Origin: a virus
Lineage: Duplodnaviria > Caudoviricetes
DNA: 44,352 nt
Strand: one strand, 5' to 3'
IMG/VR virus record: IMGVR_UViG_3300047504_000019
Coordinates: 1-44,352 of that record
The position numbers and the translations under genes are program-made. The notes under the pieces were generated by a model, which saw only the letters and a program-made list of their open reading frames with translations, did not search any database and had not been told where the DNA came from. Of this stretch, positions 1 to 44,352 are shown piece by piece; position 1 is the stretch's first letter, and each line of letters opens with the position of its first letter.

Positions 1-142
1 GTGTAGGCCAGCATGGTTGTCCCGTTCCTTTATATTCTGGGCCAATTTGCTTTACACCCACATCTCCATCAGTTGACCAAGTACCATCGTCATTAGCGTT
101 CTTTATTACCCAAACCTTGCCTTTCAGGGGACTAGCAACAGT
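1..142. repeat. Terminal direct repeat (assembly overlap), copy 1; marks circular permutation
   Basis: 1-142 aligns to 44211-44352 with mismatches only at positions 18, 19, 30, 92 and 124. Confidence 0.97.
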
Positions 143-1036
143 GGTATGAGCCCAAGACACCCAAGCATACCCATTGGAATCTACCGTTATACAGATGTCA
201 TGTATTGGCACAATTCCATAGGCACTGACATCTTTAGTCTGTTCGGCAGCCGTCCAACTAATGCTTCCATCTGCGTTTAGTGCTCCTCTCCTATAGTAGA
301 GTTTCTCATTCACAGCCAATCGTGAAATGTAATGTAGTGTTGTACCAGTTACTACAAAATCGCAGGCATAACCTCCTATACAGTTTGCAGTTATTCGCGT
401 GGCTGCAGAATAGGGTATGTTTTCTATTGATGTGGCTGATTTATAGTTAATCCCACTTCCAACTCTCCAATAGAATAGCCACCACCTGCTATTAGCATAC
501 CAAATGTTCCTGTTATAAGGAGCGCCAAGTGCCCAGCTATTCGCTTGGGCAACCACAGGCACAGCAGGACTAGCAACTGAGTTTATTATCTGAGGTGCAG
601 TCCCAGACGGGTCTTCGCTCATGTGAAAGACAGCACGAAAATAGGAATCCCAGACTTCAGGGCGAGAGCTACTGTCTGCTACATAGTCTGTGTTGTCTGC
701 GTGGTCAGCGTCATAGTAGAGGTAGAAGTCAGTATTGGCAGTATCGTCTATAACCCAGCCTGTTTTACTCACCCATAACCAAGCTACCTCATTGGCATCA
801 TCCCACCTCTCTATCTCCACATAGAGTTGGGTTTCGCCATCATCCGTAGTGACCGCAATCTTCTTTCTGTTAGCATCGCTTTGGAGTTCATCAAATATGA
901 ATGAGACATCCTCGCTATTTATACCAACAGAAGTTCCCAGCTTTAATAAAACAGGAAACCATGTTAGGTCGGCATCAATATCGCCTGCGTCAATCGTGAG
1001 TTTAACTCGTTTAGCCCAACCTGAAAGCCAAGCCAT
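1..1036 (-). CDS. N-terminal part of a ~770-aa receptor-binding/adhesin protein (DUF2341-like domain plus start of a beta-propeller-like insert); continues at 44210
   Basis: Not in the ORF track. ATG at 1036 directly follows the upstream TAA and reads MAWLSGWAKRVKLTIDAGDIDADLTWFPVLLKL...YVEIERWD...WLWV...FYLYYD, open to base 1. 1036+1277 nt = 771 codons, in frame with ORF 42934..44271. Confidence 0.9.
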   Translation of the reverse strand, partial: MAWLSGWAKRVKLTIDAGDIDADLTWFPVLLKLGTSVGINSEDVSFIFDELQSDANRKKIAVTTDDGETQLYVEIERWDDANEVAWLWVSKTGWVIDDTANTDFYLYYDADHADNTDYVADSSSRPEVWDSYFRAVFHMSEDPSGTAPQIINSVASPAVPVVAQANSWALGAPYNRNIWYANSRWWLFYWRVGSGINYKSATSIENIPYSAATRITANCIGGYACDFVVTGTTLHYISRLAVNEKLYYRRGALNADGSISWTAAEQTKDVSAYGIVPIHDICITVDSNGYAWVSWAHTTVASPLKGKVWVIKNANDDGTWSTDGDVGVKQIGPEYKGTGQPCWPT

Positions 1037-1435
1037 TTAACTCTTAATCACCTTCAAACTTAATGTTACCCTTGTTATTGTAGTGCAACTATCTACATTA
1101 AAAACTAGTATATCCCCAGCAGTAATAGTCTTTGTCCATCCAGTCAAAGTTGAGTCCTGAGACTTCTGTGCAGTTGTGATAGTTGGTGGTGCTGAAGCTG
1201 TGATTGAATCTGCATCAGTAGGTGGGAAGTTGGCGTAGGTATCCTTCCAAATATCAATTACAATACTCCCACTTTGGTCAGCTAGAAGTGTAGCTTGACT
1301 AATAGCACAAGCAAAAGGAATCTCAAGATGCCCTTTCTGCCCAGTTGTGATAGCAGAACCACCACCATCAATTATAATAGTAATAGCTCCTACACTATCA
1401 CTGGTGTACATCATCTTCTGCCAAGTAACAGCCAA
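1037..1435 (-). CDS. Virion fibre/decoration protein, probable small jelly-roll tip domain; TTG start
   Basis: Thr/Ser-rich beta protein (ITIIIDGGGSAITTGQKG...ITAGDILVFNVDS); starts MAVTWQK, like the 1840-2196 product. Confidence 0.65.
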   Translation of the reverse strand: MAVTWQKMMYTSDSVGAITIIIDGGGSAITTGQKGHLEIPFACAISQATLLADQSGSIVIDIWKDTYANFPPTDADSITASAPPTITTAQKSQDSTLTGWTKTITAGDILVFNVDSCTTITRVTLSLKVIKS

Positions 1436-1474
1436 TTTATTTTTCCCCTTCTAGATGGTTTGTTGCAATAGCCA

Positions 1475-1768
1475 TTAGCTTACACTCCCACCACTCTTAG
1501 CTTTAATAGGTTCAGGTGTGTCTTCACTTACCTTAACCTTTTCACTGGGTTTATCAAAGAACTTGCTGATACAATCCTGTAACACTTCCTGCTTCAAAAG
1601 CTCCAGAACAAGTAGAACATTCTGAGGAGATGCTCTAACCTCAGCCATAACCTCTGCTATTTTATTATGTAGGATTCCTAACTCATCCTTACGAGATTCC
1701 GCATACTCAGCTTCTAGGTCAGCAAATAATTTCTCTATGGCTCTCTCTATGACTTTCTGTCTTTCCAT
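1475..1768 (-). CDS. Hypothetical helical protein, possible fibre assembly chaperone
   Basis: 97-aa charged helical ORF with a GGGGG RBS between fibre genes; function inferred from position only. Confidence 0.55.
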   Translation of the reverse strand: MERQKVIERAIEKLFADLEAEYAESRKDELGILHNKIAEVMAEVRASPQNVLLVLELLKQEVLQDCISKFFDKPSEKVKVSEDTPEPIKAKSGGSVS

Positions 1769-1781
1769 AATACCCCCTTAG

Positions 1782-1826
1782 AGTAGAGGACAACTCTATG
1801 AGTGGATTCACAAGTTGCCCTCTGCT
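1782..1826 (-). terminator. Intergenic RNA hairpin (terminator, attenuator or processing site)
   Basis: Minus-strand arms AGCAGAGGGCAACT / AGTTGTCCTCTACT with G-U pairs; no U tract. Confidence 0.55.
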
Positions 1827-1839
1827 ATTAAATTACTAT

Positions 1840-2196
1840 CTACATTGGCCCGTCCTCTGTGCAAACATATGGATGAGTTTCATCCGTCTGCCAGACTAGC
1901 TTACCCACAACTGGTGTTAAAGCAAGCCTAGCAGTGGCATCTGCAACTGTGTGGATAACATGGTCGGTCAACTGTTGACCAGCCATACCCACAGCAGCAT
2001 CAGGGTCTCCAATGTCATCAAGAGCCATCTGTGCTGCTACTGTAGCTGCGGTAACAAATTCTACTGCATCTGCACCTGTGTTCACTCGCAGAATCTTTAA
2101 TCCATCATCAGTATAATCCGCAGGTGTATCACTCAGTGCTAGAAAAGTAGTTGCTACCTCATCAAAGTACGCTAATTTCTTCCAAGTTACTGCCAT
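1840..2196 (-). CDS. Fibre shaft-like protein
   Basis: Fibre motifs TTFLALSDTPADY, LRVNTGADAVEF, LDDIGD, ADATARLAL and GKLVWQTDETHPYVC; AAGGAGG RBS. Confidence 0.75.
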   Translation of the reverse strand: MAVTWKKLAYFDEVATTFLALSDTPADYTDDGLKILRVNTGADAVEFVTAATVAAQMALDDIGDPDAAVGMAGQQLTDHVIHTVADATARLALTPVVGKLVWQTDETHPYVCTEDGPM

Positions 2197-2219
2197 ATAT
2201 TGTTTCTTTTGCCTCCTTT

Positions 2220-2390
2220 TTATTCGACTGCTATGTACAGATGATTGTCACCTGTCTTATAAAATAAATCTGTTTCCGTAGGGTCTTCAGGTAATGCCTC
2301 ACCACTAGCTATCTCATGGGCTTCCTCTCCATGATATTCAATCTTTGTGAGTTCATCACCAACATCAATATGTTTTATCCCCTTACTCAT
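2220..2390 (-). CDS. 56-aa fibre-base-like protein (not in ORF track)
   Basis: MSKGIKHIDVGDELTKIEYHGEEAHEIASGGALPEDPTETDLFYKTGDNHLYIAVE*; the C-terminus resembles the LPxxP-xGDLFYxT-xxxLY fibre motif. Confidence 0.7.
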   Translation of the reverse strand: MSKGIKHIDVGDELTKIEYHGEEAHEIASGEALPEDPTETDLFYKTGDNHLYIAVE

Positions 2391-2435
2391 ACTATCACTT
2401 CTTATCTCTTATTTAATCTAATCAAGGTATCTGCT

Positions 2436-2606
2436 TTATAGGACTTTCAAACAAATTGCTATTGCTCCACCAAGTATGGCTGCAAGAATAATCCATTGAA
2501 TTCGTGCCATTAAATCCACCTTCCACTTGAGATGATTAAAGTCATTCTCATGGAAAGCCTGAAACCACTTAGGAGCTTTCTTCAGCCATCTCGATGAGCT
2601 ATTCAC
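2436..2606 (-). CDS. 56-aa single-TM protein, XhlA/holin-like (not in ORF track)
   Basis: GTG start after GGAGG; ...NDFNHLKWKVDLMARIQWIILAAILGGAIAICLKVL*. Confidence 0.6.
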   Translation of the reverse strand: MNSSSRWLKKAPKWFQAFHENDFNHLKWKVDLMARIQWIILAAILGGAIAICLKVL

Positions 2607-2794
2607 TATCCTCCCCCTTCTGGTGCAGCAGGAGTTCCTCCTGTTTTATCTCTAGCCATCTGAGAGCACATAGCTACCGCTTGGTCTTGTGGTCTTCCTG
2701 TTCTAACTTCCTGTGCAATACAGGCTGAAATAGCAGCTTTAACCTGTGCTGCACCTGATTCCTTGCTTAATGCTTCAATCTCTGGTATTGGCAT
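2606..2794 (-). CDS. Small conserved phage head-module protein
   Basis: ISACI...GRPQDQAVAMC motif; AAGGAG RBS. Confidence 0.65.
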   Translation of the reverse strand: MPIPEIEALSKESGAAQVKAAISACIAQEVRTGRPQDQAVAMCSQMARDKTGGTPAAPEGGG

Positions 2795-2807
2795 AATTCA
2801 CTCCTTT

Positions 2808-2847
2808 TGTAGTTGAGAAGAGAGCAATTAACCCTCCTCCCACTACA
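2808..2847 (-). terminator. Hairpin after the capsid/cement genes
   Basis: Minus strand TGTAGTGGGAGGAGGG-ttaattg-CTCTCTTCTCAACTACA, G-U rich stem. Confidence 0.5.
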
Positions 2848-2848
2848 C

Positions 2849-3547
2849 TTATATTGTCTTAAAAGCCCAGTCTGTGAGCAGAATCCAACCAGTACCAATA
2901 GCATCCAACACTCCAGCACAATTACATCTGACATATTTCTTATCAGTAGTAAATCTAACTACATAGATTCCAGGTATGTCTGATGCAACAGCAACTGTAG
3001 TTCCAGCACCATAGGTCTTAGTTGCTCTACCAGTTCCTGCATTGTTTACAGTAACCCCTGCTGCCTCATTGAAGACATCAGCAGCATCAACTGGCTGTAT
3101 TCTTACCTTACCAATTCCACCAATAGTTGCCAAAGCAGCATCAAAGCTCATCAGGTAGCCAGTATCAGCAGTTGTCTGTTGAGTCATTAGCTGTCCTATA
3201 TCAGCCTGAACAAATCCAGTAGTTGCTGTGAGATAAAGTTCTAGTGCATTAGCACCGTACAGTGTTGGATAGGTAGCAACAGTCTCCCAATTTGAAACTA
3301 AACTATCAGAAGCCTGAATTGTTACAACAGCCTTATCAGTATTGATAAAGGCAGCAGACTCTCCAGCACCAAAACCTTTAAGTATCATTACTGCTGAAAG
3401 TCCTTTAACCCCTGTCTCATTAACTTCCGCTACAAGGTTTCCATCAGTATTGACAGTTTTGGAAATAGCTGCAACATCAGCCTCATCAATGGATACCAAT
3501 GCAGTACCATACAACCCCTTTAGTATTCCTAACGCATCAAAAGCCAT
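2849..3547 (-). CDS. Capsid cement/decoration protein (Bbp16-like) with an inserted domain
   Basis: Directly follows the capsid gene; MAFDA start, VTIQASD...W and KKYVR motifs. Confidence 0.55.
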   Translation of the reverse strand: MAFDALGILKGLYGTALVSIDEADVAAISKTVNTDGNLVAEVNETGVKGLSAVMILKGFGAGESAAFINTDKAVVTIQASDSLVSNWETVATYPTLYGANALELYLTATTGFVQADIGQLMTQQTTADTGYLMSFDAALATIGGIGKVRIQPVDAADVFNEAAGVTVNNAGTGRATKTYGAGTTVAVASDIPGIYVVRFTTDKKYVRCNCAGVLDAIGTGWILLTDWAFKTI

Positions 3548-3568
3548 ATTCTTTCCTCCTTTTTTACT

Positions 3569-4567
3569 TTAACTTTGTACTATGTTATCTGGGAATATAT
3601 TGCACAGTCTAGCCATACAACGAGGGCTAACATGAGCAAGTCCCAGAGGCCAATCTATCTCAGTTCTATACACTGGCATAGCCTCTAACAAACCCTTGTC
3701 TTCCACTTCCATAGGATATTCTTGAATACCCCATAGAAACTCACCTACGCCAAACTTGACAGCATAGATTGAAGTGCTGATGTCGCTAGTGTATAAACTT
3801 TGTGGGTCTTCAGTATTGGTGATAATCTCGGTAATCTGGTCAGCCTTTGTACCAATATCCACCATCCTGACACCAGAGAACTCAGTTATAAATCTACCAA
3901 ACTGGTCTTGTGCCTGATTAAGCAATCTCTCCTGCCTCAAGAGGGAGCTAACTGCAATCAGACATTTCTTGTTCATAAGCAGCAAGTCTGCTTTGTGACC
4001 ATCAATAGAGTAGATAAGGGTAAACAGTTTGTCCAAGAAGTTATTTCTGTCAGCAGTAGCATACAGTATTCCAGCATCTCTAGCAGCACCATAAGTGCCA
4101 GCATTATCAATAAGCTGTCCTGTATAACCCTCTGCTACAATATCATCTACCCTCTTGGATACTCCCTTAAACTCCTCTGGGTCTGTAATGGGACTTCCAT
4201 TGATGAATTTATCATTGAACTTATAGGCTATTGCCCTCACCATCATTTGCTGTTGAACAGCCCTAGCATCAGCTATGGTATTCTTAGCCCTAGCAAGTGC
4301 CTTATCAGTGTCAATCATTCCACCCAGCAATGAAATAGTTTCTGTCTTCTGCATAAATGTACCAGTAGACTCAGCGTATCCTGCGTTCAATTTTCTGAAC
4401 CCAACACTAGGCAAGTCCTGATACTTCACAACAGCAGTTGACAATGTGCCAATGGTCTCCCAAGGAACAAACTGCATGACATCAGACTCCATCAGGAGAC
4501 AATCTACAACTGATTTCCGTAGAACATCAGTTTCTATCTTGGATAATTCTGTCAACGTCCAAGCCAT
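3569..4567 (-). CDS. Major capsid protein (HK97 fold, BPP-1/epsilon15-like)
   Basis: LPSVGFRKLNAGYAES, LGGMIDTDKAL, FINGS...EFKG, TSIYAVKFG and YRTEIDWPLGLA motifs; strong RBS. Confidence 0.9.
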   Translation of the reverse strand: MAWTLTELSKIETDVLRKSVVDCLLMESDVMQFVPWETIGTLSTAVVKYQDLPSVGFRKLNAGYAESTGTFMQKTETISLLGGMIDTDKALARAKNTIADARAVQQQMMVRAIAYKFNDKFINGSPITDPEEFKGVSKRVDDIVAEGYTGQLIDNAGTYGAARDAGILYATADRNNFLDKLFTLIYSIDGHKADLLLMNKKCLIAVSSLLRQERLLNQAQDQFGRFITEFSGVRMVDIGTKADQITEIITNTEDPQSLYTSDISTSIYAVKFGVGEFLWGIQEYPMEVEDKGLLEAMPVYRTEIDWPLGLAHVSPRCMARLCNIFPDNIVQS

Positions 4568-4587
4568 ATCTTATCTTTCCTCCTTTA

Positions 4588-5145
4588 TTATTTCTTTGTT
4601 TTGGAGTATGCTTCAGTAGCTAACTCCATTGGTGAACCTGTTAGTCCACCTAAGCCTCCACCACTACCACCTATATCAGGTTTAGAGGTGGGACTCTTCC
4701 CTTTTGCTAAAGATAAACCCTTCTCAAAAGCTCTTAAATCTGTATCACTCAAGTCCTTCAAAGACTCTTTCTCAACACCATACTTAGTGCAGATAAGGTC
4801 TTTCTTTGTCTCCAGGACTTCACCTGTTTTCTTGTTTAGAGCTTCCTGAACTTTTACAAGTTCCGTCTGATTTATCATAGTTTTGGATTGCTCTTCAAGG
4901 TTCTTCTTTGCTTCTGTCAACTCCTGCATCTGTGATGTTAGTGTCTCTATCTGAGATTGCAAGTTTACTTTTTCATTCTCATGTATTGATTGTACATTGA
5001 TTAGTTCTTGCTCTCTCTTCCTGAGCATCTCCTTCACACCCACATAATCAGTCATTGACACACTTTCCACCTTCTTGGCTTCCACTTTAGGTGTTGCTTC
5101 AGTTAGTGAAACATCTGTTTTTACTGAACCTTCACCAGTATCCAT
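4588..5145 (-). CDS. Capsid scaffolding protein
   Basis: Coiled coil with a Gly-rich tail, immediately upstream of the capsid gene. Confidence 0.7.
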   Translation of the reverse strand: MDTGEGSVKTDVSLTEATPKVEAKKVESVSMTDYVGVKEMLRKREQELINVQSIHENEKVNLQSQIETLTSQMQELTEAKKNLEEQSKTMINQTELVKVQEALNKKTGEVLETKKDLICTKYGVEKESLKDLSDTDLRAFEKGLSLAKGKSPTSKPDIGGSGGGLGGLTGSPMELATEAYSKTKK

Positions 5146-5176
5146 AATGTTAATGTACCTCCTTAACTCTATTATA

Positions 5177-5206
5177 ATTATACCATACTGTGCTATTCAT
5201 TGTCAA
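5177..5206 (-). promoter_or_regulatory. Sigma-A promoter for the scaffold/capsid operon
   Basis: TTGACA-18 nt-TATAAT with extended -10 TG. Confidence 0.8.
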
Positions 5207-5247
5207 GTAGAGGACTGCGTGTTACCATTTCACTTCCCTGCTACATC

Positions 5248-5304
5248 TCTTTATGGGTTAATATATCTATACTCTATATAAGATATACATATTATATCAA
5301 AAGT
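5248..5304. repeat. 57-bp AT-rich quasi-palindromic element, copy A
   Basis: Arms TCTTTATGGG and TATCAAAAGT are exact reverse complements of the arms at 34849-34905. Confidence 0.75.
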
Positions 5305-5324
5305 ATTTTATATCTTCCTCATTT

Positions 5325-8300
5325 TTATCTTCTTGCTCCAGCAGGAATTGAATAATATCCATTCAGCATATTTACTATCGCTCTTGCTTCAGTAGTTAGT
5401 AGTGTATCAGTTATACCCCAGAAGTAGAGTAGTGCATCTACATTAGGATTCCTCTCTCTACAACTTCTCCTTAATTTAGTTCTATCACTCTCTTTATATT
5501 CCTCATATTTATCATAATATTCCCTCTGTAGATATGACTCTGTATCTATGTAGAATAGAGCTAAATCAGAGAAACCAAACTCCTCTGCAATTATACCAGC
5601 AGGTAAAGCTCTCTCTGCTGCTCTGACAGCAGTAGCAAAGTTCTGTAGGCTATAAAGTTGTCCACTCTCATCCAACTTACCTAGTAGCTCCTCTTTATCC
5701 ACAAGAGTCTGTCCCTGCTTCTCTACTATATCAGGTTCTACTTGAGTACCACCAAAAATAGCATGTTGTAGTTTCTCCCACCAACTCCTCTCCATTGTTT
5801 CTATCTCTTGAGGTGTGTAGTTCTCTTTAATTGTACTGAAGAACTTTCTCACAAAAGCAGTATCAACATACTCTTTATCTATAGCAGTCTCATATAAGTG
5901 CATTGCTGCTTGATACCAAGGGATGAACTCTCTTGCTAAACCAGTTACATCCTTACCTAATCTTGATAATACAGTATTCTGTGATTCTTTATTGCCAATT
6001 ACAGCTTGAAGCAAGTCATAAGTAGTTCCTGTCAAGTCTTGCAGCACTCCCACTGTTAATCCACCAAATGACCAGTTAAACATATCCCAAGGACTATAAG
6101 ATTTAGTCTTTCTTCCTGTAAGTTTAGTTAATGCTGCTGCTCCTACAGTTCCTGCAATAACTATAGCTAATACTTCATATAAACCTTTTATTCGTAAATT
6201 CCAAGGAAGACTTTTATCCATAACTTTAGAGACTCTTCTAACCATCATCTCCGCATAACTTCTTGGATATGTGCTCAATCCAAACAGAATCTTTCCTGTA
6301 TCACTATGCTCATACTTACCTCTATAAGCTCTTGTATATCGGTAATGAACAATATCTACTGCTTGGTCAGCTACATATAAAGCTGATGCTTCTGCACCAG
6401 TGAGGTTTGTTAATCCTGGTACAGCAAGACTGGTCTTATTTTCTAAGAGATAATTCATAGCTGCAACTCTTTGTGGTGTCTCCAATACCCAAGCATCAGA
6501 TTTACGCAACCACGCACTAAAGTCTTTCTTCCCTTTAGCACTCTTCAGATACTCATTATTAGCTGCAAGAGCTTTGGTATATGCAGCATGAAAGGTTGAC
6601 TTCCTTGAGAATGTCTCGCTATGAGAGAACATCCCTATCTTACCAGCTAATCTATTAAGAGGTGTGAATATCTTGAGTCCTGATGTCTCTCCTTTTAATA
6701 GAGCATCTCTTCGTATTCCTTCCATCTCACTGGATTTGTTATCAAAGAAGATATGTTCTATCTCTGTCATAGGAGTCTTCAAAGACTTCACCAATCCTAT
6801 CCTATCCCAATAAAACATCAATCCCTGTATAATGTTACGAACAGATAATATAGGATATGTTTCAAAGATTGTAGTATAAGACTGTCCAGCCATATTCATA
6901 GCAAATTGTGTAGCAGCACCTCTTGATGCTCTACGTTGAGTTAGAGTATCAAAGTAATCCCTCATGGTATTACCTATCTCTCTTATCTGCTTATCACTCA
7001 GTTGTCCTTTTGCTTCATCTACTTTTAGCATCTTATTTGCTTGTTGCATAAGAGAAGTCATACGGAAACCTAAATCCTGTTGAGTAACATACTTCACTTC
7101 CCTTTGCCAGAGATTAGCTTCCATTTCAGGTAACTCTATATTCTCTCTAGTTTGTAGAGCACCATAACCAATAGTTTCTGTCCACTTATGCCTTCTCAAT
7201 ACATCAGGATAATATACTTGTGTAGGGGTATATCCTGATTGCATTACCCCCCAAGTACGAGTAGCAAGGAAATCTAAGAGACTATTATCATTATTGGCAG
7301 TAATAAATGCTCCAGCAGTTGTGAAGTCTTCTATATTACCATCTGGTATATCCTTCAAGATAGCATCAACACTACCATCATGTCTATCCCAAGCAGTAGT
7401 AAATCTTCTATATCTAATACCTAACTCTCTAGCTTTATTTATCTTCTCTATTGTATTAGCAAACTCCATCTCTGCATCAGATAATGCAGGATGTTTTATT
7501 CCAGTTTCTTTAACTATCTCAGGATTCCTTGCTCTCAATTCTTGCTCAATCCTTGCAAGTGCAGACTCATCAGTGATAAATCTAGCAAGACGAGGATTAT
7601 TCAAGATAAGATTAAGAGATTTCCTGCTTGTTGCTTCTGATGCTGAATATGCTAACTCAGTGTTATAACTTAAATTATAGTAAGTTTCCCCTGCACCAAT
7701 TCTCTTAGTTGTGGTATCATAATTCATAAAGGTATATTTAAGAGTTTGTACATCTCTTATAAGCTCTCCCAGACCTTTTGTCTTTCTCTGCCACCAGCCT
7801 TTAGGTTTAGGTGGAGGAGGATTAGTCATTCCTTCAAGAGTCAATGGAGGTTGACCACCACTAGCGTCAGAGAGAGTTACTCCAGGGGCTACACCAACAA
7901 CAACAGGAGCAGCCTCTGTAGGAACAGCTCTTTTTATCTGCTTCAATCCAGTTATCTTAGAATATCCTTCAGGTACAGTAGAAGGGATACCAGACAGAGG
8001 AATAAGCTCCTCACCCTGTGCTGCTATAGGAAGAATTGGAGCTTCAGTGGGGACAACTCCAGCTTTAGTGAGAGCACCAAGTAATCCTTCATATTTAGTG
8101 CTAGGAGCAAAGTCTCTCAGTATCCTTATTACATCACTCTGCTTCAATCCATATTTGGTAGCTTCACTAACCACAGACTTCCAAGCATTAACTTCTCTAG
8201 CAAGAACATCTCCGCCTTTAGCAGTAACCAATGGGTCTAGGTTATGTCCTATCTCATGGAGCATAAGCATTGTGGTAAATGTCTTTGCATCTGCATCATT

Positions 8301-11102
8301 ACCTACAAAATCCATGATGTCTTTAGTTCCAACTGTAATCCACTTCTCAACTCCTCCAGTATGATAAGCAGACTCTAATACTGGTACACCCTCATCTATC
8401 AAGACTGAATCAAGACCATATTTCTTCTCTAAAGTCTTACTCAACTTCTCAACATTTGTCTCTAGTTCAAGTTGCAATCTTACTTTATCATTCACAGGAA
8501 TGTAGAGTGAATGTTTCTCTCCATTGAAATCAATAACTGTGTGTGCTGTCTCCAATCCATCAATACTCAACTTAGTTAAGTCTGCTGGACTATATGTATT
8601 ATCAGCATAGATATACCCTTTAGGAGTAAGTACAGTATCCTGCTTAAACATAGTGCCTATCTCTCTAGCTGTAGCATCATCAATACCTTCAATAAAGATA
8701 CTTTCCTCTCCCTTAACATTATTTCCCATCCATACAGCAGAATGATAACTATGAGTTGTCTGTTTTGTCATGTACTCTACAAGTTCAGCACTTCTCTTAA
8801 CATTTAGTTCCTTCTGTTGTTTAGCTGTAAGTCTCTTTGCCTCTTCTGCATTAACCCAGCCAGAGATAATAGCCCAATTCTTTGTCTTTACTGTATCAGC
8901 AAAATAGTTATGTGTATCAACAAACTTCTTAGCCTCAGTCATCTTCTCTTCCTGTTGTTGTGCTTTTATCCCAGATTCTTGCATTTTAGTCTTCTCCACA
9001 GCTTCTGTTACCACTTCAAGACCTTCTTGAGTCTCTCCTAACTGTGTTATTGCTGTAAGGTATGCTTGCTCTTCACTTATCCCTTCTTCTTTCATTAGGG
9101 AATCTACAGTTGCCTTCACTTTCTCTTGATAAACTGAAGATAAGTTATTATTTACATACTTCACCGAGATACCACCACCGAAGAGAGAGAAGGGAAGAAC
9201 CATAACTAATGACTGTAATGTGGTGTTTGAAAGTCCTTCAAAAACTCCTCTACTTTCATCAATAGTCTTTACAGTAGCATTTTGTATAGCCATCTGTACA
9301 ACTTCTTCTAAAGTCTCTGTTAATTCTATTGCACCAGCAGTTCTGATACCCTTCTTTAACAACTGCCTTGCGGTTAGTCCAACTACCTCTTTAGCCATAT
9401 TCTTGTTAAGTATTTTGCTAAAAGCAGGAGACAATGCTTTTAGATATGGTATATCTCCTAGACCTTCAACTGCTGAAATAACAAGACCTATAGGTACAGA
9501 TAATTTATTTGCTTGGTCATACGTTGCTCCATTATTTAGTAAGTCTTGTTTTAGACTATCCATATTTTGAGGAATAAACCAAGCACAACCAACAACACCA
9601 CCCAGTACAGGATTCTTTGTTGCAATAGTAACACCTGTACTAATAGCTACACCAGTTATAGTTGGTAATCCTTGACGAAGAAAAAGATAAGAGAGATAAC
9701 CTGGGTCTAAGAGTAAACTTGGTTGGTTCTCTAGGATGCTAGTAAAACCCTGTTCATATTCAGGTTTAGGAGCTAATTCAGGATGAGAAGTGTACCACTC
9801 TTCATAATTCTGTGTCCATTCAGCTTCTTTCGCTGCTAATTCTATTCTTTTCTCCTCATTAGCTTTATCCAACATAAGTTTCTGTTCATCTGAAGCAAGC
9901 AAAATAGACAAATCCACATGAGGTAAAAGCATACCAATAGGAGAAACCAAAGCAAAAACACCCTTAACCTTCTCCCAAGTGGAGACTTCACCATAAGCAC
10001 TCTCAGGAATATCAGGATAAAGGAGATAACTAGGCAGAGTAGCACCAAAAGTACGCTCTGCTGACAATACTATTCCTCCTTTTGCAGCAACCAAGAAGTC
10101 ATCCCAAGAATCCTGTATTAACCTTTCTTGTATGTAAGATGATGCAGTTGTAATTTGTTTCTCTTCATCAGTCAATACAGGATACCCTCTATCATCCTTA
10201 GAATAAGGAGTAAACTTGTATTGAGATATTTGCTGCTCATAAGCCACAGGGTCATTCTCTTTCAACCAAACCCACTGTGAAGCTAAGGATGAATTATGTG
10301 CATTTAAGTAATCTTGATACAAAATAGCATTATCCTGTACTGATTTATCTTCATTATAAGACAGTCCTACTAGCTCATCAGCCTCTCTAATATAATCTTC
10401 CAGTTGTTGTACTGCCTCATCCTTTGTGGGAGTAATTGGTGTGTACATCTCCTTCAATGCTCCCACAACCTCAGATATATCCTTAGAGAAAGCTACAGTA
10501 GAAGCTATAAGTCTCTGTTCTGCTTCAGGAAGATAAATCTTAGCTTCCTTTGTTGGAGTAAGTAAGTCTTCAGGATTCAAACCAGGAGGAAGTTCCTCTT
10601 CTCCTTCTGTAAAAGTTAATGCAGTTCTAGCATAGTTTAATACCCAATCTCTATCTTCCTGTGTCCAATCCTTCCCACTGATAGGAGCAAAGAGAGCTTC
10701 TAATTCTCCCTCTGACTTGAATTGCATACCAGCAGTATGAAATAAGTTAATAGTATTGATAATCTGTTGAGCTTGTGTAGTAACTCTTTGTTTCCTCGTC
10801 AGTTCATCCACATCTTTAGCTGTCCTTAAAGTGAAGGCTTGTGTTTCACTGGGAGTTAGACCAAGCCGAAGACTAGGAGTACCTAACCTCTCCAATGGAA
10901 GCCATGCACCTACGCTTCTTGCTGCTCTCTCATACCAAGGCTTCTCAGCCCAAGTAGCAGCATAGGTTTGTGCTGTCTGTTGCTGTTGAGCTAACAGACT
11001 TTGCTTCTGTCCTAGAATTGTAGCCTCTGCCTCACTGAAATAAGAAGGCAATGATAGAGGTTTAGTTATAGAAGGATAAAGTAGTTCATCTTCATCAGGC
11101 AT
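5325..11102 (-). CDS. 1925-aa internal virion/ejection polyvalent protein with DUF3293-like and zincin (HEXXH) domains
   Basis: Hydrophobic segments plus ETLEEVVQ; WAIISG...N..RSAEL...EESIFIEGI...FKQDTVL; LHEIGH...REVNAW; lies between portal and scaffold. Confidence 0.75.
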   Translation of the reverse strand: MPDEDELLYPSITKPLSLPSYFSEAEATILGQKQSLLAQQQQTAQTYAATWAEKPWYERAARSVGAWLPLERLGTPSLRLGLTPSETQAFTLRTAKDVDELTRKQRVTTQAQQIINTINLFHTAGMQFKSEGELEALFAPISGKDWTQEDRDWVLNYARTALTFTEGEEELPPGLNPEDLLTPTKEAKIYLPEAEQRLIASTVAFSKDISEVVGALKEMYTPITPTKDEAVQQLEDYIREADELVGLSYNEDKSVQDNAILYQDYLNAHNSSLASQWVWLKENDPVAYEQQISQYKFTPYSKDDRGYPVLTDEEKQITTASSYIQERLIQDSWDDFLVAAKGGIVLSAERTFGATLPSYLLYPDIPESAYGEVSTWEKVKGVFALVSPIGMLLPHVDLSILLASDEQKLMLDKANEEKRIELAAKEAEWTQNYEEWYTSHPELAPKPEYEQGFTSILENQPSLLLDPGYLSYLFLRQGLPTITGVAISTGVTIATKNPVLGGVVGCAWFIPQNMDSLKQDLLNNGATYDQANKLSVPIGLVISAVEGLGDIPYLKALSPAFSKILNKNMAKEVVGLTARQLLKKGIRTAGAIELTETLEEVVQMAIQNATVKTIDESRGVFEGLSNTTLQSLVMVLPFSLFGGGISVKYVNNNLSSVYQEKVKATVDSLMKEEGISEEQAYLTAITQLGETQEGLEVVTEAVEKTKMQESGIKAQQQEEKMTEAKKFVDTHNYFADTVKTKNWAIISGWVNAEEAKRLTAKQQKELNVKRSAELVEYMTKQTTHSYHSAVWMGNNVKGEESIFIEGIDDATAREIGTMFKQDTVLTPKGYIYADNTYSPADLTKLSIDGLETAHTVIDFNGEKHSLYIPVNDKVRLQLELETNVEKLSKTLEKKYGLDSVLIDEGVPVLESAYHTGGVEKWITVGTKDIMDFVGNDADAKTFTTMLMLHEIGHNLDPLVTAKGGDVLAREVNAWKSVVSEATKYGLKQSDVIRILRDFAPSTKYEGLLGALTKAGVVPTEAPILPIAAQGEELIPLSGIPSTVPEGYSKITGLKQIKRAVPTEAAPVVVGVAPGVTLSDASGGQPPLTLEGMTNPPPPKPKGWWQRKTKGLGELIRDVQTLKYTFMNYDTTTKRIGAGETYYNLSYNTELAYSASEATSRKSLNLILNNPRLARFITDESALARIEQELRARNPEIVKETGIKHPALSDAEMEFANTIEKINKARELGIRYRRFTTAWDRHDGSVDAILKDIPDGNIEDFTTAGAFITANNDNSLLDFLATRTWGVMQSGYTPTQVYYPDVLRRHKWTETIGYGALQTRENIELPEMEANLWQREVKYVTQQDLGFRMTSLMQQANKMLKVDEAKGQLSDKQIREIGNTMRDYFDTLTQRRASRGAATQFAMNMAGQSYTTIFETYPILSVRNIIQGLMFYWDRIGLVKSLKTPMTEIEHIFFDNKSSEMEGIRRDALLKGETSGLKIFTPLNRLAGKIGMFSHSETFSRKSTFHAAYTKALAANNEYLKSAKGKKDFSAWLRKSDAWVLETPQRVAAMNYLLENKTSLAVPGLTNLTGAEASALYVADQAVDIVHYRYTRAYRGKYEHSDTGKILFGLSTYPRSYAEMMVRRVSKVMDKSLPWNLRIKGLYEVLAIVIAGTVGAAALTKLTGRKTKSYSPWDMFNWSFGGLTVGVLQDLTGTTYDLLQAVIGNKESQNTVLSRLGKDVTGLAREFIPWYQAAMHLYETAIDKEYVDTAFVRKFFSTIKENYTPQEIETMERSWWEKLQHAIFGGTQVEPDIVEKQGQTLVDKEELLGKLDESGQLYSLQNFATAVRAAERALPAGIIAEEFGFSDLALFYIDTESYLQREYYDKYEEYKESDRTKLRRSCRERNPNVDALLYFWGITDTLLTTEARAIVNMLNGYYSIPAGARR

Positions 11103-11105
11103 AGT

Positions 11106-12794
11106 TTATCTCCTCATAGTTAATTCTTCTCTTGGAGTTACAGCAGGTGAAACTCCTGGTGCTCTGGGTGTTGCTCCTGCTTCTCTTTGAGCCATTACCT
11201 CAGTAGCCTCTGTAGGTTTGGCAGCACCAGCAGGAGGCACAGTCAACTGTGCTTCCAATGATTGAGCAGCTTTTCTAAACCTTGCTGCTCCCTCTCTATC
11301 ACCACGATACTCCAAATACTTAGCAAATGTAGTATAAGCAGAAGCTAAGTTTATATTCTGTGTCATAGGATGTTTCCTCACAGCATCCTGTTGCTTCCTA
11401 CGATTAACTAACTGTAAATCAGGAACTTTAAGTATCTCTTCAAGTATTGTTTCCTCATCCAGTAATTCCTTCAGATAATTAGCCACAGTAGCCTTCTCTA
11501 ACCAATCTTTAGGTGTAGCTAACTCACTAAATACTGTAACTGTTACATCCTCTGGTATGTCATCAGCACTTAACTCTTCCAGAGTTCTACCTTTTATCTG
11601 AAACTTCTTATGCCCATCCTTTAACTTCTTCAACCAGAAGGTGTCAATCTGTGATATAATGAAGTTCTTAGCTTCCTGATAAGGAAGTAGTATCTGGTTA
11701 GCAGTATTCACAATCTGTGTTAGAGCATAACCTGATGTTCTTCCTTCCATCAATCCATATAGCATATCTGAGAATCCACCCTTCTGTAAATCTCTATCCA
11801 TAGAGATAAGTAGGCTCTGCATCTCAATAGGGATAGGATTTGATGGAATGGGAGTTAAACTCTCTCCTGGCTGAAAATGAACTACAAATCCTCTTTCCAT
11901 TAGTTTATCTGGGTCAACTTTAGGTTCACCAGTGGAAATCTCTTGCCATCTTTGTTGAGCAGCATCTCTCAATATCTGTAACATATATGTTGCCCATCTA
12001 TTACGACTCTCTATAGTGGGAGCATTAGTCTCCAAGATGGATTGCCCTATGAGACCCTTCCAATCATCCTTACCTTCAATTATCCCCTCCTCTGGAAATC
12101 CACCTACAGGAGCAACAAGAAGAAGTATATCCTCTCTCATTTCCTCTGGTGTGATTGGTTTTTTATCAGCAAAGATTCTAGTCTTTAACTTCCCATTCTC
12201 ATCAACATAATAATAGTCATCCAATGTAACGATATTATCTAATGACCTACTCTCATAATGCCACTTATTTGCTTTAGCTTTCCGTAGAAGAGACCTAGCA
12301 GTTAGAGTATATTCATGTACACAAGCAGTTAGCTGTCCATCCTCATATCTTGGGAAGGTTTGTGCAGGATGCCATAAAGTAGGTATTAGCATTTGAGTCT
12401 CTTCGTCATAAGCAATCATCTGTGCATACCAACCCAACATGAGTAAATCAAATGCTAACTCTGACTCATAAGTAGGTTGACCTCCCGACATTCTCCTTTC
12501 ATTTATCTTCTTCCACATGTATTGACATGCTCTCTCACATCTAGCTTGTTTATCCATCTCTATAGGGTCATCAGTAGCAAGAGGAACAACATGCTGAGTA
12601 TTTCCAGCAGTAAGAAAGTAATGAGAGAGATTATAGAATGTCCTTGGGAAGTTAGTTACAGTGGATTCCATACCAGTCCTCTTTAACTCATCTGTGAGCT
12701 TTAAGAGACTCATCCACTCCTTAAACTTCACTAATCTAGGATTCCAACTCCTCCTTAAATTATCAATATCTGTTAGCATTTCTCTTTCTTCCAT
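11106..12794 (-). CDS. Portal (head-tail connector) protein
   Basis: 562 aa directly after TerL; mixed helical/beta pattern with a GRTSGYAL motif typical of podoviral portals. Confidence 0.8.
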   Translation of the reverse strand: MEEREMLTDIDNLRRSWNPRLVKFKEWMSLLKLTDELKRTGMESTVTNFPRTFYNLSHYFLTAGNTQHVVPLATDDPIEMDKQARCERACQYMWKKINERRMSGGQPTYESELAFDLLMLGWYAQMIAYDEETQMLIPTLWHPAQTFPRYEDGQLTACVHEYTLTARSLLRKAKANKWHYESRSLDNIVTLDDYYYVDENGKLKTRIFADKKPITPEEMREDILLLVAPVGGFPEEGIIEGKDDWKGLIGQSILETNAPTIESRNRWATYMLQILRDAAQQRWQEISTGEPKVDPDKLMERGFVVHFQPGESLTPIPSNPIPIEMQSLLISMDRDLQKGGFSDMLYGLMEGRTSGYALTQIVNTANQILLPYQEAKNFIISQIDTFWLKKLKDGHKKFQIKGRTLEELSADDIPEDVTVTVFSELATPKDWLEKATVANYLKELLDEETILEEILKVPDLQLVNRRKQQDAVRKHPMTQNINLASAYTTFAKYLEYRGDREGAARFRKAAQSLEAQLTVPPAGAAKPTEATEVMAQREAGATPRAPGVSPAVTPREELTMRR

Positions 12795-12807
12795 TTATAT
12801 CTCCTTT

Positions 12808-14268
12808 TTAATCACTCCAAGCCTTAGTATGACCAATAATTCCCCTTGAACCTGATGTAGTTCTTCGAGCAGCTATTGCAATCATCGTAGCAATCAACAA
12901 GTCATCATAAGTCTGCGGTAGAGGTTTCAATCCAACATACCTATATCCTCTAGCCTGTCTAACTAAATTCACATCCCATACCTTTAGTCTTGGCAGAACA
13001 TCTTTGAAGGTAGAGAACATAAATGACTTTGTTTGTTCACTTGTCCACCAACCTATCTTAGTTGTCTGCTTACCAGTAGTATAGTCTCTCTGATAATACT
13101 TATTAGGGTAATGCTCCTTCTCCAATACAGCTAACACTGCGTATCCTTGAGCATTTCTTTCCACAGCTAATTCAGCATTATTATAGTATTTACCTAACTC
13201 CATCAATACTTGTGCAAAGATAGTTGGGTCAACCTTCCTTTGATATGTAGCACAGACATTGTAGTATTCATCCAGCACTGATGCAGCAGAGTAAGATACT
13301 GCTCCTGCACTGCAATCAGCACCAATAACATACTTCTTACCCTTCTCTGGTTCTTTCCAGATGAGTGCTCCTGTAGAATGATTCTTTCCAGGGTAGCATT
13401 GTCTAGCAAGAGTATCTAGTATATAAGAATCAAATACAGGTTCTCCTACAACTATGAACGCATTTAATTCATCTTCGGGGTATTCTTGATAAAAGAGTCC
13501 ACCCTTGTCTGCTATCTTCATCCTTCTCCACCTTAGTTGCTCTTCAGTAAGATTATACCTATCTTTAAGCTCTATCTCATCAGGAGATAAATCTAAATCT
13601 CCTCTATCTCCTTCTAGAGCATATTCTGAACCTTTTGATAACCAATAATCTTGTCCTGACCACCAAGGAAAGAAAAGTGGTTTGTAACTATTCTTCTTCT
13701 CTCTTGCTTTACTCCATAATCCAAAGAACTCATTCTCTCCATTGGGGGAGGTCTCAATAACTATATCTCCATTCAAAGGAACAGCTTCCTCTACAGCATT
13801 GATAATTCTTTCAGCATCGGGGTAGAATGCGAATTCACTAAGGTGAGCTTTATTTATCGTGTCACCTCTTCCGAACACCATTGCTTGAGCACTTCCAATA
13901 TAGATACTACTATTCAACTCTGGAAAGGTAATTTCATAAGCAGATTTGTGTCCCATCTCAGGTCTTATCTCTGTTCTCATTGTTTCGTAATAGAAATGTA
14001 CTTTTGCCAATAATCTTTCTGTAGCATGAGACTCATGTGAAACTACTACACAAGTTGTATTTGGTGTAGTGATAGACTCAGAAAAGAGGTCTGCTAGGAT
14101 GATGCTAGATAGCCCCAACTGACGAGATTTACAGATAAGAGTTCGTCTGGATTTATTAAGCATATAATAACGCTGGACATTGTTCAGAACAAAAGGAACA
14201 ACCTGCCTATCCTTTGTGATAATGCAAAGATAACGTTCTATGAAGTTTATTTTTTGTTCAGTCTCCAC
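12808..14268 (-). CDS. terL: Terminase large subunit
   Basis: KSRQLGLS (Walker A region), HLSEFAF (Walker B), ETSPNG, nuclease motifs IGADCS, VERN and DDLLIA. Confidence 0.95.
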   Translation of the reverse strand: METEQKINFIERYLCIITKDRQVVPFVLNNVQRYYMLNKSRRTLICKSRQLGLSSIILADLFSESITTPNTTCVVVSHESHATERLLAKVHFYYETMRTEIRPEMGHKSAYEITFPELNSSIYIGSAQAMVFGRGDTINKAHLSEFAFYPDAERIINAVEEAVPLNGDIVIETSPNGENEFFGLWSKAREKKNSYKPLFFPWWSGQDYWLSKGSEYALEGDRGDLDLSPDEIELKDRYNLTEEQLRWRRMKIADKGGLFYQEYPEDELNAFIVVGEPVFDSYILDTLARQCYPGKNHSTGALIWKEPEKGKKYVIGADCSAGAVSYSAASVLDEYYNVCATYQRKVDPTIFAQVLMELGKYYNNAELAVERNAQGYAVLAVLEKEHYPNKYYQRDYTTGKQTTKIGWWTSEQTKSFMFSTFKDVLPRLKVWDVNLVRQARGYRYVGLKPLPQTYDDLLIATMIAIAARRTTSGSRGIIGHTKAWSD

Positions 14269-14663
14269 TTCTTATCCTCTCCTTCTTCCATCCTCTTAAT
14301 AAGTTGACAATTAGAGCAGAGAACTTGATAACCCTCTGGGAAGTTATTACGTTTTAACCACTGATAAAAGCCTTCTCCACTCCCTGTTTTAAGCTCTCTT
14401 CTATGCTTACACCCACCTCCTTCAATATGGTCTATCGTTAAAGCTCGTATATCACTAAACCCACACTTAGCACAAACAAGTTTTTCATCACTATAATGAC
14501 CAAGAATCTCTAGTTTCCTCTTCTGACGACATCTCATATCAATAGCTTGTCTTTGTTCTTTATGCTCCTGACACCACTTCCTACCATAAGCGAGCCTTTC
14601 CTCTTTATGTCTTCGGTAGAATCTTTGCCATCTAGTTAATCCATCGTTTATCTTTTTAGACAT
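14247..14663 (-). CDS. HNH endonuclease with zinc finger
   Basis: CAKCG...LTIDHIEGGG...QVLCSNC. Confidence 0.85.
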   Translation of the reverse strand: MSKKINDGLTRWQRFYRRHKEERLAYGRKWCQEHKEQRQAIDMRCRQKRKLEILGHYSDEKLVCAKCGFSDIRALTIDHIEGGGCKHRRELKTGSGEGFYQWLKRNNFPEGYQVLCSNCQLIKRMEEGEDKKWRLNKK

Positions 14664-14666
14664 TTC

Positions 14667-14777
14667 TTATATCCATCTTCTCTTTATTCTTCTAAACAGA
14701 GTGCTTCTAACCTTACGATGCAGTTGAGCACGTCTTATATTTCTTCTAGCTGCTGCTCTTTGTCTATAAGTTCTCAC
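14667..14777 (-). CDS. 36-aa arginine-rich peptide (not in ORF track)
   Basis: GTG after GAGGAGG; MRTYRQRAAARRNIRRAQLHRKVRSTLFRRIKRRWI*; fills the gap between TerS and HNH. Confidence 0.6.
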   Translation of the reverse strand: MRTYRQRAAARRNIRRAQLHRKVRSTLFRRIKRRWI

Positions 14778-15249
14778 CTACTACCTCCTCTCTTGGTGCA
14801 GATAGCTGCTCTCTTTGTGGAACACCAGCAATCACATTTTGACTCTGAACAAATTGAATCCATCCAGCATTAGGAATTGTTACTCCCTTAGCTGACTCCA
14901 ATGCTTTATCATATACTTCCTTAGCTAATGGTGTCTTCACAAGGTTATATTCTCCTGATTCTATCTCTTCCTTTATCTTCACTAGCAATTCTTGCTCCAA
15001 GAAGAGAGCCATTACTTTATTTCCTTGTCTTAGTAATTGAAATGCCTCTTCAAAGTAAGCATCCTTTAACTCTTCTACTCTCTCAACTAGAGCATGAAAG
15101 TTCTTATTATCATGTAGCCACCACTTTAGAGTAGCAGTTGGTATGTTAGCTAATTTGAGAGCTACATCCTTTTTAGTACCTGCAACAAGATACTGGATAA
15201 ACTTCTTCTGTTTAGGATTTAATGCAGCAGTCTCGTCTTTTAATGCCAC
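14764..15249 (-). CDS. terS: Terminase small subunit (putative)
   Basis: N-terminal LNPKQKKFI...A...A HTH pattern, upstream of TerL. Confidence 0.65.
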   Translation of the reverse strand: MALKDETAALNPKQKKFIQYLVAGTKKDVALKLANIPTATLKWWLHDNKNFHALVERVEELKDAYFEEAFQLLRQGNKVMALFLEQELLVKIKEEIESGEYNLVKTPLAKEVYDKALESAKGVTIPNAGWIQFVQSQNVIAGVPQREQLSAPREEVVGENL

Positions 15250-15330
15250 TCTTACTGAGTCTCCATCTTTCTCTTATAATACAAGATATATTACATATTA
15301 CTACACAGAGTAGTATCTCTAACAGTATCT

Positions 15331-15579
15331 TTACCCATTCAGGCATATCACTTCTATAATTATACCTTTGGGGATTATAGAGATAGCTGTGAAGGAATCT
15401 TCCCCTTCAGGTATCTTCTCAATTATCTCAGAGGCTACAATAGTCTCAGTATCTGATTCCTTTAACAAATAACCAACAGTTCTTCGCTTGATAGGTTGTA
15501 AATTCACTATAGCACTTCTAGTCATCTCTGCTGATTCATGCCAAGCATCAATCCAGATTACTTCAACTATTGTAAACAT
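15331..15579 (-). CDS. Conserved phage hypothetical protein
   Basis: VEVIWIDA...TVGYLL...IPKGII motif family. Confidence 0.7.
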   Translation of the reverse strand: MFTIVEVIWIDAWHESAEMTRSAIVNLQPIKRRTVGYLLKESDTETIVASEIIEKIPEGEDSFTAISIIPKGIIIEVICLNG

Positions 15580-15605
15580 AATAATATCTCTGTAGTCCTA
15601 TAATA

Positions 15606-15635
15606 ATTATACCACATCGAAGAAGGAGGAGTCAA
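15606..15635 (-). promoter_or_regulatory. Sigma-A promoter for the packaging operon
   Basis: TTGACT-18 nt-TATAAT with extended -10 TG. Confidence 0.7.
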
Positions 15636-15710
15636 GTAGTTGTTATAATATCCCCTAGAATAGCCCTGAGAAGCTCAAGAAAGGGCATTGATAGGGATGG
15701 GAGGTATATT

Positions 15711-16319
15711 TCATTGCTGAGAGATTTCATCCCTGTTTTTCCACAAATACTTAATATAGAGATGTTTACGAGAACGAGGTCTCCATTCACCCTTTAACTC
15801 CGAATACTTGACTCCCTTCAACTTACCAACTGGTTTTCCGCCAATAAAGAGGTCTGTTTTAGGTGCTGTTAATCCCTGATACTTAAAGTTACTGGCTTGA
15901 TATATTATTCCAGTATGACCATAAGCAGTATCAGCATAAGTGATAATTCCTCTTAAAGAAGGTCTTAGTTTTCTTAACAATCTCAAACTAATAGCTATTA
16001 CCCTGCTTTCACTATTCTTAGGGAGTTCATCTGACAGAGCTAAACGAGTCAATTCCATGAAGTCTGATTGTGTATCCTTTGTGTAAATCCCCTTAATAGC
16101 TGGAGCATTAGGTATTCCATATGAGATAGCTCCAAATAATACATCATTATAATATACACCAAAATTGAAAGTGGATAAGAAACCTTTATCACCAAAGTAA
16201 TGCCACTTATGATAAGCCTCTGATGCTGTCTTCTTATCTACCTGTTTTAATTTTAGTTGGAGCGGTGAAGTCGGAATTGAACCGCTATCTTCTACTTGGT
16301 TCAGTAGTTGTTCTGCCAT
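15711..16319 (-). CDS. mom: Mom-family adenine modification enzyme (GNAT fold); likely start ATG 16319
   Basis: HKWHY, GAISYG.P, ELTRLALSDELPKNSESRVIA, IITYADTAYGHTGIIYQASNF.Y.G and KHLY motifs; TAATG overlap with the polA stop. Confidence 0.85.
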   Translation of the reverse strand: MAEQLLNQVEDSGSIPTSPLQLKLKQVDKKTASEAYHKWHYFGDKGFLSTFNFGVYYNDVLFGAISYGIPNAPAIKGIYTKDTQSDFMELTRLALSDELPKNSESRVIAISLRLLRKLRPSLRGIITYADTAYGHTGIIYQASNFKYQGLTAPKTDLFIGGKPVGKLKGVKYSELKGEWRPRSRKHLYIKYLWKNRDEISQQ

Positions 16320-16333
16320 TAAACTATCACCGC
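16258..16333 (-). tRNA. Non-canonical tRNA-Gly-like element, 76 nt with encoded CCA
   Basis: GCGGTGA TA GTTT AATGGCA GAAC A ACTAC TGAACCAA GTAGA AGAT AGCGG TTCAATT CCGACT TCACCGC T CCA: perfect 7-bp acceptor stem, D arm, TTC loop, U73; irregular anticodon loop; bulged T stem. Confidence 0.85.
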
Positions 16334-17944
16334 ATGTAAATCTAACCAGTTCTTGCCTGTCGTTACATCCCATAGCACAGCCATCTCACAAAGGTTATCT
16401 AGGATATGTGCATCAGGAAGAGTAATAACAGATAATAATAACTCATCATGTATAGTGGTAGCAATCTTATACTCAGCTAATCTCACCATAGCTAACTTGA
16501 GTATCTCTGCTGCTGTACCCTGCACAATAGAGTTCACTACCTTTAACAATGGTTCATATCCCTCTTCCTCACCCTCTTCCATACTTTCTAATGTCCTCTT
16601 CCTACCCATCCAAGTAGTGATATATCCATCTCTTGCTGCTTGTCTCTCTATCTCATCCTTCCAATCCCTGAATTCATGGTAATCATCATAATAAGCATGG
16701 AGTAGAGTTTTAGCATCTTCATAAGAGATATTATCACCATGACGATGACTTGTCTCTACTAACTTACTCTCCCCTGCACCATAACTGGATGCTAATACTA
16801 ACTGTTTAGCTGTATATCTCTTTATATTATATCTCTGTGCTATAGGTAAATAAATATCTCCTGTAGCTAAATCTCCCATCATCTTTTTATCTTTAGAGAA
16901 CCATGCCATAATCCTTGGTTCTATCTGTGAAGCATCTGCATCCCAGAATATCTCTCCTGCATCAGGTAAATATTGGTCTCTTAAATGTTCTGGTATATTC
17001 TGAGGATTAGGTTTAGAACCTGCAAATCTACCTGTCCTTACTACATGATACACAGGATAGATTCTCTCCCTATCCAAGAATGGTTTAATGAATGTAGCAT
17101 AGAGAGTATGTTTCTCTCTATATTTCAAAGTAAGTTTAGCTATCTCTGAAGTCTCCATCAATGATAGTAATGCTTCCTCTCCTGTTCTCATATTACCCTT
17201 GGAACTGAATGATGTGATTATACCTTGCTCAGATAAAGCTATGCCTATACTCCTAGGAGATGCTGGATTGAAATGAAGCATAGTCACACAGACATCCTTG
17301 AGGTCATCAACAATGCCCTTATACTCTGTATTTCTCTTCCTGAGCAGTTCTTTATCTAGTCTGATTCCTCTCCTCTGCATAGCTAACACAATAGGAAGTA
17401 TCTCTTTATCTAAATGGTAAGAAGCATTGTCATTCTCTATCTTACTATATATCTTATATGTGCCTATACTGTGCATATTACATATCTCTGCTATGTCCTT
17501 AAATGCACAATCCTTCAGAGTCTTCTTCTTAATCTTAACTCCAGCTTCATTATAGAGTAGAGACTGTACTGCTTTCCAACTGAAAGAGAATGGAAAGGAT
17601 AAATCCCCTAACTTAGCTGGATACCCCTGTGCTTGAGCCATAAGCATAGTGTCATCTATCCAGTTGATATGATGACCAGCAGATTCTAAATTGAAGACAT
17701 CAAAGAGGACATTATGCCATACACTAGGAATCTTTTCTAACAGAGACCATACTTTGCTTATATCTTCATCATCAGAACTGAAAGCAATGGATGTATCTGG
17801 AGAGATAGCAAGAGAGATACAGAGAAGTTCTTTATTATCTTCACTTACTGTTTCTGTATCTGCTGCTACAAGAGTGCTTTGCTGGAGTTCATTCCAGACT
17901 TCATCTCTGCTCTGGAAGATTCTAGGACTACTAACTAAAAGCAT
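16319..17944 (-). CDS. polA: Family A DNA polymerase with 3'-5' exonuclease
   Basis: DTET, HNVLFD, DDTML, RTGRF...PNPQNIP, DASQIEPRI (motif A), AKQLVLASSYG (motif B), VQGTAA, IHDE (motif C). Confidence 0.95.
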   Translation of the reverse strand: MLLVSSPRIFQSRDEVWNELQQSTLVAADTETVSEDNKELLCISLAISPDTSIAFSSDDEDISKVWSLLEKIPSVWHNVLFDVFNLESAGHHINWIDDTMLMAQAQGYPAKLGDLSFPFSFSWKAVQSLLYNEAGVKIKKKTLKDCAFKDIAEICNMHSIGTYKIYSKIENDNASYHLDKEILPIVLAMQRRGIRLDKELLRKRNTEYKGIVDDLKDVCVTMLHFNPASPRSIGIALSEQGIITSFSSKGNMRTGEEALLSLMETSEIAKLTLKYREKHTLYATFIKPFLDRERIYPVYHVVRTGRFAGSKPNPQNIPEHLRDQYLPDAGEIFWDADASQIEPRIMAWFSKDKKMMGDLATGDIYLPIAQRYNIKRYTAKQLVLASSYGAGESKLVETSHRHGDNISYEDAKTLLHAYYDDYHEFRDWKDEIERQAARDGYITTWMGRKRTLESMEEGEEEGYEPLLKVVNSIVQGTAAEILKLAMVRLAEYKIATTIHDELLLSVITLPDAHILDNLCEMAVLWDVTTGKNWLDLHAVIV

Positions 17945-18251
17945 CAGGCACAGCCTCTATAGAATGAAATATAGGTAAATATAAACTAGAAGCTAAAACA
18001 GCTTCTTTTGCTGCTCCGTCAGAGATACCATCTAAATACAATAGAGCTTCTGCCCAATGAATGATAAAAGTTGCATCATACTCTAACCAGAACCCATATT
18101 CCTTGGGTGAGTATATATGCCAAAAGTGTGTCCAATGAGGGATATAAGGAGTATGTCCTTTCTTAACTAACTCATCTGCAACCTCAAAAACTCTATGAAG
18201 ATTAACAGCAACATCCCCTTGTGTATAAGGAGCAGCTATATAGATTCTCAT
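17931..18251 (-). CDS. DUF4406/DUF1937-like (nucleoside deoxyribosyltransferase-like fold) protein
   Basis: MRIYIAAPYT...GHTPYIPH...SDGAAKE; likely start at 18251 after GAGGAGG. Confidence 0.75.
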   Translation of the reverse strand: MRIYIAAPYTQGDVAVNLHRVFEVADELVKKGHTPYIPHWTHFWHIYSPKEYGFWLEYDATFIIHWAEALLYLDGISDGAAKEAVLASSLYLPIFHSIEAVPDAFS

Positions 18252-18799
18252 TATACCCTCCTCAATGAATGTACAAATGGGAAGAGCACTTGAGCTAACT
18301 GCTCCAATAGAATACAATCCTGTATATTATGCTCTACTATCTTATCCAATGCTTCTATATCACCATTCATCCCTGCTTTCATCCATAGCTCTCCATCTAC
18401 TACAGTCTTTTTCTTCCTGAAGAAGTAACTTGCTAGAGCATCTAATCTTCTTCTGCTTACCTGTAGATTAGCTTTAGCTAATGAATATGTGTCCATGACA
18501 AAGATATTAGGTAATGTAGGTAAGTTGTATCTCACAGCCTTAGCATTGATATATCGTATATCAAAACTTCCATAATGCACCACAATTACTGCATGTTGAG
18601 CTAACTCTTTCAGTATAGCAGCAGTGATAGTTTTATCATTCTTTCTATTCCCAGTCTCCCAATCAGGATTGTAGTCATCTGCTCTGAATACTATAGGCTC
18701 TCCTCCAAAGGGTTTAATACAGGCTGATAGGATGACTGAGAAATCAGCCTTCAACTCTGTAGTTTCTAAATCAAAAGAAACAAAATCTAAATTACGCAT
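18251..18799 (-). CDS. RNase H-like DEDD 3'-5' exonuclease
   Basis: FDLETT, HYGSFDIRYI, MDTY, RLDALA, HNIQDC. Confidence 0.85.
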   Translation of the reverse strand: MRNLDFVSFDLETTELKADFSVILSACIKPFGGEPIVFRADDYNPDWETGNRKNDKTITAAILKELAQHAVIVVHYGSFDIRYINAKAVRYNLPTLPNIFVMDTYSLAKANLQVSRRRLDALASYFFRKKKTVVDGELWMKAGMNGDIEALDKIVEHNIQDCILLEQLAQVLFPFVHSLRRV

Positions 18800-18980
18800 A
18801 ATACTCCTCTCTACGCTCTATACACTCAGGTTTCAGTTTATAGACTAACTTATAACCACATTTGCACTCTATTCTTTGAAGTATAAAGTCTGGTGGACTA
18901 GGATTACCAATCATTACCCAGTTATGATTTAGTTCCCTACCACAACGAGGACACATATTATATTGTCTAATTTCCTTCAT
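18792..18980 (-). CDS. Small zinc-ribbon protein
   Basis: CPRCG...CKCG. Confidence 0.65.
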   Translation of the reverse strand: MKEIRQYNMCPRCGRELNHNWVMIGNPSPPDFILQRIECKCGYKLVYKLKPECIERREEYYA

Positions 18981-19693
18981 TCATCCCTCCCTAGAGCAAT
19001 CTTTATTTTCTTAACCGTAGCTTCTCCTACACCATGAATCTCCACTATATCCTTCTCCTTAGTGTGTATAATCTTATCTACTGTCTTGAACTTCTCCAAC
19101 AGCTTAGTGCTTACTACCTGTCCTAACCCCATCCCTAGTAATGTTTTCATTTGTGGAGAGACATCCTTTGGGATATTCAACTTCACTTTCTGAAACATGT
19201 GAGACATATCAGGATTCTCTCTACAAATCTTCACTAAGGCAGCAAGGAAATTCGCTGTCTCTCTAGTACCACAGGTCTTAAATACAGGTATTCCTATCTG
19301 CCATAGCCTACACTCAAATCCAGCATAGTAGTTATATGGTCTATTAACAACTCTATCTCTATAGAATATACTACCATCCATCTTCTGCTTATATAGTATT
19401 GTAGAACCATTGATAGGGTGCATGAGTCCTTCTACCAGCAATCCTACTTTACCATTCAATCCCTGCATCTCATTCAATGCCCTCCTCAACTGCTGCTCTA
19501 AGTCATCTACCCTTCCAGCTAAGTCATGCACTTCCTTCCTCTCTATAGTTACTGGACATCCTTCATAGTCATAGAAGGTATAATCTAAGAATCCCTGCCT
19601 ATTAGCTGAGGTTATATCTACTCTGATGAGTTTCTGTAGTTCCTCAGTTACAGTGAAGGGTTCGCCTCGGTCAGCTATGATGAAGTTATCCAT
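18977..19693 (-). CDS. ERCC4/XPF-family structure-specific nuclease with HhH tail
   Basis: ADRGEP, DY, IERKEVHDL, LLVEG; C-terminal GLGQ and IHGVGEAT hairpins. Likely start MDNFII. Confidence 0.85.
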   Translation of the reverse strand: MDNFIIADRGEPFTVTEELQKLIRVDITSANRQGFLDYTFYDYEGCPVTIERKEVHDLAGRVDDLEQQLRRALNEMQGLNGKVGLLVEGLMHPINGSTILYKQKMDGSIFYRDRVVNRPYNYYAGFECRLWQIGIPVFKTCGTRETANFLAALVKICRENPDMSHMFQKVKLNIPKDVSPQMKTLLGMGLGQVVSTKLLEKFKTVDKIIHTKEKDIVEIHGVGEATVKKIKIALGRDE

Positions 19694-19935
19694 CACAACT
19701 CCTCTACCCTTCTCCAACCAGCTTTAATTAAATCTTCCTGCCCCTTCTTATATGCCCTCGTGGAATTTATCTGCCATACTGTCTGGTCTTCTGCTAACCT
19801 CACATAGCCAGCCCTCTTAAAATCATCTTTTATCTGTTCTACACAATAGAACAAATCACCACCATTCTTTCTATGAGCATATAGAATTTCTTTAATAGCC
19901 TGTGTAAGCATTAGTTCATTTAATTCATCCATCAC
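19693..19935 (-). CDS. Hypothetical protein
   Basis: Translationally coupled ORF; GYVRLAEDQ resembles the C-terminal module of 26860-27735. Confidence 0.6.
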   Translation of the reverse strand: MMDELNELMLTQAIKEILYAHRKNGGDLFYCVEQIKDDFKRAGYVRLAEDQTVWQINSTRAYKKGQEDLIKAGWRRVEEL

Positions 19936-20627
19936 ATATTCCTCAACTTATTTATCAATGTCTCCACACTCTCAAATGTAGGCTCTTCTATCTCCAATCC
20001 CTCAGCCTTTAATGTCAATCCACAATCCTTCACTGTGTACACAGGCTTACCATCCCTCTTACTGGACTGTAACACTACATCAGCAAGGTCTCCTGTGTAC
20101 TTAAATCCATCAGCTTCCATCTCTCCAGTAGGCTTACCCTCTTTATATACCTCTTTAAGATGATGTACCAGTATAAGATTCTTCCCATGTATCTTAGCTT
20201 GAGTGAGCAGCATCTTCATATCAGTATTAGGGATGAAGTATTCCTGTGGCATAAGATTCCTTCTCTCAGATTCCCCTTTAGCTTTTGCTTCAACATTCAA
20301 CTCAGCAAGATAAGCTAATCGTCTTAACTCCCACACTGCTGTGAAAGTATCAAAAGCAACAGACTTCACCTCTTTATCTTCCAGAGCATCATTATACTCT
20401 TTAAGTAATCTATCCCACTCCTTCATCACAAAAGCTGCTTGCTTCTTTTTATTGATGATAGCTAATGTTCCATAATCCAGAATAGTAATCTTATCCTTTG
20501 GAGGTCTATACTTAGGTTCTACTCTATCCACACCCAAATCAAAATCAAAATACACTATCTTCTGTGGTGCTGATTGAGCAAAGGTACTCTTAGTTGTCTT
20601 TCTAACTCCCTCTAATGATATTATCAT
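19932..20627 (-). CDS. AAA_24/Sak4-like ATPase, putative recombinase
   Basis: Degenerate Walker A GVRKTTKST, FDFDLG, VAFDT, LILVHH. Confidence 0.7.
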   Translation of the reverse strand: MIISLEGVRKTTKSTFAQSAPQKIVYFDFDLGVDRVEPKYRPPKDKITILDYGTLAIINKKKQAAFVMKEWDRLLKEYNDALEDKEVKSVAFDTFTAVWELRRLAYLAELNVEAKAKGESERRNLMPQEYFIPNTDMKMLLTQAKIHGKNLILVHHLKEVYKEGKPTGEMEADGFKYTGDLADVVLQSSKRDGKPVYTVKDCGLTLKAEGLEIEEPTFESVETLINKLRNM

Positions 20628-21274
20628 TTATCCTCCTTCTTTATCCATTGACCCCACATCTCAGGTGTCATTACTGTATCAGCTAAACCATAACTAATAG
20701 CTTCCTCTGGCTCTAACCAGAAGTCTCTATCCACATCTCTCAATATAGTATCTCTATCTGCTTTCACTCCACATTCCTGTAGCATATCTACCATCTTCTC
20801 TTTATACTTCTGCATCTCAGTATGCTGTATCTCCCACTCATGTATATCACCCTCTATCATACCACTAGGAAGATGAAGCATAACCTTAGCATGAGGAGAC
20901 AAATATCTCTTACTTCCTGCTGCTAAAAGCAATGCTGCTCCTGATACACAGATTCTACCTAGCATCTCCACAGGAGACTTAATCAACTTAATAACATCAT
21001 AGAGTAGAAATACTATATTCAAATCTCCTCCCATTGATGTTATCACCATCCTTATAGGGTCATGGGAAAGAGAATCTAATGCCATCAGAGTGTTTAGCAT
21101 CCCTGTATCTGTTGAACCTGTTAGTGCTTTTGCAGGATTCCCCATACCAATAAGGCTATCAAAGAATATCATTCTATGTTGTAACAACATGTGTTCATAC
21201 CAACCTACTAACTGGTCATCATGGACTAATTCATGTCCCTTTTCTGTTTTAACTATTCTTGGATATAACATCAT
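20624..21274 (-). CDS. clpP: ClpP-family serine protease
   Basis: ITSMGGD, CVSGAALLLAAG (Ser), MLHLPSG (His), DRDFWL...EAISYGLAD (Asp). Confidence 0.9.
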   Translation of the reverse strand: MMLYPRIVKTEKGHELVHDDQLVGWYEHMLLQHRMIFFDSLIGMGNPAKALTGSTDTGMLNTLMALDSLSHDPIRMVITSMGGDLNIVFLLYDVIKLIKSPVEMLGRICVSGAALLLAAGSKRYLSPHAKVMLHLPSGMIEGDIHEWEIQHTEMQKYKEKMVDMLQECGVKADRDTILRDVDRDFWLEPEEAISYGLADTVMTPEMWGQWIKKEDK

Positions 21275-21903
21275 TTCTTCTCCTCAATCATACAACGTAA
21301 TCTATATCTACAATCCTTGCACAGCCAATCTTCACTTGTCCTAGTTGGTAATGTATGAGTGCTTAATGCTATCTTCAATATCTCTACATTACCAAGTACC
21401 ATTCCCCAATTCTCCCCCAACTCTCTACTTGTAAACTCTATATGATAATTAAGCAACTCTGGATGTATAAGAGTAAATATCAATAACTCTCCCTCAGTAA
21501 CTTTCAGTCCATAACAGTATCCCATTAGTTGCTTTATCCAATGCTGAGGGAAGTCATGGGAATCAAGTCTCTTCCTACCAATCCTAGTAGTCTTCAACTC
21601 TACTGGAGTCCCTTTAACAGTCTCGAAATCAGGATTCAAGAGGATACCATCTAACTTCATTTCTGTCTCTCCAACAGTTGAAGCCAAATGTAATACCTCT
21701 TGCAACCCTAACCCTAAGATAAAGTAAAGCAATTCATCCTCAGTGGGTGGGAGAGCATCAACCTTATCCCAATATGCTTTTCTAAGGCAGAGTAAACAAT
21801 CTGTCAGATGAATACCCTCACGCTGATGCAGTAACTTGAAGTGTTCTTTCAAATTCTGTAACAGTGTATCTATGAACTCAGGTTGTGTCTCCCACACCTT
21901 CAT
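21271..21903 (-). CDS. Cas4-like PD-(D/E)XK exonuclease
   Basis: CLRKAYW, PD...ELKT, QLMGY, CKDCRYRLRC (four-Cys pattern). Confidence 0.85.
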   Translation of the reverse strand: MKVWETQPEFIDTLLQNLKEHFKLLHQREGIHLTDCLLCLRKAYWDKVDALPPTEDELLYFILGLGLQEVLHLASTVGETEMKLDGILLNPDFETVKGTPVELKTTRIGRKRLDSHDFPQHWIKQLMGYCYGLKVTEGELLIFTLIHPELLNYHIEFTSRELGENWGMVLGNVEILKIALSTHTLPTRTSEDWLCKDCRYRLRCMIEEKK

Positions 21904-21913
21904 ATCAATACTC

Positions 21914-22531
21914 CTATTTCTCTACAAAGACTCCATTAACTTCTTTGAGTTTAGCTGTGACTTCTGGTGAGGTGAAGAACTTACCATTCATAATAGAGGA
22001 GTAGAGCTTCATGTTCTTCTTGATTGAAGCATCATCTGATGCTATCTTTTCAAAGTCTGCTTGAGACTTACCCTTCAGTAAATCTACAGCATAATTAGTA
22101 GCACTCACTCCCTTACCCTCTACAGCAGTAACTCTCCACACATCCCCCTTGCTCTCTTTTCCAGTCTTGTCTGTGAAGAAGAGGTGGTTCTTCTCCTTCT
22201 CCAGAACTATTACACTCTTCACTACATCATCAATAGAGACCTCAGTAACATCCCTACCCAACACCTCAGCCACACTATCCTCCAACAAAGCCCAACTGGA
22301 TGTTATACTATCAGAGAACTTTACTCTTATCTCCGCAGTCTTGTAAGGATAGGGTGTATCGGACTCAATCTCCAAGATGTTCACTACCTTGAGAATGACA
22401 TCCTGTTGACCTGCTTTGGCAAATGTTCCCTTCCTTGGCTCTAGTACCCTACTCTCTAATGTCCCTTTAACTCTATTGATAGGTGTCTGATAACTGGCTA
22501 CACTCTCTCTCTTTGATTTAAGTCTTTCCAT
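21914..22531 (-). CDS. Putative single-stranded DNA-binding protein
   Basis: Beta-rich ORF with a strong AAGGAGG RBS next to the Cas4/Sak4-like genes; assigned by context. Confidence 0.45.
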   Translation of the reverse strand: MERLKSKRESVASYQTPINRVKGTLESRVLEPRKGTFAKAGQQDVILKVVNILEIESDTPYPYKTAEIRVKFSDSITSSWALLEDSVAEVLGRDVTEVSIDDVVKSVIVLEKEKNHLFFTDKTGKESKGDVWRVTAVEGKGVSATNYAVDLLKGKSQADFEKIASDDASIKKNMKLYSSIMNGKFFTSPEVTAKLKEVNGVFVEK

Positions 22532-22572
22532 AATTAAACCTCCTTTGTTTTATTTGGATTCGACTTGATTCC

Positions 22573-22743
22573 CTAAATAACCAACAACTCACTTATAGCT
22601 TCTTGGACATTCTCAAGAGCCTTCTTTATATGCCCTTGCTTTACAAGCCCTGAACCATAAAATGAGACCTCCTGCAATGCTTTTTTAAGACTCTCTTCAA
22701 CACTATCCAAGACCTGTCTTATTGCATAAACAATAACGTCCAT
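22573..22743 (-). CDS. 56-aa helical hypothetical protein (not in ORF track)
   Basis: MDVIVYAIRQVLDSVEESLKKALQEV...ISELLVI* with a GAGG RBS. Confidence 0.5.
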   Translation of the reverse strand: MDVIVYAIRQVLDSVEESLKKALQEVSFYGSGLVKQGHIKKALENVQEAISELLVI

Positions 22744-22984
22744 CTATCATACCTCTTGCTAGTATAGATAAATACTCTCTAATCAATGTAGTAGTCTTCT
22801 TCTTACTCTTCCTCTTCTGCTTCAGCATCTCACTCACTCTACTCACTGTAATAACAGCTATATCATAACACTCCTGTGGTATTGATACAGTTATTATCTC
22901 TGCTGGTAACAGTCCTCTTTCTACCAATCTATAGACTGTACGAGAAGATATACCCCACTCCTTAGCTACATATTCAATCTTCAT
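22703..22984 (-). CDS. Excisionase/MerR-like HTH DNA-binding protein
   Basis: IEYVAKEWGISSRTVYRLVERGLLPA; likely start MKIEY. Confidence 0.75.
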   Translation of the reverse strand: MKIEYVAKEWGISSRTVYRLVERGLLPAEIITVSIPQECYDIAVITVSRVSEMLKQKRKSKKKTTTLIREYLSILARGMIDGRYCLCNKTGLG

Positions 22985-23205
22985 GCAGAATCTCCTGTAT
23001 ATATTGTCCAAGGCTGTGACCAAGGATTATAAGGATACCAAGGAGATGTAGGATAAGGCACATAGGGTACTGGCTCAGGTATATAGTAGCTCTTCTTTGA
23101 ACTATGATAACAGCTATCACACCTTACTCCTTCATCACTGCACCTTCTTCGATATGGACAATCATACTGATAGTGAGTATAAATATCTGCTGCTGTTTCA
23201 CTCAT
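22981..23205 (-). CDS. Small Cys/Pro/Tyr-rich hypothetical protein
   Basis: ORF with RBS directly after promoter 23226-23255. Confidence 0.55.
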   Translation of the reverse strand: MSETAADIYTHYQYDCPYRRRCSDEGVRCDSCYHSSKKSYYIPEPVPYVPYPTSPWYPYNPWSQPWTIYTGDSA

Positions 23206-23225
23206 TCTTCACTCCTTATGACAAT

Positions 23226-23255
23226 AGTATAGCACATTGGCATAGCCCTTGTCAA
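23226..23255 (-). promoter_or_regulatory. Sigma-A promoter
   Basis: TTGACA-18 nt-TATACT, extended -10. Confidence 0.75.
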
Positions 23256-23397
23256 GTCCCTATGCCACATCTTCTCCTGCATCTAATAAACATTGAAGCA
23301 TTAACTTCTTCAACTCTTCCTTACCCCATCCTGTCTTCTGTTCTAACCTTTCTAACAATAACTTCCATGCTCTTAAATAGATTTTCATTTTTCCTCC

Positions 23398-24144
23398 TTA
23401 TACTAATGAATACAGTCCTGTAGTAGTATCCAAACTAATTGTTACTGAAAACTCATCAGTTGAACCATGACGTAAAGTTCCAGTGAGTTTCCTATTAGTA
23501 CCTTCCATTCTTCTTAATCCTAATATCGTATCTGTCCAACCACCAGTAGCAGTAGAACCTCTTAACTCTTGGTCTCCCAAGTCCACCTTACCTGTCTGTA
23601 TCACCAATGTCTTCCTTCCCTGTGCTGTGAATATAAGAGAAAAGTGATAATCATTTATGAGTTTATCCAAATGGTCATAGATGAGTGATAAGTCCTTATA
23701 TTCCTCTCCTCCCAATGTACACTTATATAGTGGGTCTATAATCACTACATCAGGATGAACTTCCTCCAAAGCAGAAGTTAAGTTATCCCTACCTTCCTGT
23801 GTATCTAACTTCAACCAGAACTCAGTAGTCAAGTAGAGATTCTTCTTCACCAATTCCAACTGAGACAATACAGAGTTTCTCAATCTCCTATGAAATGGTA
23901 TATATGGCATTTCAAGTTGAATATAATGCACTCTACAGGGCTTAGTCTTGAATAACTCTGAACCGAAGAGAGGCAATCCACCAGCTACACACATAGCTAT
24001 GTATTGCACAAGAGTTGACTTCCCTGCCTTAAATGCACCATAGAGAACTAGCTTAGTCTGCTCTAAGAGCACTCCTGAACCTATGATGGGGGGAATATAA
24101 TGCTCTTTTTCGGAGAGAACACTCTGTAATGTTTGTATCTTCAT
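23398..24144 (-). CDS. RepA/AAA_25-type RecA-fold helicase
   Basis: GAFKAGKST, YIQLEM, VVIIDPL, LRGSTA. Confidence 0.85.
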   Translation of the reverse strand: MKIQTLQSVLSEKEHYIPPIIGSGVLLEQTKLVLYGAFKAGKSTLVQYIAMCVAGGLPLFGSELFKTKPCRVHYIQLEMPYIPFHRRLRNSVLSQLELVKKNLYLTTEFWLKLDTQEGRDNLTSALEEVHPDVVIIDPLYKCTLGGEEYKDLSLIYDHLDKLINDYHFSLIFTAQGRKTLVIQTGKVDLGDQELRGSTATGGWTDTILGLRRMEGTNRKLTGTLRHGSTDEFSVTISLDTTTGLYSLV

Positions 24145-26576
24145 TTCTCAATGTTTTCTGTTACTACAAGAGAAGGTATCCTAGCATATCCTTCTTTCAT
24201 CATCTCCATAGCACAATCTTTGCAATAAGTTCCATAGTAACAACCATCACAATCATCTACTTCAAGATATACCCCCTCATTAAACTCTCTAACCCAATGA
24301 CCACAGCATAACTTGATATGATAGAACTCTATGATGATAGATTCAACTAGCCCAGGAATGTCATAAGGTCTTAGATACTGTTTAATCTTAGTGTGCTTAG
24401 TCCACCTCTCCACTGTATCTATGATTCTCTGTCGTTTCTCTTCTGATTCAATAGTCATTTGCCCTCCGCATCAGGAATAAACACTAGTGTTCCCTTAACT
24501 CCTTGATAGGTCACTTTATCTTCCTCCCCCGTGAATATCTTAGCCCCTCGGTCGAATCCATATCTCAAATAGTCAGCATAAACTTCATGTGGGATGGCTT
24601 GCTTTTTCAAAGCCTCTAGCATGGCATCTGCTCCTACCTCAAAACAGGCTTGTTGCGTTTCTTGTGATAAGTCTATTTCTCTATCCCAAGCTATTTGCAC
24701 TCCCTCTTTATAGGGATTCTCCCATCCTTTAGGTCTCCAGTTCATTTGCCCTCCTTTAGATATTTAGACTTGAGTATCAGCCAAGCTCCAGCGGGAAGCC
24801 AATACATATCATCATCTTGCATTTTATATTTCTTAATCTCCTCAAATATCTCTCTTGCTGTCTCCTAGCGGACTTGGGCAAAGGCTTCTTCTGTATGCTG
24901 TAACACAGTAGCTCCTAACTTAGTTTTAGGATTCGTCATGGCAGATAACGCAATACCTATTTCCTTTGCATACCATTCTACATCGGCATCTCGCTGAGCT
25001 TCCTTTGCACTACTACCACAGCCAGGACAACCTTCTGGTTCTGTATCACAAGTTGAGCAGTCAAAACTATCTATTATAGGTGGCTTCTCCATTTAGACCT
25101 CCTTTGGGTATTATCTTACCTATTTTGGGTATGCACAGAAGACATCAAATCCTTCTGAGCCTCTATAATAAAGACATCTCTTGCATAGTTCATACGTTCC
25201 ACCAAGAAAGAAGATTGGACAATCCTGTGTGGCTCCATCTGCATCAAAAATAATTCTTCTAAAGAATATCTGTCCACAAATAGGACAAACATACTTATCT
25301 TCCAACCTCTTTCTCAACCTTGCAACACAATCCCAGCAGTAATATTGCTTTCCTTCTTCCCTCTCTATCTCCTCTTGCAGAGACACCCACTGTTTAATCT
25401 CATCAAGAGTAGCTGCTCCGTCAATAAACTTACTCATCTTTACCTCCATCTGCACTCAGAGAAACAGTGCATATCATCCCTATCTAATGTACCATTCTTA
25501 TGAATAAACACTACTTGTCTATTAGCAAAGACTTTGAGTATCAATACTGCCTCTGCCTTCTCATCATCAAGACCCTCACACATTCCTCTCTCATCAAATT
25601 TATTTGGTTTGTATATAGCATCAAATGGCATCACCTTTACCTCCTTCTATCATAAAGAGAATGACATCATCCACTAACCTATCCCAATCAATCTCAGTTA
25701 ATACAAAGTCTCTCTCACAGTGAGGACAAGTAACTATATCTGGGATATGTTCTGTCAGCACTAACATCACTGCATCCCTTAGCTTTGCATAACTTTTATC
25801 TATTGCTTTAGCAAGTTCTTTATTCATCTTTTCCCTCCTTTATCAATCAATCTCTCAAATCTCCTTATCATCTCATCTATATATTCCTCCTTACCTTTAT
25901 TCAGGAATCCTATGAATATGGATAATGTCCCATGTAACATCCTCCTAGCCAACTTCCTTGTCATCCTTCTTGATTCCACTTCAACCTTGAAGTCCATCAC
26001 TTCTCTTAATGCCAACTCTCTGTAACAATCCAATATTTTCTGCTCCTCGTCACTAACTACCTTCAATCTTCCCTCTACTCACAACTGGATTCATTTCTCT
26101 ACTCCCTTGAGAAAGGCTTGCCACTCTGGGTCATCACTCAGTTCATAGAATCCCACAGAGGGCAACTTCTCCTTGCCAAATCTGAGAATATAATTACCGA
26201 GATACCCATAAGCCACACCTTCCTTAGGTGGGACATCAGCACAGTAGAATCTGTGGTCTTTTATCCACTCTGTGACCTTTCTTATCCCTCTTTGTTCAGC
26301 CTCATCTAATTTCTGATAAAGCTCACCTTCTCGGAGTAATGGAGTATCACAGTGGTCGCACATTTCTGCCTTGTGAGCTTCATACCCTCTGTTGTAAGCC
26401 TCATCTACCTCACTCTGGCGGGCTTCCCAGGTAGCCTTGGCTTGGGCTTCAAGGCGATAGATAATGTAATTCTCTAGCTCTGACCGTTTATTTATTCCTC
26501 TCAGTATGAACCTTATTGACTTGGAAGTTTCTTGCTGGTTTAGTTTCACAGTCTCTTGCCAATTCATTTTGTCCAT
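24141..26576 (-). CDS. Cluster of small, tightly packed hypothetical genes (24141-24458, 24455-24745, 24865-25092, 25120-25455, 25440-25634, 25621-25827, 25824-26066, 26091-26576)
   Basis: Mostly overlapping or adjacent ORFs with GGAG RBSs; several carry CxxC pairs. Confidence 0.65.
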
Positions 26577-26859
26577 GCTCTTCCCTCCTTCATCTTAAAA
26601 TTATGGTATATCGCATGACTGGGTGAAATGGCTCATCACATAGCCATACCCAGGAAAGTGGATATTCTGATAGCGTAAAGTAATTGACATTTAGCCACTT
26701 TTTGTAAAGGTTCATTGTTCCTCCTTAATCTCAACTACTTTAACAATAAGCATTGGCGATGAATGAGACTCAAACCATCTACAAATATCCTCTAAATCAA
26801 ATAAGCCATCATCATAGTCAATAATGACCTTTGCCTTAGCCTTTCGCATCTTTAATGCC

Positions 26860-27735
26860 TTAACTTCCATGTTCCTCCTTCTTGAGACACTTAACCCAAA
26901 CTCTACCTTCTGAATCGGGGGTGAGTATATGTCCGACTGCTACGCCGTATGCTACGAACAAGCTCAAATCAGAATAGGGATTGTCGGGCAACTCCTGATT
27001 CTCTGCCTCTAGGCGGATGCCTTTGATAGAGAGGATTTTGCTTACTCTTTCCACCCAGAATTCTCTACTCGATTTTGTCAATTCATCCCACGTGCGGGAC
27101 TTCCTTATGTCTAATTTGTATTCATCTATAAAAGAGTCTCTGTCTCCAGAGGAGAGGTCATACACAATCTCTGCTATCTCTTCTCTTTTATTTGATGCCA
27201 TTTCACTAGGGCTTTTGTGGGGAAGCCACTTTCCCTGCTTCTCTATATCCTCAAAATACTTGTCAATACCGAACCATGCATCTTCATAAGGTTTTTCGGT
27301 ATAGAAACAGCCAAATGCATAAAAACCGCGATGTTCTGCTTCTGCCCAAATCACTGGGGGGTTATCAACTGTCACATAGTGCTCCTTTATAGGTTCTTTT
27401 CCTGGCTCAGCACTAACTTCAAACACATCCATTTTCGCATCCATTAATTTTTGTACAGCCTCGGATGCCATTCTGTTCTGTCCTCCATATGCCTTAATCT
27501 TTATGCCTTCATCAAGTTTTGTTTTGACAAACTTATACCAAGCACTATCAAAGCCCCATTTGTCTTCTCTGAAATCATTTGTTATTACCCTTATAGTTGC
27601 ACCTTTCGGAATATCCTTCTTTTCTAGAAGGTCTGCAATTGTCTTTCCTGCACCGCAGTAGTACCAGAATTTCTCGTCTTCACCAAAAATGTTTTTGGAA
27701 TCTGAAGGTCTCTGCCAAAGCTCAATCTCTGTCAT
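26860..27735 (-). CDS. Moron-like gene: PLD/TrmB-like-fold domain fused to a small phage module
   Basis: IRVIT...IKAYGG...HYVTVD pattern; junction near Met at 27201; own tandem promoters. Confidence 0.5.
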   Translation of the reverse strand: MTEIELWQRPSDSKNIFGEDEKFWYYCGAGKTIADLLEKKDIPKGATIRVITNDFREDKWGFDSAWYKFVKTKLDEGIKIKAYGGQNRMASEAVQKLMDAKMDVFEVSAEPGKEPIKEHYVTVDNPPVIWAEAEHRGFYAFGCFYTEKPYEDAWFGIDKYFEDIEKQGKWLPHKSPSEMASNKREEIAEIVYDLSSGDRDSFIDEYKLDIRKSRTWDELTKSSREFWVERVSKILSIKGIRLEAENQELPDNPYSDLSLFVAYGVAVGHILTPDSEGRVWVKCLKKEEHGS

Positions 27736-27812
27736 GGTGTCTCCTTCCTCCTTAATTATGTTCTTTTCCTTCTAAATCCAGAGTAGAAATTTAGGCAAAA
27801 GGGCAAGCTATC

Positions 27813-27873
27813 AGCTTACCACAAATTACTATATTTGTCAATTTCATTATAACACCAAATACCACTCAGTCAA
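27813..27873 (-). promoter_or_regulatory. Tandem sigma-A promoters
   Basis: TTGACT-16-TATAAT (27873-27846) and TTGACA-17-TAAGCT (27841-27813), both with extended -10. Confidence 0.65.
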
Positions 27874-28011
27874 TAGGTGAAGTGACATAATACTTTAGTA
27901 CTGGATAAGATTTGCTCCATGAATATCTTCCGTACCAAAAGTCATTTCCAACGACCAAATCTGCTAGCGGCTTTGCCATGAACAACCTTTGCTAAAGTTC
28001 ACTATGCTTAT

Positions 28012-28040
28012 ATTATAGCACACTTCTCTTTATTTGTCAA
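28012..28040 (-). promoter_or_regulatory. Consensus sigma-A promoter
   Basis: TTGACA-17-TATAAT, extended -10. Confidence 0.85.
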
Positions 28041-30804
28041 GCCCCTCTGTCTTTATTGTTAGCCACTTATCTGATTTGCAATTTGGACATCCCATCTCAG
28101 TTATAACATCATCAGGACACCAAGGATTAAGCACACGAATACAAGCAAAGTTACTTCCTTTCCATCCACACCTCTTACAATAACCTGAAAGAAATATAGA
28201 CTTAGGGCTAGGTTCAATTAAAGATAAATCCTTCTGTAACTTTTCAATCAGTTCTCTAACATCCTCTGAGGTTAGACGAAAGATTGTAAAGTCAACATAG
28301 TTTCCCTCACGATGAGGGTAGCAAAAAGTGTCCATGCTAATATGACAATTATTTATCGCAATAGTTAAACTATACTCTCCAGGAGCGAGTTCACAATGCC
28401 TTGTCTCAAATATTCTCTGTTTCTTTTCCATGTTATCTCTTCTCTATATAGCTTGTAATTTCCCCCATACAGTAAGGACATTCAATAGCTATAGTATCTA
28501 GCACTGCCTCTACCTCACTATATGCCTCTATATAACCCTCTTCATCTATTTCTGCCTTTTGTACACACTCACTGTACACAATCACATAGTCTAATTGTTG
28601 CTTAGAATATGAACAATTCACTTCTACTCCTCTTAAACTCATTTATCTTCCCTGCTATCATTGCTTGTGCAGCAGGGCTAAGCCAGAAGGAGGAAGCCAT
28701 ATCTGCAATCATCCAACTAAAAAATCCACTATCACAGTTAGGACACTCATTCCCCCAAAATTCCTCCTCTGTTGCATCCTCATAGATAGCTCCACAATGG
28801 AGACAGATTACACAATTCCTCTTTCTAAGTTCAGATGTTATTTCTCTCATTCTTCCTCCTTTTCCTTTTCCATTACTTGCTTACAATAGGGGCATATTTT
28901 AGGTTTTGGTTTGAGCCAACTATCTTCTACAATACATTCCTCAGAAGTAGTGATAACAAGCTCATCATCAATAAAATCTATCCATACGACATGTACATTA
29001 TCATCTATATGAATACAGTCTTGAAACTTCTCTTTATGATAATCACCACTAGCCATTTTTCTAAACCTAACTTGTTTAGTATTCACTTTATTTCCTCCTT
29101 AGTAGTAACTTCTCTCTGTCCTGCTTTACAGTTACGACAGGTATCCGAACTTCTCCAAGGACAATTAGAGCAATCCATCTTTACTTTCCTGCTTCTATAG
29201 TTACAGCTATAACTTCAGGATTCCCTAGCTTCTCCACTTCCTCTGGCTGTAAGTATATGTTATGATTATCCCCATCAGCATACCTTACAACTTTGTTCTT
29301 TGTTACCTTATCCTTCTTCAGTGTTAGCTTCATACTTTCCTCCTTCTTTGTTTTATTATCTGCTTCCTTCGCAATTATATCTACTGCTTTCATATCCCTC
29401 CTATCACTCTATTTTACTGTGCTTATATTATACCATAGTTTAATAATTCTGTCAAGTCCCTTGTCAATCCACCTCCCCACAACATCTTTCACAGGGATAT
29501 GTCCATTCAAATCCCTTCAGACACCATTGCCAATTCCATCTACCACAACAGCCACAATGACCACCAAAAACAAAAACCTCCTTGTTTCTATGAAGGAAGG
29601 GAAAATGAAGTGAGAAAGAATGATAGTAAATCACCTTTTCTCCTGCCCTTTCCCTTATCCACTGTATCTCTTGTTCAGTCACGTTACCTCCTTCTTGATT
29701 GGCCTAGCTTGACTCATAATCTTAGCTTTTGCTTCCTCAATAGCACGATGTCTATTACAATCCACTTCCCTTTGATGCTGATATTCCTCATCCATCTTTA
29801 CTAATGTCCCCTGTGTACCACCACACTTTCTACATTGTAAGTATCTCATTTCCCCTCCTATATAATAATTGCTCCCATACGCCTTAACTTCTCAATATCA
29901 ACAGGCTCGACTAATCTCTTAGTTGTTCTCTTAACAGCCTTAGACTTCTTACCTTTGGACTTCTTTGTATGTTTCTTCATTTCTCTTTCTTTCCTTCGGC
30001 TTTGTCAAGAGCCTGTCTCATTACCTGCTTCACATCTTCGCCCAACATAAATCCAGGCGTTTCATCCAGAGCCACCTTCAATGCCTCATGCATCTCTGGA
30101 GAGGCACTATCCAACTTCATTCGTGCCTGCTTTAACGCAGGACTACACTTTGGAAGAACTCCTTCATTAAAACAGACAGCATCAATATTGGCCTTATAGA
30201 ATCGGCACGAATTACCTAAGCAGTATTCTCCTTTTGTGTAATTCATTTCTCCTTCTTTAATGCCTCCTTATATGAATATAGCACACTACTACTATACCTA
30301 TTAAGATAACTGCTAGTATTAACTTAGTGTAGTCCACCTTCAGGCCAATCAGAAGCTAATCTCCCATAAACCTTTCCTGTATTTGGGCATACTAGCTGCC
30401 ATATATCTGCCCCATTGCTCATTGCTTCCAATCTCTTTAGGTTATGCCTCTTTCCACAATTCAAAGGATGCTGTCAAGTCCTAGAACCTAGGGGTCATTA
30501 TATCAGAATATGACTTAGAAGCCTTCCGCAATCCCTCAATATTAAGCACCTTAAAGATATTAAGACACTCTTGAGCTATATTGCTTACAGGTCGCCAATC
30601 ACCTACTATATCCCCCAGCCTTCGAAATCCTGAAGTTATATTACAAGCATCGTAGGCGTAATGGTGGCATACATCATCTAGTGTAATAGTATGCTCTGCA
30701 CCATCACAGACAATCACAATCTTATCTCTCGTTGCGTCTCTGATATACTCAGGCACTCCATCATAATACATCCCATCCAATTTTTTATGCGTTGCTGTTC
30801 TCAT
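28030..30804 (-). CDS. Cluster of small early hypothetical genes (28030-28431, 28433-28642, 28602-28850, 28847-29086, 29181-29393, 29464-29682, 29977-30246, 30481-30804)
   Basis: Short ORFs with RBSs, many with zinc-ribbon CxxC pairs. Confidence 0.6.
29427..29455 (-). promoter_or_regulatory. Consensus sigma-A promoter
   Basis: TTGACA-17-TATAAT, extended -10. Confidence 0.85.
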
Positions 30805-30838
30805 ATTATTCCTCCTTTATGTCATTCTATTCTGTCAT

Positions 30839-30867
30839 ATTATATCATATTTCACTGTTCTTGTCAA
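30839..30867 (-). promoter_or_regulatory. Consensus sigma-A promoter
   Basis: TTGACA-17-TATAAT, extended -10. Confidence 0.85.
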
Positions 30868-31003
30868 TTTCACATATCCACCTCCTCTGTTTCTTCCTCT
30901 TGCAACCCCTCAAAGATATCCTCTGATTCCTCCCATTCCATCATTGCTCTCATTGCCTCTATTTCTTCCAGTTCCCTTAGTTGCCATTCTAATTCACTCA
31001 TGT

Positions 31004-31270
31004 TTATACCTCCAGTATTGAACGTTTAACTGCTACTAACTCTCTCCAATTAGTTACACCTTTAGGTGTCTCAGCATCATAATACTTACCACTATGTTTA
31101 ACCCATATATGACCAACTCTATCGTTGGTTATGAGCTTAACCTCAACGTTATATCTCTCAGCTACAACTGTAACTTTCTCAGCAAAAGCATCACAATTCC
31201 CTGTATTTATCTCATAAGGAGTTAATTTAGATTCTGATAAACACTCATATATTATATCTTCTATGGTCAT
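31004..31270 (-). CDS. Minimal Cys-His-Asp (papain/transglutaminase-like) protein
   Basis: INTGNCDAFA...GHIWVKHSGKYYDAE; likely start MTIED. Confidence 0.55.
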   Translation of the reverse strand: MTIEDIIYECLSESKLTPYEINTGNCDAFAEKVTVVAERYNVEVKLITNDRVGHIWVKHSGKYYDAETPKGVTNWRELVAVKRSILEV

Positions 31271-33227
31271 TATACCTCCAAACATAATCCTAACTTAGCC
31301 GCTTCTTCGGGATGATTCCCAAAGTAATCAACATTCCTTTGTATTGTACTCCATCTAAAGTCCCTTCCCTGTGTAGCATAAGCCACACTAAATCCTAATC
31401 CCTTTAGGTAATGGTACTTCTCTCTCCGTTCCTCTTTGGTTTGGTGCATATTAACATACTTAGTTAGAGGATTACCACTTTCACTTTTACCATATGTTCT
31501 CATAACTTATTCCTTCCAATCATGTACTTTATAAATGTTAATCCATCTTTTAGCAATAACATATCCTTTCTCTCTAGATTTACCAGATGCAGTATCACAA
31601 TACATTTTGTCTGCATGACTAGAGCCGAATTGCTCTAACAATTCCTTTCAGGGGTGTTTCTTTATATGATAGTGTTCCCCATATTGGTCTATTCCAATAT
31701 ATCCTAATAACATCTTATCCTCCTATGGCTGCCAAGCTGTACTCTGCTTTGGTCTTATGCACATTTATAAAACTGGATGGTATAAAAACCAATACTCCCA
31801 ATCTTCCATCCTTGAGCCTTCAACCTCTCAGCATATTTGATGCCTTTGAGAGTTCTCAAGTCCACTGTTCTATATTGTATTCTCATATTCACCTCCATTT
31901 TGTTTTGAAGCTCATGTCTAAGCTGGCTCAGTTTATTCTCAACTTCGGATATATTCCCCCACGTACACTTGAAACTGCCCCTCACTTGTAATTGCATATC
32001 CCCTACCCACTACTAGCTTGTTTTTGAATTCCCTTATCGTCAACGCTGGCTCATCCTCACTTCCCAGTCCAGAGCTATCACAGAAATACTCATTCACCTT
32101 TTTCCATCCCTTCGGTATATAATCTCCCAGCTTTGGAAATGGGAAGGGTGGAAAAAGGTTTTTATCACCTTCCCACACCACATAGGGTACTAAGTTCTTT
32201 TGACAAGCTATCCTTGAAGCATCTCTGTTCATAGCTTGTATTGTGGCTAAATCATACATAATGCTCTCCTTTAGCCAGCCTAGACATCAACCTCAAAACT
32301 ATATTCTATTGTTAAAGTACAACCTAGTTTTAACAACTAGATATAATTAGTGAGATTAGAACTTATAGGTTTAGATAATAACATACTCCTCATTCTCTAC
32401 ATCCCAAAGCCCATCCTCTACTTCTGCGAACACTTGCTCCCACTCTTTCCCACACACAGAACAAGTACCTTTGAAACTTATACAATCACCATCAAAGTTT
32501 GGTGCTCTATTCCAACAGATTTTTTCTCTTTTACATAGATGTTTTTTCATATTTACTCCTATGCCTTGTCTATCTCACTAACTATATTTAATTGTTAAAG
32601 TACAACTAATGCTATCTTATCTTACACTACTATTATTCTTTTGTCAAGTCCTATCAGAACTATTTTACCCTTTAGCACATCTGTTCTAAACCCTCTACCA
32701 TACTTATTTAGAACAAGTGTTCTAAAGCTATTTCTTCGGTCTCCCTCTTTTATGCAGCTTTGGTCTGCCACGTATATTTAGCTTTACTGCTAGCTTCAAT
32801 TCATAGCTACGATAAAATCCAGTTTCAGCTTTACCTACATCAGATAGTATATAATAGCTACAACATTTAGCTTTATCATATATAATTCTACGTATAGTTC
32901 TAGTTCTATGTCTAGCTTTAGCTATACTATATTTTGTAGTTCTAGCTGTGAATCTAACTTTATCACCTATATTGAATTTAGATTGCATTTTAACCTCTGG
33001 ATATAACTGGTGAGGTCAGGACTGTTAGGGGCTTAGCTTATACAGGCCTTTGTAAATCTATCTCGGTCAAATCTAGGGTTTGCATCTTGCATATAATCCG
33101 CTAGCTCATTTATCAGTTCATTCAGTAGGATTTGCACAGAGTTTCCACTATATTTGACATACCATTCGGGGCGGGCATAGTAACGCTTCATTATCTTGGC
33201 GATTGCCTCAAAATGTTTCTTTGTCAT
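31270..33227 (-). CDS. Earliest genes, small hypotheticals (31270-31503, 31755-~31886, 31939-32259, 32728-32988, 33033-33227)
   Basis: ORFs with RBSs behind the early promoters; 33033-33227 has the widespread phage MTKKHF..IA...NPRFD..RF..AC pattern. Confidence 0.65.
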
Positions 33228-33287
33228 GGGTTCTCGCTCCTTATACCCTGCCTGCCTCGCCAGCTCTATTCAGTTGTTAAAGTACAA
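32309..33287 (-). promoter_or_regulatory. Three identical 14-bp leader motifs TTGTACTTTAACAA (33287-33274, 32605-32592, 32322-32309), boxA-like
   Basis: Exact repeats in untranslated leaders, each followed by a similar AATA-containing tail. Confidence 0.7.
32619..32647 (-). promoter_or_regulatory. Sigma-A early promoter
   Basis: TTGACA-17-TAAGAT. Confidence 0.7.
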
Positions 33288-33575
33288 TACTATGGTATAA
33301 ATATAGCATCTACATTTTACCTTGTCAATACCTTTATGTCATAATGTTAGAGAAAATATGTAGAACGTTTGTGCTAATAATAGACAACTACATTATTATA
33401 TATTATATTATTGAAGCTAACAAGGCACAAAATGACACAGGAAAGGACAGGGATGTATCAAACTACCAGTCAATAGGCTATGTCCATTTCTAAGGCTTCC
33501 CTTGCACTTAATCGGATTATTGTAGCTGAATTATGCTTCTGCTAAACTGTTGAATTAAACTAGAACATCTGTTCT
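32674..33575. promoter_or_regulatory. Four LexA/SOS (Cheo-type) boxes: 32674-32687, 32710-32723, 33362-33375, 33562-33575
   Basis: AGCACATCTGTTCT, AGAACAAGTGTTCT, AGAACGTTTGTGCT and AGAACATCTGTTCT, all intergenic and flanked T...A. Confidence 0.75.
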
Positions 33576-33905
33576 ACTGCTGTTCATCTATAACTACATC
33601 TTATGCTATAATATACATATAAGATATATACTACTATAATATACATTATATATGATATGCTCAGGGGGTAGGGTACAGGGTATAACCATGATGTGATGAA
33701 GAAGAGGAATGTTACCTCTCTCACAGAAATATTTTGAAATTCTCATTACACTCCTGAACACTACTCTATGTCTTTGCTGGGAGGTTGTTATTATGATGTA
33801 GGAGAGGCAAGAGAGGCTATTGAATGGGGTAGTTAATGAAATCATATAGAGGAAACATTTAATGACCACTGTTGAGCCTCTGAGGGTCATTGTAGGAGGA
33901 TTTAG
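33230..33905. other. Main non-coding control region; candidate genome terminus/packaging site or origin
   Basis: Largest gap without a credible ORF, at the late-to-early boundary; AT-alternating tracts and a GGGGGTAGGGTACAGGG tract. Confidence 0.55.
33300..33328 (-). promoter_or_regulatory. First early sigma-A promoter
   Basis: TTGACA-17-TATATT, extended -10. Confidence 0.75.
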
Positions 33906-33910
33906 GCTAA

Positions 33911-34180
33911 CTATCTATTAGCTAATTCTATTAAAACATCTCCATGACAAGGAAGGGGAGCACACCAACAAACTACATCTTTTCCTCGTAGTTCATCTAA
34001 CCAATGAGGTTCTCTCTTCAATCTTTCTTCTGCATATACTCTGAACTCAGCAATGGACTCTATTCTTGTTATCAGCCCTTGTATTCTTATCGGATTCCCA
34101 TATTGGGTTGTTCTGTCAACAAGAATAGCCTCTGGTGGTATATTTCTATCAGTTCTCTTATTATAAACTTTTGGCATCAA
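33911..34180 (-). CDS. DUF4326 family protein
   Basis: VDRTTQYGNP...LRGKDVVCWCAPLPCHGDVL. Confidence 0.9.
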   Translation of the reverse strand: MMPKVYNKRTDRNIPPEAILVDRTTQYGNPIRIQGLITRIESIAEFRVYAEERLKREPHWLDELRGKDVVCWCAPLPCHGDVLIELANR

Positions 34181-34232
34181 TCCTCCTTATGCAGTAACAT
34201 CCACTGCATGTAGAGTAGTATCTACTGCATAG

Positions 34233-34460
34233 TTATCTTCTCTGAAACAATAGAATTAACCAAGCAACAATACTTGTTATTTCAGAGATAAAGGATAACC
34301 ACAAACCAAGAGTAGCAAAACATACTGCAAGTGTGGTAAGCAAGGTTGCAGTAATAGCACAACTACTCTTAGCTGGTTTGGCTTTTCCTCTGATACTTGG
34401 TATCAATGCTATTGCAAATCCAAAGCATGAAACCATAATTACTATATCCTGCCAAATCAT
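34233..34460 (-). CDS. Small 3-TM PQ-loop/SemiSWEET-like membrane protein
   Basis: Three hydrophobic segments with ALIPSI...K. Confidence 0.55.
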   Translation of the reverse strand: MIWQDIVIMVSCFGFAIALIPSIRGKAKPAKSSCAITATLLTTLAVCFATLGLWLSFISEITSIVAWLILLFQRR

Positions 34461-34471
34461 TATCTCCTCCT

Positions 34472-34825
34472 TTATACCGTTATCTTCTCTATCTCTTTCT
34501 CTAACTCTTCAACTCTCTCTGTATTATTATGCTTCTTATGGTAATACAGTAGAGATACTAACCTTCTCCTCATCCGTAACAGTTCTGGATAAGCCTTTCC
34601 CTTCCTCTTCCTTCTCTCTTCCTTAAAGGGATTTATCTTAAACCATTCATCTATCAGCTTCTTCAAACATTCCCAGTGATAGTTAGCCATTATAGTCTTC
34701 CCTCTATACAGGAATGTTAATCCAATTACTCTATCTCTCTTCTGGAACTGTTCTTTACAATACCAACACTTCCCTCCTCTTAGATGATGTTGGTACTTAG
34801 GTTTAATACAATAAGGTATGAACAT
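34472..34825 (-). CDS. Basic zinc-finger hypothetical protein
   Basis: CWYC...HWEC and a K/R-rich C-terminus. Confidence 0.65.
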   Translation of the reverse strand: MFIPYCIKPKYQHHLRGGKCWYCKEQFQKRDRVIGLTFLYRGKTIMANYHWECLKKLIDEWFKINPFKEERRKRKGKAYPELLRMRRRLVSLLYYHKKHNNTERVEELEKEIEKITV

Positions 34826-34848
34826 AGGCTGTACTTCTATTTAACTAC

Positions 34849-34905
34849 ACTTTTGATATAATATATCTATATATACTATAAGATATATATATTATCCCAT
34901 AAAGA
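34849..34905. repeat. 57-bp AT-rich quasi-palindromic element, copy B
   Basis: Partner of 5248-5304. Confidence 0.75.
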
Positions 34906-34910
34906 TTAGT

Positions 34911-34940
34911 GGAAAGAGAGAGGGAGAACTAAGCTCCCTC
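34911..34940 (-). terminator. Rho-independent terminator at the end of the structural operon
   Basis: GAGGGAG-cttagtt-CTCCCTC followed by a pyrimidine tract. Confidence 0.65.
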
Positions 34941-34959
34941 ATATATCAAATTATATCTC

Positions 34960-37335
34960 TTACTCTGTTGTGGCTACTGAGGAACTCTCACTAAAGCTAA
35001 CTGACTGTGCTTCTACTCTCTGCCCTATCATTGAGTAGAATTGGTTAAGTAATGCAGCACCCTTAACTCTCAATCTTTCTGATATAGCAAGGAACTGAGA
35101 TACAGTATTGTTGTATCCTGATGCTAACTGTACATGTCTATTCACTTTACCAGTGAACTCACTAACAACCGCATTACCCTGTACTTGATAATTAGTAATC
35201 AGAGCAGTGTACTTTCTATTATACTTATCTACCTCAGTAGCATATCTATTGATATATTGCTGTACTTCACTCTGATATATATTTGCATCCTGAGCAAACT
35301 CATCTGTTACTGCTCTGGTCTCTGCAACATAAGCATTAACTTCCTGAGCAAATTTCTCTGCTATAACTCTGCATCTCACATCATAAGCATTGGTTAGCTG
35401 TGCAAATTTATCTCCAATGGCTCTACATAAAGTCTGATATGCTTCTGCTTCCTGTACATACTTATCAATCACAATCCTACTATGAATATTGTACATACTA
35501 ACTTCTTGAGCATACTTCTCCAATACAACCCTAGCACCAGTAATGTAACCATTCATCTCAGCAACAAATACATCTGCTATAGCACTACATCCTCCAACAT
35601 AGGAGTTGACATCTTGAGCATACTTCTCTAAGATGTTTCTACTCTCTACATCATGGCAGTTAATCTCTTGAGCATACTTATCAACAACATTTCTGGATTG
35701 GGCTGCAAAGGAGTTAATATCTTGAATAAACTTATCAATAATGTTTCTGCTCTGAGCTTCAAAGTTAGTAATATCACTAGCATATTTATTGATTATAACC
35801 CCACAGGAAGTGCTGAAACCAGTAACTCCTGCTACATAACCATCTGTCTCTTGAGCATACTTGTTAATTATGACTCCACTCTCTATATTATAAGAATTGA
35901 CAAGAGCAGTACATAGAGCACTATACTGGTCTATATCACTAGCATACTTACCTAATGCACCAGCATACTTATTAAGGTCATTGGTATAGAGAGTTAGAGT
36001 AGCTTCCTTTTCTCGTATATATACAAGAGCTTCATTGATAAGCTCTCCAGCAGCCTGTACTGCAATGGAAGCATATTGACCAAATGTAGCTCCTACACCC
36101 TCTCCTGCATTAACTTCATTGATAAACGCATCACCTACGTCAAGGAAACCATCAGTTCCAGTAGCTTTGTCTATTTCATCACTTGCACAACCTAATGCTC
36201 CATTAACATCATCAAAGGTTATTGCTGGAGAATCAGGTGGAGTAGCAACTATAGTAGGAGCATCAGGAAGAGTAGGAGCAGTAGGCAACACACCACAGGT
36301 AGGTGGAGTAGGAGCAGAAGGAAATTCACCTATAGTAACTGCTGAAGGAAAACTTCCTATTGTTGGAGCAGAAGGAAAACTACCAATAGTAGGCTTCGTG
36401 GGTAGAACACCACAAGTAGGTTCACTTGGTAATACTCCTACAGTGGGAACACTAGGAAGAGCACCCATTGAAGGAGCATTAGGTAATACACCCATACTGG
36501 GTGCAGAAGGAAAAGCATCTATTGTAGGAGCATCTGGAAGAGCATCCATAGTGGGAACACTAGGGAATACTCCTATTGTTGGCACAGCAGGAGCATCTCC
36601 TATAGTTGGCTCAGTAGGGGGAGTGATAGCACCAGGTAATGTAAGAGTATATCCAGCTAAGGCAGTCAAGGCATCCTGCATAGTTGTTAATCCACTAACT
36701 GCTTGTTGTGTATAGTAATCAGCTTTATCATAGAGAGTATTCCCTATAGCACCTGTCATTACTATCTCATCCAAATGAGTACCATATCCACCTTCTGCAA
36801 AGAAAGTGGGAGCATCAAATCGTTTAAGGTAATGAACTCTTATCTTCTGGTTAGCAACAAAGGTAATACCCCCCTTTACATGAAGATAATCTCCTATAAC
36901 TTCATAAGGAGCAAATGTACCCTGTGGATATTCAACCTTTTCTATACGGATACAGTCTGTGATATGAGTGTTAATCTCTACTAGAGTTCTATCTAATGTA
37001 TAAGCAATCGTATAACTACCATTAGCTAATCCTGTAACTATACCAGTGAGATAATCTATGGAATAATCTGTATCTCTTACTTTCCCTGTTATTGTCTCTG
37101 AATAAGGATTGATAGGATGATATGCAGTAGTTCCAGTACCAGAGGCTATTGTCAATGTCTCCCCTGTTACATCATCTCCTAAAGCAAACTCTACAATAGC
37201 TTTACTGGGAAGTAATCTACTCATCAGGGATACAGCTTTATAGATAGAACGAGTTATTTCATCTTCAGTATATATATCTCCTGTGGTATCTTGTAACTCG
37301 ATTCTAACTGCATTGATTAAATCACTGAGTACCAT
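34960..37335 (-). CDS. Head-tail adaptor-like protein extended by Pro-rich 9-aa repeats and 18-aa helical repeats
   Basis: Adaptor-type start LSDLINAVRIELQD...YTEDEI; repeats such as FPSAPTIGS and IINKYASDITNFEAQSRN. Confidence 0.7.
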   Translation of the reverse strand: MVLSDLINAVRIELQDTTGDIYTEDEITRSIYKAVSLMSRLLPSKAIVEFALGDDVTGETLTIASGTGTTAYHPINPYSETITGKVRDTDYSIDYLTGIVTGLANGSYTIAYTLDRTLVEINTHITDCIRIEKVEYPQGTFAPYEVIGDYLHVKGGITFVANQKIRVHYLKRFDAPTFFAEGGYGTHLDEIVMTGAIGNTLYDKADYYTQQAVSGLTTMQDALTALAGYTLTLPGAITPPTEPTIGDAPAVPTIGVFPSVPTMDALPDAPTIDAFPSAPSMGVLPNAPSMGALPSVPTVGVLPSEPTCGVLPTKPTIGSFPSAPTIGSFPSAVTIGEFPSAPTPPTCGVLPTAPTLPDAPTIVATPPDSPAITFDDVNGALGCASDEIDKATGTDGFLDVGDAFINEVNAGEGVGATFGQYASIAVQAAGELINEALVYIREKEATLTLYTNDLNKYAGALGKYASDIDQYSALCTALVNSYNIESGVIINKYAQETDGYVAGVTGFSTSCGVIINKYASDITNFEAQSRNIIDKFIQDINSFAAQSRNVVDKYAQEINCHDVESRNILEKYAQDVNSYVGGCSAIADVFVAEMNGYITGARVVLEKYAQEVSMYNIHSRIVIDKYVQEAEAYQTLCRAIGDKFAQLTNAYDVRCRVIAEKFAQEVNAYVAETRAVTDEFAQDANIYQSEVQQYINRYATEVDKYNRKYTALITNYQVQGNAVVSEFTGKVNRHVQLASGYNNTVSQFLAISERLRVKGAALLNQFYSMIGQRVEAQSVSFSESSSVATTE

Positions 37336-37339
37336 ATAT

Positions 37340-37579
37340 CTACTCCTCTATCTTAATTATATCATATTCTCTCTGCTTTTTCAACCCACTCTTATATCTC
37401 TTTATATTAGCAGAGAGGCTATCTAAACAACTTTCACAGATACTAACAACTCTTCCATTGTTGAGTCGTATCTCTGCTACTATAACTCTTATACTATATT
37501 TACAATCCTTAACTTCACAATAACCTAATCTCAGATTATTATGAGGTTTATCTGCTTCTCTTCTCTTTGGAACTTCCAT
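37340..37579 (-). CDS. Small zinc-binding hypothetical protein
   Basis: CEVKDC...CESC. Confidence 0.6.
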   Translation of the reverse strand: MEVPKRREADKPHNNLRLGYCEVKDCKYSIRVIVAEIRLNNGRVVSICESCLDSLSANIKRYKSGLKKQREYDIIKIEE

Positions 37580-37587
37580 TTATTCCT

Positions 37588-38481
37588 CTAATAAGCTACT
37601 GGAATAGGATGCTGTGGTGGATTTAAGTAATAGAATCTACCCATCCTACCTCTTAATATTTGAATCTTATTAAGTATATTAGCTGTGGTATTGCCCCATA
37701 TACAAGGAGATGGAATAGGTTCAGGTGGAGTATCATCAATATCTTTAGTGAATGTAACATAATGAGCATCATATCCACCTCTCTGCTTAAATATATCTAT
37801 TGCCTCAAAAGGCATGATATATAATCCTTTATCCCCCCAATCAGTTCCCCAACTATTAACACCATAGAAGACTCCTTCTATTCTATCATATCCATAAAAA
37901 CAAGTTTCATGCCCACCAGCTTCTATACTATTATTAGTAGGCTTAGCTAACCTTCCACAAGCATCAGTAGTCCCCCATTCATAGAACCAAGGTGAACCGA
38001 TTGATACAAAGTGTCCTGAAGATAGAGCATCACATATACCATCCACACCATCAACACAACGATAGTAAGCAAATCCCTTATACTTATCTGCTTCACTTAT
38101 CTTCTCTGTTGAAGGAGCAGTTCTATCAAATCCAGTATAAGGCCAGAAGTGCTCTAAGAGTATGCCATGTTGTAATGTCCAATCTAGGGCATCTTTAGGA
38201 TAGCATCCATTATCAATGGGTAGTGTACCTTCTATGAATCTAGCTCCATTATAGATATATGTAGGACTACACCACTCTGTGTATATTCCTAGCACCTGTT
38301 TTACTGAGTTAAGATTGATACCTATTCCATGACCTACACAAGAACCACAGTTACCTTGGTCTCTCACAGGAGTTAAGAACTGTGCTAGAGATGTTCTATC
38401 AGGAAGAGCAACTAATCTCCTCTTATGCAAAAGGTCTTTAGGGTCATATTTATCTTTCTTCCAACCAAATGATTGTTCCAT
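37588..38481 (-). CDS. Papain-family (C1) cysteine peptidase
   Basis: VRDQGNCGSC (Gln, Cys), GGH, GY and NSWGTDWGDKG. Confidence 0.93.
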   Translation of the reverse strand: MEQSFGWKKDKYDPKDLLHKRRLVALPDRTSLAQFLTPVRDQGNCGSCVGHGIGINLNSVKQVLGIYTEWCSPTYIYNGARFIEGTLPIDNGCYPKDALDWTLQHGILLEHFWPYTGFDRTAPSTEKISEADKYKGFAYYRCVDGVDGICDALSSGHFVSIGSPWFYEWGTTDACGRLAKPTNNSIEAGGHETCFYGYDRIEGVFYGVNSWGTDWGDKGLYIMPFEAIDIFKQRGGYDAHYVTFTKDIDDTPPEPIPSPCIWGNTTANILNKIQILRGRMGRFYYLNPPQHPIPVAY

Positions 38482-38482
38482 T

Positions 38483-38746
38483 TTAATACCACCTTATATT
38501 TGTTATTTTAAGTATAGTAAATACCCATAGAATTGTAATTCCAAGGCAGTAGATAAAGAAGGCTTCCCACCAATCCTTATCTCCCTCATGTGTATATTGA
38601 TTCTTATCATTCCATTTCTCCCACCATCCAAAAGTAAACAATAGTGCTAATCCTGCTGGGAAGAACAACCAAGAGAATCCTGTGCATAGCACTCCAAACA
38701 ACCAATGTACTATTGTTGTCTTCTTTCTTAAATCATATAATCTCAT
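38483..38746 (-). CDS. Small multi-TM membrane protein, holin candidate
   Basis: Two to three hydrophobic segments, adjacent to the peptidase. Confidence 0.55.
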   Translation of the reverse strand: MRLYDLRKKTTIVHWLFGVLCTGFSWLFFPAGLALLFTFGWWEKWNDKNQYTHEGDKDWWEAFFIYCLGITILWVFTILKITNIRWY

Positions 38747-38823
38747 AATATCACCTAAGCAAGTATAGGAAGTACATCCTTTAGGTTGCTTTACCTCTAG
38801 TTATACTTCCCATTAAAATCAAA

Positions 38824-38994
38824 TTACTTCTCTGGTATTAACTTTAATGCCCTTCCAACTGGGGGCAATACCCAGACAGCACTCAAGAGAGCTAAAAAGA
38901 CATCTTGAGGAACTGCTCCCAAATTCAACCAAACTGTTCCAAAATAACCCCCACCAAAAACTATTGTTGCTACTATCTTTACCCAATCAGTCAT
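38824..38994 (-). CDS. 56-aa two-TM holin-like protein (not in ORF track)
   Basis: AAGGAGG RBS; MTDWVKIVATIVFGGGYFGTVWLNLGAVPQDVFLALLSAVWVLPPVGRALKLIPEK*. Confidence 0.65.
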   Translation of the reverse strand: MTDWVKIVATIVFGGGYFGTVWLNLGAVPQDVFLALLSAVWVLPPVGRALKLIPEK

Positions 38995-39056
38995 ACTTAT
39001 CCTCCTTTATCTTAAAATAGGATTGTATTCCTATACTCGCTCTAAATTAGGAGTAT

Positions 39057-39281
39057 CTACTCCCTTAATTTCACTATCTTCCTTATCATTCTACAATAAG
39101 CCTTTACAGTTAGAATACCAATAACAAGGCTTACCAGCAGGAAGAGGACAAAGAGAAACCAGTTTCCATTCTCTGTCGCCCTGCCTAATAAAACTGCCGT
39201 AAATAAACCCATCAAGTAATCTACTTGAACCAATAGGTTGTATTGTGTTTCTATCTGGAGGTTCATCTGTTTCCTCCACAA
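39057..39281 (-). CDS. Small two-TM membrane protein
   Basis: Hydrophobic segments with a basic C-terminus; start uncertain. Confidence 0.45.
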   Translation of the reverse strand: MWRKQMNLQIETQYNLLVQVDYLMGLFTAVLLGRATENGNWFLFVLFLLVSLVIGILTVKAYCRMIRKIVKLRE

Positions 39282-39426
39282 TCCTGATTATCTCATTCAT
39301 ACTATCCCTTTTATTTCCCCTGTAAGGCACTTTAGAAGACCAAGAAAGGCTATGAAATCCTTTTGGGGTATCTTTACACACCCTGACCTATTTCATCCCC
39401 TTTCTTGAGCTTCTCATCATTTTTCT

Positions 39427-40329
39427 TTATGCTGAACCTCCATAAATACGTCTTTCATTTCCATCAGAATCTATATAACAGAACTCCATACCATACATGG
39501 GATATATTGTATTCAATGAGCATTGACCTGCAAGTTTACCACTAAGTCCAGTTAAAGTCCCCTGTATTCTACGTTCATTTCCAGTAGAATCTACATAACA
39601 GAAATCAGTGCCTAACATTGGCTCTTTTGTATTGATTGATATTTGACCTGGAAGTTTATCATCTAATCCTGTCAATGTTCCTTCCTTTAATCTTTTAGTC
39701 CGAAACGCATCTAAATAAGCAAATTTTGTACCCTCCACCCAGATATAACCTCCAGGTTGTGGGATAATAAGTTTTGTATCAAATTTCTCTTGAAGATAAA
39801 ATTCCTGATAGTGGTTTACACCTGGTGGACTTGCGGATACATCTGTGGAGGAACGAAGAGCTAATGTTACAATACCTCCTACTTTACTTTGTAAGAAAGC
39901 TAGACCTGTTGCATTAAAAACTATTGAATAGTGAGTATATTCCTGAAAACCATCAGCAGGAAAAGTGGCAGAACCAAGAACTGCGGTCATTGACCCTATT
40001 ACACCATAATCAGAAGTTGCACCTGTCAATCCAGTACCATTAAAAACATAACCATCAAATACATCAGTTGCCCAATATCCAAATGAGTTTATTGCTGCAT
40101 AGAAAATTTCATCAGCAGGAGATAAAGAAGAAAGGTCGAAACTGAGAATATCTCTGCAAATACGATATAGATGAACAGGAGGGTATCCTGACATAATATG
40201 AATTTGACCTGTAACCGCATACCCGTATGGCGTGATAGAATATTCTGCTATCTCCGCATTATGAGCTACACTATAATCTACATCTGTGTAGCCAAGTTCT
40301 CGTCTAAATATAGGATAAAGTGCTCCCAT
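39427..40329 (-). CDS. Tail fibre/adhesin: beta-sandwich domain plus ~39-aa C-terminal repeats
   Basis: R..LSFDLSSL motif; repeated GTLTGL..KL.GQ.S.NT..PM.G..FCY.DS.GNERRI. Confidence 0.65.
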   Translation of the reverse strand: MGALYPIFRRELGYTDVDYSVAHNAEIAEYSITPYGYAVTGQIHIMSGYPPVHLYRICRDILSFDLSSLSPADEIFYAAINSFGYWATDVFDGYVFNGTGLTGATSDYGVIGSMTAVLGSATFPADGFQEYTHYSIVFNATGLAFLQSKVGGIVTLALRSSTDVSASPPGVNHYQEFYLQEKFDTKLIIPQPGGYIWVEGTKFAYLDAFRTKRLKEGTLTGLDDKLPGQISINTKEPMLGTDFCYVDSTGNERRIQGTLTGLSGKLAGQCSLNTIYPMYGMEFCYIDSDGNERRIYGGSA

Positions 40330-42269
40330 TAGTCGTACATATCCGTTCCTACAGGAATTTTTAATCTATCTGAAAAGTAGCCACCAGGGGCTTCAAATTT
40401 TGCGTTAGCTATTACCTTGCCTTGTCCACCTGGTCTCTCAACCCAAGTATTAAGTCGTAAATCACCACAAGCATGAATACGTATATCGGCAAACCCTGTT
40501 CCAGAAAGGAGAAGTTCATCCCCTGTAATTTCAAGAAGATATGTTGTACCCCCTGCGGTAAAAGTTAAACCAGATTTATCTACTATTAACGTTCCACCAC
40601 CAGCATAGAATCTACCATCAGTGCCAGAGTACCATTGTATATTATCAGGCCATGAGATACCTCCTTGATATTGAATCCCAGCCATACACCCTATACCACT
40701 CTCATCTAGCCACAGTCTCCATCCTGTAAAGTAACTTAAATTATTCTCATGTCCTACTTCAAACTCACCAAGTCTGATTTCACCTGCATTGATAAGTCCA
40801 AGATTAGCAGTTATAGCTGATAAAACATCTATATATAGGTCTGCTCCCTTAGTACCAATGACTATCAATGCTTCTTCCCCATTGACTCCCTTTTTGAAAA
40901 AACCAATGAGTATCCTTTCATGTGATACTGTTTGGCTAAATTGTTGAGTCCATTCAATAACTCCAGTGTCTGCCACAACATCATAGTAGGCATAATATAC
41001 ATCATCATTAGCTAAATGCTTAGAACCAGAGTTCACATCCCACACAGACCCATCAGCAGTCTTAATAGTTCCTGCTGTCCAAGTTATATCATCATCATCA
41101 ACAGCAGTAAAGTCAATATCTATAATTGCAGGTAAGTATGCTGGGAGAAAATCAAAGGGTGGTGTGACAGGAGGAGTTACAACTGGAGTAATAATAGGGG
41201 CTGGTTCTGGAACTTCTCCTCCTGCCTTACCTGCTACTCCACCTAAAGTGAACTCAGTTCTATATACTCCTCTATCATATACTCTTCTAATTCCATAAAT
41301 AACACCAGTCACACTATTCCCTCTTGCATCTGTACCCTGTATCTTCTCTAATAATGTCTGATTGGTAGTATGAACAGTAACAATGAATCCCTGTGCTCTC
41401 TGTGATTGCATCTTCTTCAATATAGAATCTGCTACAGCATTACAATCTTCTATTGATGTTAGAGAACCAGAGTAATCCTGTTGATGATAGTCAACCCAGA
41501 TACCTAAAGCAGTATGAGAGGCATCATCTTGAGCACTTCCTACATAAACTATTGGAGATTCCTCTTGAAATAAAGTTGATTCAGGGTCAAGGGCTTCTAC
41601 ATACACCCTATTAGGCAATGTGACTCCAGTATCTGATATAGTTACAGATGTAGCATCATCAGTATCATAAGAATTAGCTAGAGGTAATGTAGATGGGTCA
41701 ACATAGGTGAATACAGTACCATTTACTCTAAGAAATCCTGGAGTATATCCTAATGCTTCTTGAACTCCCTCAAAAGCATTATTGATAGCCATAACTGGCT
41801 TCAATACTGTAGGCATAGCTCCACCATTGGAGAGAGTGCCTTCTATAGTTTGAGATAATATAGTAGATATAATAGTAGATACAGACTTACCATAATAATT
41901 AACAAATCTTGTATATGGATTTCCCTCTTCATCCAACATTGCTGGATTATTCCACTGTTGTGCTACAATGTTAGCTTGACATGTTCTTAATAGAGTCCAA
42001 GCATCAACACAGATAAGCCTTAATATCTTCTTTCCCTCTCTGCTGTCATGCCCTTGACTCCATACCCAGCAAGTAGGTATTCCACCACCAGGAGTCATAC
42101 TAAAGGATATAGACTTCCCCTCATAATCAGCAGCATCTAAGCTACCATCACTGTTATCTAGCTCAACTACTACCCTACAACCAAATATCTGCTCATCAGT
42201 ATCCAGTTTAGATACTATAGCAGAAGGATTTACTGATACTGTAATTACTGGTGTGATACTAAGACCCAT
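40329..42269 (-). CDS. Tail hub/spike structural protein
   Basis: Hub-like N-terminus, Pro/Thr linker, and the LSAITANLG motif of tail tip proteins. Confidence 0.65.
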   Translation of the reverse strand: MGLSITPVITVSVNPSAIVSKLDTDEQIFGCRVVVELDNSDGSLDAADYEGKSISFSMTPGGGIPTCWVWSQGHDSREGKKILRLICVDAWTLLRTCQANIVAQQWNNPAMLDEEGNPYTRFVNYYGKSVSTIISTILSQTIEGTLSNGGAMPTVLKPVMAINNAFEGVQEALGYTPGFLRVNGTVFTYVDPSTLPLANSYDTDDATSVTISDTGVTLPNRVYVEALDPESTLFQEESPIVYVGSAQDDASHTALGIWVDYHQQDYSGSLTSIEDCNAVADSILKKMQSQRAQGFIVTVHTTNQTLLEKIQGTDARGNSVTGVIYGIRRVYDRGVYRTEFTLGGVAGKAGGEVPEPAPIITPVVTPPVTPPFDFLPAYLPAIIDIDFTAVDDDDITWTAGTIKTADGSVWDVNSGSKHLANDDVYYAYYDVVADTGVIEWTQQFSQTVSHERILIGFFKKGVNGEEALIVIGTKGADLYIDVLSAITANLGLINAGEIRLGEFEVGHENNLSYFTGWRLWLDESGIGCMAGIQYQGGISWPDNIQWYSGTDGRFYAGGGTLIVDKSGLTFTAGGTTYLLEITGDELLLSGTGFADIRIHACGDLRLNTWVERPGGQGKVIANAKFEAPGGYFSDRLKIPVGTDMYD

Positions 42270-42461
42270 TTATTGCTCCCTAGTTACTTTATTCTCTCTT
42301 ATACGTCTGATACGTTGTGCAATCTTATTGAGGTCAACATGACAGTGACCATCAGGACATGAATATATCTCATCTGCATAATCAGCCTCACATCGAGGAC
42401 ATAAGAGTTCATCACAATCCGTTGGTTCATTACAAATTCTGCATCTACATGAGCTTGACAT
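42270..42461 (-). CDS. Small Cys-rich zinc-binding protein
   Basis: CRIC, CPRC, CPDGHC; AAGGAG RBS. Confidence 0.6.
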   Translation of the reverse strand: MSSSCRCRICNEPTDCDELLCPRCEADYADEIYSCPDGHCHVDLNKIAQRIRRIRENKVTREQ

Positions 42462-42492
42462 TTTCTTCTCCTTTCCTCTTCAATTAAATACT

Positions 42493-42921
42493 TTATTGTA
42501 AAATAAAACCCCCATATTCTATAGTAATTATAGCATCATCTCCTATTCCATCTTGAGCCTGTACTTTAGTCCTATACCAGCCTACTTCACTGTCTTCCTC
42601 TGAAGTCCAGTAATAGATATACATTCCTGTAGCATCCTTAGTCATCACTACCTCATCAAGGATTGTTGTCTCTGTAGGAGGTCTAGTTGAGGTATCTACG
42701 TGAACTAAGGTTAGTAGAACATCCCCAGTAGGGTCAGTCAAGACACCCCCAAGCTTTACCTCTGCCCATATAGGTACAGTTTCAGGTCTCTGCCAATTCC
42801 TCTTTATTGTCATATCTTCTCCTCCAGTCCATATCTTAACACAATGATATGGCTCTGTAAAGATTTGTATTCTGAACCATTGATAAGGGAAATCTATTGG
42901 AAATGTATAGGGAAAGCCCAT
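42493..42921 (-). CDS. Ig-like (BppU-like) virion protein with a second in-frame start at 42813
   Basis: FPYTFPIDF leader; LTDP...TGMYIYYW...GWYR; internal GGAGGA-6 nt-ATG. Confidence 0.6.
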   Translation of the reverse strand: MGFPYTFPIDFPYQWFRIQIFTEPYHCVKIWTGGEDMTIKRNWQRPETVPIWAEVKLGGVLTDPTGDVLLTLVHVDTSTRPPTETTILDEVVMTKDATGMYIYYWTSEEDSEVGWYRTKVQAQDGIGDDAIITIEYGGFILQ

Positions 42922-42933
42922 TTATTATCCTCC

Positions 42934-44352
42934 TTATCCTACAATGATTCCAAATGAATGAGCAAGGACTAATATCTCCTCACTTCCCCAATCCAGTAAA
43001 TCATCCCTTTCAGTTTCATAAGTTGCTTTTAGCCAAGCTGCTGACCGCAGAGTGTAGGAAATCCTGATTTCATCCAGCTTGCCATCAAACCAGTATGCTT
43101 TGGCAGGTGGTAGAGTTGTATCATACCCCAAGTTACCAATAAACAGATGTGCAATAGTATCTAGGGTATCATCATTGCTTACTATGCTTAATGGACTTCC
43201 ATTTGCAGCACCGTTGATATAGACTTGACCGTTCCCATCTCGGTCAAAACTGCAAGCTAAGTATCGCCACGTGTTATCTGTAACTGTGCTACTTGAGCCA
43301 GGCCACACAGCAGCGACCGTAGGGTAATTCTCCCTGATACCCCCATAGAGATAATCATTACTGTGGAAGTCGAGACTCCATCCCCTCTTGTCCGCAGCCG
43401 AAACTTTAGCCATAATGTAATCTATGCCACCAGATGTATCTCGACTAGCCCAAGCCTCAAGAGTGAAATCAGAAATGGAGAAATCTGGATATTGAGGTGC
43501 ATACAGGTAATCATCAGAGCCGTCAAAATCAAGCGCCTTACCTATCTTGCCGTCAACAAGGTCTTCGCTGAGCATAGACCCACCAGAGGTTGCATAGGGG
43601 GCGTTTTGCTGGCTCGTTGCTAAAACATCAGCTACCCAGGTCTTTTCATAGTCTTCACTGGGATAATCGTCTCCTGTTGTGTAAGCTAGAACGAGACTGC
43701 TATTTTGTTCAGCATACGAGCAGGTCAATATCCCAACCTCCGCTATGGTTTCCCTGCTAGTGTGCCAATTAACAGGACTACCCCAAGAGCCACTTGTACA
43801 TTTTTTATAGTAAATATCTGTTAGCGCAGGGGTTTGCCCATAATACCCATCCATCCAGAAGCAGTATAAATCTCCAAGGGAATCTTTCCCTAGGCAAGCC
43901 TGACATGAGCCAGCTTTCTTTGCCTTGATTTCCGCTTCCGAACCCCAACCTGTACTAGAGTCTCGCTTGCGATAATATGTGCCACCGTAATCTCCATAGC
44001 CCGTATCCCAAGCTCCATAGGTTAAGTGAACATCGTCTCCTCCTGCGACAGCAGATATTGCCCTCCCATAAGTGTAATGAGCTGTTACAGTCTCTTGTGA
44101 GCCAAGCCATGCACTCCCGTTCCAGATGTCTCCAGTGGCATAGTAGATTCCACCAGCAGTTCCGCTCGAATGAGCCATAGCATACATCTTCCCACTTGTG
44201 AGAGGCACAAGTGTAGGCCAGCATGGTACTCCCGTTCCTGTATATTCTGGGCCAATTTGCTTTACACCCACATCTCCATCAGTTGACCAAGTACCATCGT
44301 CCTTAGCGTTCTTTATTACCCAAACCTTGCCTTCCAGGGGACTAGCAACAGT
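42934..44352 (-). CDS. C-terminal part of the receptor-binding protein (propeller-like repeats plus LamG/concanavalin A domain)
   Basis: IYY(R/K)K...W.S repeats; GKIGKALDFDGSDDY, FTLEAW, W.YLA, YING and FDGKLDEIRIS. Confidence 0.9.
   Translation of the reverse strand, partial: TVASPLEGKVWVIKNAKDDGTWSTDGDVGVKQIGPEYTGTGVPCWPTLVPLTSGKMYAMAHSSGTAGGIYYATGDIWNGSAWLGSQETVTAHYTYGRAISAVAGGDDVHLTYGAWDTGYGDYGGTYYRKRDSSTGWGSEAEIKAKKAGSCQACLGKDSLGDLYCFWMDGYYGQTPALTDIYYKKCTSGSWGSPVNWHTSRETIAEVGILTCSYAEQNSSLVLAYTTGDDYPSEDYEKTWVADVLATSQQNAPYATSGGSMLSEDLVDGKIGKALDFDGSDDYLYAPQYPDFSISDFTLEAWASRDTSGGIDYIMAKVSAADKRGWSLDFHSNDYLYGGIRENYPTVAAVWPGSSSTVTDNTWRYLACSFDRDGNGQVYINGAANGSPLSIVSNDDTLDTIAHLFIGNLGYDTTLPPAKAYWFDGKLDEIRISYTLRSAAWLKATYETERDDLLDWGSEEILVLAHSFGIIVG
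44211..44352. repeat. Terminal direct repeat, copy 2
   Basis: 137/142 identical to 1-142. Confidence 0.97.

What the first reader, a model, noticed from the sequence alone, without database searches (positions are those of the whole stretch)
16258..16333. Full-length non-canonical tRNA-Gly embedded in the 5' end of a mom gene: candidate dedicated glycine-donor RNA for DNA hypermodification
Seen: a 76-nt cloverleaf with a perfect acceptor stem GCGGTGA/TCACCGC, discriminator U, encoded CCA, D loop AATGG and T loop TTCAATT. It has CC in the anticodon loop, but the loop is 6 or 8 nt rather than 7, and the T stem has a bulged A (AGCGG/CCGACT). Established: G1-C72, C2-G71, G3-C70, U73 and C35/C36 are bacterial GlyRS identity elements; EF-Tu reads T-stem pairs 49-51/63-65; non-proteinogenic tRNA-Gly species supply Fem ligases; Mu Mom makes N6-carbamoylmethyladenine, which has a glycinamide skeleton. 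From memory (verify), recent biochemistry reports Gly-tRNA-Gly as the Mom donor. Inference: the phage encodes a chargeable but translation-excluded tRNA-Gly inside the gene for the enzyme that uses it. The Mom N-terminal peptide GSIPTSPLQ is simply the translated T arm and acceptor stem.
Basis: partly seen in the sequence, partly recalled or inferred. Interest (0 to 1): 0.95.

Follow-up and report, generated by a model that had tools for sequence, protein, structure and literature searches.

The report
Glycine-carrier RNA inside phage mom gene
This phage's gene for the DNA-disguising enzyme Mom begins inside a deformed glycine-tRNA look-alike that sits in or beside mom genes in many other phages, and it is likely the enzyme's own glycine carrier, kept away from the ribosome (untested at the bench).

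Summary
Confirmed. A 76-nt cloverleaf (16333→16258, minus strand) overlaps the end of polA and the start of a Mom-family gene; the likely start codon lies in its D loop. It belongs to a widespread RNA family for which my searches found no description. Among 152 loci fetched by Mom protein motifs alone, 85 carry it. In the reverse search, 63 of 80 viral pattern hits have Pfam Mom within 1 kb; with my own Mom profile the figure is 65 of 80, against 0 of 80 for ordinary-length tRNAs. All four stems covary. G1-C72, C2-G71, U73 and the loop CC (GlyRS marks) stay fixed. The anticodon loop is 5-6 nt, and a bulge sits in the EF-Tu-read T-stem pairs. A sister phage lacks both RNA and mom at this site. 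Mom uses Gly-tRNA(Gly) (PMC13219725), so the best reading is a private, translation-excluded glycine donor. Processing, charging, EF-Tu exclusion and use by Mom are untested. Some Mom phages lack the RNA, and this Mom lacks Mu's essential R151. This scan noted the same idea before on other genomes.

The parts
16258..16333 (-). 76-nt tRNA-Gly-like RNA of the Mom-associated family (6-nt-loop subtype)
   Evidence: own model R1 scores it 91.2 bits (it was in the training set)
16327..16333 (-). acceptor stem, 5' strand (G1 C2 G3…); nt 3-8 (16331-16326) are Shine-Dalgarno-like, 6 nt before the ATG
   Evidence: duplex with a recalled anti-SD 13-mer -9.0 kcal/mol
16317..16321 (-). TAATG: polA stop codon (16321-16319) overlapping the likely mom start codon (16319-16317) in the D arm
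   Evidence: 26 of 66 open 5' copies have an in-frame start at nt 9-22, mostly nt 15; start inferred
16292..16307 (-). anticodon-like arm: 5-bp stem, 6-nt loop GAACCA with C35/C36 at 16299-16298
16269..16286 (-). T arm with a bulged A (16271) between pairs 51-63 and 50-64
   Evidence: pairs on both sides of the bulge covary; a bulge in 68 of 70 family members
16258..16268 (-). acceptor 3' strand, discriminator U73 (16261) and encoded CCA; read in frame as part of …TSPLQ
15711..16319 (-). mom gene (202 aa from the D-loop ATG; the longest ORF starts at 16373 inside polA); GNAT/Mom domain 16256-15855
16319..17944 (-). family A DNA polymerase gene; its last five codons, stop included, are nt 1-15 of the RNA
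   Evidence: sister locus L400 matches up to the base before G1
15606..15635 (-). sigma-70-like promoter after mom, marking the far edge of the RNA+mom insert
   Evidence: 11 of 12 matches; a 15-nt block around the -10 hexamer is shared with L400, about 40 nt after its polA stop

Best explanation
The element is a conserved, selected tRNA-Gly-like RNA that travels with phage mom genes, and it likely serves as the enzyme's private glycine donor: it would be cut out of the polA-mom transcript, charged by host GlyRS, kept from EF-Tu and the ribosome, and used by Mom to glycylate adenine in phage DNA. Shown: cloverleaf covariation; fixed glycine identity marks; a 5-6 nt anticodon loop and a T-stem bulge; linkage to Mom; joint absence with mom at this site in a sister phage; overlap with the mom reading frame. 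Published for Mu Mom: Gly-tRNA(Gly) is the donor. Inferred: processing (RNase P at G1, trimming at CCA), charging, weak EF-Tu binding, delivery to Mom, and activity of this Mom. The acceptor stem hides the likely ribosome-binding site and the D loop holds the likely start codon, so each transcript would end up either as Mom message or as donor RNA.
For: Structure: 16 of 22 pairs change on both sides and 98% of cells pair in the window's subtype (32 sequences; 0 of 500 shuffles); RNAalifold finds the same fold unaided; 15 of 22 pairs in the second subtype. The acceptor 5' strand, absent from the search pattern, pairs 7/7 in 115 of 127 distinct hits against 7% for swapped partners. Identity: of 70 distinct elements from Mom-selected loci, G1-C72 70, C2-G71 70, G3-C70 65, U73 66, CC in the loop 67 (3 not parsed), CCA 49; these are the bacterial GlyRS determinants (PMC9976931, passages). 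RNA-level selection inside the ORF: third codon positions are G71 in 40 of 40 (background 19%) and C74 in 34 of 37 Leu CTN codons (background 12%). Non-decoding traits: 7-nt loop in 1 of 70, bulge in 68, D-loop GG in 35, U55 in 33, U33 in 44; EF-Tu reads three T-stem base pairs (PMC3239215 abstract), the first three, 49-65, 50-64 and 51-63 (PMC7826273). Linkage: 63 of 80 viral pattern hits have Pfam Mom within 1 kb; my Mom profile gives 65 of 80 against 0 of 80 ordinary-length tRNA loci; in cellular genomes 26 of 40 cloverleaf hits against 0 of 40 non-cloverleaf hits. 85 of 152 Mom loci carry it, including 29 of 52 not used in the model. Sister locus L400 (polA 85% identical) lacks RNA and mom at this site, and the match ends at the base before G1.
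Against: No expression or biochemical data. Mu Mom works with all three E. coli tRNA-Gly isoacceptors, so a private donor is not needed in principle. 67 of 152 Mom loci show no RNA nearby (many are truncated). Of 5 near-complete Mom records searched whole, none gave a family-type RNA: 3 had no hit, and the hits in the other 2 that I read looked like ordinary-length tRNAs. A subclade nested among the window's relatives lost the fold. 14 of 40 genome cloverleaf hits lack Mom within 1 kb; 3 of the 11 genomes checked have it elsewhere above cut-off, and in L433 a cytosine methylase fills the slot. 21 of 70 lack encoded CCA. Mu R151, essential in vivo, is Ala here and Arg in only 2 of 114 close homologues. 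Whether GlyRS charges a 6-nt loop is unknown. Sequences are related, so counts overstate independence; the sets were picked by the RNA model.
Confidence: 0.72

Rival explanations
1. The RNA acts only in cis, as a tRNA mimic in the mom message that limits a toxic enzyme: it hides the ribosome-binding site, invites RNase P cutting, or binds Mom or GlyRS as an operator, and never donates glycine.
For: In 44 of 123 elements it lies in frame at the 5' end of mom and in 38 the mom ORF reads through it, so processing would destroy the message in both. Copies with a D-loop start have stronger SD-like acceptor strands (mean -7.0, n=26) than other 5' copies (-4.5, n=40) or copies after mom (-2.8, n=53).
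Against: The same identity set is kept when the RNA lies wholly after the mom stop, upstream with its own gap, about 1.3-1.7 kb away (L105, L122) or on the opposite strand (L073, L096, L100). A cis element would not tolerate that. The acceptor end and U73 are what a charged donor needs.
Confidence: 0.13
2. It is a general glycine-tRNA supplement or decoy that refills the Gly-tRNA pool drained by Mom, or soaks up host tRNA-Gly-directed toxins, without being Mom's preferred substrate.
For: Phage tRNAs are known to offset tRNA-targeting defences (search listing only: PMC10264068, PMC11555353). TacT reads U73 and G71 of tRNA-Gly (passage). Some members lie away from mom. The second subtype's closed 32-38 pair also scored in 11 of 42 ordinary viral tRNA-Gly.
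Against: A 6-nt loop (34 of 70 against 1 of 42 controls), free position 34, loss of U33 and D-loop GG, and the T-stem bulge argue against decoding. Ordinary-length viral tRNAs are never next to Mom (0 of 80).
Confidence: 0.1
3. It is a captured tRNA gene or attachment-site relic that now serves as a recombination anchor and as coding sequence for Mom's N-terminal peptide; the RNA fold is a leftover.
For: An identical RNA precedes Mom domains only 36% identical (L021/L041), so domains are swapped at the CCA junction. The peptide persists after loss of the fold in one subclade. Phe at the anticodon codon in 36 of 44 5' copies against 11 of 38 read-through copies.
Against: Compensatory changes alter the encoded amino acids; synonymous positions are frozen. 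The fold is kept in non-coding copies, which carry stops in the Mom frame. The features differ from any host tRNA that could be an integration target. No integrase was recognised among 44 window ORFs (PHROGs).
Confidence: 0.05

Closest known systems
Phage Mu Mom with host Gly-tRNA(Gly) (PF25680; PDB 8bv8; Silva et al. 2026, PMC13219725)
   Same: Same enzyme family and fold; equivalents of H58, Y59, R111, S124, D149 and Y159 are present and invariant in 114 of 114 aligned homologues.
   Different: Mu Mom was shown to use host tRNAs; the main text has no mention of a phage-encoded or overlapping tRNA. Here a tRNA-like RNA is part of the gene. R151 is not conserved.
Staphylococcal non-proteogenic tRNA-Gly NP1-NP3, donors for FmhB/Fem ligases (PMC7826273, PMC3239215)
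   Same: A glycine-identity tRNA diverted to a GNAT-fold transferase, with an altered T stem where EF-Tu reads.
   Different: NP tRNAs weaken EF-Tu binding by base-pair choice (A49-U65, U50-A64, A51-U63) in an otherwise normal tRNA from separate chromosomal genes. This family uses a bulge and a 5-6 nt loop, is viral, serves DNA modification (inferred) and often overlaps its enzyme's ORF.
Ordinary phage tRNA-Gly genes (Rfam RF00005)
   Same: Cloverleaf, G1-C72, C2-G71, U73, CC, CCA.
   Different: Scores sit at the Rfam threshold (6 of 19 loci pass); ARAGORN of 57 loci and names 5 as Gly. Ordinary-length viral tRNAs are not Mom-linked (0 of 80).

Membership tests
Mom (PF25680) | profile score over the curated cut-off and GNAT/Mom fold | tested here: met
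   130.8 bits against 27.1; best Foldseek match 8bv8, E 1.2e-12, TM 0.60-0.65
Mom (PF25680) | catalytic residues H58/Y59, R111, S124, D149, Y159 of Mu | tested here: met
   R111, S124, D149 and Y159 from the alignment to 8bv8; the HY pair from the family alignment; invariant in 114 of 114
Mom (PF25680) | R151, essential in Mu Mom | tested here: not met
   Ala in the window; Arg in 2 of 114. Lowers certainty of identical chemistry, not family membership
Mom (PF25680) | makes 6-NcmdA in dsDNA from Gly-tRNA | not testable with these tools
   needs LC-MS of nucleosides
canonical tRNA-Gly | cloverleaf with 7-bp acceptor stem and CCA | tested here: met
canonical tRNA-Gly | bacterial GlyRS identity set G1-C72, C2-G71, U73, C35, C36 | tested here: met
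   window sequence; family counts; definition from PMC9976931
canonical tRNA-Gly | 7-nt anticodon loop with U33 | tested here: not met
   6-nt loop, A at position 33
canonical tRNA-Gly | uninterrupted 5-bp T stem | tested here: not met
   bulged A, with covarying pairs on both sides
non-proteogenic tRNA-Gly (staphylococcal NP type) | T-stem pairs A49-U65, U50-A64, A51-U63 | tested here: not met
   window has A49-U65, G50-C64, bulge, C51-G63 (definition). It may work like an NP tRNA but is not a member
non-proteogenic tRNA-Gly (staphylococcal NP type) | charged by GlyRS, weak EF-Tu binding, preferred by the partner transferase | not testable with these tools
   needs in vitro assays

The most novel reading that the evidence does not exclude
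A one-gene, two-product DNA-modification system. One stretch of RNA is the ribosome-binding site, start codon and N-terminal code of Mom and, when folded and cut out, the enzyme's own aminoacyl donor. Folding and processing switch the enzyme off while making its co-substrate, and the RNA doubles as a fixed junction behind which phages swap unrelated Mom domains.
Probability: 0.4. Interest if true: 0.95.

Novelty: new variant of a known kind. Interest (0 to 1): 0.86.

Why it matters
Mom's use of charged tRNA was worked out only recently, and how it competes with EF-Tu for Gly-tRNA is open. A private non-ribosomal donor in over half of the sampled mom loci would answer that and extend non-proteinogenic tRNAs from cell-wall synthesis to viral DNA modification. 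It defines an RNA family that tRNA finders mostly miss and that gene callers translate as protein, which explains the shared odd N-terminus of 105 of 120 Mom homologues. It also offers a natural design for an EF-Tu-excluded but chargeable tRNA. A cultured carrier exists (Salinibacter phage B2_17).

Tried and rejected
Expression: no RNA holder was listed for 15700-16700; this is no evidence either way, and no reads were laid. Cultured close relatives: tblastn found 283 phage records with Mom-like matches, all under 60% identity; blastn with the window RNA gave only weak hits. The close Mom clade was not found in the GTDB genome collection. No host could be assigned; Dehalococcoidia loci carry 5'-fused copies, but their Mom domains are only about 34-43% identical over partial alignments. 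No promoter-like site lies just upstream of the RNA. Rfam gave only the generic tRNA family. Gain/loss counts from the tree are discarded: my labels marked duplicate carriers as 'none', and the tree is the quick one; only the nesting of the RNA-less subclade is used. The architecture script mislabelled the window, L126 and L172; these were corrected by hand. The absence of a bulge, and U33/U55/CC, in the control tRNAs follows from how they were selected and is not counted as evidence. The 8-nt loop reading was rejected (pair 31-38 covaries). The upstream ATG at 16373 was set aside as the start because it lies in polA sequence shared with the mom-less sister phage. No complex prediction was run, since the tool does not take RNA as partner.

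Full report
Observation. The window is a complete-looking 44-kb virus record with one Mom gene; capsid, terminase and polymerase genes mark it as a tailed phage, host unknown. The cloverleaf lies on the minus strand, 16333→16258, as described. Rfam's tRNA model scores it 29.8 bits against a threshold of 29 and ARAGORN misses it. It overlaps two genes: polA ends in its D arm (stop 16321-16319), and the Mom frame runs through it, with an ATG at nt 15 overlapping that stop. The protein is Mom by Pfam, by sequence match to PDB 8bv8 and by predicted fold.

The donor chemistry is published. In PMC13219725 I read the abstract, Results sections 9, 10 and 13, the Discussion and keyword passages. Mom transfers glycine from Gly-tRNA(Gly) to adenine N6, accepts all three E. 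coli isoacceptors and rejects glycine on tRNA-Ala. The terms 'encoded tRNA', 'tRNA-like' and 'overlap' do not occur in the main text. Two supplements were searchable and gave one irrelevant passage; a third, three pages of images, could not be read and may bear on novelty. Keyword passages of the preprint gave nothing on gene context.

It is a family. 105 of 120 close Mom homologues start with a peptide matching the translated RNA. I fetched DNA in two directions. From the protein side, 152 loci came from protein peptide patterns (all but one pattern lie in the catalytic domain and none in the RNA). A covariance model built from 32 copies hit 85 of them: 55 of 99 and 30 of 53 (a 23-bit hit was not counted; one hit, L062, is an ordinary tRNA). 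That includes 29 of the 52 metagenome loci not used in training and all 11 closest. From the RNA side, a DNA pattern for a T arm one base longer than normal returned 120 viral hits, 80 with 1-kb flanks. 63 of the 80 have Pfam Mom in the flank (27, 36), 65 by my own Mom profile, and 4 of the remaining 17 have a match elsewhere in the record. The same pattern at normal length gave 0 of 80. In cellular genomes, 26 of 40 cloverleaf-forming hits had Mom within 1 kb against 0 of 40 others (two of the 40 look like false cloverleaves).

The fold is under selection. The acceptor 5' strand, absent from the pattern, pairs fully in 115 of 127 distinct elements against 7% in swapped controls. For 32 copies of the window's subtype, 16 of 22 pairs show two-sided changes, 98% of cells pair, and slid registers fall to 43-53%; RNAalifold predicts the same structure. 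A second subtype of 26 copies gives 15 of 22. I chose the members of both sets by length and register, and relatives are not independent. Inside the ORF, third codon positions are frozen: G71 in 40 of 40, C74 in 34 of 37 Leu CTN codons, against 19% and 12% in the same genes (41 given, 1 dropped as short; the set was picked by the RNA model).

What is kept and what is lost. Among 70 distinct elements (duplicates, L062, a second L092 hit, a partial hit and L381 dropped): G1-C72 70, C2-G71 70, G3-C70 65, U73 66, loop CC 67, encoded CCA 49. These match the bacterial glycine identity set (PMC9976931, passages). In contrast only 1 has a 7-nt loop (22 have 5 nt, 34 have 6), 68 have a T-stem bulge, 35 keep D-loop GG (41 of 42 in control tRNA-Gly), 33 keep U55 and position 34 varies. 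The bulge falls between pairs 51-63 and 50-64, within the three pairs that set EF-Tu affinity (PMC3239215 abstract and section 12; PMC7826273 passages and first part of the Discussion). The latter paper shows that EF-Tu sequesters Gly-tRNA from FmhB and that staphylococci use weak-binding tRNA-Gly for this reason. That a bulge has the same effect is my inference.

Architecture. Of 123 elements with at least 6 acceptor pairs (4 of 127 dropped), 44 are in frame at the mom 5' end, 38 are read through at the 3' end (37 in the same frame), 8 contain the mom stop in their first bases, 7 follow mom, 2 precede it, 1 is opposite, and 23 have no Mom in the often short flank. Only 1 of the 5' fusions was flagged with a start codon after the CCA, so most of these RNAs must also be translated. 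Copies with a D-loop start have SD-like acceptor strands (anti-SD motif recalled). Identical RNAs precede Mom domains as little as 36% identical. The one sister phage found through polA (L400, 85%) lacks RNA and mom at this site. Its match to the window stops at the base before G1 and resumes at a promoter-like block after mom, so RNA and mom form one unit of about 700 bp. The record is a 6-kb fragment, the small gene after the promoter also differs, and gain or loss cannot be told.

Against. The RNA is not universal: none of 5 near-complete Mom records searched whole showed a family-type copy, and five close relatives in the tree have lost the fold but keep an LF…PTSP peptide. Some copies lack a neighbouring Mom. 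Mu's essential R151 is Ala here. No expression data could be had.

Mechanism. Most likely (0.72) the RNA is cut from the polA-mom transcript, glycylated by the host and used by Mom as a donor that EF-Tu does not sequester. Cutting at G1 would leave polA message without its stop, and cutting at CCA would behead mom, so a transcript yields enzyme or donor; ribosomes ending at the TAATG overlap would favour the enzyme. All of this is inferred. Rivals: cis control only (0.13), general supplement or decoy (0.10), relic (0.05).

Novelty. Ten literature searches found no paper describing a Mom-linked tRNA-like RNA. Keyword passages of a jumbo-phage review (PMC7824862) and of a viral structured-RNA survey (PMC10690425; 'Mom' absent from the main text, supplements not opened) did not either. 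The library lacks most subscription papers. Rfam holds no specific family. This scan's earlier notes reached the same idea on other genomes; I treat them as leads only. Both parts have known analogues (Mu Mom; staphylococcal NP tRNA-Gly), so I class it as a new variant of a known kind, with a bolder reading (a self-switching, dual-coded gene) at 0.4.

Noticed in passing
OR896349.1 (L399) 2262-2337 and about 1640-2260: Cultured Salinibacter phage B2_17 has a family member, annotated tRNA-Gly, directly after the stop of a mom-like gene that appears frameshifted in the deposit.
   Followed up: partly
window 16313-16296; L021-L048; P0001-P0120: The anticodon arm of 5'-fused copies often encodes [QE]xxLF-like peptides resembling the beta-clamp-binding motif (motif recalled, not tested); 70 of 112 homologues match a loose pattern. 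The window copy has lost the Phe.
   Followed up: partly
L024, L026-L030, L032, L033, L049: Close Mom relatives without the RNA fold keep a QxxLF…PTSPK-like N-terminus, apparently a protein fossil of the RNA.
   Followed up: partly
L073 2237-2313, L096 1751-1823, L100 2165-2237: Family RNA on the strand opposite to mom, just downstream of it; also L438.
   Followed up: no
L433 994-2025: A C5 cytosine methylase reads through the RNA in the slot that mom usually fills.
   Followed up: no
L425 and L484 (about 950-1075): Alphaproteobacterial genomes carry a bulged, 6-nt-loop tRNA-Gly-like gene with no Mom found in the genome; possibly a donor for another enzyme.
   Followed up: partly
L108, L116, L117, L137, L168, L177, L181, L187, L190: 69-nt members with a very short D-arm region still keep the acceptor stem, CC loop and T bulge.
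   Followed up: no
window 20624-21274 and 21271-21903: A ClpP-like protease gene and a Cas4-like nuclease gene among the replication genes.
   Followed up: no
window 5325-11102: A 1925-aa ORF in the structural region with no PHROGs match.
   Followed up: no
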